From: Gammaproteobacteria bacterium | Lineage (GTDB): Bacteria > Pseudomonadota > Gammaproteobacteria > JAKDMP01 | NCBI GenBank assembly: GCA_030452225.1 | Contig: JAKDMP010000002.1 | Span: 1-44,651, forward strand | DNA: 44,651 bases | Reading direction: 5' to 3' | Shown here: positions 1-44,651 of the stretch, one piece after another | Layout: every line of letters begins with the position of its first letter | How positions within the stretch are numbered: position 1 is the first letter of the stretch | Position numbers and translations under genes: made by a program | Notes under the pieces: generated by a model | Seen by the model: the letters and a program-made list of their open reading frames with translations, nothing else | Database searches by the model: none | Told to the model about the DNA's origin: nothing

Positions 1-103
1 GCGGGCGATCCTCGGAGCCGAACCAGCCGGCTTCGGCGATGTAGCCGTCGCCGCGGAAGCACGCGTCGTCAATGCCGGCGGCGGTGGAGGCTGAATCGTT
101 CAT
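1..103 (-). CDS. 5' end of an unidentified ORF that runs off the left edge (hypothetical)
   Basis: A minus-strand ATG at 103 opens MNDSASTAAGIDDACFRGDGYIAEAGWFGSEDRP... with no stop before the window edge. It lies 93 nt downstream of the carrier-protein gene on the same strand. No clear SD and no recognisable motif. Confidence 0.3.
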   Translation of the reverse strand, partial: MNDSASTAAGIDDACFRGDGYIAEAGWFGSEDRP

Positions 104-196
104 GGCAACGTAACGGCTGTGGCGGCGATATTCCTGTCCGTCGGACGCCGGGCGTCAGAGTGCGCCGCGGCGCCCCCCCGACGGCCCGCACGCGGG

Positions 197-448
197 TCAC
201 GCCGCCTTCGCGGTCAACTTGGCGACGGCGCTTGCGATGACGGCGATGGATTGGAAGCTGCTGCGCTGGAGCATTTCGTCGGGGAACTCCACGCCGAACT
301 CGTCTTCGAGCGCCAGCATCACGTTGACCGAGGCATGCGAGGTCATCCCCGCTCGGTAGAGGTCGGCATCGTCGTCCAGACTCTCGACGTCCCTGGCCAG
401 GCGGCCATGATCTTGCAGTATGGTGCGTACCTTTTGATGGCTATCCAT
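197..448 (-). CDS. acyl/peptidyl carrier protein (phosphopantetheine-binding)
   Basis: The 83-aa acidic protein has a carrier-protein helix-II region, LYRAGMTSHASVNVMLALEDEFGVEFPDEML, with Ser in the attachment position. A GGGGAG SD sits 6 nt before the ATG. It lies directly downstream of an aa:CP-ligase-like gene. Confidence 0.8.
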   Translation of the reverse strand: MDSHQKVRTILQDHGRLARDVESLDDDADLYRAGMTSHASVNVMLALEDEFGVEFPDEMLQRSSFQSIAVIASAVAKLTAKAA

Positions 449-605
449 GCGGGCTCCCCAAGCCGTCGATCAACAACCCTGCGGCCCGACGGCCGGCGAC
501 CGCGGGTCACGTCGTATTTTCTCACAAGTGGCCCGGGCATTTCAGCTTGCCGACCCCGAATCGTGCCGGATCGTCCCCGCCCGGCCGGATGATTTCATGG
601 TGCGC

Positions 606-1520
606 TCACGGCCAGAGCCTGCCGTACACTTCCGCGGGCCAGTTTTCCGGGTCGAAACCGTGCGCCTGGAACAGGGCCATCACCACGCGTTCCAGCCCAA
701 AGCCGAGGCAGGCCGTGTTGGCGACATTGCCGTCCCCGGTGCGGATTCCGAAGGCCTCCCCGAAGTGCTGCTGGTGAAAATTGAAGGAACAGAGCGCGGT
801 CGGCGCTTCCTCGGAAATCACCGGCGCGGTTATCTCGAATTTCAGTTTCTGTTGGCGCTGCGAGGCCGCCAACATCTTGCCGCCCTTGCCGAAGAACGCG
901 TCGGAGGCGACTTCGGAATGAACCGGCAGATCCAGAGATTCCAGCAGTTGCAACCCGCGCTCGAGCCACATGTCGCGCCAATCGAGCACCTGCGCGGGCG
1001 TGCCGCAGCGCACGAACTCGCGCACCCGGAACGACTGCATTCGGGTCGGCTCCGGCGAGGGCTCGTTGCGAAACACCCAGTTGAGCATCGTCACCAGTCT
1101 GCCCTCGGGGGGCACGGAGCCGGCAAAGCTGGGGTAGACCGGGTAGCACGCCGCCGGGTTCAAGACCACGTCGGTCATGCTCTGGTATCGTTCCCAGTTC
1201 TCGCCGTTGTGGATGGCCTCGCTGAGTTCGCGTGCGTCGAGTTCCCGACCCTTGAAGCTGAAGACCGTGCCGGCGAGATCCGGGAAGTTGGCCATGTGTC
1301 CGGTGCGCTCGAACAGCTTGCGGTCGATTGTCGGCGGGTAAACGAAAAACTCGGCGCCGTCGTCCTTTGCGATATCCGTCACCAGTTTGTTGAAGCGTTC
1401 CAGCACGTCCTCGAATACGTGATTGCGGCCGAAGATGCCGGGCGCGCGGGCCGGAATGATCAACCCGGCCTCGACGAGGCCGCGGAAGAATTCTTCGGCG
1501 TCGTAGGCGGTAGCCGACAT
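606..1520 (-). CDS. amino acid--[acyl-carrier-protein] ligase (truncated class II aaRS / SerRS-like catalytic core, no tRNA-binding domain)
   Basis: The 304-aa protein has class-II motifs: motif-2-like SFRVREFVRCG and motif-3-like CLGFGLERVVMALF. Its size and its adjacency to a carrier-protein gene match the described aa:CP ligase family. Confidence 0.85.
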   Translation of the reverse strand: MSATAYDAEEFFRGLVEAGLIIPARAPGIFGRNHVFEDVLERFNKLVTDIAKDDGAEFFVYPPTIDRKLFERTGHMANFPDLAGTVFSFKGRELDARELSEAIHNGENWERYQSMTDVVLNPAACYPVYPSFAGSVPPEGRLVTMLNWVFRNEPSPEPTRMQSFRVREFVRCGTPAQVLDWRDMWLERGLQLLESLDLPVHSEVASDAFFGKGGKMLAASQRQQKLKFEITAPVISEEAPTALCSFNFHQQHFGEAFGIRTGDGNVANTACLGFGLERVVMALFQAHGFDPENWPAEVYGRLWP

Positions 1521-1523
1521 CGC

Positions 1524-2204
1524 TCAATTCTCCCTTGGAGCCGGCGGCATCGAGGCGCGCTCGGCGATCAGTTCAGGGCCTTCGCGGGCAGGGTTTTTGG
1601 CGGCGTCGCTCACGTGCCGGCTTTCGAGGATTTCGCCGAAGGCCGGAGGGGCAAACTGCTGCAATGCCTCCCGTCCGGACAGATCGGGATCGAGCCAGGC
1701 GCGGGCGCTGCCGGTCGGAATCATCACCGGCGAGCGGTCGTGGATTCGGGCGACCGGCCCGGCGGGAGCGCCGGTCAGGATCGCGAAGCCTTCGTCTCCC
1801 ACAATGCCGCCGAAAAAGAGCGGGCTTCCGTCGCGCGGTTGAAAGAAGTACCACGAGCGGCTTTTCCGGGTCTTCGGCCCCTTGGGCTCGTAGAAGCCGC
1901 TGGCGAAGACGACACAGCGGCGGCGGTCGAAGAGGGGGCGGTATTCGGCCACCCGATGGGCGGATTCGCTGCGTACGTTGATGCGGTTGCCGCGGCGGGT
2001 GGGGAAGGCCCACATCCACTCGCTCACCGCAGGCATGCCTTCGGCGTCGACAGTGGCCATCCAGGTCCGAGTGCCCGGTGCGATGTTGTAGCGGGGCGCT
2101 TCGGCCCGGGCGCCGAATCGAGTGAACAGATCGGAACCCGCCGTCATGTCCAGCGGCTCGAGCCACTCGGAAAGCGGCTGGTAGCGTGCAAACCGTCCGC
2201 ACAT
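1524..2204 (-). CDS. SOS response-associated peptidase (SRAP; YedK/HMCES family)
   Basis: The N-terminus MCGRFA carries the catalytic Cys2. NIAPG, FFFGGI-like and HDRSPV(M) blocks are typical of SRAP. The stop is 3 nt from the next gene's ATG. Confidence 0.9.
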   Translation of the reverse strand: MCGRFARYQPLSEWLEPLDMTAGSDLFTRFGARAEAPRYNIAPGTRTWMATVDAEGMPAVSEWMWAFPTRRGNRINVRSESAHRVAEYRPLFDRRRCVVFASGFYEPKGPKTRKSRSWYFFQPRDGSPLFFGGIVGDEGFAILTGAPAGPVARIHDRSPVMIPTGSARAWLDPDLSGREALQQFAPPAFGEILESRHVSDAAKNPAREGPELIAERASMPPAPREN

Positions 2205-2214
2205 GATCCGTGCC

Positions 2215-2640
2215 TTACCCGGTTTGGCTTGCGCTTCCGGCCAGCCAGCGCGTCATGGCGTCCTTCGGGTTCAGCGCCCGCCCGTCTTTTTCCCCCTCAA
2301 TCAAGGCAGAGTCCCCCGTGACAAGGCAGGCCTTGGGGTCGGCGGCCAGCAAGGCCCAGAGATGAGCATCGCCGGGATCGGGAGCGGCCTGGGCGGCCGG
2401 TGGAGGATCCAGGACAAGGGCGTGTGACAATATGGCCTCGAGAACGGCTTCAACGTTCACGGTTGCCATCCCCGCTTTGCGTTGCAGTACCACGCGATAT
2501 TCTGCCAGCAAATCTGTCGAGACCACAACGGATTCGGTGCCCTCGAGAAGTATGCGTAGCCATCGAACTGTCGGACTGGATTCCCGTTGTGCCAGAAACC
2601 CCGCCACCAGCACGCTGGTGTCAACGATGTAGTGCCTCAT
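2215..2640 (-). CDS. PIN-domain toxin (VapC-like) of a type II TA pair
   Basis: MRHYIVDTSVLV carries the N-terminal PIN Asp and CLVTGDSAL the C-terminal acidic motif. The start overlaps the upstream RHH gene stop by 4 nt (ATGA). Confidence 0.8.
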   Translation of the reverse strand: MRHYIVDTSVLVAGFLAQRESSPTVRWLRILLEGTESVVVSTDLLAEYRVVLQRKAGMATVNVEAVLEAILSHALVLDPPPAAQAAPDPGDAHLWALLAADPKACLVTGDSALIEGEKDGRALNPKDAMTRWLAGSASQTG

Positions 2641-2873
2641 TCGCTGCGAACTTCGCGCGTTACGCGAACGCCGAAGGCCAGCGCATCGGCTTCGGAGAGC
2701 GTCGCATTGGCACGCAGCCGTTCCATCAATCCCTCGACTTCGGATTCTGTTCGCACGCCATTGAGTCTCAGGCTTTCGTCAACAAGCTGGGCTATCGTTA
2801 ATCCGCGCCGGGCCGCTGTCGCCTTGAGCGCCCGCCGCCGTTCCTCCGGGACTTCAACGGTCAGTTTTGACAT
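2637..2873 (-). CDS. ribbon-helix-helix (CopG/Arc-like) antitoxin
   Basis: The 78-aa protein starts MSKLTVEVPEERRRALKATAARRGLTIAQLV, a beta-strand plus helix RHH signature. It overlaps the PIN gene by 4 nt. Confidence 0.75.
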   Translation of the reverse strand: MSKLTVEVPEERRRALKATAARRGLTIAQLVDESLRLNGVRTESEVEGLMERLRANATLSEADALAFGVRVTREVRSE

Positions 2874-2890
2874 GGCTGGATTCCAGTAAA

Positions 2891-2913
2891 TACAGAAAGT
2901 TGTAGTTTCTGTA
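2891..2913 (-). promoter_or_regulatory. perfect inverted repeat TACAGAAA-N7-TTTCTGTA abutting a minus-strand TACAAT -10 (2918..2913); candidate RHH-antitoxin operator and TA promoter
   Basis: The 8-bp arms were read directly. The repeat starts at the last base of the TACAAT hexamer, about 20-40 nt upstream of the RHH ATG (2873). Confidence 0.45.
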
Positions 2914-2924
2914 TTGTATCGCAG
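2909..2924 (+). promoter_or_regulatory. LexA/SOS-box-like sequence CTGTATTGTATCGCAG (CTGT-N8-GCAG; one mismatch to CTGT-N8-ACAG)
   Basis: It lies in the divergent region between the TA operon and the umuD-like gene. It is about 50 nt upstream of the best plus-strand -10 and overlaps the other palindrome, so it may be coincidental. Confidence 0.3.
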
Positions 2925-2956
2925 GCTTCATGCAAGCGGTGAGCGACGCATGAAGC
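2925..2956 (+). promoter_or_regulatory. perfect 9-bp inverted repeat GCTTCATGC-N14-GCATGAAGC over the -35 region of the umuD-like promoter; candidate operator
   Basis: Arms are at 2925-2933 and 2948-2956. It ends 15 nt upstream of an extended -10, TGGTATCAT, at 2971-2979. Confidence 0.4.
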
Positions 2957-3020
2957 AAAAGCGGGCTGCATGGTATCATGATTTTTGTCCCGATATTCAA
3001 AAGGCTGATCCTCCGCACTC

Positions 3021-3590
3021 ATGACCCGGTCTCCATCATCGCACGGCGGGCGTCGTCCCGGCGCCGGGCGGCCCAAGGGCGAGCCGACGGTACGGCTGCG
3101 AGTGCCCACGGGCGTGAAGAGCCGGGTGCGTGCACTGATCGCTGGCTATCGCGCCGATGCCGATAGTAACGCCGTGCCGGTGGCGTCCGATGCGCCGCCG
3201 CGCCGCGTGCCGTATTTCATTGCCAGCGTGCCGGCGGGCTTCCCGTCGCCTGCCGAGCAGTACCTCGAAGAGGCGATCGATCTCAACGTCCACCTGATCC
3301 GCGCCGGCCACGAGGCGGCCACCTACATGATCCGCGTGTCGGGTTCCTCGATGATCGGGGCGGGCATTCACGACGGCGACGAGCTGGTGGTGGATCGCGC
3401 CGAGGAAAAGGTGCTGGGCCGGGTGGTGGTGGCGGTGCACGATGGGGCGATGACCGTCAAGCGGCTGCGCCGGCGCGGCGGCAAGCCGGTACTCGTGGCC
3501 GAGAACCCCGACTATCCCGAGCGGGTGGTCGCCGAGGGCGAGGAGTTCGAGATCTGGGGCGTGGTGACCAAGGTGCTGCACACGCCCTGA
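3021..3590 (+). CDS. umuD: UmuD-like S24 peptidase (Pol V accessory subunit) with an N-terminal basic extension
   Basis: VPAGFPSPAEQY is the Ala-Gly cleavage region. VSGSSMIGAGIHDGD carries the Ser nucleophile and MTVKRL the Lys. The core aligns with E. coli UmuD, but about 50 extra N-terminal residues include GGRRPGAGRPKGE. The start codon is uncertain, since in-frame GTGs lie downstream and there is no strong SD. Confidence 0.85.
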   Translation: MTRSPSSHGGRRPGAGRPKGEPTVRLRVPTGVKSRVRALIAGYRADADSNAVPVASDAPPRRVPYFIASVPAGFPSPAEQYLEEAIDLNVHLIRAGHEAATYMIRVSGSSMIGAGIHDGDELVVDRAEEKVLGRVVVAVHDGAMTVKRLRRRGGKPVLVAENPDYPERVVAEGEEFEIWGVVTKVLHTP

Positions 3591-3649
3591 ACCGGCCCGG
3601 ACTGGCAGGGTTATACTTGGGATTGTGCGGCTCACATTTGAGGCGCGAA

Positions 3650-3847
3650 GTGAAATACCGGATATTGATCGAGCAGGATGAAGACGGCGTGTTCGTGGCG
3701 AGCGTGCCTTCACTTCCCGGCTGCATACCCCAAGGTGACACTCGGGATGAGGCTTTGACCAACGTTCGGGAGGCTATCGAAGCCTATATGGAAAGCCTCG
3801 AAGCGCCACCTTCGATAAACGAAGAAATCGTGGAAATATCCGTGTGA
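3650..3847 (+). CDS. hicB: HicB-family antitoxin (UPF0150, single-domain)
   Basis: VKYRILIEQDEDGVFVASVPSLPGCIPQGDTRDEALTNVREAIEAY is a typical HicB N-domain. A GAGG SD lies 7 nt before the GTG at 3650. The ORF track's TTG at 3617 is an in-frame alternative. The region is visibly A/T-richer than its flanks. Confidence 0.8.
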   Translation: MKYRILIEQDEDGVFVASVPSLPGCIPQGDTRDEALTNVREAIEAYMESLEAPPSINEEIVEISV

Positions 3848-4062
3848 CCCGCTTGCCCGGTATTTCCGGTCGCCAAGCTGTTCAGGTCTTTCAGCGGCTG
3901 GGCCATGAAATTGATCGTCAGCGAGGAAGCCACGTTCATTCCCTTCCACCTCATCGCCGTCTTGTCGTCCCCAATCACCGGGCCGTGGCCAAGGGGACGT
4001 TGAGAGGGCTGATTCGCGAAGCGGGCCTGGCCGTGAATCAATTTACCGAATTATTGAAGTGA
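3844..4062 (+). CDS. hicA: HicA-family mRNA interferase toxin (YcfA-like)
   Basis: Diagnostic motifs are RQRGSHVH...VVPNH...GTLRGLIREAGLAVNQFTELL. The GTG start overlaps the hicB stop (GTGTGA). Confidence 0.85.
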   Translation: MTRLPGISGRQAVQVFQRLGHEIDRQRGSHVHSLPPHRRLVVPNHRAVAKGTLRGLIREAGLAVNQFTELLK

Positions 4063-5381
4063 TGCAATCGGGCGGGATTCCCGAACCAACCGTGCGCCGA
4101 ATTGCCCATATTGACGTCAACGCCTTTTACTGCTCCTGCGAGCGGTTGTTTCGCCCCGACCTGGCCGAGCGGCCGATCGTGGTGCTCTCCAACGGCGACG
4201 GCTGCGTGGTCGCCCGCGATGCCATGGTGAAGCGGCTCGGCGTGCCGATGGGCCAGCCGTGGTTCGAGATGAAGCGCTTTGCCGGGAAGCACGGCATCGT
4301 CGCCTTCAGCAGCAACTACACCTTCTACGGCGACATGAGCCGCCGGGTGATGGATGTGCTCGGCCGGTTCTCACCCGACCAGGAGATCTACAGCATCGAC
4401 GAGAGTTTTCTCGACCTCACCCCGCAGCCGCGGTTGTCCGGCGCGGTCGTGGGGCAGGCCATCCGCGGGCGGGTGCGGCGCTGGACGGGCCTGCCGGTGT
4501 GCGTCGGCATCGGGCGCACGAAGACCGAGGCCAAGCTCGCCGACTGGATCGCCAAGCACGACCCGGCGCTGGGCGGGGTGTGCGATCTTGCCGCGATGAA
4601 CGGGATCGAACGCCGCGACCGGGAGACGGCCATCGAGGTGCGTGAGGTCTGGGGCGTTGGAAGGCGCCTCGCCGAACGCCTGCGCAACCTCGGCATCTTC
4701 ACCGTGGCGGACCTTGCCGCCGCCGACCCGCGGCATTTGCGCGCGCATTTCAGCGTGATGCTGGAGCGTACCGCAAGGGAGCTTCGCGGCGAGGCCTGCC
4801 TGGAGCTGGACGAAGTGCCGCCGCCGCGCCGGCAGATCGTCGCCTCGCGCACCTTCTCCGCGCCGGTGTACACGCCGGGCGAGATGGCCGAAAGCATGCG
4901 CACCTACATGGGCCGCGCCGCGGCGAGGATGCGCGCGCAGGGAAGTGTCGCCGGCGCCGTCGGCGTGTGGATCGAGACGAACCGCTTTCGTACTCATGAA
5001 GCGCAGCACAATGGCTCGGCGACGATTCCGCTCCCCGCGCCCAGCGACGACGAAGCGGTCCTCACCGCCTGGGCCGTGGAACTGATGCGGCGCATTTTCC
5101 GGCCGGGATGTCGCTACTGGAAAAGCGGCGTGATGCTGCTCGACCTCATTCCCAGGGGTAGCGAACAGCGCCTGCTTTTCGATGCGCCGCTGCCCGAGAC
5201 CGAAGCAAGACGCCACCGCGCCATGCAGACGCTGGATGCCGTCAACGGGAAATGGGGTCGCGGCACGCTCGGCCTCGGCAGCGCCGGCCTCCGGGGGCCG
5301 CGCCACTGGAGCATGAAACGCGAACTTCTCTCGCCGCGCTACACGACCTCGTGGCGCGAACTTCCCGTTGCCCGCGCCTGA
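4062..5381 (+). CDS. umuC: Y-family DNA polymerase V catalytic subunit UmuC
   Basis: IAHIDVNAFYCSCERLFRPDLAERPIVVLSNGDGCVVARD aligns with the E. coli UmuC N-terminus. The start is ATG 4062 or GTG 4059, and either overlaps the hicA TGA (4060-4062). Confidence 0.95.
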   Translation: MQSGGIPEPTVRRIAHIDVNAFYCSCERLFRPDLAERPIVVLSNGDGCVVARDAMVKRLGVPMGQPWFEMKRFAGKHGIVAFSSNYTFYGDMSRRVMDVLGRFSPDQEIYSIDESFLDLTPQPRLSGAVVGQAIRGRVRRWTGLPVCVGIGRTKTEAKLADWIAKHDPALGGVCDLAAMNGIERRDRETAIEVREVWGVGRRLAERLRNLGIFTVADLAAADPRHLRAHFSVMLERTARELRGEACLELDEVPPPRRQIVASRTFSAPVYTPGEMAESMRTYMGRAAARMRAQGSVAGAVGVWIETNRFRTHEAQHNGSATIPLPAPSDDEAVLTAWAVELMRRIFRPGCRYWKSGVMLLDLIPRGSEQRLLFDAPLPETEARRHRAMQTLDAVNGKWGRGTLGLGSAGLRGPRHWSMKRELLSPRYTTSWRELPVARA

Positions 5382-5587
5382 TGCGTCATCATTCTTCGTG
5401 ACCGGCCCGGGTGAGGCCATGCCGTGCCGGCTGGTCCGGTTGCCCTGGAGCGGGTGGGACGGTTTTACGGCGATTTTGCGGTATCCTCCCGGGAGGGCAG
5501 GCCCACCCGAGCCCGGGCGCGGCGAGGTTCGCATACGCCCGTCGCCATCCGGATACCGGCGCCACGGTCGCCGCGCAGGAGGAAAAC

Positions 5588-6181
5588 TTGCAGTCACTCG
5601 TTGCCACGCACGGCCTTTACACGGCGGTTTTCTACATCGCCCTCATAGTCTGGGGCATCAACCAGTTGTACGCCAATCGCTACTACTACGCCGCGCCGGG
5701 CCTGGAAGGCCGCAATCGCAGGTCATACTGGTTTTCGGCCGTCATGATTACGGCAGGCATCATCGGCGCGATATTGTGCATGCGGTATGTGCCCGCTACG
5801 ACCTTCCCGTCTGTGCAGCCGGTCATTTTCTGGATCGGCATCGCCCTCATGGCCATGGGGCTTCTCCTTCGCTGGTACGTGATTCGCGTGCTGGCGCGTT
5901 ACTTTGCGCCCGACAAGTCGGTTCGCCCGGACAGGGAAGTCATCGAGAACGGCCCCTTCCGGCAGATCCGCCACCCGGGTTACACGGGCGTCCTGATTAC
6001 GGTGCTGGGTTTCGGGCTGGCCACGACCAACTGGCTCGGCCTGCTCGTTGTGCTCGTCTTTTCCCTCGTCGGCTACGCGTACCGGGTACGGGTGGAGGAG
6101 CAGGTTTTGTGCGAAGCCCTGGGCGATACCTACCGGGAGTACATGCGGCGCACGCGGCGTTTCATCCCGTACCTGTGGTGA
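5588..6181 (+). CDS. isoprenylcysteine carboxyl methyltransferase (ICMT/PEMT) family membrane protein
   Basis: The GPFRQIRHPGYTG...RVEEQVL motif and several TM helices support the call. The TTG at 5588 is preceded by AGGAGG plus 5 nt. The upstream in-frame part of ORF 5411.. is Arg/Gly/Pro-rich and looks non-coding. Confidence 0.8.
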   Translation: MQSLVATHGLYTAVFYIALIVWGINQLYANRYYYAAPGLEGRNRRSYWFSAVMITAGIIGAILCMRYVPATTFPSVQPVIFWIGIALMAMGLLLRWYVIRVLARYFAPDKSVRPDREVIENGPFRQIRHPGYTGVLITVLGFGLATTNWLGLLVVLVFSLVGYAYRVRVEEQVLCEALGDTYREYMRRTRRFIPYLW

Positions 6182-6209
6182 GATGCACCCATGAACGGAA
6201 CGACCTGAC

Positions 6210-6524
6210 ATGAACGAATACCATGTTGCCTTCAGAAAAGTTATCATCGGCGCCGATCCGGATATTCTTGCCCGGGTTTCCGACACCGACGATCTGCTGG
6301 TCGACACGGTCGAGACGATTCGCGCGGGAATCGGCGATTCCGCGAGGGAGGCGCAGTTCGACTTGAACGCGATCCCGAACGGCCATTTCATGGAAATCGA
6401 GTTTCTGCTGGACGGGCAGGCCGTTCAGGGCGTAGTTTTCATGACTCCGTACCTGCCGGATCGGTTCGTGACAATCGTTCGTGAAGTCCTGTCGCAAGTC
6501 GGCATCGAGAACGTGTTCTGCTAA
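6210..6524 (+). CDS. hypothetical small protein (104 aa)
   Basis: A clean ORF 28 nt after the ICMT gene with plausible amino-acid composition. The SD is weak and I recognise no motif. Confidence 0.45.
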   Translation: MNEYHVAFRKVIIGADPDILARVSDTDDLLVDTVETIRAGIGDSAREAQFDLNAIPNGHFMEIEFLLDGQAVQGVVFMTPYLPDRFVTIVREVLSQVGIENVFC

Positions 6525-6588
6525 AGGTGGCTCTGATTGCCAAGCCGAAGGCTGGTCATGCAATGTCTTTGCACTTCCCCAAGCAGCA

Positions 6589-7041
6589 TCAGTGGAAACG
6601 CACCGGCGTTCCGTCGCGATCGAAGGCCGCGAATCGGGCCAGCGAGCGCCCCGTCCGGATGGCCGCGCGCAACTCGTCGAGCGCTTGCTCGGTTTCGAGC
6701 GCGCCGGGTTCGCGCTCGCCGAATCCGCCCAGGCAACCGACGATCACGATGTCCCAGGCGCCGTCCATGTCGTCCTGGCCCAGGGTCTCGGCCGTGTGCT
6801 GCGCTTCGGCGACCAGGCTGTTGAAGTCGCTCACTTCGTAGCGGCCTTTGTCCGCGTACATCACCGGCACGAGGGCGCCCCCTTCGCCGGCCTCGAACCG
6901 CTCGGCCTGCGCATCGCTCGAGCCGCCCGGAAGCTCCGCTTTCAAGAACACGAACAGGAATCTTTGCCCTTCCGGCTGTGCCCGGGCGGCCTCGACCAGT
7001 GCCTCGAAACTGTCGAGCGTCAGCGTGGAATCATCCGTCAT
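6589..7041 (-). CDS. conserved-looking acidic hypothetical protein (150 aa), last gene of the nar array
   Basis: An AGGAG SD lies 8 nt before the ATG, 78 nt downstream of the PPIase gene on the same strand. The protein is acidic and soluble-looking, with no motif I can name. Confidence 0.6.
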   Translation of the reverse strand: MTDDSTLTLDSFEALVEAARAQPEGQRFLFVFLKAELPGGSSDAQAERFEAGEGGALVPVMYADKGRYEVSDFNSLVAEAQHTAETLGQDDMDGAWDIVIVGCLGGFGEREPGALETEQALDELRAAIRTGRSLARFAAFDRDGTPVRFH

Positions 7042-7119
7042 TGGTTCGCTCCTGTTCGACCCGGCCGCGCTGCCGCTTCCGCCGAAACCGGCGGGTGAAG
7101 TGTCGGCCGATGCTGCGGT

Positions 7120-7836
7120 TTACTGCACCAGCGGCGAGGTGGCGGCGTTGAGGTCGACGCCCTCCAGCGCCGCTCCGCCGGCCAGCATGCTGATGTATTG
7201 CCGCAGCGCGCGTTCTTCAGCCGCACTGCGCAACTTGTCGGCCACCTTGCCGGCGACGGCCTCGTAGGGCAGTTGCTCGCCGGGAATACGCCGGTCCACG
7301 GCGACGATGTGGAAGCCGTGCCGGCTGCGCACCAGATCCGGCAGGACACCGATGGTGTTGCCCCCGAATACGGCCTGTTCGAACTCCGGAACGGTGCTGC
7401 CGCGCTGCAATTGCCCGAGTTCGCCGCCGTTGGCGCCGGAGGGGCAGTTGGACTTGGTGCGCGCGCGCTCGGCGAACTTCTCCGGGCGCGCCTGCAATTC
7501 CATGAGCATGCCGCGGGCCAACTTGCGTACCTTCTGTACCGGTACGCCGGGGGCGACCTGGAACAGGATATGGCGGGCGTGTACCAATTCGCCGCTACGG
7601 TACTCCTGCTTGTGGCCATCGTACCAGCGGCGGCATTCCTCTTCGGAGGGTTCGGGCGCCTCGACTTCGCGTTGCAGCAATGTTTCCACCGCTTCCATGG
7701 ACCCTTCCCGATCGGTGTTTCCATCCAGCAGCCCGACCTTGAACGCACGTTGGCGCAGCAACTCGTGGACGGCCGCGAATTCGGGGGTGGGCCACCCGGA
7801 AGGATCGACCTCGATGCCGTTGACGAGAATACCCAT
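7120..7836 (-). CDS. PpiC/parvulin-type peptidyl-prolyl cis-trans isomerase (nar-associated)
   Basis: HARHILFQV...CPSGANGGELGQLQRGSTVPEFEQAVF...SRHGFHIV is a parvulin rotamase core. The ATG at 7836 has a GGAGG SD and overlaps the narI stop (TAATG). The longer ORF-track frame (to 8490) is a trimmed artefact. Confidence 0.85.
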   Translation of the reverse strand: MGILVNGIEVDPSGWPTPEFAAVHELLRQRAFKVGLLDGNTDREGSMEAVETLLQREVEAPEPSEEECRRWYDGHKQEYRSGELVHARHILFQVAPGVPVQKVRKLARGMLMELQARPEKFAERARTKSNCPSGANGGELGQLQRGSTVPEFEQAVFGGNTIGVLPDLVRSRHGFHIVAVDRRIPGEQLPYEAVAGKVADKLRSAAEERALRQYISMLAGGAALEGVDLNAATSPLVQ

Positions 7837-8540
7837 TACCTTTTCGCCCTCCTGAGCGTGCGGACGAGCTGGTAGGGGCGAACCATGTACGCGAGTGTCG
7901 CGACGCCGCTCCAGATGTGGACAAGCCGGGTGTACGGGGCCACACCGAGGATGGTGAACCCGAGCACGATGTGAATCTTGTAGACCAGGGGGATGCCCTG
8001 AAGGAGGAGCACGCTGTCGCCGCGGAAGTAGACGATCGACTGGACGTAATGGACCAGGTGCGAGAAGTCCTCGCCCCCCAGCCCCTGCGCGGTAAATGCG
8101 ATCGTGGCGATCCCGAGTCCGAGCTGTGCCCAGAGCATGAGATTGACCACGAGGTCCCACTTGCGGCTGGTCTGGCGGATTCTCGGGTAGCGAACACGGC
8201 GATAGATGAGGATGGACATGCCGATGAAGGCAAGCACACCGCAGGAGCCGCCGATGACCACGGCCAGCATCACGTGGACTGTCTCGGTCTGCGTGATCGC
8301 CAACACCCACGGTTCGGGCAGCATGAAGCCGAGAAAATGGCCGAGAAGCACGATGAGAACGCCGTAGTGAAACAGGTTGGAGCCCCACTGGAGTTTCCGT
8401 TTTTGCAGCACTTGCGAGGAATCGCTTTTCCAGGTGTACGCATCGCGATCGTAGCGCGCCAGACTGCCGAGAAACAGCGATGCGAGACACAGGTAGGGCC
8501 AGATGACGTACAGGAACTGGTCGATGATCGAGGGAGGCAT
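7836..8540 (-). CDS. narI: respiratory nitrate reductase gamma subunit NarI
   Basis: The 234-aa protein has 5 TM helices. Its N-terminus FLYVIWPYLCLASLFLGSLARYDRDAYTWKSDSSQ and the heme-ligand His context (LFHYGVLIVLLGH) match NarI. Confidence 0.95.
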   Translation of the reverse strand: MPPSIIDQFLYVIWPYLCLASLFLGSLARYDRDAYTWKSDSSQVLQKRKLQWGSNLFHYGVLIVLLGHFLGFMLPEPWVLAITQTETVHVMLAVVIGGSCGVLAFIGMSILIYRRVRYPRIRQTSRKWDLVVNLMLWAQLGLGIATIAFTAQGLGGEDFSHLVHYVQSIVYFRGDSVLLLQGIPLVYKIHIVLGFTILGVAPYTRLVHIWSGVATLAYMVRPYQLVRTLRRAKR

Positions 8541-8570
8541 GGCGATTACTCCGGTATGCTTGCGATCAGG

Positions 8571-9227
8571 TCATGCACGGCGCTTCTCCGGCATGATCAT
8601 GAGTTTCGAATCGGGCTCCGCGAACGCGGGTTTTTCCTCCCACTCGCCGTCGATGTCGTCCGGCGGCGGCGGGGGCGCCCGGGCATCGAGGCCCTTTTTG
8701 CGGCCGATGTCCAGCAGTGCGGCCATCACCGCCGCATAACGGCTGTTGCGTTGCAGCAGGGTGTTGCCGAGCCGACGCACCACATGAGATATCTCGCCGA
8801 GCGTGTCGCGCATTTCGCCGGGCTTGCAGCAGCTCAGGTATTCGAGCAGAACCGGCAGGTGGTCGGGGAGCAGGTTCGCCTCCTGCTCGAGCCCGGCCTT
8901 GCCGTAGCGCTTTTGCAGTTCGATCATGGCGGGGCCGCGCTTGCGGCTGTCGCCGTGGATATGCTCGAAAAGATTGAGCGAGGTTCGCCGGCCGAGGTCG
9001 AACAGCTCGACATAACGGCCCTGGGCCTCGAATTTGTCGCTGCGGGCGATTTCGTCCGCGAGCGCGATCAGGCCTTCCTTCGATTTTCTGTTGATCGCGC
9101 GGGATTCGCGGATCGCCTCGACAATCTCGGGGAGCGCCTCGCGCAGTTCGCCATCGGGATAGCTGAGCAGCGCCGACAGCGCACGGAGCAGGAGAGCGGG
9201 ATTGCGGAGCCGGGCCGGATGCAGCAT
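8571..9227 (-). CDS. narJ: nitrate reductase molybdenum cofactor assembly chaperone NarJ
   Basis: LLSYPDGEL...YVELFDLGRRTSLNLFEHIHGDSRKRG...LPDHLPVLLEYL is the NarJ/TorD family signature. ATG 9227 (or GTG 9233) follows the narH stop at 9235. Confidence 0.9.
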   Translation of the reverse strand: MLHPARLRNPALLLRALSALLSYPDGELREALPEIVEAIRESRAINRKSKEGLIALADEIARSDKFEAQGRYVELFDLGRRTSLNLFEHIHGDSRKRGPAMIELQKRYGKAGLEQEANLLPDHLPVLLEYLSCCKPGEMRDTLGEISHVVRRLGNTLLQRNSRYAAVMAALLDIGRKKGLDARAPPPPPDDIDGEWEEKPAFAEPDSKLMIMPEKRRA

Positions 9228-9234
9228 GCGCACC

Positions 9235-10812
9235 TCAGCTCTCGTGTTCCGTGCGGCGCGCCCGCCTGGCTTCCTTGCGCGTCGACTCGAGTACCGGGCT
9301 GCGCAATTTTCCGCCCCACAGGTTGTGACTGTCCGCGCTCTTGACTTCTTCGCAGCCGTTGCCGAAGCTGAAGCCGCAGCCGCCGCGCAGTTCGTAGGCG
9401 TCTTCGGTATTTTCCCGGTGCGCCGTGGGGATGACGAAGCGATCCTCGTAGTTGGCGATGGCGAGATAGCGGTGCATCTCCCGCGCCGTGGCCTCGTCCA
9501 TGCCGACGCTGGACAGGAGCTCCGGGCTGGCGGTTCCGCCGAGTTGTCCGGCGCGGAACCAGGCACGCATCGCCTGCATGCGTTCCAGCGAGCTGACGAT
9601 GGGCGCCTCGTTGCCGGCCGTGAGCAGGTTGGCGAGATAGCGCACCGGGATCCTCAGCGAGGCGATGTCCGGCAAGCCGTTTTCGCCGAATTCGACCTGG
9701 CCGGCGTTCGCTTGCGCCGTGATCGGCGAGAGCGGCGGCACGTACCAGACCATCGGCAGGGTACGGTATTCGGGGTGCAGCGGGAAGGCGATTTTCCAGT
9801 CTACCGCCATCTTGTAGAGCGGCGATTTTTGCGCCGCTTCGAGCCAGTTCTCGGCGATGCCGTCCGCGCGGGCCTGGCGCTGGACTTCCGGATCGTGCGG
9901 GTCCAGGAATATGTCCAGTTGGGCCTCGTAGAGATCCTTGGGGTCTTCCACGGAAGCCGCCTCCTTGATGCGGTCGGCGTCGTAGAGCAAAACCCCCAGG
10001 TAGCGAATCCGGCCCACGCAGGTCTCGGAACACACCGTCGGCATGCCCGCCTCGATGCGCGGATAGCAGAAGGTGCATTTTTCCGACTTGCCGCTCTTCC
10101 AGTTGAAGTAAATCTTCTTGTACGGGCAGCCGGACACGCACAGCCTCCATCCGCGGCACTTGTCCTGGTCGATGAGGACGATGCCGTCCTCTTCGCGCTT
10201 GTAGATGGCGCCCGCCGGGCAGGAAGCCACGCAGGCCGGGTTCAGGCAATGCTCGCACAGGCGCGGCAAATACATCATGAAGGTGTTCTCGAACTCGCCG
10301 TAGATCTCCTTTTGCACCTCTTCGAAGTTGTAATCCTTGCTGCGTTTGTCGAATTCGCCCCCGAGCATGTCTTCCCAGTTCGGCCCCCATTCGATCTTGT
10401 CCATGGTTTTTCCGCTCACCAGCGAGATCGGGCGAGCGACCGGGGCGGTCTTCGATTCCGGCGCATTCTGCAGGTTCTCGTAGTCCATGGTGTAGGGCTC
10501 GAAGTAGTCGTCGATCTGGGGCATGTTGGGGTTGGCGAAGATGCGCGCCAGCACGCCCAGGCGCTCGAAGCGCCCGCCCTGCTTCAGCCTCAGCCTGCCG
10601 CCGGATGTCAGCTCCCAGCCGCCGTTCCAGCGCTCCTGGTTTTCCCAGTCCTTCGGGTAGCCGATGCCGGGCTTCGTTTCCACGTTGTTGAAATACACGT
10701 ATTCCATCCCCTCGCGGGAGGTCCAGACGTTCTTGCAGGTGACCGAACAGGTATGGCAGCCGATGCACTTGTCGAGGTTCAGGGTCATCGCGATTTGCGC
10801 GCGGATCTTCAT
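9235..10812 (-). CDS. narH: respiratory nitrate reductase beta subunit NarH
   Basis: MKIRAQIAMTLNLDKCIGCHTCSVTCKNVWT plus further Cys clusters (CEHCLNPACVASCP, CRGWRLCVSGCPYKK, CTFCYPR) support the call. Confidence 0.97.
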   Translation of the reverse strand: MKIRAQIAMTLNLDKCIGCHTCSVTCKNVWTSREGMEYVYFNNVETKPGIGYPKDWENQERWNGGWELTSGGRLRLKQGGRFERLGVLARIFANPNMPQIDDYFEPYTMDYENLQNAPESKTAPVARPISLVSGKTMDKIEWGPNWEDMLGGEFDKRSKDYNFEEVQKEIYGEFENTFMMYLPRLCEHCLNPACVASCPAGAIYKREEDGIVLIDQDKCRGWRLCVSGCPYKKIYFNWKSGKSEKCTFCYPRIEAGMPTVCSETCVGRIRYLGVLLYDADRIKEAASVEDPKDLYEAQLDIFLDPHDPEVQRQARADGIAENWLEAAQKSPLYKMAVDWKIAFPLHPEYRTLPMVWYVPPLSPITAQANAGQVEFGENGLPDIASLRIPVRYLANLLTAGNEAPIVSSLERMQAMRAWFRAGQLGGTASPELLSSVGMDEATAREMHRYLAIANYEDRFVIPTAHRENTEDAYELRGGCGFSFGNGCEEVKSADSHNLWGGKLRSPVLESTRKEARRARRTEHES

Positions 10813-13800
10813 GAGCGTTCTCCTGCCGTAGTCGCTTCGGATCGGTTTTCGGGCGCTGGCTCCAGCGGCTCCTCCATCCAGTCGACGTGCGCCATTTTGC
10901 GGACGATCACGGTGTTGTCACGCTCCGAGCCGACCGGGCCGTAATAGTTGAAGTGGTAGGAGAGCTGGGCGTAGCCGCCGACCATCTGCGTCGGCTTCGG
11001 TATTACCCGGGTGGCCGAATTGTGGATGCCGCCGCGTTTTCCGCTGAGTTCGGAACCCGGCACGTTGACCGTCTTGTCCTGCGCGTTCGGCATCAGGCAC
11101 ATGCCCTCGTTGATGCGCTGGCTGACGATGGCGCGGCAGGCCGCCACGCCGTTGGCGTTGAAGCATTCGACCCAGTCGTTGTCCCGGATGCCGGCCTTTT
11201 TGGCATCGGCCTCGGAGAGCCACAGGATCATGCCGCCGCGCGCGAGCGTCAGCATCATCAGGTTGTCCATGTAGGTGCTGTGAATGCTCCACTTCTGGTG
11301 CGGCGTGATGAAGCTCAGCACGATCTCCGCATTGCCGTTGCTTTTCCTGCCGAGCACGTCGTGAATCGTGCGGGTATCGATCGGCGGGCGGTACAGCGCC
11401 AGCGATTCGCCGTAGTCACGGAACCAGGGGTGGTCGAGATAGAAGTGCTGGCGCCCGGTCAGCGTATGCCAGGGAATCTGTTCGTGCACATTGAGGTAGA
11501 AGCCGCTGTAGCCGACCTCTTCGTTCATCGCGCCCGTCCAGGTGGGCGCGGTGATGGCCTTTTTGGGCTGGGCCTGGAGATCGCGAAAACGGAACTTCTC
11601 GTTCTCGCGCCCCGCGGCCAGGTGTTTGTGGCTCAGGCCGGTGGCCGCGGAGAGTTCCTCCCAGGCGCGCACGGACACCTCGCCGTTGGAAACCGGATCG
11701 AGCATGAGAATGGTCTCGCAGGCATCGATGTCCGTGTCGAGGCGCGGACGTCCTTTCGCCGGGCCGTCCTCCACGGTTCCGTTGAGCGCGGCGAGTTGAT
11801 CGGTCTCGGGCTTCATGTTCCATTCGACCCCGCTGCCGCCGTCGCCGAGGGTGTCCAGCAGCGGCCCGAGCGAGGTGTAATGCGCGTGAACGGCCCGGTA
11901 GTCGCGTTCGACGAAGCTGATGTTCGGGCCGGTGACGCCCGGCACGAGATCGCACTCGCCCTTCTTCCAGTCGCGCACCTCGAAAGCCTGCGCCATCTCG
12001 CCGGGCGTGTCGTGCCCGATGGGCGAGAGCACCACATCTTTTTCGGTGCCCAGATGGCCTTCGGCCAACTCCGAGAATTTTTTCGCCAGCGCCTTGAAAA
12101 TCTCCCAGTCGCTCTTTGATTCGTACACCGGATCCACGGCGGCCGTGAACGGGTTGATGAACGGGTGCATGTCGGTCGTCGAAAGGTCCTGCTTTTCGTA
12201 CCACGATGCCGTGGGCAACACGACATCGGAGTACAGCGCCGTCGTGGACATGCGGAAGTCGAGCGTCACCAGCAGGTCGAGCTTGCCCTCCGGCCCGGGG
12301 TCACGCCAGGTTACCTCCTCGGGTTTCTCGTCGCCCGTCTCGCCTAGATCCGCGCCCTGGATCGCGTCGGGGGTTCCCAGGAGGTGCTTCAGGAAGTACT
12401 CGTGCCCCTTGCCGGAGGAAGCCAGCAGGTTCGCGCGCCAGATGAACAGATTGCGCGGGAAATTGTCCGGATGGTCGGGATCTTCGCAAGCCATCCCGAG
12501 TTCGCCGGATGTCAATGCGTCCACGACGTATTGCTTCGGGTCCTTCCCGGACGCTTCGGCCGCGCGCGCGACCTCCAGCGGGTTCCTGTCGAGTTGCGGC
12601 GCCGACGGCAGCCAGCCCATGCGCTTGGCGCGCGTGCCGTGATCGACCAGGGTGCCGCTGTGGCGCTCCGGGTCGCCCAGCGGAGAGAGAAGATCGGCCG
12701 GCTTCACGGTTTCGTAGCGCCACTGGTCGGAGTGCAGGTAGTAGAAGTCGGTGCCGGCCACCTGGCGCGGCGGCCGCTGCCAGTCGAGCGCGAAGGCCAG
12801 GCAGGACCAGCCGACTTCGGAGCGCACGGCCTCCTGGCCGGTGTAGTGCGCAAAGCCGCCGCCCGATTGGCCGACCGTGCCGCACAGCATCAGCAGATTG
12901 ATGATGACGCGGTAGCTGGCGTCCTGGTGGAACCAGTGGTTCATGCCCGAGCCGATGATCACCATCGAGCGGCCGCGGGTCTTTTCGGCGTTTTCCGCAA
13001 AGCCGCGCGCCACCTGGATCACGTCGTCGGCGGGCGTGCCGGTGATGACCTCCTGCCACGCCGGCGTGTAGGCTACATCGTCTTCGTAGCTTTTTGCGCA
13101 ACGGCCGCCGAGGCCGCGGTCCAGCCCGTAATGGGCGCACAAGAGATCGAACACGGTCGCCACCATGACGTCGCCGTCCTTGCCGGCGAGCTTGCGGGCC
13201 GGCACCTTGCGCAGCAGCACGTCGTCCTGCTCGTTGGCCGGGTAACCCTCCTTGCCGATGCCGCCGAAGTAGGGGAAGGCCACGTCGAGCGCCTCGTCGC
13301 GCTGCTCGATTTCGGTGAGCTGAAGTTCGATGTCGCGGCCGTCGGCGGTTTTCTGCTCGAGGTTCCATTTGCCGCGTTCGACGCTCGCCTCGCCGGTCCA
13401 GTGGAATCCCATCGAACCACGCGGCACGACCGGGCTACCGTCGGCATCGAAGCCGACGCATTTCCAGTCGGCATTTTCCGGCGTGCCCAACGCGTCGTCG
13501 AAGTCGCTCGCACGCAGGTAACGGCCCGGAATCCAGCGCTCGCCGTCCTTTCTTAGCGTCACCAGCATCGGCAAGTCGGTATAGCGGCAGCAGTAGTCCT
13601 GGAAGTATTCGGCCTGGCGATCGAGAAAAAACTCGCGCAGCACCACGTGGCCCATGGCGATGGCCATGGCGCCGTCGGTGCCTTGCCTGGGATGCAGCCA
13701 GATGTCGGCGAACTTGGTCGCCTCCGAATAATCGGGGGAGACGACGGCGACCTGGGTTCCGTTGTAGCGTGCCTCGACGAGAAAATGCGCGTCCGGCGTA

Positions 13801-14576
13801 CGGGTCTGCGGCACGTTGGAGCCGAATACCATGATGTAGCCCGAGTTGTACCAGTCGGCCGATTCGCACACATCGGTCTGGTCCCCCCAGGTCTGCGGGC
13901 TGGCTGCCGGCAGGTCGCAGTACCAGTCGTAGAACGAGATCATGGCGCCGCCCAGCAGGCTGATATATCTGGCGCCCGAGGCGTAGGAGACCATGGACAT
14001 CGCCGGGATCGGCGTGAATCCGGCGATGCGATCCGGACCCTGGTGCTGGATGGTGTGGATATTGGCGGCCGCGACGATTTCCAGCACCTCATCCCACTTC
14101 GCCCGTACGAATCCGCCGCGCCCACGCACGCTCTTGTAGTCCCGGCCCTCGGGGTCGTCCATCATTGCTGCCCAGGCTTCGACCGGTTCCAGGCTCTGGC
14201 GCAGCCTGCGCCAGCGCTTCAGCAGGCGGCCGCGCACCATCGGGTATTTCAGGCGATGGGCGCTGTACAGGTACCACGAGTAGGACGCGCCGCGCGGGCA
14301 GCCTCGCGGCTCGTGGTTGGGGACGCCGGAGCGGGTGCGCGGGTAATCGGTGGCCTGGATCTCCCAGGTGACCACGCCCTGCTTGACGTGGACCATCCAG
14401 CCGCAGGAGCCCGTACAGTTCACGCCGTGGGTTGAGCGCACCACCTTGTCATGGGACCAGCGGTTGCGGTAGCCGTGTTCCCAGTGCCGGCTTTCGCCGC
14501 GCAGTTCGCCCCAGCCGTCCGAGTAGGGTTCGCGTTCGTAGCGAAAATAATGGAGACGATCAAGAAACTGGCCCAT
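10809..14576 (-). CDS. narG: respiratory nitrate reductase alpha subunit NarG
   Basis: The 1255-aa protein has FLDRLHYFRY...WEHGYRNRWSHDKVVRSTHGVNCTGSCGW, the vestigial Tat plus FS0 motif of cytoplasmic NarG. It overlaps narH by 4 nt. Confidence 0.98.
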   Translation of the reverse strand: MGQFLDRLHYFRYEREPYSDGWGELRGESRHWEHGYRNRWSHDKVVRSTHGVNCTGSCGWMVHVKQGVVTWEIQATDYPRTRSGVPNHEPRGCPRGASYSWYLYSAHRLKYPMVRGRLLKRWRRLRQSLEPVEAWAAMMDDPEGRDYKSVRGRGGFVRAKWDEVLEIVAAANIHTIQHQGPDRIAGFTPIPAMSMVSYASGARYISLLGGAMISFYDWYCDLPAASPQTWGDQTDVCESADWYNSGYIMVFGSNVPQTRTPDAHFLVEARYNGTQVAVVSPDYSEATKFADIWLHPRQGTDGAMAIAMGHVVLREFFLDRQAEYFQDYCCRYTDLPMLVTLRKDGERWIPGRYLRASDFDDALGTPENADWKCVGFDADGSPVVPRGSMGFHWTGEASVERGKWNLEQKTADGRDIELQLTEIEQRDEALDVAFPYFGGIGKEGYPANEQDDVLLRKVPARKLAGKDGDVMVATVFDLLCAHYGLDRGLGGRCAKSYEDDVAYTPAWQEVITGTPADDVIQVARGFAENAEKTRGRSMVIIGSGMNHWFHQDASYRVIINLLMLCGTVGQSGGGFAHYTGQEAVRSEVGWSCLAFALDWQRPPRQVAGTDFYYLHSDQWRYETVKPADLLSPLGDPERHSGTLVDHGTRAKRMGWLPSAPQLDRNPLEVARAAEASGKDPKQYVVDALTSGELGMACEDPDHPDNFPRNLFIWRANLLASSGKGHEYFLKHLLGTPDAIQGADLGETGDEKPEEVTWRDPGPEGKLDLLVTLDFRMSTTALYSDVVLPTASWYEKQDLSTTDMHPFINPFTAAVDPVYESKSDWEIFKALAKKFSELAEGHLGTEKDVVLSPIGHDTPGEMAQAFEVRDWKKGECDLVPGVTGPNISFVERDYRAVHAHYTSLGPLLDTLGDGGSGVEWNMKPETDQLAALNGTVEDGPAKGRPRLDTDIDACETILMLDPVSNGEVSVRAWEELSAATGLSHKHLAAGRENEKFRFRDLQAQPKKAITAPTWTGAMNEEVGYSGFYLNVHEQIPWHTLTGRQHFYLDHPWFRDYGESLALYRPPIDTRTIHDVLGRKSNGNAEIVLSFITPHQKWSIHSTYMDNLMMLTLARGGMILWLSEADAKKAGIRDNDWVECFNANGVAACRAIVSQRINEGMCLMPNAQDKTVNVPGSELSGKRGGIHNSATRVIPKPTQMVGGYAQLSYHFNYYGPVGSERDNTVIVRKMAHVDWMEEPLEPAPENRSEATTAGERS

Positions 14577-14822
14577 GGGAATATCCTCGGAATCAAATAT
14601 GCATCAGGCTTCGAACACTATAGGACATCACCGGATACGAGGTGGAAGAGCAAACGCAAACGGTTTGCAGCCGTGAAAAGACGGCAAGTGCGACAACCAG
14701 TTACGGACATTCGGCAAAAAAAACCTGCCGGGGCTGCGTAAACTTCTGCATTCGCGTCGGCGTGATTGCGCGTCAACGACGTTGGCCTTTTTCGAGTTTA
14801 TTCCGCCTTGTGGGGAGCGTTC

Positions 14823-14836
14823 TTGATCCAGGTCAA
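14823..14836 (-). promoter_or_regulatory. FNR/Anr/Dnr-type box TTGATCCAGGTCAA with class-II spacing to a TAAACT -10 (14800..14795); distal narG promoter
   Basis: It matches TTGAT-N4-GTCAA exactly. Exactly 22 nt separate the box from the -10 hexamer on the minus strand. It lies 20 nt downstream of the modC stop, and the predicted leader is about 210 nt. Confidence 0.55.
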
Positions 14837-14855
14837 GAAACCGCGGAAAAAATTT

Positions 14856-15941
14856 CTACTCGGCGCCATGGCGATCGATGGCAACGCTCTTGATCAATGC
14901 ATACACCTCGCGGCCGACGCGGAGATCAAGCTCATGGGCTGCTTTTCCGGTCACGTAGGCGATCAGCGGAACGCCCGCCGCATTCAACCGTAATTCGGCG
15001 TACGGAATGGTTTCTCGACCGATTTCCTCGATCCGCGCGGGCAGCACATTGCGGATACTCAGTCCGCGCGGCGGCTCGAGCGCAATGGCAACATCGAGTG
15101 CGTGGATATGCACCCGTACCGTCGCCTGTTCGGGCTTGGCCACCCGCGGCACGACCAGTTCGCCGGCGGCACACTGCAAATGCGTCAATTGAAACTCGCG
15201 GTCGTGCCCGATCACGCGCGCCTCGATCACCGTGCCCGCTTCCTCCCTGCCCGCGATCGATGCCAGATCCAGCCGGCCCATGATCTCGCCGAGCGGCCCG
15301 GCCGCGGCGAGCCGCCCGTTTTCCATGACGACCAGCATGTCGGCCAGGCGGCTCACTTCCTCGAACTGGTGGCTGACATACACGATGGGCACTTTCAGTT
15401 CGTCGCGCAGGCGTTCGATGTACGGGAGGATTTCGTTCTTGCGCGCCGCGTCGAGCGAGGCCAGTGGCTCATCCATCAAGAGCAGCGAAGGGCTCGCGAG
15501 CAGCGCCCGGCCGATAGCCACGCGTTGCCGCTCGCCGCCGGAGAGCATCGGCGGGCGTCGATCCAGCAAATGGCCGATGCCGAGCAGATCGACGATCCGG
15601 TCCGGGTTCACGTAACGTTCCTGCCGGGGCGCGAACCGCCTGCCGTAGAGCAGGTTGCGGCGCACCTTGAGATGCGGAAAGAGACGGCTTTCCTGGAAGA
15701 TGTAACCGACGCGCCGCTTGCGGGCCGGAAGATTGATGCGGCGCCGGTCGTCGAACAGCACGCGGCCGTCCACGGCGATGCGCCCGCGATCGGGTTTGAG
15801 GAGTCCGCTGATCATGTTGACGACGGAGCTTTTGCCCGCTCCCGAATGCCCGAACAGGACCGTGATTCCCGGCTCACCGGCAAATCGAGCCTGAATCCGG
15901 ACATCGCCCAGGCGGCGCTCGACGTCGACCTCAATCGCCAT
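14856..15941 (-). CDS. modC: molybdate ABC transporter ATP-binding protein ModC
   Basis: Walker A is GHSGAGKSS and the signature is LSGGERQRVAIGRAL. The C-terminal TOBE/Mop-like domain is typical of ModC. It overlaps modB by 11 nt. Confidence 0.95.
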   Translation of the reverse strand: MAIEVDVERRLGDVRIQARFAGEPGITVLFGHSGAGKSSVVNMISGLLKPDRGRIAVDGRVLFDDRRRINLPARKRRVGYIFQESRLFPHLKVRRNLLYGRRFAPRQERYVNPDRIVDLLGIGHLLDRRPPMLSGGERQRVAIGRALLASPSLLLMDEPLASLDAARKNEILPYIERLRDELKVPIVYVSHQFEEVSRLADMLVVMENGRLAAAGPLGEIMGRLDLASIAGREEAGTVIEARVIGHDREFQLTHLQCAAGELVVPRVAKPEQATVRVHIHALDVAIALEPPRGLSIRNVLPARIEEIGRETIPYAELRLNAAGVPLIAYVTGKAAHELDLRVGREVYALIKSVAIDRHGAE

Positions 15942-16641
15942 GACCGAACATCCGTTTGCTCACCGTCTTGTGCAGGACTTCCGAGGCAATGAGTGCGGCA
16001 AAGGACAAAAGTACGGAGATGATCAGCAGACGCAGCGCCGCCATTTCCTTGCCGGGCACCTGCGTCAGGGAGTAGATGGCCAATGGCAGGGTCTGTGTCT
16101 CGCCGCGGATATTGGCAACGAAAGTGATGGTGGCACCGAACTCGCCGAGCGCACGGGCGAAGGCCAGAATGGCGCCGGTAATGATCCCCGGCAGGATCAG
16201 CGGCAGCGTGATGGTCAGGAAAATCCAGGCGCGGTTCGCCCCGAGCGTGCTGGCCGCGTCCTCGATGCGCCGGTCGACGGCATCGATGGACAACCGGATG
16301 GCACCGACCGCGAGCGGAAATCCCATTACGGCCGCGGCGATGGCCGCACCGGTCCAGCGGAACGCAACCACGATGCCGAAAGTGTCCTTCAGCCAGGCGC
16401 CCACCGGGCCCTGCGTGCCCAGCGTCAAAAGGAGCAGGTAGCCGGTCACGACCGGCGGCAGCACCAGCGGCAGATACACGAGTGCGTTCAACAGGCTCTT
16501 GCCCGGGAACCGGTAGCGCGCCAGCAAGTAGGCGACGGCGACCGCCAACGGAAGGTTGATCGCGAGGCTAAGGAGCGCCACCTTGAGACTCAGAACGACC
16601 ACCTGGGTCTCGAGCGGGCTGAGCAGGAGAAAATCAAACAC
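15931..16641 (-). CDS. modB: molybdate ABC transporter permease ModB
   Basis: The 236-aa protein has the BPD-transport EAA loop (AASTLGANRAWIFLTITLPL) and a GTG start. It sits between modA and modC. Confidence 0.95.
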   Translation of the reverse strand: MFDFLLLSPLETQVVVLSLKVALLSLAINLPLAVAVAYLLARYRFPGKSLLNALVYLPLVLPPVVTGYLLLLTLGTQGPVGAWLKDTFGIVVAFRWTGAAIAAAVMGFPLAVGAIRLSIDAVDRRIEDAASTLGANRAWIFLTITLPLILPGIITGAILAFARALGEFGATITFVANIRGETQTLPLAIYSLTQVPGKEMAALRLLIISVLLSFAALIASEVLHKTVSKRMFGHGD

Positions 16642-16691
16642 GGGCGGCCCGGTCGATCAGGCGCTGGTACCCGGGTGTACGGCCAGGGAAA

Positions 16692-17549
16692 TTATTGCTC
16701 GAGTACCTTGAATCCATGGCTTTCGAAAATTTTCGCGGCTTCGTCGGAAGTCATGAACCGGAAAAAATCGCGGGCCGCCTCGTCATCCTTTCCGGCATGT
16801 TTGATCAGTGCGACCGGGTAGATGACGGGCTTGTGCGTGGCGGCCGGGAAGATGCCGACGATCTTTACCTTGTCGGCGGCAAACGCATCGGTTTTGTAAA
16901 CGATGCCGAGCGGGCATTCGCCCAGCGCAACCAGCGCGAGGGCCGCCCTGACGTTCGCGGCGCGTGCCACCTGGTCCCTGACCGATTTCCAGACGTGGAG
17001 CGACTTCAGGGCCTCCTTGCCGTAGATGCCGGCCGGCACGTGCATGGGATTGCCCATTGCCAGCCTGCCGTCGCTCAGCAATTTCTCCAGCGGGAAGCCG
17101 TCATGTATGTCCACCTTCTCGATTTTGCCATCCGCCGGCGCGACCAGTGCCAACTGATTGGCGAGCAGGTTGATGCGCGTCCCGCCGATGATTTTGCCGC
17201 GCTTCTGCACGTAATCCATCCATTGAAGGTCGGCGGAGATGTACACTTCCGCCGGTGCACCGAGGGCGATTTGCCGTGCAAGGGTCGAGCTGGAAGCAAA
17301 GGAGAATTTGACCTCGTTGATGGAATGTTCTTCGTATGCTCGCCCGATGTCGGCCAGGGCATCGGTGAGGCTGGAAGCGGCAAATACCAGCACCTCTTGC
17401 GGTTCGTGAGGGTTCCCGGTTTTCGCCGGGGCGGCGGCGGACGTCGCGGCGAAAACGAAGAGCAGGACAAACCCCAGGGCGCAGGCCCCGACGAGGTGAA
17501 CGGGAAAGCTGTTGGCTTTGCGTGTTGCAGGATTGGCCATGGGTTTCAC
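16692..17549 (-). CDS. modA: molybdate ABC transporter periplasmic binding protein ModA
   Basis: A signal peptide is followed by VFAASSLTDAL...FSFASSSTLARQI..GAPAEVYISAD, the ModA anion-binding motifs. Confidence 0.93.
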   Translation of the reverse strand: MKPMANPATRKANSFPVHLVGACALGFVLLFVFAATSAAAPAKTGNPHEPQEVLVFAASSLTDALADIGRAYEEHSINEVKFSFASSSTLARQIALGAPAEVYISADLQWMDYVQKRGKIIGGTRINLLANQLALVAPADGKIEKVDIHDGFPLEKLLSDGRLAMGNPMHVPAGIYGKEALKSLHVWKSVRDQVARAANVRAALALVALGECPLGIVYKTDAFAADKVKIVGIFPAATHKPVIYPVALIKHAGKDDEAARDFFRFMTSDEAAKIFESHGFKVLEQ

Positions 17550-17552
17550 TCC

Positions 17553-18719
17553 CTAGAAATCGAGTTGTGCACGAAACTGCAGGATGTAGGGCTTGTCGAC
17601 GTAGGCGCCGGTATCGGCCCGGACCTTGATCAGGTTCATCATGAAGCGAACGTGCGGGTTGACGTAGTAGTTGACCCCGAAGGTAATGTCGCCCAGGTCG
17701 CCGCCGTGGATCGGGCCGTCGTTCAAATCGAGATGGCTGAAGCGCAACGCCAGTTGCCAGGCGCCGGCATTGCCCAGGGGCGTGACCCGGCCGAAGTTGC
17801 CGTGCTGGTAGGGCCGGGACTCACCGGTCAGAAAGTAGCTCGCCTGCAGGTAATACCCGCCCAGGGTGGCGTCGGCGAAACCGCTGCTGCGTTGCACCCG
17901 CGTGGCGATATATTCGCCCTGCAGCGAGAACGGGCCCGTGACCCAGGCCGCCTCGAGGCCCAACTCCAGGAGATGATCGACGTGCTCGATGGTGGTGCCG
18001 ATCAGCTTGGGGGCAAGGTGGGATTCTGGTCGCGCGGCGAATGTCACGCTGTGGGTGTCGTTGACGCTTTCCCGGGCGACGGAGACGCCCAGGTGCAACA
18101 GCCGCTCTGCGCCGTCGATGGGCGCAAACGTGAAGCGTCCGCTGAGGTTGACCGGCCCGTCGTTGGTCGTGCCCGCGCCGATTTCGTTGCCGTACACGCT
18201 GCCGCCGAAAGTCATGTTGCGCCCGGTCCAGAGGTAGCCCACCCCCAGACGGTAGCTGGGGGCAAAGACCATCGGGCTGGCCACTTCCATGAAGGTGATG
18301 TATTTGGTGCTCGTCCGTTCGGCAAGGCCGAAGAACTGCTTGAACTGGCCGATGAAAATGGTTGCGTTGTCCAGGCCATTGTAGGAGATGAACAGGTTTT
18401 TGGCTTCGGCATCGCCGCCGGCAAAATCGACCTGCAACAAGTAACCCCAGTTTTCGTACAGGCGGCCTTCCACTCCCAACCGTGCGCGGCGCACCTCGAT
18501 GCCGTCCTCCATGGGCGTGATGTCCTGGTCGAACAGGGCCGCGTCGATCATGATGCGGCCGTGCAGCTCGAAGCTGAATCCCTGCGACCCCGCCTCCAGG
18601 CCGCCCCGCGTCGTGACCTCGGCGAAGGCGCTGCCTGCAAAAACAAGGGCAAGGCAAAAAGCCGCGAAAGCCTGATACAGGAACCCTCCAAGGAAGAAAT
18701 GCCGTGTGCGATGGGTCAT
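17553..18719 (-). CDS. OprO/OprP-family anion-specific outer-membrane porin
   Basis: The signal peptide ends ..AFA-EV. The protein has the beta-barrel alternation, a terminal Phe (AQLDF) and blocks such as GRIMIDAALFD, VRRARLGVEG, WGYLLQVDFA and GQFKQFFGLE typical of Porin_O_P. The stop is 3 nt from the modA start. Confidence 0.85.
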   Translation of the reverse strand: MTHRTRHFFLGGFLYQAFAAFCLALVFAGSAFAEVTTRGGLEAGSQGFSFELHGRIMIDAALFDQDITPMEDGIEVRRARLGVEGRLYENWGYLLQVDFAGGDAEAKNLFISYNGLDNATIFIGQFKQFFGLAERTSTKYITFMEVASPMVFAPSYRLGVGYLWTGRNMTFGGSVYGNEIGAGTTNDGPVNLSGRFTFAPIDGAERLLHLGVSVARESVNDTHSVTFAARPESHLAPKLIGTTIEHVDHLLELGLEAAWVTGPFSLQGEYIATRVQRSSGFADATLGGYYLQASYFLTGESRPYQHGNFGRVTPLGNAGAWQLALRFSHLDLNDGPIHGGDLGDITFGVNYYVNPHVRFMMNLIKVRADTGAYVDKPYILQFRAQLDF

Positions 18720-19078
18720 GACTCATCCTTCGCGCTGGAGCGTCTCCTCTTCAACAGCCGGCGCGCACTGTCGCGGGTGTCGACATCGAACAGCAGCTCC
18801 AGGGACTTGCCGTTCGGCACCGGCAACTCCAGGTTCAACCCTTCCTTGCCGGGCAGGCGTTTGACCAGTTCGCGAACGGGCCGTTCGGCGAGGAGCACGC
18901 GCCATCCGTCGTCCAGGCGTTCCCAACCGTGGTCCTTTGCCAAAGCCACTTGCTGGCAAGTAACGCTGCCATCGGGCCAGCGTGTCTCGTTGCGAAGCGT
19001 CTCGCCGCCCAGCAGCCGCTCCAGTTCGGCCTCCTTGATGCGCAGGCGCAGGGCCTGGCCTTCGAGTTGCACTCTCAT
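18716..19078 (-). CDS. hypothetical protein (120 aa) embedded between mobA and the porin gene
   Basis: It has 4-nt overlaps at both ends (with the mobA stop and the porin start). It is a soluble protein with a basic C-terminal tail (RRLLKRRRSSAKDES) and no motif I can name. Confidence 0.6.
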   Translation of the reverse strand: MRVQLEGQALRLRIKEAELERLLGGETLRNETRWPDGSVTCQQVALAKDHGWERLDDGWRVLLAERPVRELVKRLPGKEGLNLELPVPNGKSLELLFDVDTRDSARRLLKRRRSSAKDES

Positions 19079-19647
19079 TCCACTACCTCGTTCCAGGTCT
19101 CGGGCGTATTGCAGTCGGTGAGTTGCGTCGCTTCGCCGCGGTGCAGGGGAATCTCCTTCGCATCGAGCGCCTGTTGCAGGGCGCGCAACGAGCGTTGCCG
19201 CGGTTTGTCGGATCGCAGCAGGCGGTCGAGCACTTCGCGGCAGCGCGCGTCCAGCCGCAGGCGCAGGGGCAATACCTCGCCGGCAAAACGCAGGCAGGCG
19301 GCCCGCGGCTCTTCCACGCGCAGGCGATGGAGCAGCGCCGGCTGCAGACGTGGCATGTCAACCGGCACCACCAGCAGTTCGGTTTCATCCCGCAGCGCGG
19401 CGGCGACGCCGGCCAGACCTGCGAGAGGACCGGCCTGCGTTCGCAAGTCGTCGATGCCGCCGTAGCCGGGGCGGTACCCGCTGATCTGGACGTCGGCGAC
19501 GCCCGCATCCCGCAGCAGGGCGATCTGGTGTTCGATCAACGGTCTTCCGCGCCAGGCGAGCAGGGCCTTGTCGCGGCCCATGCGCCGGGATTGCCCACCG
19601 GCCAGCACCACCCCGATGCAGGGCAGGGCGCCGGGAGCCCTATCCAT
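19075..19647 (-). CDS. mobA: molybdenum cofactor guanylyltransferase MobA
   Basis: VVLAGGQSRRMGRDKALL...VVPVDMP are the MobA nucleotide-binding motifs. ATG 19647 overlaps the moaE 3' end by 8 nt. The ORF-track N-terminal extension was trimmed. Confidence 0.9.
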   Translation of the reverse strand: MDRAPGALPCIGVVLAGGQSRRMGRDKALLAWRGRPLIEHQIALLRDAGVADVQISGYRPGYGGIDDLRTQAGPLAGLAGVAAALRDETELLVVPVDMPRLQPALLHRLRVEEPRAACLRFAGEVLPLRLRLDARCREVLDRLLRSDKPRQRSLRALQQALDAKEIPLHRGEATQLTDCNTPETWNEVVE

Positions 19648-20140
19648 GATCGGTCCCGTGGAAGCCCGCGGCGGCGCGTTCGGCCTCGCGGTGTTCGTCG
19701 CAAAGCGAGCAGCCTTCGCTCCAGGCGCTGTCGCCATCGGCGTAGTGTTCCTGTTTCCAGATGGGGGCCTCGTGCTTGAGGGCCTCGATGGTCAAGCGGC
19801 AGGCGCGGAAGGCCTCGTCGCGGTGCGGGGTACCGGCGGCCACCACCACCGCGGGATCGCCGAGGCCGAGGTCGCCTTGCGCATGGGCAATCCAGAGTTT
19901 CAGCGGCGCGCCGACCTCGGCGAGCGTGCGTGCGCCGATTTCGCGGAAGGTCTTGAGGACCAGCGGCTCGAAAAGATCGTAGGTGATGCCGGTGACTTCG
20001 CGGTCCCGGTTGAATTCGCGTACGCGGCCGACGAAGTTGGCGATGCCTCCGAAGCGCGGGTCGGCCACGAACTCGAGCGCCGCCGCCACGTTCAGTTTGG
20101 CCTCGCTGCGGTCGACGATCTCGACGTGCAAGTTCTCCAT
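19640..20140 (-). CDS. moaE: molybdopterin synthase catalytic subunit MoaE
   Basis: GGIANFVGRVREFNRDREV..ITYD....HRDEAFRACRLTIEALKHEAPIWKQE is the MoaE signature. The start is 2 nt after the moaD stop. Confidence 0.9.
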   Translation of the reverse strand: MENLHVEIVDRSEAKLNVAAALEFVADPRFGGIANFVGRVREFNRDREVTGITYDLFEPLVLKTFREIGARTLAEVGAPLKLWIAHAQGDLGLGDPAVVVAAGTPHRDEAFRACRLTIEALKHEAPIWKQEHYADGDSAWSEGCSLCDEHREAERAAAGFHGTDHG

Positions 20141-20142
20141 CG

Positions 20143-20403
20143 TCAGCCCCCGCCCACCGGCGGCAGCACCGCCAGCTCGCCGTCTTCGGGCACGGGCTCG
20201 TGATCGTGCAGGATCGTCTCGCGGGTGCCGAAGGCCGAGCGCCGCAGCAGGTCCTCGCCGACGCCCGGCGCATGCTCGCGCACATGCGCGACGAGGCGTT
20301 CGCGCAGCTCGCCGATGCTGCAACCGGCCGGCACGTCCAACTCGATGCGGCCCGCGGGATCGGCCTCGCGCAACGCACCGTGAAGCAAAATCCGCGCCTT
20401 CAC
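20143..20403 (-). CDS. moaD: molybdopterin synthase sulfur-carrier subunit MoaD
   Basis: The 86-aa ThiS/MoaD fold protein ends in the obligatory Gly-Gly (...LPPVGGG*). The GTG start overlaps the moeA stop (GTGA). Confidence 0.9.
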   Translation of the reverse strand: MKARILLHGALREADPAGRIELDVPAGCSIGELRERLVAHVREHAPGVGEDLLRRSAFGTRETILHDHEPVPEDGELAVLPPVGGG

Positions 20404-21653
20404 GCCGGGCTCCCGCCAATCGCCGGGCTCTCGAGGTGGCCGAGGCCGTACACCTCCACGCAGCTACCCGCGGACAATTGCCCGGCCCCGATCGGCACCA
20501 CCACCCAGGCGTTGGCATTCGCGAGCGGGCGGATGCGGTAGGACTCCTGGCCCGGCAGCACCGTGACCGACAGGCGCCCGGCGCCGTCCACGTCCAGCCG
20601 CGATTTCAGGTGATAGCGCAGCGGCCGTTTGGCGCTCCAGCTCTCGGCCAACGGTATCCGCCAGGGCTCCTCGGGCGGCAGGCCCATCATGACCCGCAGG
20701 GCGGGCTCGACGAAAAAGCGCAGGCTCACGGCGGTCGCGATGGGGTTGCCCGGCAGCCCGAAGAAAAGCGTGCCGTCGGCGAGGCGGGCGACCAGCAACG
20801 GTTTCCCCGGCCGGATGGCCAGCTTGTGGAACAGCACCTCGGCCCCGAGTCGTTCCAGCGCCTGCGGCACGAAATCGTAGCGGCCCATGGAAACCGCCCC
20901 CGTGGACACCACCACGCGGGCACCGGCGCCGCGGGCGCGCTCGAAGGCGTCGAGGAAGAGCCGGCCCTCGTCGCCCAGGGTTTCGGCATGTACCAGCTCG
21001 GCCCCGGCGCGGGGCAGGCGTTCGGCCAGGAACGGCCCGTTGCTGTTGCGAATCTGGCCCGATTGGAGCGTTTGCGCGGGATCGTCGACCAGCTCGCGGC
21101 CGGTACACAGCACCGCCGCCTTCGGGCGCGGCGCCACGCGAACGCGGGGCACGCCCAGCGCCGTGAGGAGCATCAGGTGTTGCGGCGCCAGGACCGTTCC
21201 CGGCTCGATTACCTGCTCGCCCGCGGGCACGTCGGAACCGGCTTCGCGGATGTTCTCCCCGCGCGGCACGTCGGCGAGGATGCGGACGCGCGGCGGGCCG
21301 TCCAGCCGTTCGGCCTGTTCCACCGGGATCACCCGATCCAGGCCTTCGGGAAGGCGGGCGCCGGTCATGATTTCCCAGGCGCCGTTCGATGCCGTGCGTC
21401 GCTCGTCGCCGGCGGCCTGTTCGCCCTCGATCGGGTATTCGCTTCCGGCGGGCAAGGGATCGTTCCCGCCGGCCAGCGCAAAGCCGTCCATGGCCGAGTT
21501 GTGGAACGGCGGCAGGGTCGCCGGGCTGGTGACGGGAGTGGTGAGGACGCGGCCCATGGCCGCGCTCGATGGGACCTTCTCGTCGGGCAGCGCCGTGCAG
21601 GCATCGAGGATGCGCGCCAGCGCCTCGGCGGGGTCGAGCAACTGCCGGCTCAC
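20400..21653 (-). CDS. moeA: molybdopterin molybdotransferase MoeA
   Basis: PPFHNSAMDGFAL...VSTGAVSMGRYDF...GLPGNPIATAVS are MoeA/gephyrin-E motifs. The GTG at 21653 overlaps the upstream stop (GTGA). The 781-aa ORF-track frame was trimmed. Confidence 0.93.
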   Translation of the reverse strand: MSRQLLDPAEALARILDACTALPDEKVPSSAAMGRVLTTPVTSPATLPPFHNSAMDGFALAGGNDPLPAGSEYPIEGEQAAGDERRTASNGAWEIMTGARLPEGLDRVIPVEQAERLDGPPRVRILADVPRGENIREAGSDVPAGEQVIEPGTVLAPQHLMLLTALGVPRVRVAPRPKAAVLCTGRELVDDPAQTLQSGQIRNSNGPFLAERLPRAGAELVHAETLGDEGRLFLDAFERARGAGARVVVSTGAVSMGRYDFVPQALERLGAEVLFHKLAIRPGKPLLVARLADGTLFFGLPGNPIATAVSLRFFVEPALRVMMGLPPEEPWRIPLAESWSAKRPLRYHLKSRLDVDGAGRLSVTVLPGQESYRIRPLANANAWVVVPIGAGQLSAGSCVEVYGLGHLESPAIGGSPA

Positions 21654-22648
21654 CGATGTTTCCCACCGGCGACCATGGTCAGGGTGTGCGCGAGGATGGG
21701 CGCGAGAATATCCATGCCCTGTGCCACGGCCTTCGGGCTCCCTGGCAGGGAGATCACCAGCGTGCCGCCGACGAGTACCGCCTCGGCGCGGCTCAACCAG
21801 GCGAGCGGCGTGTGCTGGCTCGATTCGCTGCGGAACATCTCGCCGATGCCCCCGAGCTTCCGGTCCGCCACCGCCGCCAGTGCTTCGGGGGCGCGGTCGC
21901 GCGGGCCCGGGCCGGTGCCGCCGGTGCAGAGCACGAGTTGCATGCCATCGGCGGCCAGCTCGCGCAGCCGTTCGGCCAGCGGCCCGGGATCGTCCGGGCG
22001 CACTTCCGCCGGGCCGACCTTCGCCCCCAATGCCTGCAAGCGCTCCACGATCAGGGGCCCGGCCCGGTCTTCGTACTCGCCGCGGCTGACGCGGTCGCTC
22101 AGGGTGAATACGGCGGCGGGCACATCGTCGAGCCGGGCCGCCGCGCGCGGTCGGTAGCGTTCGCGTTCGGCTTCGCTCATCCCGCCGGGATGCAGCCACA
22201 GCCCCTTTTTCCCGCCTTCCTTGAAGAGCAGGCGCACACCCTCGATCGACAGAGCCGGCTCGACCGGCTTGGTGAGGTCGTAGAGGGTGAGGAGCGCCGC
22301 GTTGACGCCGGCGAGGGCTTCCATTTCCACGCCCGTGCGTGAGCGGGTGGCCACCTCGCAGTACACGCGGATCGTCCGGCGCTCCGGCACGGGCTCGCAG
22401 TGAACGTCGATGTGATCGATCGGCAGTGGATGGCACATCGGCATCAGTTGCGGGGCGTTCTTCGCGCCCTGCAGGCCGGTCACTTCGGCCATCATCATGG
22501 CGTCGCCCTTGGGCAGGCGCCGTTCGACGATGGCCTCGAAGGCGCTTCCGGCTAGCAGTTCTCCCGTCGCGACCGCCCGCCGGGCGGTGACGCGCTTGCG
22601 CCCGACGTCGGCCATGCGGAAGTGTTTGTGCTCGCCGGCTTTGTCCAC
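21650..22648 (-). CDS. moaC: bifunctional MoaC (cyclic pyranopterin monophosphate synthase) / MoaB-Mog-type MoCF domain fusion
   Basis: The N-terminal half has KGDAMMMAEVTGLQGAKNAPQLMPMCHPLPI...TGVEMEALAGVNAALLTLYD (MoaC). The C-terminal half has LSDRVSRGEYEDRAGP...LVLCTGGTGPGPRD...LPGSPKA (MoaB/MogA). Confidence 0.9.
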   Translation of the reverse strand: MDKAGEHKHFRMADVGRKRVTARRAVATGELLAGSAFEAIVERRLPKGDAMMMAEVTGLQGAKNAPQLMPMCHPLPIDHIDVHCEPVPERRTIRVYCEVATRSRTGVEMEALAGVNAALLTLYDLTKPVEPALSIEGVRLLFKEGGKKGLWLHPGGMSEAERERYRPRAAARLDDVPAAVFTLSDRVSRGEYEDRAGPLIVERLQALGAKVGPAEVRPDDPGPLAERLRELAADGMQLVLCTGGTGPGPRDRAPEALAAVADRKLGGIGEMFRSESSQHTPLAWLSRAEAVLVGGTLVISLPGSPKAVAQGMDILAPILAHTLTMVAGGKHR

Positions 22649-22651
22649 GGC

Positions 22652-23665
22652 TCAGCCCCCGATGTACGACATTTCGATTTTCCTGCGCCCGGCGGCCGCC
22701 GCTTCGCTGCGTAGTTCCGAGTAACGGTCGCGGCGCCCGTGCCACACGGCCGCGAGCCGCTCGGCGATGGTCTCGTCGGCGGCGCCTTCACGCAGCATGC
22801 CGCGGAGGTCGACGCCGCGGCTCGCGAAAAGGCAGGTGTAGAGGCTCCCCTCGGCGGACAGTCGCGCGCGCGTGCAATCGCCGCAGAAAGGCTTCGTGAT
22901 CGAGGCGATCATGCCGATTTCGCCGGCGCCGTCGCGGTAGCGCCAGCGCCGCGCCACCTCGCCGGGATAGTTGGGCGGGGCACGCTCGATGGGCCAGCGC
23001 GCGTCGATGCGTTCGAGGATCTCGTCGGCGGAAACCACTTCGTCCCGTTGCCAACCGTTGGCATTGCCCACGTCCATGTACTCAATGAAACGCAGGATGC
23101 GCCCGCTGCCGCGGAAATGATCCGCCATGGCCTCGATGGCCCGGTCGTTGGCACCGCGCCGCACCACCATGTTGACCTTGATCGGCCCGAGGCCCGCGGC
23201 GGCGGCGTGTTCGATCCCCGCCAGCACCTGTTCCACGGGAAAGCCTGCGCCGTTGATGGCCTGGAAGGTCGTATCGTCCAGCGCGTCGAGGCTGACCGTG
23301 ATGCGTCCGAGGCCGGCGTCATGCAGTCGTTCGGCCTTTTCGCGGGTGAGCAGCGAGCCGTTGGTCGTGAGGCCGATGTCACCGATGCCGGGGAGGGGCG
23401 CCAGTTTCGCGACCAGGCGTTCGAGGTCGCGGCGCACCAGCGGCTCGCCGCCCGTCAGCCGGATCTTGTGCACGCCCAGATCGGCGAAAAGGCGGGCGAG
23501 GCGCGCGATTTCATCGAAGTCCAGCAGGCTCGCACGCGGCAGGAAGGCGTGGTCGGCGCCGAACTGTTCGCGGGGCATGCAATAGCTGCAGCGGAAGTTG
23601 CATCGGTCGGTCACCGAAATCCGCAGGTCGCGAAGCGGCCGGCCGAGGGTGTCCAGCGTGCTCAT
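22652..23665 (-). CDS. moaA: GTP 3',8-cyclase MoaA (radical SAM)
   Basis: LRISVTDRCNFRCSYCMP is the radical-SAM cluster and the C-terminal FCGDCTRARLSAEG the second cluster. ATG 23665 puts the N-terminus at the usual distance from the CxxxCxxC motif. Confidence 0.95.
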   Translation of the reverse strand: MSTLDTLGRPLRDLRISVTDRCNFRCSYCMPREQFGADHAFLPRASLLDFDEIARLARLFADLGVHKIRLTGGEPLVRRDLERLVAKLAPLPGIGDIGLTTNGSLLTREKAERLHDAGLGRITVSLDALDDTTFQAINGAGFPVEQVLAGIEHAAAAGLGPIKVNMVVRRGANDRAIEAMADHFRGSGRILRFIEYMDVGNANGWQRDEVVSADEILERIDARWPIERAPPNYPGEVARRWRYRDGAGEIGMIASITKPFCGDCTRARLSAEGSLYTCLFASRGVDLRGMLREGAADETIAERLAAVWHGRRDRYSELRSEAAAAGRRKIEMSYIGG

Positions 23666-23778
23666 GGACACGCCGCGCCGGTGGTTGATGGATAAAGGCT
23701 GTTGGCAGCGCGCCAAAACGCCGTCGAAGATCGCAGGCAAGAATACCGGCAGCCGGGAAGGCCGGCCAGTCGGGGCAT
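23662..23778 (-). CDS. 38-codon upstream ORF (MPRLAGLPGCRYSCLRSSTAFWRAANSLYPSTTGAACP*) between the riboswitch SD and moaA; may be translated only for coupling
   Basis: The ATG at 23778 lies 7 nt after the riboswitch GGAAAGGAG. Its TGA overlaps the moaA ATG (ATGA). It is out of frame with moaA, and moaA has no SD of its own. Confidence 0.25.
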   Translation of the reverse strand: MPRLAGLPGCRYSCLRSSTAFWRAANSLYPSTTGAACP

Positions 23779-23783
23779 GTTCG

Positions 23784-23896
23784 TTCTCCTTTCCAAAGCC
23801 GGGAGGCGAACGCGTTTCCCCGTTCACCCTGGTGACTCAATGGCCACGGACACACAGCCATACCCTGGGGCGTAGGCACGGTGCCTCGGAGTTGTC
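23784..23896 (-). ncRNA. Moco (molybdenum cofactor) riboswitch in the moaA leader
   Basis: The minus-strand RNA reads ..CUCCGAGGCACCGUGCC...CACCAGGGUGAACGGGGAAACGCGUUCGCCUCCCGGCUUUGGAAAGGAG. The CACCAGGG-GAA-hairpin-UUCGCCUCCCG...UGGAAAGG arrangement parallels the E. coli moaA Moco motif as I remember it. The 5' CUCC can pair with the GGAG of the SD. Confidence 0.7.
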
Positions 23897-23931
23897 AGGG
23901 CAATCATAACAGCCTCGCTGCCATGCAGGAC

Positions 23932-23945
23932 TTGACCAGGCTCAA
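23932..23945 (-). promoter_or_regulatory. FNR/Anr-type box (minus strand TTGAGCCTGGTCAA) with class-II spacing to a TATGAT -10 (23908..23903); moaA promoter
   Basis: The TTGA-N6-TCAA core is intact. 23 nt separate it from the -10 hexamer. The predicted TSS is about 23896, just 5' of the riboswitch. Confidence 0.5.
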
Positions 23946-24028
23946 AGCCGGGTTGCTCTCGAAGGGACATGGGTGCAGGCGGATCAACCCGCCGGGAGCG
24001 TGCTGATACCGTCGGCCCGTCTTCGAGG

Positions 24029-25084
24029 TCAATGCATCCGCGAACCGCGCCGATACCCGGCCAAGGCGTGCAATTGGCCGACGAACATCAAGGCCCAGGC
24101 CGCCAGTCCCGCGGCAAACATCGCCCAGGTCCACAGGTCGAGGAAGTGGAAGCCCAGCGCCGCGGACATCTCGTGGGTGGCGACGGCATACATGCCCAGG
24201 GGAAACACGGCGCCCCAGAAAAGCGGCTCGAAGCGCAGCGGGTAGCGCTTGTACACATGGCGCCAGAAGCCGAGCACCAGCAACATGGGGATCCACCAGG
24301 TGCCGGTGGCCCAGTAGAAGATCGTGAAACCCTTGATGAAAGGCTCCAGCGCATCGAGTATCGTGGCATGTGCGACGTTGATGCTCAACAGCGCCCCCAC
24401 GAGGGTCGATATGGCCATCGCGCCCATGTTGATCCAGTACGGCGGCGACAAATCGTCGGGCCGCAGGACGAAAAAGGTGTAGCGGAAGAAGATGAGCGAC
24501 ATCATCCAGATGTAGAGCATGCCGCCCCACAGCCACATGGACAGGGCGATGAAGTTCAGGGGCAACTGGAATTCGTGCCCAACCTCGGTCGCCAGCAGGG
24601 CACTGAGCGCGGCGATGGCCTGCGTGGCCACGACGGCCAGCAACCAGCCACCGTTGATCCCGCGGGCAAGCGTCGGCTTGCTCTCCTTGACGGTCAGAAT
24701 GGCGAAGATGGAAAACGTCAACGCCAGCCACAGCAGGACGGCGAGTGCCCACAACGCGAGGGCGGCGGTCGCGTGGTCGAGCAGGAGCAGGCACTGGCTC
24801 CCGAGGATACCCGTCGCCGCCACGACGGTGAAAAAACCCGCGCCCTTGTCGTGGCTGCAAAAGTCGGCAACCACGCGTTGACGGTAACGCAGAAACCGGA
24901 TCACGTACAGGGTCCACAGCAGGACGAAAAAGACCGCATTGAGTGCGAACAGGGCTTGCGCCAATATCGGGAGGCCCAATCGCCAGGCGCCGATCGAGAC
25001 AATTCCCGTGGCCATGACCATGCTGAAGTAGGCCGGCGAAAGATGGGCGAGGGCGGAAGCTTGTGCGCGCGGCGGCGGCTGCAT
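24029..25084 (-). CDS. TehA/SLAC1 (tellurite-resistance/dicarboxylate transporter, TDT) family anion channel or transporter
   Basis: The 351-aa protein has about 10 TM helices. The N-terminal LSPAYFSMVMATGIVSIG matches the TehA PAGYFGIVLG motif. WINMGAMAIS and the FYWATGTWWIP blocks are typical of the family. Confidence 0.85.
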   Translation of the reverse strand: MQPPPRAQASALAHLSPAYFSMVMATGIVSIGAWRLGLPILAQALFALNAVFFVLLWTLYVIRFLRYRQRVVADFCSHDKGAGFFTVVAATGILGSQCLLLLDHATAALALWALAVLLWLALTFSIFAILTVKESKPTLARGINGGWLLAVVATQAIAALSALLATEVGHEFQLPLNFIALSMWLWGGMLYIWMMSLIFFRYTFFVLRPDDLSPPYWINMGAMAISTLVGALLSINVAHATILDALEPFIKGFTIFYWATGTWWIPMLLVLGFWRHVYKRYPLRFEPLFWGAVFPLGMYAVATHEMSAALGFHFLDLWTWAMFAAGLAAWALMFVGQLHALAGYRRGSRMH

Positions 25085-25334
25085 GTGGCGCTACCCGCCG
25101 GCGGGCGCGGTCGGGTCGCTGCCGACCGGTTGCCGCGGTTGCCGATTGTGCTCGACACCTGGATGTCCGGCGGCGCGTTCGAAGCTCGGTCCGGTACGCG
25201 GTGCGTGCATGGTCAAGCTTTCACCGGGCCGCGCCCCGCGCCGGGCACGAGTACCCATTGGTCGGACAGGTTCATGCTGGAAGCCGATTCGATTTCTCCT
25301 GCCGCGATTGTAACTTCGACTTTTTCGCTTCGGA

Positions 25335-25348
25335 TTGAAGCAGATCAA
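25335..25348 (-). promoter_or_regulatory. FNR-type box (minus strand TTGATCTGCTTCAA) with class-II spacing to a TACAAT -10 (25312..25307); promoter of the TehA-like gene
   Basis: It matches TTGAT-N4-ATCAA at 9 of 10 positions. Exactly 22 nt separate it from TACAAT. The predicted leader is about 215 nt. Confidence 0.5.
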
Positions 25349-25390
25349 GGACGGCTCTCCTGTGACGGTGGCTTTTCGATGGGGGCGCGG

Positions 25391-25434
25391 CATGCCCGCG
25401 ACACTGGATGGTGCCGGCCGTTGTCGCGGGCATG
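25391..25434. repeat. 13-bp perfect inverted repeat CATGCCCGCGACA-N18-TGTCGCGGGCATG (extendable to about 17 bp with one mismatch)
   Basis: Read directly. It lies between the tamB stop (25563) and the FNR-type promoter. No U-tract follows on either strand. Confidence 0.6.
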
Positions 25435-25562
25435 GCGCGTTCCTGCCGGCGCAGGCCTTCGAGCTGCAGAATCTGCGAGTGGTCACAGAAGAGATTCACC
25501 TCCGAAAAAGGGCGGTGTGCAGCCGGCCGGCAGTCGGCCGTTTGTCGGCGCGAAATGCCGCG

Positions 25563-28500
25563 TCAGAAGGCGATCTGGTAGAGGATGTCGGCGCCGCTGA
25601 TGGTGCCGGATACGGCCCTCAGGGCCCAGTGGCGGGAGATCGTGTAATGGACGCGCAGCAGGTTGATCGGCTGGTACAGGCCGATGCCGTAGCTCACGTA
25701 CAGGCGCGGGGTGAGGTATTCGCCGAGAAACAGGGAAGTCTGATTCCTGTCCGTAGTGTAGGGGCTGGCGCTTTCGACCGTTACGGTGTCCACGCCGATG
25801 TACTCGCCGACCGATTCGGCCAGAAACGTGGCGCCGGCAAGGCCGAGTGCATTGGCGGCCTGGGCCTGAAGGCTGCTTTGGGTGCCGCTGTTTTGCCGTA
25901 CGCCGTGACCGAACAGCAGGTAGGCAAGGGCGTTCGATTCCGACATGGGCGGGTCGGAGTAGATATCCATGCGCGGGCGGCGCAAGCTGCCGGTTACATG
26001 CAAGCCGACGACGACCGTGCCGAGGTCGCGTTGCGCGCGCATGTTCACGGAGGGGTTGCCCACCCATCCGCCGCTGAACAAGAGTACGCCCTGGACGATT
26101 TTCAGCTTGATCCCGTATGCCTTGTATTGCCCCTCGAGTACCCTGATTTCGCCGGTGCCGGTGGCCAGCTCGTGCGGCTCCTGGATCAGGGTGAGCCGGC
26201 CACCGAGTCGCGCGTCCACTCCAAAGCCGCTGAAGTGTATTTTGTCTCCGAGACGCAGCGTGATGCGCGCCTGGACGGCGATCGGGCTTTTCGGGGCGGG
26301 TGTTTTTTTGCCGACTATGACCAGATCCTCGCTCGGCGCGATGGCATTGGCAAAGTCCGGCGGCTGGATGTCCGCGGAAGGAATCGCAATGACACCCTTC
26401 ACGCTCAGCCGCCGGTTCTTCCATCCGATGTCGAGTTCGGGGCTGACTACGAGGCGAGCCATGGGCATATTGGCAATGAGAAAGTGCTCGCCTTTCACCC
26501 GGGCATCGAGCGCCCATCTTCGGGCATCGCGCAGGAGGCTCCCGTGCAGGCTCAAATGGCCCTTTTTGCCGTCGTCCATGCTGCCGGACAGGCTGAGTCG
26601 CGTGCCCTCGCCGCGCAGGGTGAGCCGCGCGTTTTTGACGCGGGTTCCAAATCGGGGCACGCTGAAGCCGGCCCGAGACAGGGCGATGCGGCCGGAAAAG
26701 CGCGGCTGTTCGAGCGAACCCGATACGGAAAAATCCGCATCGAGCCGGCCGCTCAGCTTGTCGATGGCGGTGCTCAGCGCGTCCATTCGGGACAGGTTCG
26801 GCAGGTGCGCGGTGATGGCGAGCCGACCCGTGGGCATTTCATGCCTGCGCCAGGGGCTCTCGACGCGAATGTCGAGCATGCCGCCGAGGGACGGCAGGAC
26901 GCCCAGTCGCGCCTGGGCCGTGCCGCCGTCGATGCGGACTTCAAGCCCGGCTTCGTTGAACCCGAAGTTCCTGCTCTCGCCCTGGATGCGGCGCTCGATG
27001 CTGCCCGAGCCGGCGTGCAGCAGGGCCAGCACGCGAAGCCGGCCGTTGCCGCCCCGCGCATCGACATAGCCGTCGAGCTCACCGTGAACCTGCATGCGCT
27101 CGAGGAACGGATTGGCAAGGTCCAGCGGCAAGGCATGCAGCGTCAGGCCGATTTGCCAGCCCTGCTTGTCCGAGTTGCCGGCCAGGCACAGGCGGGACTG
27201 GTCGGAGCCTTGCCAACAGCTCCGGCCGAGCGTCAATTGCCTTTCGCCCAGCAAGATTTCGGCGGCGTCCTGCAATCGGAATGCGGGGGTGCCCGGCGAC
27301 TGGAATCTGCCCCGCTCCAGGTTGCCTCGCCAGGCGTTTTCGAGGAGCCTTCCGGAGCCGGCGAGATGCAGTTCGCCGCGCTCGCCTTGAAAATCCAGCC
27401 TGAACCGCTGGGCATCGGCGGGCCCGGACAGGCTGAATTCGAGATCGCCGAGCATCGAGGCGGCTTTTTGGATGCCCTTCAGCGCAAGGTCAATCGAGGC
27501 GACCGCTTTTTTGCCCGCCTTGAATGCAGCCTGTGCGTCGGCCTGTTTGATCCGGACGCTGCGCCAGTGCAGGGCTTCACCGCTGAGTTTGCCCTCGATG
27601 AGCGGGGCTTTGCGCGTGCCGGTGATCGTGCCTTGCGCGGTGAGGTGACCGCCGAGTCCGGCGGCGAACAGGCTCAACTCCGGCGCGCGCAGTTGCCAGG
27701 CGATATCCGGGTGGTCGCTCCAGCGCCCCTGCAGGGTCAGACGGTTGGAGCCGGCGGCCAATGCAAGGCGGTTCACGACCAGCCGCTGTTCGGTCCAATC
27801 CAGGCTCGCGTGCCCGGTGACGGTCTGGCCGTGGAGGCGGCCGGTCAAGCGCTCGAGTTCGATGCGTGCGCCCAGGGGTTCGAGAGCGCCCTCGGCGGTC
27901 AGGACGAACGCGACGCTTTGCGGGAGTTGAGCGGCCATCCGGATGGCTTCGAGATCGAGGCCGTGACTTTCAAGCCGGAGTCGGAATGCTTGTCGATCTG
28001 CGAGCGACAGCTTGCCCGCGGCGAGGATTCTGCCGTCCAGCCAGCGCCCGGCGAGACCCGTGATCGTCGCCACCTGCGAGTTGCCGTGGGCCTTGAGCAG
28101 CCAGCGCCCCGCAGACAGTTCGCCGACCTGGATGCGGCCGAGCGCATGGACCGCCCAATCACGGAGCGTGCCGTCGAGGCTCGCGCCGCCTTCGGGGGCA
28201 AGCAGCTTCGGCGTTTTCGCGCCGGGCGGCCAGCGCAAGTCCTGCCAGGCCACCTCGAGGTGCGCGACGTGCGGCGCGTCCAGCGCGATTTGCCCGTGCA
28301 GGGTGAGTCGGCCCCTTGGAGCGGTGTGGCTCTCGGGCGCAGGCGCGGCCGTTTTGATGCCAAGCAGCTCGAGATTCAGATGTGCAATGCGCAGTTTCCG
28401 CTTCTGCAAGCCGGCCTGAAGATCGAAGCCGATCTGGGCGGATTGCTCTCCATGGACGGCGAGGCTGCCCCGGGCATTCAGGTTTTTTGCATTGCCGTGA

Positions 28501-29339
28501 AAATGAATGTCCGCCGTTGCCGCGAGTGCGGGCCAATCGGCGCGAAGCTTTGCCAGGTCGAGTCCCGCCAGCCAAAGCTTGCCCTGCACGCTTGGCTGAT
28601 CGAGCGGCTGGTCGATGTGTGTCTCGAGGCTTGCGGTGAACGGCGCACTTACCTTCTGCACGAGCGCAACGGATCCGCGCAGGTTGCCATCTATGCGGAG
28701 GCGGCCGGTCAGGGTCGGGAAGTCGGGCCAATGAACTTGTTCGCGAAGGCGCGCGGCGATTTTCCATTCGCCGTGCGGTTCGAGGCGAAGCTCGCCGGCG
28801 AGCTCGAAGCGGGATTGTCGGATTTCCAGGTCGGCCAGTTTGATGCGGTCCTCGCTTGCATCGAGCGAGAAACCGACGTGAACCAGTTGCCGTTGCTGTT
28901 GCGGCATGGAAATTTTGATTGCGTTCAGTTGCGCCGCGTCCACGATCCAGTGCCAGGACAGCTCGACTTGTTCGGGGAGCCTGAATGCGGCGTCCGATGG
29001 TTCATGCCGATCCGGCTTTACGGCAACGGAGATGTGATCCGCGGTCAATCGCGTGACCTTGATTTTGCCTGCCGCCAGCGCCGTGGGGCTCCAGTCGAGT
29101 TTGGCCTGCGCTACGGTGATGACAGCACCATCGAGATCGAGTTGCAGGTTTTTTATCTGGATCGGCCCCGCCAGCGTCCCCCGGACGCTTCCGATGCGCA
29201 GCGCGCCGTCGGAATAGTCTTCCACCAGTCCGACCGCCCAGCTCAAACCGGCCTGGGTCTGGAACAGCACGGCGATGCCCGTGACGATGACGACGACCAC
29301 GGCGCCGAGCGCAATGGCGATGCGATAGCGCCACTTCAC
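25563..29339 (-). CDS. tamB: translocation and assembly module inner-membrane protein TamB
   Basis: The 1258-aa protein has an N-terminal anchor helix, a long repetitive beta-rich body and a DUF490-type C-terminus (...LFLGEYLTPRLYVSYGIGLYQPINLLRVHYTISRHWALRA). It overlaps tamA by 4 nt. Confidence 0.9.
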   Translation of the reverse strand: MKWRYRIAIALGAVVVVIVTGIAVLFQTQAGLSWAVGLVEDYSDGALRIGSVRGTLAGPIQIKNLQLDLDGAVITVAQAKLDWSPTALAAGKIKVTRLTADHISVAVKPDRHEPSDAAFRLPEQVELSWHWIVDAAQLNAIKISMPQQQRQLVHVGFSLDASEDRIKLADLEIRQSRFELAGELRLEPHGEWKIAARLREQVHWPDFPTLTGRLRIDGNLRGSVALVQKVSAPFTASLETHIDQPLDQPSVQGKLWLAGLDLAKLRADWPALAATADIHFHGNAKNLNARGSLAVHGEQSAQIGFDLQAGLQKRKLRIAHLNLELLGIKTAAPAPESHTAPRGRLTLHGQIALDAPHVAHLEVAWQDLRWPPGAKTPKLLAPEGGASLDGTLRDWAVHALGRIQVGELSAGRWLLKAHGNSQVATITGLAGRWLDGRILAAGKLSLADRQAFRLRLESHGLDLEAIRMAAQLPQSVAFVLTAEGALEPLGARIELERLTGRLHGQTVTGHASLDWTEQRLVVNRLALAAGSNRLTLQGRWSDHPDIAWQLRAPELSLFAAGLGGHLTAQGTITGTRKAPLIEGKLSGEALHWRSVRIKQADAQAAFKAGKKAVASIDLALKGIQKAASMLGDLEFSLSGPADAQRFRLDFQGERGELHLAGSGRLLENAWRGNLERGRFQSPGTPAFRLQDAAEILLGERQLTLGRSCWQGSDQSRLCLAGNSDKQGWQIGLTLHALPLDLANPFLERMQVHGELDGYVDARGGNGRLRVLALLHAGSGSIERRIQGESRNFGFNEAGLEVRIDGGTAQARLGVLPSLGGMLDIRVESPWRRHEMPTGRLAITAHLPNLSRMDALSTAIDKLSGRLDADFSVSGSLEQPRFSGRIALSRAGFSVPRFGTRVKNARLTLRGEGTRLSLSGSMDDGKKGHLSLHGSLLRDARRWALDARVKGEHFLIANMPMARLVVSPELDIGWKNRRLSVKGVIAIPSADIQPPDFANAIAPSEDLVIVGKKTPAPKSPIAVQARITLRLGDKIHFSGFGVDARLGGRLTLIQEPHELATGTGEIRVLEGQYKAYGIKLKIVQGVLLFSGGWVGNPSVNMRAQRDLGTVVVGLHVTGSLRRPRMDIYSDPPMSESNALAYLLFGHGVRQNSGTQSSLQAQAANALGLAGATFLAESVGEYIGVDTVTVESASPYTTDRNQTSLFLGEYLTPRLYVSYGIGLYQPINLLRVHYTISRHWALRAVSGTISGADILYQIAF

Positions 29340-31102
29340 AGGGCCAACCCGATGCTGAGGTGTATGTGGATGGGGCTCAACTCGGGATGATCGACGGGAT
29401 GGGCAAAGTCGAGCCGGATCGCGCCCACCGGAGTAAAGTAGCGCACGCCGATACCCACTCCGAAATTCAGGGGCTCGGAGAAGCTATTGCTCGCCGAGCC
29501 GGCATCGACAAAACCGGCAAGCGCCCAATTGTCGGCGATCGGAAAATCGTATTCCACGCTGGCCACGCGCAGGAATTGGCCGCCGACCACCAGTCCGGCA
29601 GCATTGCGCGGGCCGAGGCTCTGGTAGTCATAGCCGCGCACCGTGGTGCTGCCCCCGGTGTAAAAACGCAGCGCCACCGGAATTTCCGAAAAATCGCCGG
29701 CGGCAATGGCGCCGATTTCTCCATGCAACAAGAGGCGGCCGGGCCCGAGCGGGAAGATGAATCGTGTCGAGACATCGACGCGCAGGAAATTGGCATCGGA
29801 AGCCAGAATTTTTGTCGAACCGCTCAGCATGCCATCCACGCTGAAGCCATGGCGGGGTCGGGTGGGCGGCTGCGCTTCGACATGGGAAAAACGTATTCCG
29901 GGAATCAGCAGCCGGGTGGTGAAAGACGAATTGCCGATTTCACTGATGTAGCGGTGCGCGTTCAGAAACAGGTTTTGTTGCCAGCCGCCGTACATGGTGA
30001 TGCGGTTGGCGCCCACGCCGAGAAGGTGGCTGACGGTATCGCCGTAGTCCTGCTGGCCCAGTGTCGCGGAGTACACCATGCTTTCGGTTGCCGGATTTTC
30101 GAGCGGTACGATGTAGCGCGCGACCGCTTGGGTCTGAATGCCCGATATGCGCGTGTCGAAACGCAAGCGATGGCCGGAGCGATTCAAGCGGCGCACTTCC
30201 CAGCCCAGGCTCAGGCGCGGGCCTGTGTCGGTGCCGTACCCGACCCCGATGCTGACGTGATTGCGCTCGGCGGGACTGAGTTGAACGTCGATCGGTACGC
30301 GGTGGCGGCGGGCCTGTTTCTTTTTCGGATCGACGATGACCGAGGAAAAATATCCGCTGGCGGCCAGTGCGGATTGCAGGTCGGCCAGTTCCGTCGCGTC
30401 GTAGGGCTCGCCGGGCCGGATATGCACGTATCTGTTCACCAAATCGGGATCGAGTATTTTCTGGTGGATCCGGATTTCACCAAAGCGATAGCGCTCGCCC
30501 GTCGCCATCACCAGCTTCACGTCGGCCCACAACTCCTTGGGGTCCACCGTCAAGCTGTGGGCCGTGAAGTGTGCGTCGAACCAGCCTTTTTCGGTAGCGA
30601 CACGCTTCAGCAACTGCCGGGAGCGGGTATATTCGGCTTGCTCGAGCCGCGTACCGGGTTTCATGGCCGAGCGCGCGACGACCGCCCGGAATGCCGGCGC
30701 GGACGAGCCGGGTCCCGTGACTTTCACCGTGACGCGGCGAATCAGGACGGGTTCACCCGTCGCGATGTGGAAGCTGGCCGTCCAGTTTTCTCCCTCGTGG
30801 GTGAGGCGACTTTCCACACGCGGCGAGAAGTAGCCGAAAGGCTTCAGCGCCTGGCGGATTTCCTCTTCGGCCCTGGTGTAGAGCCGGCGAATGGTTGCCG
30901 CCGGATGTTCGCCGTACTGCCGGTAATGAACGAGGCTGAGCGAAGCGAGTACATTGTCTTTGACGGCGCCGGTGACGCCCTGGACCTGAACCTCGACATC
31001 GGCAGCCGAAGCCGCGGCGGCAAAGCTGCACAGCAGCAAAGCCAGGCCAATCACACCTGCTGCTCCGCGTGGGGTGCAGGAACGGACTCGTGGCGGTTTC
31101 AT
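29336..31102 (-). CDS. tamA: Omp85-family outer-membrane protein TamA
   Basis: A signal peptide and POTRA-like N-terminal repeats are followed by a C-terminal bacterial surface antigen barrel (FYTGGSTTVRGYDYQSLGP...GVGIGVRYFTPVGAIRLDFAHP). Confidence 0.9.
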   Translation of the reverse strand: MKPPRVRSCTPRGAAGVIGLALLLCSFAAAASAADVEVQVQGVTGAVKDNVLASLSLVHYRQYGEHPAATIRRLYTRAEEEIRQALKPFGYFSPRVESRLTHEGENWTASFHIATGEPVLIRRVTVKVTGPGSSAPAFRAVVARSAMKPGTRLEQAEYTRSRQLLKRVATEKGWFDAHFTAHSLTVDPKELWADVKLVMATGERYRFGEIRIHQKILDPDLVNRYVHIRPGEPYDATELADLQSALAASGYFSSVIVDPKKKQARRHRVPIDVQLSPAERNHVSIGVGYGTDTGPRLSLGWEVRRLNRSGHRLRFDTRISGIQTQAVARYIVPLENPATESMVYSATLGQQDYGDTVSHLLGVGANRITMYGGWQQNLFLNAHRYISEIGNSSFTTRLLIPGIRFSHVEAQPPTRPRHGFSVDGMLSGSTKILASDANFLRVDVSTRFIFPLGPGRLLLHGEIGAIAAGDFSEIPVALRFYTGGSTTVRGYDYQSLGPRNAAGLVVGGQFLRVASVEYDFPIADNWALAGFVDAGSASNSFSEPLNFGVGIGVRYFTPVGAIRLDFAHPVDHPELSPIHIHLSIGLAL

Positions 31103-31281
31103 TGACTCATGTTACCGATAAAGCCTTGTCTCCTTCCCGGCCATGCCCGCGGCTCCATTGCCTTCGGCAGCGTTTGCGCATGCGCGGTCGAATCGACGCC
31201 CCTCTGGAGGATTGCCTAAAATGGCCCGATGCCCCGGCGAACATCGCCGCCGCCCGCGTCTTCATGGGAAAGCCCGCCCTC

Positions 31282-31917
31282 ATGCACGAACTGGCCGTAT
31301 CCGAACTCGAAGTCTGGCGGGGCGACCATTGCGCCTGCATGGACTGGAGTGCGCGGCTCGAGGCGGGGCAATTGCTGCATCTGCGCGGCGGCAACGGCGC
31401 CGGCAAGACCAGCCTGCTGCGCGTGCTCGCCGGCCTGGCCACGCCGGATAAAGGAGCTATCGAATTGGGCGAATACAAATGGCGCCCGAGGTCGGTGGAA
31501 TACCGCGAGCAACTGCGCTACGTCGCCCATCGCGACGGCGTCAAGACGGAACTCACGGCGCGGGAGAATCTGCGCCTGGCGGTGCGCTTGCTTGCCGAGG
31601 GCCAACCCGGGGACGTGGAAGAAGCGCTGGCCGGCGTGGGCCTGGAGGCACTGGCCGACCGCCGGGTGGCGGAGTTCTCGGCAGGGCAGCGCCGGCGCTT
31701 GGCGTTGGCGCGCTTGCTGCAGGGGCGCGCGCATCTATGGCTGCTGGACGAGCCGCTGGTGGCGCTCGATCGCGACGGCGTCGGCTTGGTGACGGAACTG
31801 ATACGGCGCCATCTCGGCGAAGGCGGCATTGCCGCCGTCGCCACGCACCAGGTCTTGCCGCTGGCGGGCGTGAAGGCGCTCCAAGTGGATTTGCCGCAGG
31901 TCCATCATGTTCATTGA
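31282..31917 (+). CDS. ccmA: heme exporter ATP-binding protein CcmA
   Basis: Walker A is GGNGAGKTSLLRVLAGL, the signature FSAGQRRRLALARL and Walker B LWLLDEP. ATG 31282 gives the same N-terminal spacing as E. coli CcmA. ATG 31264 is an in-frame alternative. Confidence 0.9.
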   Translation: MHELAVSELEVWRGDHCACMDWSARLEAGQLLHLRGGNGAGKTSLLRVLAGLATPDKGAIELGEYKWRPRSVEYREQLRYVAHRDGVKTELTARENLRLAVRLLAEGQPGDVEEALAGVGLEALADRRVAEFSAGQRRRLALARLLQGRAHLWLLDEPLVALDRDGVGLVTELIRRHLGEGGIAAVATHQVLPLAGVKALQVDLPQVHHVH

Positions 31918-32569
31918 GCTTTTGCGCCGCGAATGTCTGCTCGCCTGGCGGCGGCCGGGCGAAGCGCTGACGCCGCTGGTGTTCTTCCTCGTCACCAGCA
32001 TGCTCTTCCCGCTGGGCCTGACCCCGGATCCGGATCTGCTGCGCCCGCTGGCGCCGGGCCTGATCTGGGTGATTGCCTTCCTTGCCGGCATGCTGGGCGT
32101 GCAGGGTCTGTTCCGCGCCGATTATGATGACGGCAGCCTGGAGCAGCTGCTCCTCAGCCCGCGTCCGCTCACCCTGGCGATACTCGCCAAGGCGCTCGGG
32201 CACTGGCTGGTGACCGGGCTGCCCATCGTGTGCGGTGCGGCGCTGGTGGCCGAAATGCTGTTTGTTCCGCCGCATGTACTGGCGGCGCTCGTGGCCGGAT
32301 TGGCGCTGGGCACGCCGATATTGACATTGCTGGGCACCCTGGTTTCAGCCTTGACGGTCGGACTGCGTCAGGCCGCCGTGCTGGCGCCCGTATTGATCCT
32401 GCCGCTGTCGGTGCCCGTGCTGATCTTCGGTGCGCACAGCGCCCTGCTGGCCATGCACGGACAGTCCACCGCACGGGCGTTTGTTGTGCTCGCGGGTATG
32501 CTGATCCTGGCGCTGAGCCTGCTTCCCGCGGCCGCGGCGTTGGGTCTGCGCATCGGCCATGAAGCATGA
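31907..32569 (+). CDS. ccmB: heme exporter permease CcmB
   Basis: The 220-aa protein has 6 TM helices and the CcmB blocks FRADYDDGSLEQLLLSP. It overlaps ccmA by 11 nt. Confidence 0.92.
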   Translation: MFIELLRRECLLAWRRPGEALTPLVFFLVTSMLFPLGLTPDPDLLRPLAPGLIWVIAFLAGMLGVQGLFRADYDDGSLEQLLLSPRPLTLAILAKALGHWLVTGLPIVCGAALVAEMLFVPPHVLAALVAGLALGTPILTLLGTLVSALTVGLRQAAVLAPVLILPLSVPVLIFGAHSALLAMHGQSTARAFVVLAGMLILALSLLPAAAALGLRIGHEA

Positions 32570-32607
32570 ACCCGTTTTTAACCTGATTCGAGGTAAGGTC
32601 GTACAAG

Positions 32608-33330
32608 TTGTTGACATGGCTTCATAAATTGGGATCACCACCGTTGCTTTATCGCGTGGCGGGACGGGCGACGCCCTGGTTGATCGGGTTGACGCTCGTC
32701 CTCATGGCCGCAGGACTGGTGGGGGGGCTGTGGCTGGCGCCGCCGGACTACCAGATGGGCGACGGCTTCCGGATCATCTACATTCACGTACCGAGCGCCC
32801 TCCTGTCGATGGTGGTGTTTGCCGTGATGGCCGTGGCGAGCGCCGTGGGGTTGATCTGGCGCATCCGCATGGCCCATGCCGTGACGGCAGCGGCGGCGCC
32901 CATCGGCGCAGCCTTCACTTTCATTGCCCTGGTCACGGGCGCGCTGTGGGGCAAGCCCATGTGGGGCACGTACTGGGTTTGGGACGCGCGGCTGACCTCC
33001 GAATTGATCCTGCTGTTCCTGTATTTCGGCTACTTGGCGCTCGTGCATGCGTTCCCGGATCGCAGGACGGGGGATCAGGCCGGCGCGATTCTCGCCATCG
33101 TGGGGGCGGTGGATTTGCCCATCATCCATTTCTCGGTCCAGTGGTGGACCACGTTGCACCAGGGTGCGACCCTCAAGCTCAGTGGCACGCCGATGCCTGT
33201 TTCCATGTTGTGGCCTTTGCTGGTCATGATGCTGGCTTTTTTGTGTTACTTTGCTTGGTTGCTTATGGTGCGATTGCGCGCGGAAATTCTTCGCCGTGAA
33301 TATCGCGCCCGTTGGGTGGAAAAGATCTGA
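32608..33330 (+). CDS. ccmC: heme lyase/exporter component CcmC
   Basis: The WGKPMWGTYWVWDARLTS tryptophan-rich WWD motif is present, and the N-terminus aligns with E. coli CcmC. TTG start (32608 or 32611). Confidence 0.93.
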   Translation: MLTWLHKLGSPPLLYRVAGRATPWLIGLTLVLMAAGLVGGLWLAPPDYQMGDGFRIIYIHVPSALLSMVVFAVMAVASAVGLIWRIRMAHAVTAAAAPIGAAFTFIALVTGALWGKPMWGTYWVWDARLTSELILLFLYFGYLALVHAFPDRRTGDQAGAILAIVGAVDLPIIHFSVQWWTTLHQGATLKLSGTPMPVSMLWPLLVMMLAFLCYFAWLLMVRLRAEILRREYRARWVEKI

Positions 33331-33497
33331 TGGACAGTTGGCACGAATTCTGGACGATGGGCGGCTACGCCCGCTTTGTCTGGCCGGCCTATGGCGTGGC
33401 CTTCGTGGTTCTGCTGGGCAGCGGCTGGGCCGCGCATCGCGGTCTGCGTCGGGCGCTCGCCCGCGTCGCAAGCCGCGTGCGGGGAGGTCGCCGATGA
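33330..33497 (+). CDS. ccmD: heme exporter protein CcmD
   Basis: The 55-aa single-TM protein starts MDSWHEFWTMGGYARFVWPAYGVAFVVL. Its ATG shares one base with the ccmC TGA. Confidence 0.85.
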   Translation: MDSWHEFWTMGGYARFVWPAYGVAFVVLLGSGWAAHRGLRRALARVASRVRGGRR

Positions 33498-33964
33498 CTC
33501 CACGGCGTCAACGCACGCTGGTCGTTATCGGCATTCTCGTGGGCGCCGGAATCGGCACGGCCGTGGCCCTTACCGCCTTCAGCGGGAACCTCCTTTATTA
33601 CTACACGCCGACTCAGGCGTTGAGCAAAAACCTCGGCCCGAAGGACGTATTCCGGCTCGGCGGCCTGGTCGAGAAGGGCACGGTCGAACGCAAGGCGGGC
33701 TCGCTCACCATCCGTTTTATCGTCACCGACAACCGCAACAGCATTCCGGTCGTGTTTACCGGCATTTTGCCCAACTTGTTCCGCGCCGGCCAGGGCGTGA
33801 TCGTCAATGGGCACATGTCGAACCGGGGCGTGTTTGTCGCCAACCAGGTGCTGGCCAAACACGATTCGGACTACATGCCGCTCAAGTTGTACAACAAGGA
33901 GAACGGCACCCGTTACACCGAACCGGGCCAGATGAACCGGGGCGCAGGCTACGGTGGCCCCTGA
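33494..33964 (+). CDS. ccmE: cytochrome c-type biogenesis heme chaperone CcmE
   Basis: A membrane anchor plus OB fold with the heme-binding LAKHDSDYMP (HxxxY) motif. ATGA overlap with ccmD. Confidence 0.93.
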   Translation: MTPRRQRTLVVIGILVGAGIGTAVALTAFSGNLLYYYTPTQALSKNLGPKDVFRLGGLVEKGTVERKAGSLTIRFIVTDNRNSIPVVFTGILPNLFRAGQGVIVNGHMSNRGVFVANQVLAKHDSDYMPLKLYNKENGTRYTEPGQMNRGAGYGGP

Positions 33965-35897
33965 ACTCGGCGAGTTTGCGCTGGTTCTCGCCCTGGCCCT
34001 CGCCGCCCTGCAGGCAATCGCCGGGCTGGCGGGCCCTTGGCGTGGCGGCGAGAAACTCATGGCGCTCGCACGCCCGGCCGCGTGGACGCAATTGTTGGCG
34101 GTGGCGGTCGCCTTCGGCTGCCTGACGTACTCTTTCGTCACCACCGATCTGACCGTTCGATACGTCGCCGAAAACGCCAACGCCGCCATGCCGCTGCTGT
34201 ACAAGTTCACCGGCGTGTGGGGCGCGCATGCGGGCTCGCTCCTGCTGTGGATCCTGATTCTCGCCTTCTGGGGCGGGGCGGTGGCGTTGTTCAGCCGCCG
34301 CCTGCCGCGGGTTTTTGCACTGCGCGTCATCGGCGTGATGGGCCTTGTCAGTCTCGGTTTCATCGCCTTCAGCCTGTTTCTCTCCGATCCCTTCATCCGC
34401 GCACTGCCGCCGCCGCCGAGCGGCGCCGACCTCAACCCGATCCTGCAGGATCCGTTGCTGGCCCTGCATCCGCCGATGCTCTACATGGGCTACGTCGGCT
34501 TTTCGGTTGCCTTCGCCTTTGCCATTGCGGCGATGATCGGCGGGCGCATGGACGCCGCCTGGGCGCGCTGGACGCGACCCTGGACGCTGGCGGCCTGGCT
34601 GTTTCTGACCCTCGGCATCACCGCCGGCAGCTTCTGGTCGTACTACGAGCTGGGCTGGGGCGGCTGGTGGTTCTGGGATCCGGTGGAAAACGCCTCGTTC
34701 ATGCCGTGGCTGGTGGGGACGGCGCTGATTCACTCCCTGGTCGTGACCGAAAAGCGCGGCGCCTTCAAGGGCTGGACGGCGTTGCTGGCCATTTTCGCTT
34801 TCTCCCTGTCGCTGCTGGGCACTTTCCTCGTGCGTTCGGGCGTGCTGGTCTCGGTGCATGCCTTTGCCATCGATCCGCGCCGCGGCATCTACGTACTCGC
34901 ATTACTGGCCGTGGCGATCGGCGGCGGGCTTGCCCTGTATGCTTGGCGCGCACGGCGCCTGGCCGCCACCGGCGGCGGATTCGGCCTGTTGTCGCGCGAA
35001 ACGATGATCGTCGTGAACAATGTGCTGCTGGTCGTGGCCTGTGCCGCCGTGCTGCTGGGCACGCTTTATCCGCTCTTTTACGGGGTGCTCACCGGCGGGC
35101 GCCTTTCGGTCGGTCCTCCCTATTTCAACAAGGTGTTCATCCCGCTGATGGTCGCGATGTTCGTCTTCATCGGGCTCGCCCCCAGCGTGCGTTGGCGGCG
35201 CGGTAATTGGCGCGAACTCGGGCGCCGCCTCCTGTGGCCGTTCGTGATCGCGCTGGTGCTTGCGATCATCGTCGGCGCGGTCACCTGGAATGGCGGCTCG
35301 ATGGTGTTGGTGGCGGGGGTGGCGCTGGCGTTGTGGATCATGGTGAGTGCCTTGGCGGAACTGGCGCGCCGCATCATCCAGGCGCCGGCGGGGCGGCGAT
35401 TGCGGCTGTCGCGCGCGGCCTGGGGCATGACGTTCGCTCATTTCGGCGCCGGCGTGGCGGTGCTGGGCATCGTGGTGTCGAGCCTGCTCTCGAGCTATCT
35501 CAACACCAGCCTCACGCCGGGGCAGAGCGCGGAAGTCGGCGGTTACCGCTTCGTGTTTGCCGATGCGCGCCGCATCACCGGCCCGAACTACCGCGGCGAG
35601 CAGGGTGTTTTCCATGTTTTCGAGGATGGCCAAAGGGTTGCGGTGCTGCGGCCCGAATCGCGGGTGTACCTGCAAGGCATGCCTACCAGCGAATCGTCGA
35701 TCAGCTGGAAGCCGACCCACGACATCTACGTAGCCATGGGTCAGGCAGTCGGCGAACATGCCTGGAGCTTTCGCCTGCAGGTGCGGCCTTTCGTGCGATT
35801 CATCTGGTTCGGCGGCATTCTGATGGCCTTCGGCGGCGTGTTGGCGCTTGCCGATCCGCGTTATCGCCGCCGCAAAACCGGGGGCGGCGGGCCGTGA
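33954..35897 (+). CDS. ccmF: cytochrome c heme lyase subunit CcmF
   Basis: The 647-aa polytopic protein carries the WWD motif WGGWWFWDPVENASFMPW. Confidence 0.95.
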   Translation: MAPELGEFALVLALALAALQAIAGLAGPWRGGEKLMALARPAAWTQLLAVAVAFGCLTYSFVTTDLTVRYVAENANAAMPLLYKFTGVWGAHAGSLLLWILILAFWGGAVALFSRRLPRVFALRVIGVMGLVSLGFIAFSLFLSDPFIRALPPPPSGADLNPILQDPLLALHPPMLYMGYVGFSVAFAFAIAAMIGGRMDAAWARWTRPWTLAAWLFLTLGITAGSFWSYYELGWGGWWFWDPVENASFMPWLVGTALIHSLVVTEKRGAFKGWTALLAIFAFSLSLLGTFLVRSGVLVSVHAFAIDPRRGIYVLALLAVAIGGGLALYAWRARRLAATGGGFGLLSRETMIVVNNVLLVVACAAVLLGTLYPLFYGVLTGGRLSVGPPYFNKVFIPLMVAMFVFIGLAPSVRWRRGNWRELGRRLLWPFVIALVLAIIVGAVTWNGGSMVLVAGVALALWIMVSALAELARRIIQAPAGRRLRLSRAAWGMTFAHFGAGVAVLGIVVSSLLSSYLNTSLTPGQSAEVGGYRFVFADARRITGPNYRGEQGVFHVFEDGQRVAVLRPESRVYLQGMPTSESSISWKPTHDIYVAMGQAVGEHAWSFRLQVRPFVRFIWFGGILMAFGGVLALADPRYRRRKTGGGGP

Positions 35898-36433
35898 AGC
35901 GCAAGTTCGTCTGGGCGGTGATTCCGCTGCTGGTTCTGGCCGTCCTGGTGGCCGTGTTTGCCTTCGGGATCGACCGCGATCCGCGCGCCATCCCCTCGCC
36001 GCTGATCGGTCAGCCGGTGCCGGCGTTCAGTCTGTCCACCCTGAATGCCCCGGATGCGATCGTGACTTCCGCGGAGTTGCCGCACAGGGTTTTGTTGATC
36101 AACGTTTTTGCGAGCTGGTGCGCCTCCTGCACCGTGGAAAGCGAGGCGCTCGACTGGCTGGCGAAGCAGGGCGTCCTCATTTACGGCCTGGATTATTCCG
36201 ACCGGCGCGATTATGCGCGCGCCTGGCTCGAGGATTGGGGCAATCCTTACGAGAAGGTGCTTTTCGATCCCCAGGGCGAAGCGGCGGTGGCCTTCGGTAT
36301 CTACGGGGTGCCGGAAACCTTCGTGGTCGATGCGAGCGGGCGCGTTCGTCACAAGTTCACGGGCGCCATCAGCGTCGAAGCCGCCAAAAAGAAGGTGCTG
36401 CCGCTGGTTCGCAAACTCGAGGCGGAATCGTGA
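35894..36433 (+). CDS. ccmG: periplasmic thiol:disulfide oxidoreductase CcmG/DsbE
   Basis: An N-terminal anchor and a thioredoxin fold with WCASC and GVPETFVVD. The GTG overlaps the ccmF stop (GTGA). Confidence 0.92.
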   Translation: MKRKFVWAVIPLLVLAVLVAVFAFGIDRDPRAIPSPLIGQPVPAFSLSTLNAPDAIVTSAELPHRVLLINVFASWCASCTVESEALDWLAKQGVLIYGLDYSDRRDYARAWLEDWGNPYEKVLFDPQGEAAVAFGIYGVPETFVVDASGRVRHKFTGAISVEAAKKKVLPLVRKLEAES

Positions 36434-36443
36434 GGAGATGGCC

Positions 36444-36464
36444 GGGACTCGGGACTCGGGACTC
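36444..36464. repeat. tandem heptamer (GGGACTC)x3 in the ccmG-ccmH spacer, followed by related CCGGGA(G/C)C quasi-repeats
   Basis: Read directly from gccGGGACTCGGGACTCGGGACTCggggccgggagcccgggaccgg. Confidence 0.8.
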
Positions 36465-36495
36465 GGGGCCGGGAGCCCGGGACCGGAGCCCCGGG

Positions 36496-36945
36496 ATGTG
36501 GCGCGCCGGGATGGTGTTTGTCGCGGTGGCGATGTTCCTCTCCATGGCTTCACCATCGTTGGCCGTGGCCGCTGCGAAGGGACCGCATAGCTTGCCGCCC
36601 GAACTGCAGGCGCGCTACCAGCAGCTCACCGGCGAATTGCGCTGCCCGGTGTGCCAGAATGAAACGATCGCGGTGTCGCAATCGAGGATCGCCGCGGATC
36701 TGCGCCGCATCGTGCGTGAAAGACTCCTGGCCGGCGACAGCAACTGGCAGATACGCGATTACATGATCTCCCGCTACGGCCTGTTTGCCGTCTATGATCC
36801 ACCGGTCGTAGCAAGCACCTGGCTGCTCTGGTTCGGCCCCTTGATCCTGCTCGCGATTGCCGCCGCGGTGGCGTTCGCGGCCTTGCGTCGCCGTCGGCGG
36901 CTGCTCGCCTCGTCCGACGATGCCGAACGCGTGTCCCGTTCATGA
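36496..36945 (+). CDS. ccmH: cytochrome c-type biogenesis protein CcmH (CycL-type)
   Basis: A signal/anchor followed by the LRCPVCQNETIAVS redox motif and a C-terminal TM helix. ATG 36496 is used, with ATG 36511 as an alternative. Confidence 0.9.
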   Translation: MWRAGMVFVAVAMFLSMASPSLAVAAAKGPHSLPPELQARYQQLTGELRCPVCQNETIAVSQSRIAADLRRIVRERLLAGDSNWQIRDYMISRYGLFAVYDPPVVASTWLLWFGPLILLAIAAAVAFAALRRRRRLLASSDDAERVSRS

Positions 36946-38102
36946 CGTTCATCATTGCGGCGGGGCTGTTGCTGCTCATCGTGCTGGCAGCGCTCTTCTG
37001 GACGGCGCTGCGCAAGCCGCGTGCAACACTCAAGGAAGACCTTTCCGCCAGGCTGCGCGCCGAGTTGTCGGATGACGTGTCGGCCGGCGTGCTTTCGGCC
37101 GGGGACCTGCCTTCGGCCGCATCCGATATCGATGTCGAATCGCGGCCGGAGAAAGCAGGCGAACGGGGCGGCCGGCGCGGTCCGTGGTGGCTGTTGATCG
37201 TGCTGGTGGCTGTCGCGGCGGGCGCGATCTATTGGCAAACCGGCAACTGGCGCGCGGCCATCTACGGCGACCGCGCCGCGGTGATGCAGCGTGCCGAAGC
37301 CATGCTTGCCCAACTCGAGGCGCATCTTGCGGCACATCCCGATGACAAGCAGGGCTGGGTCACGCTGGGACGGGCAAAAAGCGCCATGGGCCATTACGCG
37401 GCCGCGGCGCACGCCTACGGCCGCGCCGTACGACTCGACCAGGCGCGCAGTCCGCAACTCCTGGCACGCTGGGGCGAGGCGATGATCCTTGCCGACCCCG
37501 GCCACCTCACGCAACAGGAGCGCCGCATTTTTTCGGCGGTGCTCCAGGCGTCGCCCGACAGCATTCGCGGGCTCTGGTATGGCGGCATGCTCGCGCTCGA
37601 CGCCGGTCGCCGCGACCTTGCCGTCGCGCGCTGGCGGCGATTGGTCCATCAGGATATTCCGGCTCCCATGCGTGCATTCGTGCGCAGCCGTCTGGCCGCC
37701 CTCGGAGCCGCCCCGGCGGCCGGCAACCTGCCGGGCGCAGCGCCGGCGCCGCGCATCGACCTTGCGATTACGCTTTCACCGCAGCTTGCCGCTCAACTCC
37801 AATCGGGCGTCGCCCTGTTTGTGTATGTACGTGCGCCATCCGGCGGCCCGCCCCTGGCGGCGCAGCGTGTGTCCCCCGACAAGTTTCCGCTGCATGTGAC
37901 GCTCAACGCCGAGGACGCCATGCTCGCGCATCGAAGCCTTGCCGCGATGGTCGGCAAGCAGGTGGTAGTCGGCGTTTTTCTGAGCAAGAGCGGCACAGTG
38001 ACTTCCGCTGCGCGTGGGCCGCAAGCCTCCAGGCTGATCACGCTTCAACCCGGCGCCAATGCCGTCACCCTTGTCCTGGCGCCCGCCGCCACGAGGAAGT
38101 AG
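36942..38102 (+). CDS. ccmI: c-type cytochrome biogenesis protein CcmI (CycH; TPR)
   Basis: Two N-terminal TM segments are followed by TPR-like repeats (GWVTLGRAKSAMGHYAAAAHAYGRAVRLD). ATGA overlap with ccmH. Confidence 0.85.
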   Translation: MTFIIAAGLLLLIVLAALFWTALRKPRATLKEDLSARLRAELSDDVSAGVLSAGDLPSAASDIDVESRPEKAGERGGRRGPWWLLIVLVAVAAGAIYWQTGNWRAAIYGDRAAVMQRAEAMLAQLEAHLAAHPDDKQGWVTLGRAKSAMGHYAAAAHAYGRAVRLDQARSPQLLARWGEAMILADPGHLTQQERRIFSAVLQASPDSIRGLWYGGMLALDAGRRDLAVARWRRLVHQDIPAPMRAFVRSRLAALGAAPAAGNLPGAAPAPRIDLAITLSPQLAAQLQSGVALFVYVRAPSGGPPLAAQRVSPDKFPLHVTLNAEDAMLAHRSLAAMVGKQVVVGVFLSKSGTVTSAARGPQASRLITLQPGANAVTLVLAPAATRK

Positions 38103-38148
38103 CCGGCCGGCCGCCTGGCCGCGCCAGCGGTCGATGGCGGGAATGCCG

Positions 38149-39693
38149 TCAGGAAGGGCCGGGCTCCCCGGGCTTCGGACGAATGATGCCCATGTCCACG
38201 GCGCGATCGTATTCTTCTTTCACTTGCTTCTTCATGTCCTCCATTTGCTGACGGAGAACCACAGGAACGTCGTCCAGTTCGAGTCCGAATCGCAACTGGA
38301 TGGAGGCGGAGCGGTACTGGCCGCGGCCGAGAAAGTAGTGCGCCATGGCGTAGTAGGCGAGGGCGGCTCGCCCGGCGTTGTCGGCGGCCTTGGCGAGCAA
38401 CTGATCGAACTCCGGATTGTAGCGATAGCTCCTGTCGTGCAGTCCGGGCGACAGCAGGGCGACGACTTCCTTTGCCTGTCCGGCGCGCATGAGGGCCTGC
38501 GCGTACGCCAGCGTGACGGCCGGGCTGGAAGGGAACAGGATGTTGTAATCGGACAAGGCCTCGAGCCCCGCCTGGTTCTGTCCCGCCGCGAGCAGCGTTT
38601 CGGCCCACGCGAGCTGCAGGGCAACATTGTTGGGATGCGATTGCGCCAGGGGTTTGATGAGCTTCAAGGCGCGCTCGCCCTCGCCCAGCCGGTTGAGGCT
38701 GAGTACCATGCCGTACGTGGCCGCGGCCCGGTACCAGGGGTCGTCGAGCGAATTTCTCCGTGCCTCGAAGTAGTCCAGTGTTTGCGCCATGTCATCCGAC
38801 ACCAGCACGCGCAGTCGGGCGCGCATCAGGGCATAGTTCGGGTTTGCGGGCCGGAGCGTGACATGCATGCTCTTCGCCCGCATCTGGGCCTCGGTGATGC
38901 GGGTCAGGTCCAGCGGATGGGTGCTCAGGAACTCGGGGGTGTTGTAGCCCTGCATGGCGTAATTGCGCTGCATGTACTGGAAAAAGCCGATCATTCCCTT
39001 CGGATCGAAGCCGGCGCGGGCGAGTATGCCGATGCCGACGCGATCGGCCTCGAATTCATCGGCGCGCGTGTAGTTGATTTGCCGTTGGATGATGCCGCCC
39101 TGCGCGGCGATGACCGCGCCGATCCCCGCGCCGGCGGCCGCTGCAATCAGTCCCCCGAGGAGAATGCCCAGGTTGACCAGGGTGTTGTAGGTCGCGTCGG
39201 CCATCCTCCGGGCGGTGTGGCGCTGCACGATGTGGGCCGTTTCGTGAGCCATGACGCCGGCGAGTTCGTCCTCGTTGCGGGTGATCAGGATCAAGCGGCT
39301 GAAAACGGCAATGTAGGCGCCGGGCAGGGCGAAGGCATTGATCACGGGTGCCTTGAGAGCGAAGTAGTGAAAGGGCTCTCCGGGCGAATCCGCCGCCGAG
39401 GAAAGCTGATGGCCGAGATAGTTGACGTAATGCGCCACGAGAGGGTCGTTGATCACGACTTCCGCGCCCTGGAGTTCACGGTAGATGGTTTGGCCGATGA
39501 ACTGGGCTTTCCACAGGGGCAGCGCGGCACCGCCGGCGAGGCCGAGCTTCGGCAGATTGAAGTCCGAGGTCGAGGCGCCGGCAACGGAACTGCTCACGGC
39601 GCCGGGTGCCGGTTGCGCCAGGGATGCGGCAAGCCCGGGCAGGGTTCCGATCAGAAAGGCCAGTAAAAAGTAGAGAACACGCATGGGCTGCAT
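38149..39693 (-). CDS. M48-family metalloprotease with C-terminal TPR domain (BepA/YfgC-like)
   Basis: A signal peptide, the HETAHIVQRH zinc motif, the downstream EFEADRVG glutamate and a TPR-like C-terminal half. Confidence 0.85.
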   Translation of the reverse strand: MQPMRVLYFLLAFLIGTLPGLAASLAQPAPGAVSSSVAGASTSDFNLPKLGLAGGAALPLWKAQFIGQTIYRELQGAEVVINDPLVAHYVNYLGHQLSSAADSPGEPFHYFALKAPVINAFALPGAYIAVFSRLILITRNEDELAGVMAHETAHIVQRHTARRMADATYNTLVNLGILLGGLIAAAAGAGIGAVIAAQGGIIQRQINYTRADEFEADRVGIGILARAGFDPKGMIGFFQYMQRNYAMQGYNTPEFLSTHPLDLTRITEAQMRAKSMHVTLRPANPNYALMRARLRVLVSDDMAQTLDYFEARRNSLDDPWYRAAATYGMVLSLNRLGEGERALKLIKPLAQSHPNNVALQLAWAETLLAAGQNQAGLEALSDYNILFPSSPAVTLAYAQALMRAGQAKEVVALLSPGLHDRSYRYNPEFDQLLAKAADNAGRAALAYYAMAHYFLGRGQYRSASIQLRFGLELDDVPVVLRQQMEDMKKQVKEEYDRAVDMGIIRPKPGEPGPS

Positions 39694-39732
39694 CGGTAAT
39701 CGCTATGCCCTCTGACAGGCAGTGCGTTGATT

Positions 39733-40518
39733 TTACGCCCCGGATCGGCCTGATTGCCTGCTTTGCGCCCCCTTGTTTGCGCGCAAACCGCGCGGCAGCT
39801 TGCCGCGCGCGGCCTGCCAGGCACGCAGGGTGTCCAGCCGCTGCTTGCCCGGTCCGGTCGCCCGTCCTGGTGCAGGACGCTGAGCCTGATGCCAGGCGAG
39901 CGCTGCGAGTACGCGAATGGCCGCCGCGCTCGTGGTCAAACGCCCGCGCGCGTCCGTGAGATCCTTGCGCACGCTTGCGGCCAGCTCGGCGCTCAACGCT
40001 TCCCCCGGCGGCCAGCGCAGCAGACGCGCCAGGGCAATGCCCCTTCCCATCGGGCAATCGGTCAGATCGTCGCTTCCCCGATCGGCGGCTTCGAGCCGCA
40101 CGTTGAGGGCGGCGATGAGTTGTGCGCCGCCGCGTTCGCTGCAAACGCGGGCGGTGGCAGGATCGCGCGGCCGCCCCTCGAGCAGGTTCAACTCCATGCC
40201 GGTGACCAGGTCCAGCAAGTGTTGCATCGTCCGGGTGACGTTGGCCGTGGCCAGGAGTTTGGTGGCCGGATGCGCGGGTTCGCCCATTTCGAGCCGGCCC
40301 AGTTCGTCGCGCCACCAGGCGAGTTTCATGCGCGCGACATTCAGGTCGCGAGGTTGATCGATGATGGACTCGAACTCCACGTACAGGGCGCCGATCGCCG
40401 TGGTCCGGGCCCGCAATGCGGGCGGGCTGAACAGGCGCGCCAAATGCAGGGGTTCTCCGCGCCGCAGCAGCCGCTCTTCGCACCAGGCAACGGCGGCGAA
40501 ATTCAGGTTGGAAGTCAT
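39733..40518 (-). CDS. squalene/phytoene synthase family-like protein with degenerate Asp-rich motifs
   Basis: The family-typical MKLAWWRDEL block is present. The position of the first DxxxD motif reads YVEFESIID. The ATG overlaps the upstream HAD gene stop (ATGA). The ORF-track N-terminal extension was trimmed. Confidence 0.5.
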   Translation of the reverse strand: MTSNLNFAAVAWCEERLLRRGEPLHLARLFSPPALRARTTAIGALYVEFESIIDQPRDLNVARMKLAWWRDELGRLEMGEPAHPATKLLATANVTRTMQHLLDLVTGMELNLLEGRPRDPATARVCSERGGAQLIAALNVRLEAADRGSDDLTDCPMGRGIALARLLRWPPGEALSAELAASVRKDLTDARGRLTTSAAAIRVLAALAWHQAQRPAPGRATGPGKQRLDTLRAWQAARGKLPRGLRANKGAQSRQSGRSGA

Positions 40519-41198
40519 ACCGCGTCGCGGTCCGCGCCGGCAGGCAGCCCGAGGAGCCGCGCGAGTTCCCCGGCATCGGCGGCGTAACCGGCTTCGCCCC
40601 AACTGCAAACCTCGGCGCGTTCCGGTGCATAACCGTAGCCCGCCACGATCAAGGGCATGCCGGCGGCGCGCGCCGCCTCGGCATCGATCCTGGCATCGCC
40701 GACATAAACCGCCTCGCGGGGCGAGACCTGCGCTTTGCTGCATGCCTGCACAAGCGGCAAGGGGTCCGGTTTCCTGCGGGCGTAGCTGTCGCCGCCGATG
40801 GTGCAGACGGGATGGGAGGGGAGAGCCAGCGAGGCTACAATCGGCGCGACGAGCGATGCGGGCTTGTTGCTGACTATGCCCCAGAGACGATGCTCCGTAT
40901 CGAGTTGCGCCAGCACGGCTGCGAGGCCCGGGAAAAGGGCCGTATGTACCGCGGGCGACTCGGCGTAGTAGTTGAAAAGCCGGTGCTGCAACTTCGCAAG
41001 TTCCTCCTCATCGGGAACGCTGTCGAACCCGCTGCGCAGGAGGTGGCGCGCGCCGCTGGAAACCCTGGCGCGCACGTGGGCGACCGAAAGCGGCGGTCGG
41101 CCGGCTTCGGCCAGCACCCGGTTGGTGACGAGGGCAATATCGGCGGCCGTATCGGCCAGCGTGCCGTCGAGGTCGAACAGAACCAATCGCGGTGTCAT
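40515..41198 (-). CDS. gph: HAD-IA phosphatase (phosphoglycolate phosphatase Gph-like; could equally be MupP-type MurNAc-6-P phosphatase)
   Basis: LVLFDLDGTLADT is HAD motif I, IVSNK motif II and YVGDARIDAEAA motif III. A GAGG SD precedes ATG 41198. The position after ubiG resembles the Pseudomonas ubiG-mupP arrangement (from memory). Confidence 0.8.
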   Translation of the reverse strand: MTPRLVLFDLDGTLADTAADIALVTNRVLAEAGRPPLSVAHVRARVSSGARHLLRSGFDSVPDEEELAKLQHRLFNYYAESPAVHTALFPGLAAVLAQLDTEHRLWGIVSNKPASLVAPIVASLALPSHPVCTIGGDSYARRKPDPLPLVQACSKAQVSPREAVYVGDARIDAEAARAAGMPLIVAGYGYAPERAEVCSWGEAGYAADAGELARLLGLPAGADRDAV

Positions 41199-41331
41199 CG
41201 CCTCACCTTGTTGTCCACGCAAGCGCTGCGTACGCAGCTACAAGGCCGCAGATCGTTGCCGGCAGGGTCGCCGGAAACGCTGTGCTTGTTCCGCCCGGCA
41301 TGCCATGCCGATGCACACGGCAGGGCATGGG

Positions 41332-42045
41332 TCACGGCGAGTGCGCGCGGCGGTAGGCGGCCAGGTAATGGATGGAGGTGTCATCGGCCAGGCTGGCGGA
41401 GGCGCGAATCGGGTTGTAGGCGAGCCCGCGGGTTTCGATCGGCTCCAGCCAGGATTGCCGCGCCCAGCGGTCGAGTTCGGAAGGGCGGATGAAGCGGGCG
41501 TAATCATGGGTGCCGCGCGGCACCAGGCGCGCCACGTATTCGGCGGCGACGATGGCAAACAGCCAGGCCCTGGGCGTGCGGTTCAGGGTCGAGAACAGGA
41601 CGACGCCGCCGGGATTCAGCAGGGCCGCGCAGGCGGCAACGATCGAGTCGGGCCGCGGCACATGCTCGAGCAGTTCCATGCAGGTGACGACGCCGAAACC
41701 GCCGGGCCGCTCCGCCGCCAGGGTTTCCACGGAAGTTTCCAGGTAATCGACGTGATGGCCGGATTCAAGGCCGTGCAGGCGCGCGACCTCGAGCAGTTCC
41801 GGGGCGAGATCGATGCCTGTGACGTGTGCACCTTCCGCTGCCAGCGCCTCGGAGAGAATCCCACCGCCGCAGCCGATGTCGGCAACGCCTGCTCCGGCGA
41901 GCATGGCATGCCGGCGCACGAAGTCCAGGCGCGCCGGGTTGATGTGATGCAGCGTGCGAAACTCGCCGTCCGGATCCCACCAGCGCGAGGCGAGCGCCCC
42001 GAAGCGGCCGAGTTCGGCCGGATCCGCGTTCCCGGTTTCAGTCAT
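41332..42045 (-). CDS. ubiG: ubiquinone biosynthesis O-methyltransferase UbiG
   Basis: ELGRFGALASRWWDPDGEFRTLHHINPARLDF and the SAM motif VADIGCGGGILSEALA match UbiG. The start overlaps the mtaD 3' end by 8 nt. Confidence 0.92.
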   Translation of the reverse strand: MTETGNADPAELGRFGALASRWWDPDGEFRTLHHINPARLDFVRRHAMLAGAGVADIGCGGGILSEALAAEGAHVTGIDLAPELLEVARLHGLESGHHVDYLETSVETLAAERPGGFGVVTCMELLEHVPRPDSIVAACAALLNPGGVVLFSTLNRTPRAWLFAIVAAEYVARLVPRGTHDYARFIRPSELDRWARQSWLEPIETRGLAYNPIRASASLADDTSIHYLAAYRRAHSP

Positions 42046-43369
42046 GGGCGTCGGTGTCCTCCATCTCCTGTACGCAACGCTGCCACACCTGCAGGCGCGA
42101 GCGCAACTCCCCGGCATCGAAATCCTTGATGGCTCCGTCCTGCACACGCCGCTCGCCGGCGACCCAGACTCCCGATACGTCACGGCGCTCGCCGGCATAG
42201 ACCAACTGGGAAAGCGGGTCATAAAGCGGCAAGAGCCGGGTCGCGTCCAGGCACACGGCGGTCAGATCGGCCCATTTTCCCGGTTCGATGCTGCCGGTTT
42301 CGTGATCCCGGCCGATGGCGCGGGCGCCGCCGAGGGTGGCCGCACGCAGCGCGGTGGCGGCATCGAAGGCGCCCGGATCGCCGGCCACCCCCTTGGCAAG
42401 CAACGCGGCGGTTTGCATTTCCCCGAGCAGATCGAGGTCGTTGTTGCTGGCCGCGCCGTCGGTGCCCAGGGCGACGTTCACGCCGGCTTCGAGCAATTTC
42501 GCCACCGGGCAAAAGCCGCTGGCGAGTTTGAGATTGGATTCCGGGCAATGCACGACGTTGATCGCGTAGCGGCCGAGCAGTTCGAGGTCCTGATCGTCCA
42601 CCTGGGTCATGTGCACGGCCGACAAGGCCGGGCCGGCCAGGTCGAGTGCTTCGAGGCGTGCGAGCGGCCGCTTGCCGTATTGTGCAAGGCTGTGCTCGAT
42701 CTCGGAGGCGGTTTCGTGCAGATGCGTCTGGATCGGAAGATTGGTTTCGGCGGCGTAGCTTGCAATGCGCGCAAGGGTGTCGTCGCTCACCGTGTAGGGC
42801 GCGTGCGGCGCAAGCAGGAAGGAGGCGAGCGGCTCGGAGCGGTATTCATCGTGGAGCGCGAGGCCTCGCTGCAGGTATTCCTCCGCGTTCGCGGCGTAGC
42901 GGCTGGGAAAGTCCACCACGATGATGCCCGCGGCAACGCGCATGCCGAGCGCCAGGGCCGAATGAATGGTCGCCTGCGGGTAGAAGTACATGTCGGCGAA
43001 AGTGGTGACGCCGCCGGCCAGCATTTCGGCCGCCCCCGCCAGGGCGCCATCGCGAACCGCCTCCTCGCACAGCAAGCGTGCCTCCGCGGGCCAGATCCTC
43101 TCCTTGAGCCAGGGCTCCAGGGCGAGGTCGTCGGCATAGCCGCGCAGCAGCGTCATCGCCGCATGCGTGTGGGCGTTGACCAGGCCCGGGATCAGGATGT
43201 GATGATCGAGGTGCACCGTCTCCCGCGCCTCGATGACTTGCTCGGCTTCGCTGGTTGGCAATACGGCGGCGACGCGCCCGTCGGCGATGGCTACGGAATA
43301 GTGTTCGAGCACTTCAACGGGCTCGACCGGGGCCACCCAGCGCGCGCAAATGAGAAGTTCCGCCTGCAT
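42038..43369 (-). CDS. mtaD: amidohydrolase of the TRZ/ATZ family, 5-methylthioadenosine/S-adenosylhomocysteine deaminase-like
   Basis: IPGLVNAHTHAAMTLLRG carries the metal-binding HxH. Other blocks are THLHET, HCPESNLKLASG and LGTDGAASNNDLD. The mtnA / mtaD-ubiG synteny is as in Pseudomonas (from memory). Confidence 0.85.
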   Translation of the reverse strand: MQAELLICARWVAPVEPVEVLEHYSVAIADGRVAAVLPTSEAEQVIEARETVHLDHHILIPGLVNAHTHAAMTLLRGYADDLALEPWLKERIWPAEARLLCEEAVRDGALAGAAEMLAGGVTTFADMYFYPQATIHSALALGMRVAAGIIVVDFPSRYAANAEEYLQRGLALHDEYRSEPLASFLLAPHAPYTVSDDTLARIASYAAETNLPIQTHLHETASEIEHSLAQYGKRPLARLEALDLAGPALSAVHMTQVDDQDLELLGRYAINVVHCPESNLKLASGFCPVAKLLEAGVNVALGTDGAASNNDLDLLGEMQTAALLAKGVAGDPGAFDAATALRAATLGGARAIGRDHETGSIEPGKWADLTAVCLDATRLLPLYDPLSQLVYAGERRDVSGVWVAGERRVQDGAIKDFDAGELRSRLQVWQRCVQEMEDTDAHD

Positions 43370-43374
43370 GCGGC

Positions 43375-43384
43375 AATTATAATT
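43375..43384. promoter_or_regulatory. palindromic AATTATAATT giving a consensus TATAAT on both strands between the mtaD and mtnA start codons
   Basis: The plus-strand TATAAT (43378-43383) is 6 nt before GTG 43390. The minus-strand TATAAT (43381-43376) is 6 nt before the mtaD ATG at 43369. Confidence 0.45.
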
Positions 43385-44451
43385 TGTTCGTGAATGCCAA
43401 CGACGATATAAGCCTCGAAGCGATCGCTGCGGCCGGGCCCGGCATCCGTTGGTGCGACGGGCTTCTCGAACTGCTCGACCAACGCCGGCTTCCGCACACC
43501 GTGCGTTATCTTGCCTGCCGGAAGGCGTCAGGCGTGGCCGAAGCCATTCGTTCGATGGCGGTGCGCGGGGCGCCTGCCATCGCCATTGCCGCCGCATACG
43601 GCATGGCGCTGGCCGCGAATCGTGCCGAGGGGCTTTGCGGCGCAGCCTGGCGCGATTCGCTGGGAGCGGCGCGCGACCAGCTTGCCGCGGCGCGGCCGAC
43701 GGCGGTCAATCTTTCCCATGCCGTCGCGCGCTTCGATGCGTTGATCGAGCGCGGCGCGCCGGCCGGCGAGTTTGTAGATCTGGCTCGGCGGATTCACGCC
43801 GAGGACATCGACATCAACCGGCGCCTCGCCGCACTTGGCAGGGACCTTATCGAACCCGGTTCCCGGGTACTGACCCATTGCAATACCGGCACACTTGCCA
43901 CCGGCGGCGTGGGTACCGCCTTCGGCGTCATTGTCGCCGCCTGGCGTGCGGGAAACATTGCAGAGATCGGATTCACCGAAACGCGCCCTTGGCTGCAGGG
44001 CTCGCGGCTCAATGCCTGGGAATTCGATCGCGCGGGCGTGCCCGCCACCCTGATGACCGAATCGGCGGCGGCCGGCCGGGCGCGCCGCGGCGAGGTCGAC
44101 TGGCTGATCGTGGGCGCCGACCGGGTGGCGAGGAACGGCGATGTCGCCAACAAAATCGGCACGGCGCCGCTCGCCGCCTTGACGCGTCTGGGCGGCGGGC
44201 GCGTGATGGTGGTGGCGCCGTTCTCGACGCTGGATCCGTCGCTTGCGAGCGGCGACGGGATCATCATTGAGCAACGCGATGCCGCCGAGGTTTGGCGTGC
44301 CGCGAGCGAAGCGAACATGCCGGCGGGTATTTCCGTGGCCAACCCGGTTTTTGATGTGACTCCCGCAACCGATATAGACCGCCTGGTCACCGAGCATTGT
44401 GTGATCGGCCCGGCACAAGGAGAGCAGCCGGCACATATCCGGCAAGCTTAA
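43384..44451 (+). CDS. mtnA: S-methyl-5-thioribose-1-phosphate isomerase MtnA (eIF-2B alpha/beta/delta family)
   Basis: LELLDQRRLPH...GVAEAIRSMAVRGAPAIAIAAAYG...HCNTGTLATGG...GADRVARNGDVANKIGT match MtnA. The start is TTG 43384 or GTG 43390. Confidence 0.9.
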   Translation: MFVNANDDISLEAIAAAGPGIRWCDGLLELLDQRRLPHTVRYLACRKASGVAEAIRSMAVRGAPAIAIAAAYGMALAANRAEGLCGAAWRDSLGAARDQLAAARPTAVNLSHAVARFDALIERGAPAGEFVDLARRIHAEDIDINRRLAALGRDLIEPGSRVLTHCNTGTLATGGVGTAFGVIVAAWRAGNIAEIGFTETRPWLQGSRLNAWEFDRAGVPATLMTESAAAGRARRGEVDWLIVGADRVARNGDVANKIGTAPLAALTRLGGGRVMVVAPFSTLDPSLASGDGIIIEQRDAAEVWRAASEANMPAGISVANPVFDVTPATDIDRLVTEHCVIGPAQGEQPAHIRQA

Positions 44452-44651
44452 CCTGCATTATTCACGAGGCCGACCGGCGCTGGCTTGCAAGTCATTGAAT
44501 GAATTCCGGAATGTGCCATGATGAGGCAAGTTTTGGCATCGAAGCCTGTAGATCGCGCCAGTCTATCGCGGTGCTTGCCGAGTCTCTGGCATGCTCCTCG
44601 CGGCGCCATGCCTGGCCTTCACGAAAACCATGGCTACGGCTATGCTTTTCG

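Follow-up and report, generated by a model that had tools for sequence, protein, structure and literature searches.

The six minus-strand ORFs at positions 1-2873 of the window, i.e. of the whole 44.6-kb stretch of DNA analysed here, are very probably a composite of two unrelated units that were joined by an old illegitimate recombination. The first unit would be the remnant of a widespread cluster of 8-11 genes, which in its full form comprises an acyl-CoA-dehydrogenase-like gene (ACAD), an aa:CP ligase, DUF1839, in some cases a PPTase, an ACP, a GH2-like protein, a two-domain alpha/beta hydrolase, Acyl_transf_3, Abhydrolase_2, a flavin reductase and a second ACAD, and which would here be reduced to ligase, ACP and hydrolase. 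The second unit would be an SOS cassette of the 'SRAP divergent from umuD-umuC' type, which is often found on mobile elements. The original prediction had offered two readings of this string, i.e. a new damage-linked pathway coupling SRAP to the ligase, or the chance joining of two cassettes. It is the latter that is supported by our survey of other genomes and by a remnant of the ACAD gene at the junction.

The ORFs follow each other in the order RHH, PIN, SRAP, aa:CP ligase, ACP and an edge-truncated ORF (Table 1), and the junction lengths given originally all hold: RHH and PIN overlap by 4 nt, PIN and SRAP are 10 nt apart, and SRAP is separated from the ligase by 3 nt (TGAGCGATG), followed by spacers of 157 nt between ligase and ACP and 93 nt between ACP and the truncated ORF. 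The family names assigned to the five complete genes were likewise borne out by profile searches, for RHH by a sub-threshold ParD match only. umuDC had been named as the divergent neighbour; umuD and umuC are indeed present and divergent, but hicBA sits between them. The same sequence is carried by an independent Logan assembly (L001; 100 % over 3300 nt), with an identical SRAP-ligase junction, and elsewhere the window carries ordinary chromosomal genes (nar, mod, Moco, tamAB, ccm).

Table 1. Features at the left-hand end of the window, with window coordinates
Feature	Position	Strand	Remarks
Truncated ORF	1-103	-	34 codons from the 5' end of a Hydrolase_4-type alpha/beta hydrolase with two domains; truncated at window edge
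Spacer after GH2-like loss	104-196	-	175-196 = stub, first 22 nt of GH2-like gene
ACP	197-448	-	83 aa; GMTS motif; dedicated; NF005480 and PF00550
Spacer	449-605	-	Position of DUF1839 in relatives (plus PPTase in some)
aa:CP ligase	606-1520	-	304 aa; truncated methanogen-type SerRS-like class II core; NF005479
ACAD 3' remnant	1521-1568	-	In-register alignment with ACAD tails of relatives
SRAP/YedK-type gene, chimeric 3' end	1524-2204	-	226 aa; PF02586; residues 1 to ~214 SRAP, then 12 ACAD-derived
PIN_3-family toxin	2215-2640	-	141 aa; PF13470
RHH/ParD-like antitoxin candidate	2637-2873	-	78 aa; PF09386 sub-threshold
Divergent control region	2874-3020	.	Between RHH and umuD
umuD-like S24 peptidase	3021-3590	+	189 aa; ~65-aa N-terminal extension; NF007621
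hicB-like (3617-3847) and hicA (3844-4062)	3617-4062	+	PF15919 and PF07927; between umuD and umuC
umuC, Y-family polymerase subunit	4059-5381	+	NF002955; IMS, IMS_C and DUF4113 domains

The ligase matched the NCBIfam model NF005479, 'amino acid--[acyl-carrier-protein] ligase', at 383.4 bits (cut-off 357), and SerRS models matched the catalytic core only, i.e. residues 118-300, with 59-74 bits against cut-offs of 490-611. Against the structures of Bll0957 (4h2w/3mey) it scored 235 bits (E=9e-69). In the alignment with Bll0957, the putative Cys/Glu/Cys ligands of the active-site zinc are matched by C125, E168 and C271 of the window ligase, and all three are conserved without exception in 21 relatives. 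Judging from these matches, the protein of 304 aa is a genuine aa:CP ligase, as originally predicted, and not a fragment of a SerRS. The ACP matched NF005480 (112 bits, cut-off 72) as well as PF00550, and is 62-74 % identical to the ACPs in the clusters of relatives. Neither gene bears signs of decay: dN/dS of the ligase is 0.13-0.20, with intact clusters spanning 0.08-0.22, and private changes at highly conserved columns number 2 of 111 in the ligase and 0 of 33 in the ACP. By these measures both are intact and under purifying selection, and the ligase presumably continues to charge the ACP with a small amino acid.

The genomic context of the ligase was surveyed by tblastn of 7-kb flanks in 80 species-representative genomes with a ligase 62-83 % identical to that of the window. 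Of the 79 loci that were informative, 77 have an ACAD gene immediately upstream of the ligase and 78 have DUF1839 immediately downstream, and the gap between the ACAD stop and the ligase ATG is -1 to +4 nt in most of the loci measured (35/46). MAG contexts agree with this ACAD-ligase-DUF1839 arrangement, and our survey encountered the conserved cluster in Rhodanobacteraceae, Kofleriaceae, Steroidobacteraceae and others. The window locus departs from the intact cluster, with just 45-48 nt of ACAD and without DUF1839. SRAP, PIN, RHH, UmuD and UmuC were absent within 7 kb of the ligase in all 80 genomes. Conversely, neither ligase nor ACP was found at any of 84 SRAP loci, which come from a metagenome scan yielding mostly distant SRAPs (~30 % identity), so that this reciprocal test is broad and thin among close relatives; 10 of these loci had UmuC or UmuD. 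The SRAP-ligase adjacency is thus missing from related genomes, where each cassette occurs alone, an outcome that the original prediction had itself named as refuting the proposed coupling.

The recombination point can be recognized within the SRAP gene itself. The protein matched PF02586 over residues 1-204 (112 bits), and YedK structures align with it up to residue 213. Residues C2, N76, E106 and H155, aligned to YedK, are invariant in the SRAP alignment, and the protein presumably still crosslinks to abasic sites in ssDNA. Its homologues match only ~95 % of the ORF and diverge after GPELIA, their C-terminus being ...NEGPELIAxxxQGELF and that of the window SRAP ...REGPELIAERASMPPAPREN. Instead, the last 12-14 SRAP codons can be aligned, without any shift of register or frame, to the ACAD tails of relatives, and the stop is the same. 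The parts of this remnant are the microhomology ATCGCC (1563-1568), the ligase Shine-Dalgarno sequence AGGGAG (1530-1535), the stop TGA (1524-1526) and the 3-nt gap. In a position-specific randomisation the remnant scored 93, the null being 43.7 +/- 6.4, and 0 of 5000 random segments reached its value; this test superseded a window-wide nhmmer scan with a 76-sequence ACAD-tail profile, in which the remnant ranked fifth and was not significant (E=1.2). The ACAD homology of the SRAP tail is convincing only given its place beside the ligase. The remnant is identical at 28 of 42 nt, compared with 65 % at 4-fold sites, and has changed in 8 of 14 residues, compared with 51 of 304 in the ligase (Fisher p=0.001), i.e. 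it appears to have drifted about as far as neutral sites.

Further traces of the ancestral cluster are found to the left of the ligase. L009 and L085, the closest relatives, show DNA homology to the window in three blocks only, i.e. window 594-1568, 175-433 and 1-108, which correspond to the ACAD tail plus ligase, the ACP together with 22 nt of GH2, and the start of the hydrolase, respectively; ligase, ACP and hydrolase start are collinear with both relatives at 78-81 % DNA identity. Homology to L009 ends 12 nt past the ligase stop (594) and returns in the first ACP codons (433), and the relatives have ~1.0-1.4 kb where the window has its ligase-ACP spacer. At the next spacer they hold a GH2-like gene of ~2.4 kb, of which the window retains a stub directly after the ACP stop (196->175 vs L085 9244-9265, 20 of 22 nt identical). 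Window 1-108 corresponds to L009 11807-11700 (79 % identity, blastn), and the edge ORF MNDSASTAAGIDDACFRGDGYIAEAGWFGSEDRP aligns with L009 MNDRAPAAASTGGVLFRGDGYTAEAGWFGPEDRP. By this alignment the edge-truncated ORF is the two-domain alpha/beta hydrolase of the ligase cluster, whose 607-aa counterpart in L009 matched PF12146 and, below cut-off, TIGR03101 and TIGR03100. Since the ACAD and GH2 stubs persist, the reduced cluster is ruled out as the ancestral state. ACAD, DUF1839, PPTase and GH2 were found nowhere else in the window (tblastn; nothing below E=0.02). Both assemblies stop at the same left-hand base, an exact-protein look-up of ligase and ACP having returned one further contig, and further to the left the genome may carry a second cluster in intact form, or the genes that are missing here.

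Evidence for the other unit comes from the closest SRAPs. All three (60-69 % identity) are divergent from umuD-umuC, and two of them lie on elements carrying integrase/AlpA or TraG. In the window, the umuD-like protein matched NF007621 (140 bits, cut-off 110) and umuC scored 417.7 bits with NF002955, just under the cut-off of 431. While umuD and umuC overlap in the related cassettes L089, L090 and L092, here they are separated by hicBA (hicB-like PF15919, 45 bits; hicA PF07927, 45.6 bits). The PIN protein matched PF13470 (49.9 bits, cut-off 27) and, sub-cut-off, TIGR00305; the RHH protein matched ParD PF09386 over its N-terminal 35 residues only (26.3 bits, below the cut-off of 27.3) and had no NCBIfam match. 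The cassette would have been colonised by two toxin-antitoxin pairs, i.e. RHH-PIN upstream of SRAP and hicBA between umuD and umuC. The control region contains a motif TTGAAT-N11-AATCAT (2978-3000) common to the umuD-SRAP spacers of L089 and L092, an inverted repeat TACAGAAA-N7-TTTCTGTA (2891-2913) and CTGT-N8-GCAG (2909-2924). The inverted repeat aside, the proposal that the only obvious promoter and operator lie upstream of RHH could not be confirmed, as a consensus scan of 1-3200 returned no promoter-like site, i.e. no consensus sigma-70; the same interval had no convincing terminator. Rfam and tRNA scans of the region were empty or at chance level. A repeat search for island boundaries gave a single 25-nt direct repeat of 80 % identity (1555-1579 / 7463-7487), which is probably due to chance. 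Past umuC the window showed no synteny with the flanks of L009 or L085, so that it could not be mapped how far the rearrangement extends.

In the scenario that we favour, the crossover would have taken place at the 6-nt microhomology ATCGCC (Ile-Ala), which is common to the SRAP motif GPELIA and the ACAD tail RIA. The SRAP reading frame would since then continue through the 12 terminal ACAD codons to the old ACAD stop, leaving the old Shine-Dalgarno sequence and the 3-nt gap ahead of the ligase ATG. The native ligase promoter would have been lost along with ACAD, and the ligase would now be transcribed by read-through from the RHH-PIN-SRAP transcript. The 3-nt junction, previously taken as a sign of coupling, is inherited from the ancestral ACAD-ligase junction, and a joint SRAP-ligase chemistry probably does not exist.

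Starting from the same scar, it is conceivable, if rather unlikely, that the ligase-ACP-hydrolase trio was retained by selection and works, being expressed from an SOS- and/or antitoxin-controlled RHH-PIN-SRAP promoter. Consistent with this are the intactness of ligase and ACP under purifying selection and the seemingly neutral drift of the ACAD remnant over a time comparable to the window-L009 divergence; moreover, the ligase retains its Shine-Dalgarno sequence and ATG, and nothing resembling a terminator lies between SRAP and ligase. A second, independently reduced ACP-ligase-hydrolase arrangement, in L078, points in the same direction; its hydrolase, however, looks frameshifted, suggesting decay. 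In addition, the near-constant flanking of the ligase by ACAD and DUF1839 in relatives (77-78 of 79) makes these genes probably essential to the pathway, non-synonymous change is about twofold on the window branch by a rough relative-rate estimate, and the window's arrangement occurs once only. If true, this would be a natural promoter capture, rendering carrier-protein aminoacylation damage- or stress-inducible in this lineage, with a trio able to function without ACAD, DUF1839 and GH2. Regardless, the neutral-like drift of the remnant beside an intact ligase and ACP suggests that selection may have maintained the reduced module since the fusion, and that it may therefore still do something.

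A dedicated new pathway, in which SRAP, ligase, ACP and hydrolase would act jointly, e.g. by attaching an aminoacyl group to a DNA-protein crosslink or to a small molecule related to damage, is highly improbable: the tight co-directional order and the common upstream control region speak for it, but the order lacks a parallel at the 80 ligase and 84 SRAP loci, its tightness is accounted for by the inherited junction, core enzymes of the cluster were deleted and not replaced, and the conserved partner of SRAP is umuDC. That an assembler mis-joined two genomic regions is hardly credible, since, even though the shared left end of both assemblies hints at a difficult region nearby, two assemblies have the identical junction, the microhomology of ~6 nt is far under any assembly k-mer, the remnant has diverged and its fusion is in frame, and two more gene-sized deletions lie within sequence otherwise collinear with relatives.

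With the recombination scar as the preferred reading, a false lead is removed, i.e. the SRAP-ligase junction provides no guilt-by-association evidence either for what aa:CP ligases do or for a new role of SRAP. The locus is at the same time a textbook example of an in-frame gene fusion inheriting its neighbour's stop codon, ribosome-binding site and translational coupling. As a comparative by-product, ACAD upstream and the papain-like DUF1839 downstream emerge as nearly invariant in this ligase clade, usually followed by ACP, the GH2-like gene, the two-domain alpha/beta hydrolase and Acyl_transf_3. Based on this composition, it is tempting to speculate that the missing product of the cluster should be looked for in the amino-acid-derived acyl decoration of a glycan or envelope polymer.

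The aa:CP ligases Bll0957 and Bll6282 of Bradyrhizobium and Atu2573 of Agrobacterium were described by Mocibob et al. 2010/2013, as cited in PMC9437257, according to which the family is still without an assigned biological role; a literature search by locus tag found no newer functional work. The window ligase, only a distant relative of these enzymes, shares with them a class II SerRS-like core that is truncated and has no tRNA-binding domain, as well as the putative zinc ligands, and has its dedicated small ACP downstream, but it lacks the ACAD and DUF1839 that flank the ligase in nearly all of its close relatives; the DUF1839 context of the cluster has been noted before (PMC10318531). Compared with the conserved ACAD-ligase-DUF1839-ACP-GH2-hydrolase cluster, ligase, ACP and hydrolase start are collinear, whereas three genes are missing and the upstream flank is an SOS cassette instead. 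Compared with other SRAP/YedK genes beside umuDC, the window SRAP keeps Cys2, Asn, Glu and His as well as the divergence from umuD-umuC, but it has a foreign, ACAD-derived C-terminus of 12 residues and is separated from the control region by RHH-PIN, as umuD is from umuC by hicBA.

Finally, the cluster resembles the exosortase-A acyl-carrier system, TIGR03100 and TIGR03101 being the exosortase-A-associated hydrolases 1 and 2, which occur with an ACP and an AMP-forming ligase. The loading enzyme here is aaRS-like and not ANL-type, and no exosortase was seen. The two alpha/beta-hydrolase domains of the cluster hydrolase resemble hydrolase 2 and hydrolase 1, at 97-98 bits and thus far under the cut-offs of 168 and 203, and the protein is likewise encoded beside an ACP and an adenylating enzyme.

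All six minus-strand ORFs of the original prediction are present exactly where it had put them, with the same spacings (from RHH: a 4-nt overlap, then 10, 3, 157 and 93 nt) and with umuDC as the divergent neighbour. Profile searches bore out the names given to the ligase, ACP, SRAP and PIN proteins, the RHH protein matching its family below threshold only. The ligase scored 383 bits against the NCBIfam amino acid--[acyl-carrier-protein] (aa:CP) ligase model (cut-off 357), matched the Bll0957 crystal structures (E=9e-69) and shows conservation of C125, E168 and C271, aligned with what we take to be the Zn ligands of Bll0957. A SerRS fragment was ruled out, since SerRS models cover the ligase in its catalytic core only. 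PF02586 covers residues 1–204 of the SRAP (a YedK/HMCES-type peptidase), in which Cys2, Asn76, Glu106 and His155 are retained; in YedK-type SRAPs, Cys2 crosslinks to abasic sites in ssDNA through a thiazolidine.

Genes around the SRAP–ligase junction and blocks of homology to the closest ligase relatives
Feature	Positions	Strand	Description
Truncated ORF	1–103	−	34 residues; start of cluster hydrolase
ACP	197–448	−	NF005480 cut-off passed
Ligase	606–1520	−	304 aa; NCBIfam equivalog model passed
SRAP	1524–2204	−	PF02586
PIN	2215–2640	−	PIN_3 protein
RHH	2637–2873	−	family match sub-threshold only
umuD-like gene	3021–3590		divergent to the string
umuC	4059–5381		divergent to the string
Homology block	594–1568		ACAD 3′ end (~48 nt), then the ligase and a further 12 nt
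Homology block	175–433		ACP and first 22 nt of GH2-like gene
Homology block	1–108		hydrolase gene start

While the observation is confirmed, its functional interpretation, i.e. a damage-linked pathway coupling SRAP to carrier-protein loading, is not supported. A one-genome-per-species scan gave 80 loci with ligases 62–83 % identical, which were surveyed by tblastn over 7 kb on each side: SRAP, PIN, RHH, UmuD and UmuC were found at none of them, and neither ligase nor ACP at any of 84 SRAP loci (mostly distant, ~30 % identity), of which 10 contained UmuC or UmuD. MAG contigs with 74–76 % identical ligases share one conserved cluster, i.e. an acyl-CoA-dehydrogenase-like gene (ACAD), ligase, DUF1839, (PPTase), ACP, a GH2-like gene and a ~595-aa hydrolase, followed in varying order by Acyl_transf_3, Abhydrolase_2, flavin reductase and a second ACAD-like gene. 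ACAD was directly upstream of the ligase in 77 and DUF1839 directly downstream in 78 of the 79 informative loci. Since the gap between ACAD stop and ligase ATG is −1 to +4 nt in 35/46 measured loci, the tight junction is an ancestral property of ACAD–ligase, and the 3-nt gap is no sign of SRAP–ligase coupling. Cluster variants include locus L064 (7001–9886), where DUF1839 lies between two paralogous ligases, the second of which shares 57 % identity with the window ligase, and the gammaproteobacterial MAG locus L078 (6273–9822), an independently reduced cluster of ACP, GH2 stub, ligase and a hydrolase seemingly split into two ORFs, without ACAD or DUF1839.

The closest ligase relatives, in loci L009 and L085 (83 % identical as protein, 81 % as DNA), share only three blocks with the window. 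In codon-level alignments, the SRAP tail (...GPE LIA ERASMPPAPREN* GCG ATG; asterisk, stop) and the relatives' ACAD tails (...RIA(G)KSASMLLVxKxx*, 3–4 nt, ATG) have frame, stop position and Shine–Dalgarno (AGGGAG vs AAGGAG) in common. Because all SRAP relatives, unlike the window, read ...xxxQGELF beyond GPELIA, and YedK aligns only up to residue 213, the crossover is placed at the shared ATCGCC (Ile-Ala, ~1563–1568). The statistics call for caution: when a profile built from 76 ACAD tails was run over the whole window with nhmmer, the site ranked only fifth (E=1.2). A position-specific test, which compared the 63 nt preceding the stop with the six closest ACAD tails, scored 93 vs 43.7 ± 6.4 for random window segments (0/5000 reached 93), and the ACAD-tail alignments at the junction were also in register. 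The junction is a scar of composite origin, with an ACAD 3′ remnant inside the SRAP ORF. ACAD, DUF1839, PPTase and GH2 were not detectable elsewhere in the window. A 25-nt imperfect direct repeat (80 %; 1555–1579 and 7463–7487), one copy of which spans the crossover, is probably due to chance; it could also represent the limits of an inserted block.

The truncated ORF's 34 residues match the cluster hydrolase at its N-terminus, and the window therefore retains ligase–ACP–hydrolase, having lost ACAD, DUF1839 and GH2. These deletions left as their footprints the two longer spacers of the original prediction. The window (at position 1) and L001 (at position 7413), an independent Logan contig with identical sequence, both break off 34 codons into the hydrolase gene, at points no more than 1 nt apart, suggesting that a repeat or strain heterogeneity lies just to the left. 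The L009 hydrolase (11705–13528; 607 aa; Hydrolase_4 match in Pfam) is a fusion of two alpha/beta-hydrolase domains resembling, both below cut-off, exosortase-A-associated hydrolases 2 (N-terminal) and 1 (C-terminal), a hint that aa:CP ligase clusters may decorate an exopolysaccharide.

The ligase dN/dS against relatives was 0.13–0.20 (intact clusters: 0.08–0.22). Private changes affected 2 of 111 ligase columns conserved to at least 97 % (tied for the maximum, no outlier) and 0/33 ACP columns, and a rough relative-rate comparison suggested ~2-fold more non-synonymous change on the window branch than on the L009 branch. The ACAD remnant is identical to L009 at 28/42 nt (ligase 4-fold sites: 65 %), with 8/14 residues changed vs 51/304 in the ligase (Fisher p=0.001), and P-P-A replaces the L-L-V of at least 71/76 relatives. 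These figures, small as the numbers are, suggest an old fusion after which the ligase remained under selection.

According to the account in PMC9437257 (Mocibob 2010/2013), aa:CP ligases activate a small amino acid and thioesterify the ACP phosphopantetheine; by analogy, the window ligase would load its own ACP. DUF1839 is papain-like with a C-T/S-H triad (PMC10318531). In intact clusters, processing of the group and its transfer, probably to a glycan, would fall to the ACAD-like flavoenzyme, DUF1839, hydrolase and Acyl_transf_3, a pathway that would be truncated in the window genome. With its native promoter presumably lost, the ligase would be expressed only via RHH–PIN–SRAP read-through or a cryptic promoter; that the reduced module still functions and is expressed in a stress-inducible way seems unlikely. 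All parts belong to known families, and the arrangement, seen only in the window and the identical Logan contig, is a single-lineage accident. The biological role of aa:CP ligases is still unknown (PMC9437257), a literature search for newer functional work gave no matches, and the SRAP–ligase locus sheds no light on it.

Among the SRAP homologues whose context could be used, the three closest (60–69 % identity) are each divergent from umuD-umuC, without a toxin–antitoxin pair between umuD and SRAP. Therefore, SRAP is part of an SOS cassette, and RHH-PIN and hicBA, one per arm, are secondary insertions. Two of these three cassettes are on elements (integrase and AlpA, or TraG-like genes). Since umuD and umuC overlap in all three, the window operon was split by a ~470-nt toxin–antitoxin insertion; the hicB-like/hicA pair lies at 3617–4062, hicA overlapping the umuC start by 4 nt. 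The SRAP may act by YedK-like crosslinking alongside translesion synthesis by UmuD′2C, with one SOS-type control region serving both, and the cassette may be stabilised by its two toxin–antitoxin pairs. Beyond this, the window consists of ordinary chromosomal DNA (narGHI, modABC, Moco synthesis, tamAB, ccmF), with no tRNA genes in the window and no Rfam matches within the scanned positions 1–6500.

An inverted repeat, TACAGAAA-N7-TTTCTGTA (2891–2913), and CTGT-N8-GCAG (2909–2924) adjoin the RHH start. Separately, the umuD–SRAP spacer holds a palindrome-like motif, TTGAAT-N11/12-AWTCAW, in the window (2978–3000) and in the cassettes of L089 (1784–1855) and L092 (5237–5313), a candidate operator of the cassette family that differs from the E. 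coli-type LexA box. The UmuD-like protein (189 aa) has a ~65-residue basic N-terminal extension (GGRRPGAGRPKG...; 3021–3215), and its close relatives are also long (159–196 aa), whereas E. coli UmuD lacks this extension.

Follow-up and report, generated by a model that had tools for sequence, protein, structure and literature searches.

Organization of the locus

The window, by which we mean the whole stretch of 44,651 nucleotides that was analysed, carries at positions 3021 to 5381 of the plus strand the genes for an S24-type UmuD-like protein, a short HicB antitoxin (65 amino acids), a HicA toxin (72 amino acids) and a UmuC polymerase. The four genes are co-oriented and tightly packed, and all four ORFs are intact. 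An earlier note, made from the sequence, had proposed that a complete HicB/HicA pair lies between umuD and umuC; coordinates and Pfam matches bear this out, and the arrangement is a real one. The features of the locus and of its upstream arm are listed below.

1524-2204, minus strand: SRAP (SOS-response-associated peptidase) gene, divergent partner of umuD (Pfam SRAP, E 3.7e-32)
2215-2640, minus strand: gene for a PIN-domain toxin, VapC-like (Pfam PIN_3, E 6.6e-13; GC3 0.68)
2637-2873, minus strand: gene for a ribbon-helix-helix/ParD-like antitoxin, VapB-like (Pfam ParD, E 9.8e-06)
2890-2956, no strand: between vapB and umuD, two perfect inverted repeats (sequence and palindrome scan)
2974-3000, plus strand: putative umuD promoter, with -10 element TATCAT (2974-2979, preceded by TGG), and UmuDAb-type operator (2978-3000)
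3021-3590, plus strand: umuD, coding for a long UmuD of the UmuDAb type, 189 amino acids (Pfam Peptidase_S24, E 3.5e-27, 94.9 bits)
3591-3649, plus strand: spacer of 59 nt from the umuD stop to the hicB start, part of the inserted DNA
3650-3847, plus strand: hicB, short stand-alone HicB antitoxin, 65 amino acids (Pfam HicB_lk_antitox, E 1.2e-11)
3844-4062, plus strand: hicA, mRNA-interferase-type toxin, 72 amino acids (Pfam HicA_toxin, PF07927, E 7.4e-12)
4062-4091, plus strand: right end of the inserted DNA, in frame with umuC (GC3 0.60)
4092-5381, plus strand: umuC, Y-family polymerase, Pol V catalytic subunit, 429 amino acids (Pfam IMS, IMS_C, DUF4113)

The umuD stop (TGA 3588-3590), the GTG start of hicB at 3650 with its Shine-Dalgarno sequence, and the overlap in which the GTG of hicA and the stop of hicB share 4 nt (GTGTGA, 3842-3847) were all found in the sequence as that note had described them.

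A second toxin-antitoxin pair lies just upstream. The VapB-like protein scored 26.3 bits against ParD and so narrowly missed the cutoff of 27.3; its gene overlaps by 4 nt that of the PIN-domain protein, which scored 25 bits against NCBIfam TIGR00305 (E 1.8e-05), below the curated cutoff of 29.15. The vapC stop is followed, after 10 nt, by the SRAP gene. In the related loci L001, L002 and L162-L168, SRAP on the minus strand and umuD and umuC on the plus strand form a conserved three-gene module, and vapBC between SRAP and umuD was absent from all relatives compared. Judged by this comparison, vapBC is an insertion between SRAP and umuD. The intergenic region beside it holds the repeats ATACAGAAA-N7-TTTCTGTAT (2890-2914) and GCTTCATGC-N14-GCATGAAGC (2925-2956), for which the relatives have no counterpart, and which are probably vapBC promoter/operator DNA carried in with that cassette.

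A short hicBA cassette

The hicB ORF has possible starts at 3617 and 3650. The second of these, a GTG preceded by GAGG (3640-3643), coincides in the alignment with the ATG that opens hicB in L078, the closest homologous cassette. As the earlier note had advised, both small ORFs were compared with family models, and each matched above cutoff. HicB scored 45.3 bits against HicB_lk_antitox (cutoff 27), over profile positions 1-50 of 123 only, and its structural matches were the HicB N-domain of 6G1C/6G1N (residues 1-50) and the 67-residue TTHA1756 (2YZT). Characterised HicB proteins typically, if not universally, carry a C-terminal DNA-binding domain that serves autoregulation. No such RHH or HTH domain, nor any further Pfam domain, was found in the 65 residues encoded here, and the HicB of the closest cassettes (70 amino acids) likewise has none; to judge from its sequence, the window HicB is the toxin-binding N-domain only.

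HicA scored 45.6 bits against HicA_toxin (cutoff 27), its residues 9-62 covering profile positions 1-58 of 58, and its gene ends in TGA at 4060-4062. Its closest homologues are 65-69% identical, an exact-sequence look-up returned no record, and the structural match was 1WHZ. In an alignment with 16 homologues the DRQRGSH motif, from D24 to the putative catalytic His30, was invariant, and the motifs PxRRL, PxH and GTLRxLI were kept as well. We take His30 to be the catalytic histidine of the G-x-H motif, a role familiar from the established HicA literature.

Gene order, the 4-nt overlap and a HicB of 65-70 residues consisting of the toxin-binding fold only are shared with short stand-alone HicB/HicA pairs such as TTHA1756 (2YZT) and TTHA1913 (1WHZ; UPF0150), and likewise with the cassettes L078, L250, L253 and L254. 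Unlike the pair in the window, the latter four lie in unrelated contexts, none of them a DNA-damage operon: L250 and L253 follow unrelated co-oriented genes at a distance of 66-73 nt, and L078 and L254 are preceded by gaps of 270-560 nt. Homology to other hicBA cassettes is limited to the Shine-Dalgarno sequence and the two ORFs. A conserved leader or promoter borne by the cassette was considered and rejected, as a comparison of six homologous cassettes showed leaders with only the Shine-Dalgarno sequence in common.

Insertion at the umuD/umuC junction

It was stated in the earlier note that umuD and umuC normally abut or overlap, and this proved correct. Among 172 unique viral loci the median umuD-umuC gap was -1 nt (5th to 95th percentiles -10 to 19 nt), and among 21 related loci it ranged from -7 to 110 nt. 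In the closest relatives, whose UmuC is 68-76% identical, the two genes abut; in the nearest loci by UmuC (74-76% identical), among L001, L002 and L162-L168, they are separated by a 3-nt gap or overlap, and no toxin-antitoxin pair is present. The window does not have this canonical junction, the separation being 471 nt to the ATG at 4062 or 501 nt to the GTG at 4092. Alignment with L001 and L002 gave one clean indel, some 500 bp long (3590-4091), with the umuC start of the relatives falling on GTG 4092.

The composition of the inserted segment agrees with the claim that it is richer in A/T than the umu genes and was acquired later. GC3 was 0.59 in hicB and 0.56 in hicA against 0.85 in umuD and 0.86 in umuC, and the GC content of 200-bp windows over 3600-4199 was 0.55-0.585, compared to 0.645-0.73 in the flanking umu genes. 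Taken together, the abutting genes of the relatives, the clean indel and the foreign composition indicate that hicBA is a derived feature, recently inserted exactly at the stop/start junction of umuD and umuC. A possible target-site duplication, CCCTGAACC (3585-3593) and CCC-GAACC (4080-4087), flanks the insert. It was rejected as evidence of transposition because 7.7% of random pairs of positions in the window match equally well.

A UmuDAb-type UmuD and its putative operator

The earlier note had called the first gene umuD. An S24 gene is indeed found there, but it does not code for a plain UmuD of 139 amino acids; it encodes instead a UmuDAb-type protein of 189. The protein scored 140.5 bits against the NCBIfam model of the Pol V autoproteolytic subunit (NF007621, cutoff 110), and its translation shows an Ala72-Gly73 cleavage site and a Ser/Lys dyad formed by Ser110 (GSSM) and Lys147 (VKRL). 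In front of this lies an N-terminal domain of about 60 amino acids with the motif HGGxRxGAGRP...EPT..RVP, which is common to the relatives; these 60 residues taken alone had no Pfam match. By BLASTP the protein is 38% identical to Acinetobacter UmuDAb over residues 8-186 (E 4e-35), the alignment beginning at residue 8 of the former and residue 9 of the latter, so that it runs near full length and includes the N-terminal HGGxRxxAGR...EPT..RVP. The homology of this extra domain identifies the window UmuD as UmuDAb-type.

A putative operator, ATGA-TTTTT-GTCCC-GATAT-TCAA (2978-3000), overlaps the putative -10 element of umuD. A search of the window for WTGA-N5-GTCCC-N5-TCAA gave this single site; at a tolerance of one mismatch, chance alone would yield 0.12 matches, and 11 of 100 shuffles contained one or more. 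Each of the six closest loci likewise has the pattern ahead of its umuD-like gene. The left arm in the window is ATGA and not TTGA, and L162, L165 and L166 have ATGA too. The biology of UmuDAb operators has been described (PMC11332147, PMC4807011), and the Acinetobacter operator, to which the site in the window is similar in architecture, is TTGA-N4-GTAAC-N4-TCAA (PMC11332147; L249). Both are palindromes that overlap the promoter, built of TTGA/TCAA-type arms around a 5-bp core, and they differ in arm spacing (15 nt in the window, 13 nt in Acinetobacter) and in core (GTCCC versus GTAAC). Also in contrast to Acinetobacter, no ddrR co-repressor gene is adjacent, the divergent neighbour being SRAP, and umuD is still the first gene of the umuC operon, with no separate short umuD at the locus. 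These likenesses suggest that the umu operon is probably self-repressed and DNA-damage-inducible through its UmuDAb-type UmuD and the putative operator.

Another candidate, a LexA-like box CTGTATTGTATCGCAG (2909-2924) that resembles CTGT-N8-ACAG, was rejected as the umuD operator because it lies partly within the inverted repeat on the vapB side, in DNA missing from the relatives.

UmuDAb-type regulators with a recognisable operator beside umuC were also observed in Xanthomonadales-like, Nitrosomonadales, alphaproteobacterial and Actinomarina genomes. The cited literature treats UmuDAb as confined to Moraxellaceae.

The start of umuC and its possible coupling to hicA

Scored over the ORF 4059-5381, UmuC matched IMS with 115.9, IMS_C with 71.5 and DUF4113 with 75.7 bits. 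Against the NCBIfam UmuC subfamily it reached 417.9 bits (E 4.5e-125), just below the cutoff of 431, and its PGAP name would therefore be 'Y-family DNA polymerase'.

According to the earlier note, the hicA TGA overlaps the umuC start. Such an overlap does exist at the candidate starts GTG 4059 and ATG 4062 (TGATG with the hicA stop), which would add 10 to 11 residues (MQSGGIPEPT from the ATG). These extra residues were found in no homologue. Close UmuC homologues are 428-430 amino acids long and all begin at the position of GTG 4092, which is also the start in the source gene call (P0121, 429 amino acids) and lies 29 nt past the hicA stop. By this comparison GTG 4092 is the ancestral start; ATG 4062, with its overlap, has no more than candidate status. 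The proposed coupling of umuC translation to hicA consequently stands as plausible, the overlap itself being confined to non-conserved starts. Since neither start is preceded by a good Shine-Dalgarno sequence, umuC may plausibly depend on ribosomes arriving from hicA; as the ancestral start is 29 nt beyond the hicA stop, the coupling may be weak. RNA structure at both junctions was not unusual (z -1.6 at the hicB leader and +1.2).

Rarity and relation to known systems

The survey of separated umuD and umuC homologues that the earlier note had called for gave no second case. Among about 270 other co-oriented umuD-umuC pairs none contained a toxin-antitoxin pair, and a few had another middle gene, such as that of excinuclease Cho. 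Scans of genomes and metagenomes with UmuC gave nothing closer than 74% and 60%, respectively, and nothing with the insertion. A composite tblastn query of UmuD, HicB, HicA and UmuC reached at least 80% query cover in plasmids only in three records of about 925 bp, which are too short to be four-gene loci, and at no place in phages. The middle genes of plasmid umuD-X-umuC loci (Fulvitalea, Pseudarthrobacter) matched no Pfam family. P0001 had one member, on one contig, among billions of proteins. The umuD-hicB-hicA-umuC order is thus so far unique to one genome fragment, and because it is a singleton, selection for it cannot be shown. The note's author knew of no description of hicBA within umuDC, and our literature search likewise found none.

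Like umuDC, rumAB and mucAB, the locus has an S24 gene followed on the same strand by a umuC-type gene, the same Ala-Gly site and Ser/Lys dyad, and a UmuC composed of IMS, IMS_C and DUF4113. It differs from these canonical Pol V operons in the two extra genes and in the additional N-terminal domain of UmuD. In the viral contigs L172, L420 and L460 the excinuclease gene cho (NF007833) occupies exactly the umuD/umuC junction, with overlapping or abutting codons, and the junction can therefore tolerate a middle gene. There, however, the middle gene is a repair nuclease and is met in three lineages, whereas in the window it is a toxin-antitoxin pair, met once.

The precedent named in the earlier note, E. 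coli dinB-yafN-yafO-yafP, is apt. In both cases a co-oriented type II pair with an mRNA-interferase-type toxin sits in a Y-family polymerase operon, damage-inducible in E. coli and probably so in the window. In E. coli the pair follows the polymerase gene, while in the window it lies between accessory umuD and catalytic umuC, which places the polymerase gene downstream of the toxin. The toxins also belong to different families (HicA versus YafO), and regulation in the window is probably by the UmuDAb-type protein and not by LexA. Furthermore, yafNO has its own YafN-autoregulated promoter, whereas in the window no promoter of the pair was detected and HicB lacks a domain for binding DNA.

Proposed expression of the inserted genes

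We think it rather probable that hicBA is newly lodged in umuDC, with neither a detected promoter nor a DNA-binding regulator of its own, within a self-regulated module of SRAP, UmuDAb-type umuD and umuC. Under this reading umuD, hicB, hicA and umuC would be carried on one mRNA from the umuD promoter, which the long UmuD would repress until DNA damage led to RecA-stimulated self-cleavage of UmuD and derepression. HicB and HicA would then be produced only alongside the Pol V subunits, much as YafN and YafO are made from the upstream dinB promoter of E. coli, to which the induction of yafNO by mitomycin has been traced (PMC2814082). Because HicB has no DNA-binding domain, and by analogy with yafNO, hicBA probably depends on the umuD promoter. 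Translation of hicA would be coupled to that of hicB through the GTGTGA overlap, and umuC, which may ancestrally have relied on coupling to umuD, would now depend on ribosomes reinitiating, once hicA is translated, at ATG 4062 or GTG 4092. The insertion itself is most likely selfish or neutral hitch-hiking that kept the operon's polarity, not an evolved functional partnership.

It is unlikely, in our estimate, that the cassette brought or created a promoter, either within the 59-nt leader or at the umuD 3' end, which drives hicBA-umuC constitutively or in response to another signal and so uncouples umuC from the damage-regulated promoter. In E. coli yafNO has a proximal promoter besides PdinB (PMC2814082), a lone -10-like TATACT (3622-3627) precedes the hicB start by 23-28 nt, and the varied positions of the homologous cassettes L250, L253, L078 and L254 suggest expression in many contexts. 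This TATACT, however, has no adjacent -35 or extended -10, the six homologous leaders have nothing in common besides the Shine-Dalgarno sequence, and HicB has no domain with which it could autoregulate a promoter. A scan of 2100-5700 for sigma-70-like promoters and intrinsic terminators, with a consensus that is crude for an organism of 65% GC and might miss a weak promoter at TATACT or inside umuD, passed nothing except one chance-level hairpin in vapC.

That the insert is a dead or dying passenger, its HicA attenuated or inactive and/or its polarity silencing umuC, so that toxin and polymerase have no physiological link, seems to us quite unlikely. The beta1-beta2 hairpin of HicA is 3 residues shorter than in all 16 of the closest homologues, a deletion that removes a nearly invariant Leu-Arg; the foreign GC3 marks a recent event that left little time for purifying selection; and the restriction to a single contig and the poor Shine-Dalgarno context of umuC point the same way. 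Against this, the shortened hairpin has the length seen in the solved HicA-like 1WHZ, HicA keeps its motifs and its end-to-end Pfam match, UmuC keeps every column invariant across 11 diverse UmuC sequences, no ORF is broken and no terminator is predicted in the operon.

We regard as very unlikely the more elaborate proposal of a LexA-independent, UmuDAb-type-regulated mutagenesis cassette, in which synthesis of the Pol V catalytic subunit would be made physically dependent on toxin translation, damage would bring translational arrest by HicA and error-prone synthesis to the same cells as a checkpoint or persistence switch for mutagenesis, and vapBC would act likewise for SRAP. A chimeric join in a metagenomic contig, which the abrupt GC drop and the singleton status might suggest, is highly improbable, as it would need two breakpoints some 500 bp apart exactly at a gene junction whose flanks are contiguous in relatives. 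The insert also contains two complete ORFs in overlapping register and a Shine-Dalgarno sequence, and the module has taken up another low-GC toxin-antitoxin pair, independently, at a distance of 700 bp.

Implications

A toxin-antitoxin pair in a Y-family polymerase operon is already known from dinB-yafNO; what is new here is hicBA within umuDC. If the four genes do form one damage-inducible mRNA, the locus would be a natural case in which an mRNA-interferase toxin and an error-prone polymerase share a message. The polymerase gene would follow the toxin gene on it and might require translation of the latter. The dinB-yafNO precedent would thereby be carried over to Pol V, and a simple system would be at hand for asking if toxin-antitoxin pairs induced by damage affect mutagenesis or persistence. 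A route by which regulator-less toxin-antitoxin cassettes can spread is illustrated as well, namely settlement at junctions where neighbouring genes are coupled in translation. The wider spread of UmuDAb-type regulators with umuC may, in turn, have more general value than the hicBA insertion itself.

Gene content and origin of the locus

Four consecutive ORFs on the forward strand occupy window positions 3021-5381:

3021-3590, +, umuD (Pfam Peptidase_S24, E 3.5e-27)
from GTG 3650, +, hicB (Pfam HicB_lk_antitox, E 1.2e-11)
3844-4062, +, hicA (Pfam HicA_toxin, E 7.4e-12, profile matched over its full length)
4059-5381, +, umuC (Pfam IMS, IMS_C and DUF4113, the UmuC architecture)

The two small ORFs, read as HicB and HicA in an earlier note made from the sequence alone, were confirmed by these Pfam matches. 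The NCBIfam assignments of the umu genes agree with those of Pfam, as the umuD product scored 140.5 bits as the Pol V autoproteolytic subunit (cutoff 110) and the umuC product 417.9 bits in the UmuC subfamily, slightly below the cutoff of 431. The junctions claimed in that note were also found in the sequence, namely a umuD TGA at 3588-3590, a Shine-Dalgarno (SD) motif GAGG at 3640-3643, 6 bases ahead of the hicB GTG 3650, a hicB/hicA overlap of GTGTGA, and a hicA TGA (4060-4062) overlapped by GTG 4059 and ATG 4062. In the closest homologous hicBA cassette (L078) the ATG aligns with GTG 3650, which was therefore taken as the start of hicB. The pair is, as had been claimed, A/T-richer than its surroundings, with a GC of 0.55-0.585 (200-bp windows over 3600-4199) versus 0.645-0.73 in the flanking umu genes, and a GC3 of 0.59 in hicB and 0.56 in hicA versus 0.85 in umuD and 0.86 in umuC. 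The observation is real, and its sequence-level description is correct.

The suggestion that hicBA is a later insertion is now well supported by relatives without it and by an indel of about 500 bp. A UmuC search of GTDB species, each represented by a single genome, gave 77 loci, the two closest being in a Pseudomonadota MAG (L001, UmuC 74% identity) and a Rhodanobacteraceae MAG (L002, 68%). In both, SRAP is divergent from umuD, and umuC begins at, or 2 nt past, the umuD stop. In a three-way DNA alignment of these loci with the window, homology is unbroken until the umuD stop, a block of about 500 bp (about 3590-4091) is exclusive to the window, and homology restarts exactly at the relatives' umuC ATG, which corresponds to GTG 4092. 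Closer UmuC relatives (75-76% identity) were found by protein search on contigs L162-L168, all of which have SRAP (-), umuD (+) and umuC (+), with a umuD-umuC gap of 3 nt or an overlap, and none of which has a toxin-antitoxin pair. SRAP-umuD-umuC is kept while the genes flanking it vary among these contigs, so that it is a conserved three-gene module and hicBA an addition derived in the window's lineage. The foreign codon composition of hicBA suggests that the event was recent, in which case the intactness of the genes would tell little about selection.

HicA of the window is the sole member of its cluster, with no more than 65-69% identity to the nearest relatives. The genomic contexts of these relatives are unrelated, and in each case a gene for a 70-aa HicB precedes one for a HicA of 74-76 aa and overlaps it by 4 nt; homology from cassette to cassette is limited to the SD and the two ORFs. 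HicB matches only profile positions 1-50 of 123, along with the 67-aa TTHA1756 and, in Burkholderia HicB (6G1C/6G1N), the N-domain; it consists of the toxin-binding domain alone and so cannot regulate itself through DNA binding. HicA retains all invariant motifs, including DRQRGSH. Its beta1-beta2 hairpin is 3 residues shorter than in the 16 closest homologues, the missing residues lying directly past the GSH motif and including the nearly invariant Leu-Arg, and has the length of the hairpin in the solved Thermus protein 1WHZ.

Occurrence of inserts between umuD and umuC

The distance from umuD to umuC was taken only where both genes are co-oriented. Gaps ranged from -7 to 110 nt in the genome and metagenome loci (21 co-oriented pairs in 157 loci), and had a median of -1 nt in viral-contig loci (172 co-oriented pairs in 206 unique loci; 5th-95th percentiles -10 to 19 nt). 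With a composite UmuD, HicB, HicA and UmuC query, all four parts were found together nowhere in 72,556 plasmids and 50,697 phage records. In three plasmid umuDC loci about 450 bp separate umuD from umuC:

L159 1914-2318, Fulvitalea axinellae pFA10, co-oriented 134-aa hypothetical ORF in the gap
L161 1882-2383, pFA12, gap unannotated
L160 1882-2232, Pseudarthrobacter plasmid, 116-aa ORF on the opposite strand in the gap

The pFA10 and Pseudarthrobacter ORFs matched no Pfam family. The search for umuD and umuC homologues set apart by an insert, proposed earlier as a check, covered genome, metagenome, viral, plasmid and phage sets, and no toxin-antitoxin pair was found among the other umuD-umuC inserts in the surveyed loci. 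Full-text searches gave no paper with a toxin-antitoxin pair inside umuDC, in line with the earlier statement that no description was known; the co-mentions opened were unrelated, and SRAP and UmuD, but not toxins, are mentioned in a survey of bacterial polymerase neighbourhoods from 2026. Since the samples are small and biased, the arrangement is described as rare and not as absent elsewhere.

A different gene, coding for the excinuclease Cho (NCBIfam NF007833, 306-440 bits), occupies the exact umuD/umuC junction in viral contigs. This umuD-cho-umuC variant recurs in three different viral lineages, with stop and start codons that abut or overlap:

L172 758-3315
L420 1684-4290
L460 1429-4296

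Regulation and translation

The 189-aa UmuD of the window aligns over residues 8-186 with UmuDAb, the long UmuD-type repressor of Acinetobacter (38% identity, E 4e-35), with the HGGxRxxAGR...EPT..RVP stretch of the N-terminus included; by this similarity it is assigned as a UmuDAb-type long UmuD. A putative operator, ATGA-TTTTT-GTCCC-GATAT-TCAA (2978-3000), lies between a -10-like TATCAT (2974-2979) and the start codon. The pattern occurs once in the window and is found upstream of the S24 gene in 6/6 closest loci, and in more distantly related loci the motif is TTGA-N15-TCAA around a different core, such as GTTAC in L076. For UmuDAb the operator has been defined by experiment as TTGA-N4-GTAAC-N4-TCAA (PMC11332147), and this motif was found in front of the Acinetobacter gene that served as reference. 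The window UmuD has the Ala72-Gly73 site, Ser110 and Lys147. On the model of UmuDAb (PMC4807011), the product of the first gene probably represses its own operon, which would be induced after RecA-stimulated self-cleavage.

UmuDAb has been treated as specific to Acinetobacter or Moraxellaceae (PMC8565304, PMC4807011). S24 proteins adjoining umuC were found to have the same N-terminal domain in loci of Mizugakiibacter, Nitrosomonadales, Alphaproteobacteria and Actinomarina, and both the domain and the operator type (TTGA/ATGA-N15-TCAA with a 5-bp core) occur in Xanthomonadales-like, Nitrosomonadales, alphaproteobacterial and Actinomarina loci (L001, L004, L076, L028, L047, L010, L037, L056 and L162-L168). 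In 113 loci (within L009-L075 and L084-L158, mostly Candidatus Actinomarina) umuC and a UmuDAb-like S24 gene are divergently oriented, the S24 gene not being upstream of umuC, and the intergenic region that they share contains a palindrome of the type TTGAATA...TATTCTAA.

All close UmuC homologues have 428-430 aa, and the source gene call for the window (429 aa) starts at GTG 4092; a start at ATG 4062 would add 10 residues that were seen nowhere else and whose codons have a GC3 of 0.60. A well-placed SD is absent at both codons. The relatives' umuC also has no SD, and its overlap with the umuD stop implies that it was ancestrally coupled to umuD. As the nearest upstream ribosomes are now those ending hicA, re-initiation at ATG 4062 (TGATG) or at GTG 4092 is plausible. 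The coupling of umuC to hicA proposed in the earlier note is a possibility with a caveat on the start codon: overlapping starts (GTG 4059, ATG 4062) do exist, but the conserved start, GTG 4092, lies 29 nt past the hicA stop.

In the best-supported model umuD-hicB-hicA-umuC would be one damage-inducible operon, transcribed from the UmuDAb-type promoter. A consensus scan predicted no sigma-70-like promoter or terminator within the four genes, the junction RNAs had no unusual structure, and no regulator is encoded in the cassette itself. HicB and HicA would be produced only upon induction of the module, much as E. coli yafNO is made from the induced dinB promoter upstream (PMC2814082). A toxin-antitoxin pair is likewise embedded in a damage operon in dinB-yafNOP, whereas the window pair sits between two Pol V genes and its antitoxin is without a DNA-binding domain. 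A promoter of hicBA itself, for example around TATACT (3622-3627), is possible, as a consensus scan is a limited tool in a 65% GC genome. The hairpin deletion in HicA and the singleton status also make it possible that the cassette is a dead passenger or that its insertion is polar. A functional partnership (checkpoint, persistence or locus stabilisation) is possible but unsupported. Production of the insert by a contig join is very unlikely, since both flanks are one locus and the insert is two complete genes in register. As the event appears recent and intactness is uninformative on selection, we read the origin of the operon as hitch-hiking, in which a selfish or neutral insertion preserved polarity and coupling by chance.

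A second toxin-antitoxin pair in the module

A vapBC pair was found between SRAP (1524-2204, -) and umuD, followed towards the umuD promoter by two perfect inverted repeats with 9-bp arms:

2215-2640, -, PIN toxin (vapC)
2637-2873, -, RHH/ParD-like antitoxin (vapB)
2890-2914, inverted repeat 1, ATACAGAAA-N7-TTTCTGTAT
2925-2956, inverted repeat 2, GCTTCATGC-N14-GCATGAAGC

The pair fills the divergent SRAP/umuD promoter region, which is about 80 nt in relatives, all of them without vapBC. SRAP starts 10 nt past the vapC stop, so that transcripts from the vapBC promoter probably extend into it, and the repeats are probably the VapB operator/promoter. A LexA-box-like CTGT-N8-GCAG (2909-2924), overlapped by the right arm of the first repeat, was judged coincidental.

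The rest of the window (7836-44651) is ordinary chromosome, with respiratory nitrate reductase alpha/beta/gamma, a molybdate ABC transporter, a phosphate-selective porin, molybdenum cofactor synthesis, TamA/TamB and cytochrome c maturation (ccmABCD/F/H) genes. No mobile-element signs were found around the module, nor other toxin-antitoxin families among scanned ORFs in the rest of the 44.6-kb window. Directly beside the module, at 197-1520 (-), lie genes for a 304-aa class II aminoacyl-tRNA-synthetase-like protein (weak tRNA-synt_2b match, E 0.0012, below cutoff) and an adjoining small phosphopantetheine-binding carrier protein, possibly an amino acid-carrier protein ligase pair.

The same small SRAP-umuDC module was thus colonised by both hicBA and vapBC, each of which lies directly upstream of a module gene. 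The significance of umuD-hicBA-umuC is limited by its single occurrence; the double toxin-antitoxin colonisation of SRAP-umuDC, and the UmuDAb-type regulator with its operator across distant phyla, each merit separate follow-up.

Follow-up and report, generated by a model that had tools for sequence, protein, structure and literature searches.

A Moco riboswitch whose SD serves a short upstream ORF overlapping moaA: a probable translational relay to a gene without its own SD

Organization of the moaA leader and operon

The window, that is, the whole stretch of 44,651 nucleotides that was analysed, contains on its minus strand an operon for Moco biosynthesis preceded by a structured leader. The features considered here are the following, and all of them lie on the minus strand.

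19640–20140, minus strand: moaE (Pfam MoaE; start read from the sequence)
20143–20403, minus strand: moaD (ThiS family), with a GTGA overlap with moeA (Pfam; junction read)
20400–21653, minus strand: moeA, with a GTGA overlap with the upstream gene (Pfam MoeA_N, MoCF_biosynth, MoeA_C)
21650–22648, minus strand: fusion gene with a MoaC domain and a MoCF_biosynth (MoaB/Mog-type) domain (Pfam MoaC, MoCF_biosynth)
22652–23665, minus strand: moaA, GTP 3',8-cyclase, 337 aa, without its own SD (Pfam Radical_SAM, Mob_synth_C; homologues)
23662–23665, minus strand: ATGA stop-start overlap between the upstream ORF (uORF) and moaA, -4 spacing (sequence ccATGAgc)
23662–23778, minus strand: uORF of 38 codons, from ATG 23778 to TGA 23664-23662 (ORF translation)
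23739–23767, minus strand: weak hairpin (23767-23748, -10.3 kcal/mol) followed by GUAUUCUU (23746-23739) (sequence; no terminator call)
23770–23901, minus strand: Moco riboswitch aptamer, P1-P5 with P3 and a GAAA tetraloop in P4 (cmscan)
23786–23789, minus strand: SD GGAG in the P1 3' strand, serving the uORF (Rfam alignment, duplex energy)
23888–23891, minus strand: CUCC in the P1 5' strand, the anti-SD partner (Rfam structure line)

The first-pass annotation of this DNA had noted that the moaA leader resembles the Moco RNA motif, and covariance-model searches bore this out. With Rfam cmscan, the segment 23901..23770 (-) matched RF01055 (Moco RNA motif) with 80.0 bits (E 6.3e-18), as compared with a gathering score of 36, over the full model (1-135/135), and RF01055 was the sole Rfam family matched across the entire window. 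The related loci described below scored between 66 and 88 bits, so the match is strong in the window and in its relatives. The riboswitch is therefore located where it had been placed, although its boundary is not at 23896, because the aptamer extends to 23901.

Five helices define the motif (PMC2408646), together with conserved junction nucleotides, a P4 capped by a GNRA (GAAA) tetraloop and a P2 with a receptor bulge. In the Rfam alignment, P4 of the window carries GGAAAC, P2 carries the CCUAC...UAUGG receptor bulge, and the conserved junction nucleotides are present (CCUCCC...UUGGAAAGGAG). A P3 stem marks the Moco-type, while the group lacking P3 is putatively Tuco-type (PMC2408646); the same alignment contains a P3 stem, GUGGC-CAUUGA-GUCAC, as in the Moco-type. 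Likewise, the genes downstream of the aptamer are those of Moco biosynthesis (Pfam), the location expected for the Moco motif. The pairing of a 5' CUCC with GGAG, proposed earlier, corresponds to P1 (23891-23888 with 23789-23786), and CTCCGAGG at the P1 5' strand was invariant in 9/9 related loci. A promoter scan did not return any full sigma-70 match.

No good SD other than GGAG is present in the leader. As the first-pass annotation had described, the AUG proximal to it does not open the moaA frame: the ATG at 23778-23776, 7 nt after GGAG, starts a 38-codon uORF in a different frame, with the product MPRLAGLPGCRYSCLRSSTAFWRAANSLYPSTTGAACP, and the moaA start lies 113 nt past it. The stop of this uORF overlaps the start of moaA, with TGA 23664-23662 on ATG 23665-23663. 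That moaA starts at 23665 without its own SD also held on examination, since the Cys cluster then falls at C22/C26/C29, the MoaA N-terminus from this ATG aligns with the N-termini of relatives, and the best anti-SD duplex in the window is only -2.7 kcal/mol for moaA versus -8.7 kcal/mol for the uORF. The MoaA call in the collection (P0001, 339 aa) implies a start at GTG 23671, two codons upstream, but conservation favours ATG 23665 over GTG 23671. Stop-start overlaps recur further along the operon, with GTGA at the junctions between the moaC-fusion and moeA and between moeA and moaD.

Upstream of its start, the moaA frame continues without a stop into the riboswitch, giving a 391-aa ORF, as might occur if an assembly or sequencing frameshift had disrupted a moaA gene truly starting at ATG 23778, with no uORF at all. 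We consider the probability of such an error practically negligible: contig X1 from an independent run (word depth about 9), which spans 23520-24050, showed no differences and no indels, the two-frame layout is present in seven other assemblies, and MoaA started at ATG 23665 has an N-terminus that matches those of relatives with and without the riboswitch.

Conservation of the uORF layout in related loci

A genome scan with MoaA recovered 80 loci, with identities of up to 75%, and Rfam searches detected no Moco riboswitch less than 3 kb from any of them. Closer relatives were therefore sought by protein search and contig look-ups; among these, L086, L157, L158, L161 and L162 did not contain the riboswitch. 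The comparison set comprised nine distinct related riboswitch-bearing loci, the window being one of eight with a uORF. Of the loci with the relay layout, a single one (L137) came from a pattern scan of metagenomes, whose other loci were of the direct or terminator types. The direct SD-moaA arrangement accounted for 27/69 of the sampled metagenome Moco riboswitch loci.

The first-pass annotation had left conservation of the uORF to be examined in relatives, and both the frame and the stop-start overlap were kept in 8/9 of the riboswitch-bearing loci, where the stop of an SD-proximal uORF overlaps the start of the main gene as A/GTGA. This gene is moaA in seven loci and moeA in one. The uORFs contain 38, 38, 35, 25, 37, 38, 26 and 21 codons and start 5-8 nt from GGAG in each of the eight loci; the overlap is ATGA in six and GTGA in two, with the -4 overlap kept in 8/8. 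The ninth locus, from the close relative L082, contains the riboswitch but no uORF, and its moaA directly follows the SD. The eight uORF loci share ancestry and count as fewer than eight truly independent tests.

The spacers measure 110, 110, 101, 71, 107, 110, 74 and 59 nt, all of them 2 mod 3, and the probability that six distinct lengths fall in one frame by chance is about (1/3)^5 = 0.004. Their mean identity was 0.52, versus a shuffled baseline of 0.48 ± 0.04, in contrast with 0.73 for the aptamers and 0.77 for the moaA 5' ends of the same loci. Likewise, the uORF peptides from the eight loci are unrelated, and could be aligned only over the first few residues. We did not use the open frame itself as evidence, because shuffled spacers mostly stay open at such a GC content (66-88% of trials, with spacer GC of 66-75%). 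Since the layout is kept while the spacer and the peptide are scrambled, selection appears to act on the frame and the stop position of the uORF only, as for a uORF that delivers ribosomes. Local alignments of the spacers with the moaA 5' end, with z values between -0.4 and 3.5 and no consistent signal, did not support duplication of this end as the origin of the spacer.

Several of the uORF peptides hold cysteines and arginines, which could point to a functional small protein, or to a leader peptide sensing an amino acid or stalling the ribosome. We give very little credence to a functional peptide of this kind, because the peptides cannot be aligned past their first residues, vary in length from 21 to 38 codons, and display neither codon runs nor a conserved stalling motif. 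Moreover, a Pfam search with the uORF product from the window found no match, and the uORF frame shows no coding-type GC pattern, its GC1/2/3 values being flat (0.66/0.70/0.68) as compared with those of the main genes (0.69/0.49/0.82). Attenuation by a trpL-type leader peptide was also rejected, with unrelated peptides, no codon runs and no terminator.

The absence of an effective SD before the main gene was clear in the window and partial in the relatives, whose main-start anti-SD duplexes ranged from -3.9 to -7.0 kcal/mol, in all cases weaker than their own uORF SDs. Some relatives contain G-rich, SD-like stretches before the main start that may leave room for independent initiation. The predicted cost of unfolding at the main start was higher than the mean of the coding-region controls in 8/8 loci, with a modest excess of 0.4-2.8 sd per locus. 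In L159 and L160, the main gene starts with GTG codons that were missed by gene callers, and 308-aa proteins were called. None of 20 database proteins was an N-terminally extended MoaA with riboswitch-derived peptides (GFGKE and similar).

Relay through the uORF and alternative outputs

As a fallback, an attenuator in the spacer had been suggested by the first-pass annotation, whereby the riboswitch would control an intrinsic terminator (23767-23748 plus UAUUCUU) and the uORF would be accidental. The hairpin and its U-containing tract do exist (23767-23748, followed by GUAUUCUU, with -10.3 kcal/mol for the hairpin), and terminators were found in 22/69, about a third, of the other sampled Moco riboswitches, a usage also stated for some members of the class in PMC2408646. 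Nevertheless, the U tract is broken, and a terminator scan of positions 23500-24200 did not identify any terminator-like site. No hairpin plus U tract was conserved across the eight spacers: four of them lack a U-rich stretch, without any 8-nt window containing at least 5 T, and in the remaining spacers no T-rich window follows a good hairpin at a conserved position. The hairpin was thus judged non-functional as a terminator and, as attenuation would also leave the conserved frame and overlap unexplained, the fallback was abandoned as very improbable.

The arrangement could also be a neutral leftover of an insertion, possibly of a small mobile element comparable to the mycobacterial MIRUs, that split the SD from moaA, with the uORF being merely tolerated and moaA being initiated independently. 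This would agree with the ancestral-looking direct arrangement in the close relative L082, with the lack of a coding signature in the uORF, and with the behaviour of MIRUs, whose insertion at start codons is known to generate ORFs coupled at the -4 spacing (PMC12548453). However, a neutral spacer should lose its frame, and the frame is kept over six length classes at near-saturated divergence; additionally, a spacer derived from a MIRU-type element would itself act by coupling. We therefore consider a neutral leftover improbable. An origin from a mobile element found no support, as neither the 44.6-kb window nor the fetched loci contained a second copy of any spacer.

The preferred reading is that this is probably a translational OFF Moco riboswitch whose output is relayed to moaA via the short upstream ORF, a relay already proposed by the first-pass annotation. 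The layout conserved in the relatives supports it, and from this layout we infer the coupling itself. Without Moco, P1 would be open, ribosomes would load at GGAG/AUG and the uORF would be translated; at the uORF UGA, ribosomes would then reinitiate on the overlapping moaA AUG by termination-reinitiation. Alternatively, or in addition, ribosomes translating the uORF might open the structure in which the SD-less moaA start is hidden. The genes further downstream in the operon would be served via the additional -4 overlaps, between the moaC-fusion and moeA and between moeA and moaD. With Moco bound, P1 would sequester the SD and the uORF would remain untranslated and, therefore, we propose that there would be no ribosomes for moaA. 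The ribosome-free leader and moaA 5' end would probably be open to Rho, resulting in the silencing of the whole operon. The uORF peptide would have no function in this process; all that would matter is that the uORF is translated and where it stops.

Rho could also have the leading role, if the translated uORF served to shield the leader from Rho, moaA were initiated independently and the riboswitch acted on transcription. In E. coli, moaA has 3' ends that depend on Rho, and its expression rises in a rho mutant (PMC7815308), weak SD-like stretches precede moaA in some relatives, and the spacers are C-rich in the window (C 0.39/G 0.27) and in L081 (C 0.43/G 0.32). The C>G bias is absent, however, from the other six spacers, and a rut signature was rejected as a conserved feature, being limited to the window and L081. 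Protection from Rho does not need a stop placed exactly on a start, yet the -4 overlap occurs in 8/8 loci, and moaA in the window has no SD. These observations make such a polarity-based output unlikely, although it is compatible with the relay through the uORF and probably acts alongside it.

Returning to the relay, we also make a broader proposal, which we hold slightly less firmly than the relay itself. A Rhodanobacteraceae-like clade of Gammaproteobacteria may well have swapped the usual output, in which an SD within P1 is followed by moaA, for a landing-pad uORF whose sequence is free to vary. This uORF, with 21-38 codons, would be conserved solely in its frame and its -4 stop-start overlap, and would pass ribosomes to an SD-less moaA or moeA.

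The arrangement has consequences for annotation. Gene finders mis-start such genes, generating 339-aa, 308-aa and 391-aa versions of the 337-aa MoaA, and target predictions that expect the main start a few nt from P1 would mis-assign the expression platform of such leaders. The natural variants, with uORFs of 21-38 codons, ATGA or GTGA overlaps and one uORF-less relative, constitute a panel for coupling rules.

Comparison with known systems

Expression platforms of riboswitches are usually sorted into those that sequester the SD of the regulated gene and those that control a terminator. The riboswitch described here is like that of the E. coli moaABCDE operon (Regulski et al. 2008, PMC2408646) in its P1-P5 helices, including P3, its GAAA tetraloop, the SD in the P1 3' strand and the context of Moco biosynthesis genes, and OFF logic is expected here. 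In E. coli, however, the moaA AUG is located within 10 nt of the SD (PMC2408646), an arrangement that is likewise direct in L082, whereas in the window the AUG next to the SD opens a uORF that is out of frame with moaA, which has no SD. The terminator-type Moco riboswitches (L100, L101, L102, L119 and L121) have the same aptamer, with a GC-rich hairpin and a U run right after P1, but no such element is conserved in the loci analysed here.

Upstream ORFs with ATGA overlaps act by translational coupling in S. meliloti (PMC13285730), and NTGA has been described as the commonest coupling spacing, with short ORFs being able to 'deliver' ribosomes (PMC12548453). The uORFs described here are like these in their -4 NTGA spacing and predicted delivery of ribosomes downstream. 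No riboswitch control is described for the uORFs in those two studies, whereas here the loading of the uORF is predicted to be gated by the aptamer.

In the B12 riboswitch of M. tuberculosis ppe2, PPE2 depends on the translation of uPPE2, mainly by termination-reinitiation (Kipkorir et al. 2024, PMC11260477). As in the locus described here, the SD masked by the riboswitch is that of a uORF, there is an AUGA overlap, and no obvious SD precedes the main gene. The two systems differ in the class of riboswitch, cobalamin versus Moco, and also in phylum and target gene; uPPE2 is partially conserved (PMC11260477), whereas the uORF peptide is not conserved here. The ppe2/uPPE2 relay was shown experimentally, while the Moco case rests on comparative evidence, and we found no report in the literature of a uORF relay for Moco riboswitches. 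If our reading is true, the riboswitch-uORF-reinitiation relay would represent a general type of expression platform, with experimental proof so far only from the M. tuberculosis B12 switch, and the loci compared here would offer natural comparative evidence for selection on the act of translation alone. Because a second riboswitch class, in another phylum, keeps the layout at eight loci despite the drift of the spacer, our comparison suggests that the relay is a solution reached more than once, and not a peculiarity of mycobacteria.

Riboswitch, uORF and operon in the moaA leader

The first-pass annotation had described the moaA leader as a Moco RNA motif whose sequestered SD serves a 38-codon uORF, with an ATGA overlap onto a moaA ATG devoid of its own SD. 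Run over all 44.6 kb of the window, the Rfam cmscan bore out the first point: its sole match was a full-length RF01055 (Moco RNA motif) at 23901..23770 (-), scoring 80.0 bits (gathering score 36; E 6.3e-18). The Rfam alignment comprises P1-P5, with a GAAA tetraloop on P4 and with the P3 stem, the presence of which marks Moco-type aptamers versus the P3-less group (Regulski et al. 2008, PMC2408646). As an RF01055 member, the aptamer is unremarkable. The uORF and its overlap were also verified, and all leader and operon features are on the minus strand.

Features of the leader and operon (genes from Pfam)
24029-25084 (-), upstream SLAC1/TehA-family gene
23891-23888 (-), CUCC, P1 5' strand, pairing with GGAG
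23789-23786 (-), GGAG, P1 3' strand, pairing with CUCC
23778 to 23664-23662 (-), uORF from ATG to TGA, 38 codons (MPRLAG...GAACP), its ATG 7 nt past GGAG
23664-23662 (-), uORF TGA overlapping the moaA ATG at 23665 (ccATGAgc)
22652-23665 (-), moaA
21650-22648 (-), MoaC/MoCF_biosynth fusion
20400-21653 (-), moeA
20143-20403 (-), moaD
19640-20140 (-), moaE

The same -4 spacing as at the uORF/moaA junction recurs, as GTGA, between the MoaC fusion and moeA (21650-21653, -) and between moeA and moaD (20400-20403, -). A very long ORF of 1258 aa (25563-29339, -) adjoins the region. The window comes from a food metagenome. A contig from an independent run matched 23520-24050 with no difference or indel, indicating that the two-frame layout is not an assembly slip; this contig and seven other assemblies exclude a frameshift artefact.

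As the first-pass annotation had stated, the moaA ATG has almost no SD: the best anti-SD duplex within 20 nt before it reaches only -2.7 kcal/mol, versus -8.7 for the uORF. In relatives, the main-start duplex (-3.9 to -7.0) is always weaker than that of the corresponding uORF, although some are not negligible. Unfolding positions -12..+13 around the main start was predicted to cost 15-26 kcal/mol across eight loci, more than the mean of coding-region control windows in all of them, by 0.4-2.8 sd, which lends modest support to occlusion of this start by structure. Automatic gene calls misplace the MoaA start in these leaders: those of the related contigs L159 and L160 (both at 1201) skip the GTG start, yielding a 308-aa MoaA, and the 339-aa MoaA recorded for the window would begin at GTG 23671, two codons ahead of the ATG. 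Without a stop, the moaA frame extends further into the aptamer, forming an ORF of 391 aa (23827).

The aptamer opens with a conserved CGACAA, and 9-14 nt before it the window (23903-23908, -) and the corresponding position in L081-L160 have a TAnnnT box. The window sequence is TATGAT; relatives have TAGGCT, TAGGGT, TAGAAT or TATCAT. The box is a possible -10 element, in which case the transcript would begin at the 5' edge of the aptamer; no -35 element was found for it, and the promoter scan reported nothing there.

Conservation and distribution of the stop-start overlap

Among species-representative genomes, none of the best 80 MoaA loci, all with ≤75% identity to the window MoaA, contained a Moco riboswitch by Rfam. 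A large protein search supplied closer MoaA proteins (76-82% identity), and seven distinct loci on their contigs carried RF01055 at 66-88 bits: L081, L082, L083 (a Rhodanobacteraceae MAG, identical in sequence to L084 and counted once), L085, L087 (an Oleiagrimonas MAG), L159 and L160. Scanning metagenomes for a degenerate pattern of the aptamer 3' half gave 69 loci, one of which, L137 (RF01055, 79.5 bits), belongs with the window group, completing a set of nine distinct riboswitch-bearing loci. Slightly more distant moaA genes (≤77% identity; L001-L080, L086, L157, L158, L161 and L162, including Rhodanobacter thiooxydans) lacked a Moco riboswitch, often with a different operon order. The distribution of the riboswitch within the family is patchy.

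In eight of the nine loci, the first ATG, 5-8 nt past GGAG, opens a short ORF whose TGA overlaps the main start, supporting the main interpretation of the first-pass annotation.

uORFs with a -4 overlap (codons, overlap, main gene)
window: 38, ATGA, moaA
L081: 38, ATGA, moaA
L083: 35, ATGA, moaA
L085: 25, ATGA, moaA
L087: 37, ATGA, moaA
L159: 38, GTGA, moaA
L160: 26, GTGA, moaA
L137: 21, ATGA, moeA

Since the metagenome contig L137 (177-1639) couples this layout to moeA instead of moaA, the module is not bound to a single gene. The ninth locus, the close relative L082 (971-1180), has the moaA ATG directly after the SD, without a uORF. Its MoaA begins MMSVPAD..., and several uORFs have codons 5-6 similar to its codons 5-7 (GCC GAT). 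This likeness hints that the 5' end of the uORF may go back to that of an ancestral moaA, or vice versa; the alignment statistics are inconsistent.

Spacers from the uORF ATG to the main start measure 110, 110, 101, 71, 107, 110, 74 and 59 nt, all 2 mod 3. Their mean pairwise identity is 0.52, versus 0.48 ± 0.04 when shuffled, in contrast with 0.73 for the aptamers and 0.77 for the first 300 nt of moaA. The spacers have drifted near saturation, gaining and losing DNA only in multiples of three, and in all of them the stop remains on the start codon. The chance of six length classes sharing one frame is approximately (1/3)^5 = 0.004, a figure that counts frame alone, leaving out the A at +4 and the lack of earlier stops. 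Shuffled spacers keep an open frame in 66-88% of trials, so that at this GC an open frame is no evidence by itself. A neutral or mobile insertion might have made the spacer, but the frame would not be kept under neutrality, and no second copy of any spacer was found in the window and fetched loci. An origin by duplication of the moaA 5' end was not supported.

Sorting the 69 metagenome loci by what comes after the SD indicated that the uORF arrangement is rare among Moco riboswitches and, in this sample, limited to one narrow gammaproteobacterial clade.

Metagenome loci by class
27: long ORF directly after SD
22: terminator-like hairpin and U run
7: short ORF with an 8-nt overlap onto moaA, a single family conserved in nucleotides
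1: uORF with -4 overlap (L137)
8: unclassified
4: too little downstream DNA

In the 8-nt-overlap family (L093, L111, L115, L118, L135, L152 and L155; also L096, L098, L122, L124, L145 and L154), the stretch considered is the initial 110 nt past the riboswitch GGAG. There, an ORF of 32-33 codons begins 6 nt past the SD and runs over the moaA ATG by 8 nt (ATGAATAG or ATGAATGA). In close relatives the start codon of this uORF is ACG, not ATG. Nucleotide conservation is strong across the entire spacer, and the region looks like a conserved RNA expression platform, not a conserved uORF.

Proposed relay and rival readings

Judging from the anatomy and its conservation, the best-supported reading, which we consider fairly probable, is a translational OFF switch with a uORF relay. 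Bound Moco would close P1 over the uORF SD and start; without ligand, ribosomes would translate the uORF and, at its UGA, would reinitiate on the overlapping AUG, open local structure, or both, the remaining operon genes being reached via the further -4 junctions. By analogy, an additional Rho component is likely: moaA of E. coli shows Rho-dependent 3' ends and is expressed more strongly when rho is mutated (PMC7815308). Of the spacers, only those of the window and L081 show the C>G bias that a rut site would be expected to have.

The fallback of the first-pass annotation, an attenuator in the spacer, was rejected, because the terminator scan was empty and four of the eight spacers altogether lack a U-rich window; in the window itself, the hairpin and GUAUUCUU are weak. 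Nor did a functional peptide or trpL-type leader hold, with no conservation, codon runs or coding signature: the peptides are unalignable past the first few residues, and GC1/2/3 is 0.66/0.70/0.68 in the uORF frame and 0.69/0.49/0.82 in the main genes.

Comparison with known systems

The output of the window leader differs from that of the E. coli Moco riboswitch, where the moaA AUG is within 10 nt of P1 (PMC2408646). No publication connecting Moco riboswitches with uORFs turned up in full-text literature searches. Short ORFs that deliver ribosomes have been reviewed (PMC12548453), and ATGA-overlapping uORFs act by coupling in S. meliloti (PMC13285730). Among known systems, the B12 riboswitch of M. 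tuberculosis ppe2 comes nearest: the SD belongs to a uORF (uPPE2) that overlaps ppe2 at AUGA, and ppe2 itself has no SD; PPE2 expression is lost when uPPE2 is untranslated or its stop is moved, and the mechanism is mainly termination-reinitiation (PMC11260477). The window leader joins a known aptamer to a probable relay-type expression platform. Such platforms have so far been demonstrated in just one further riboswitch class.
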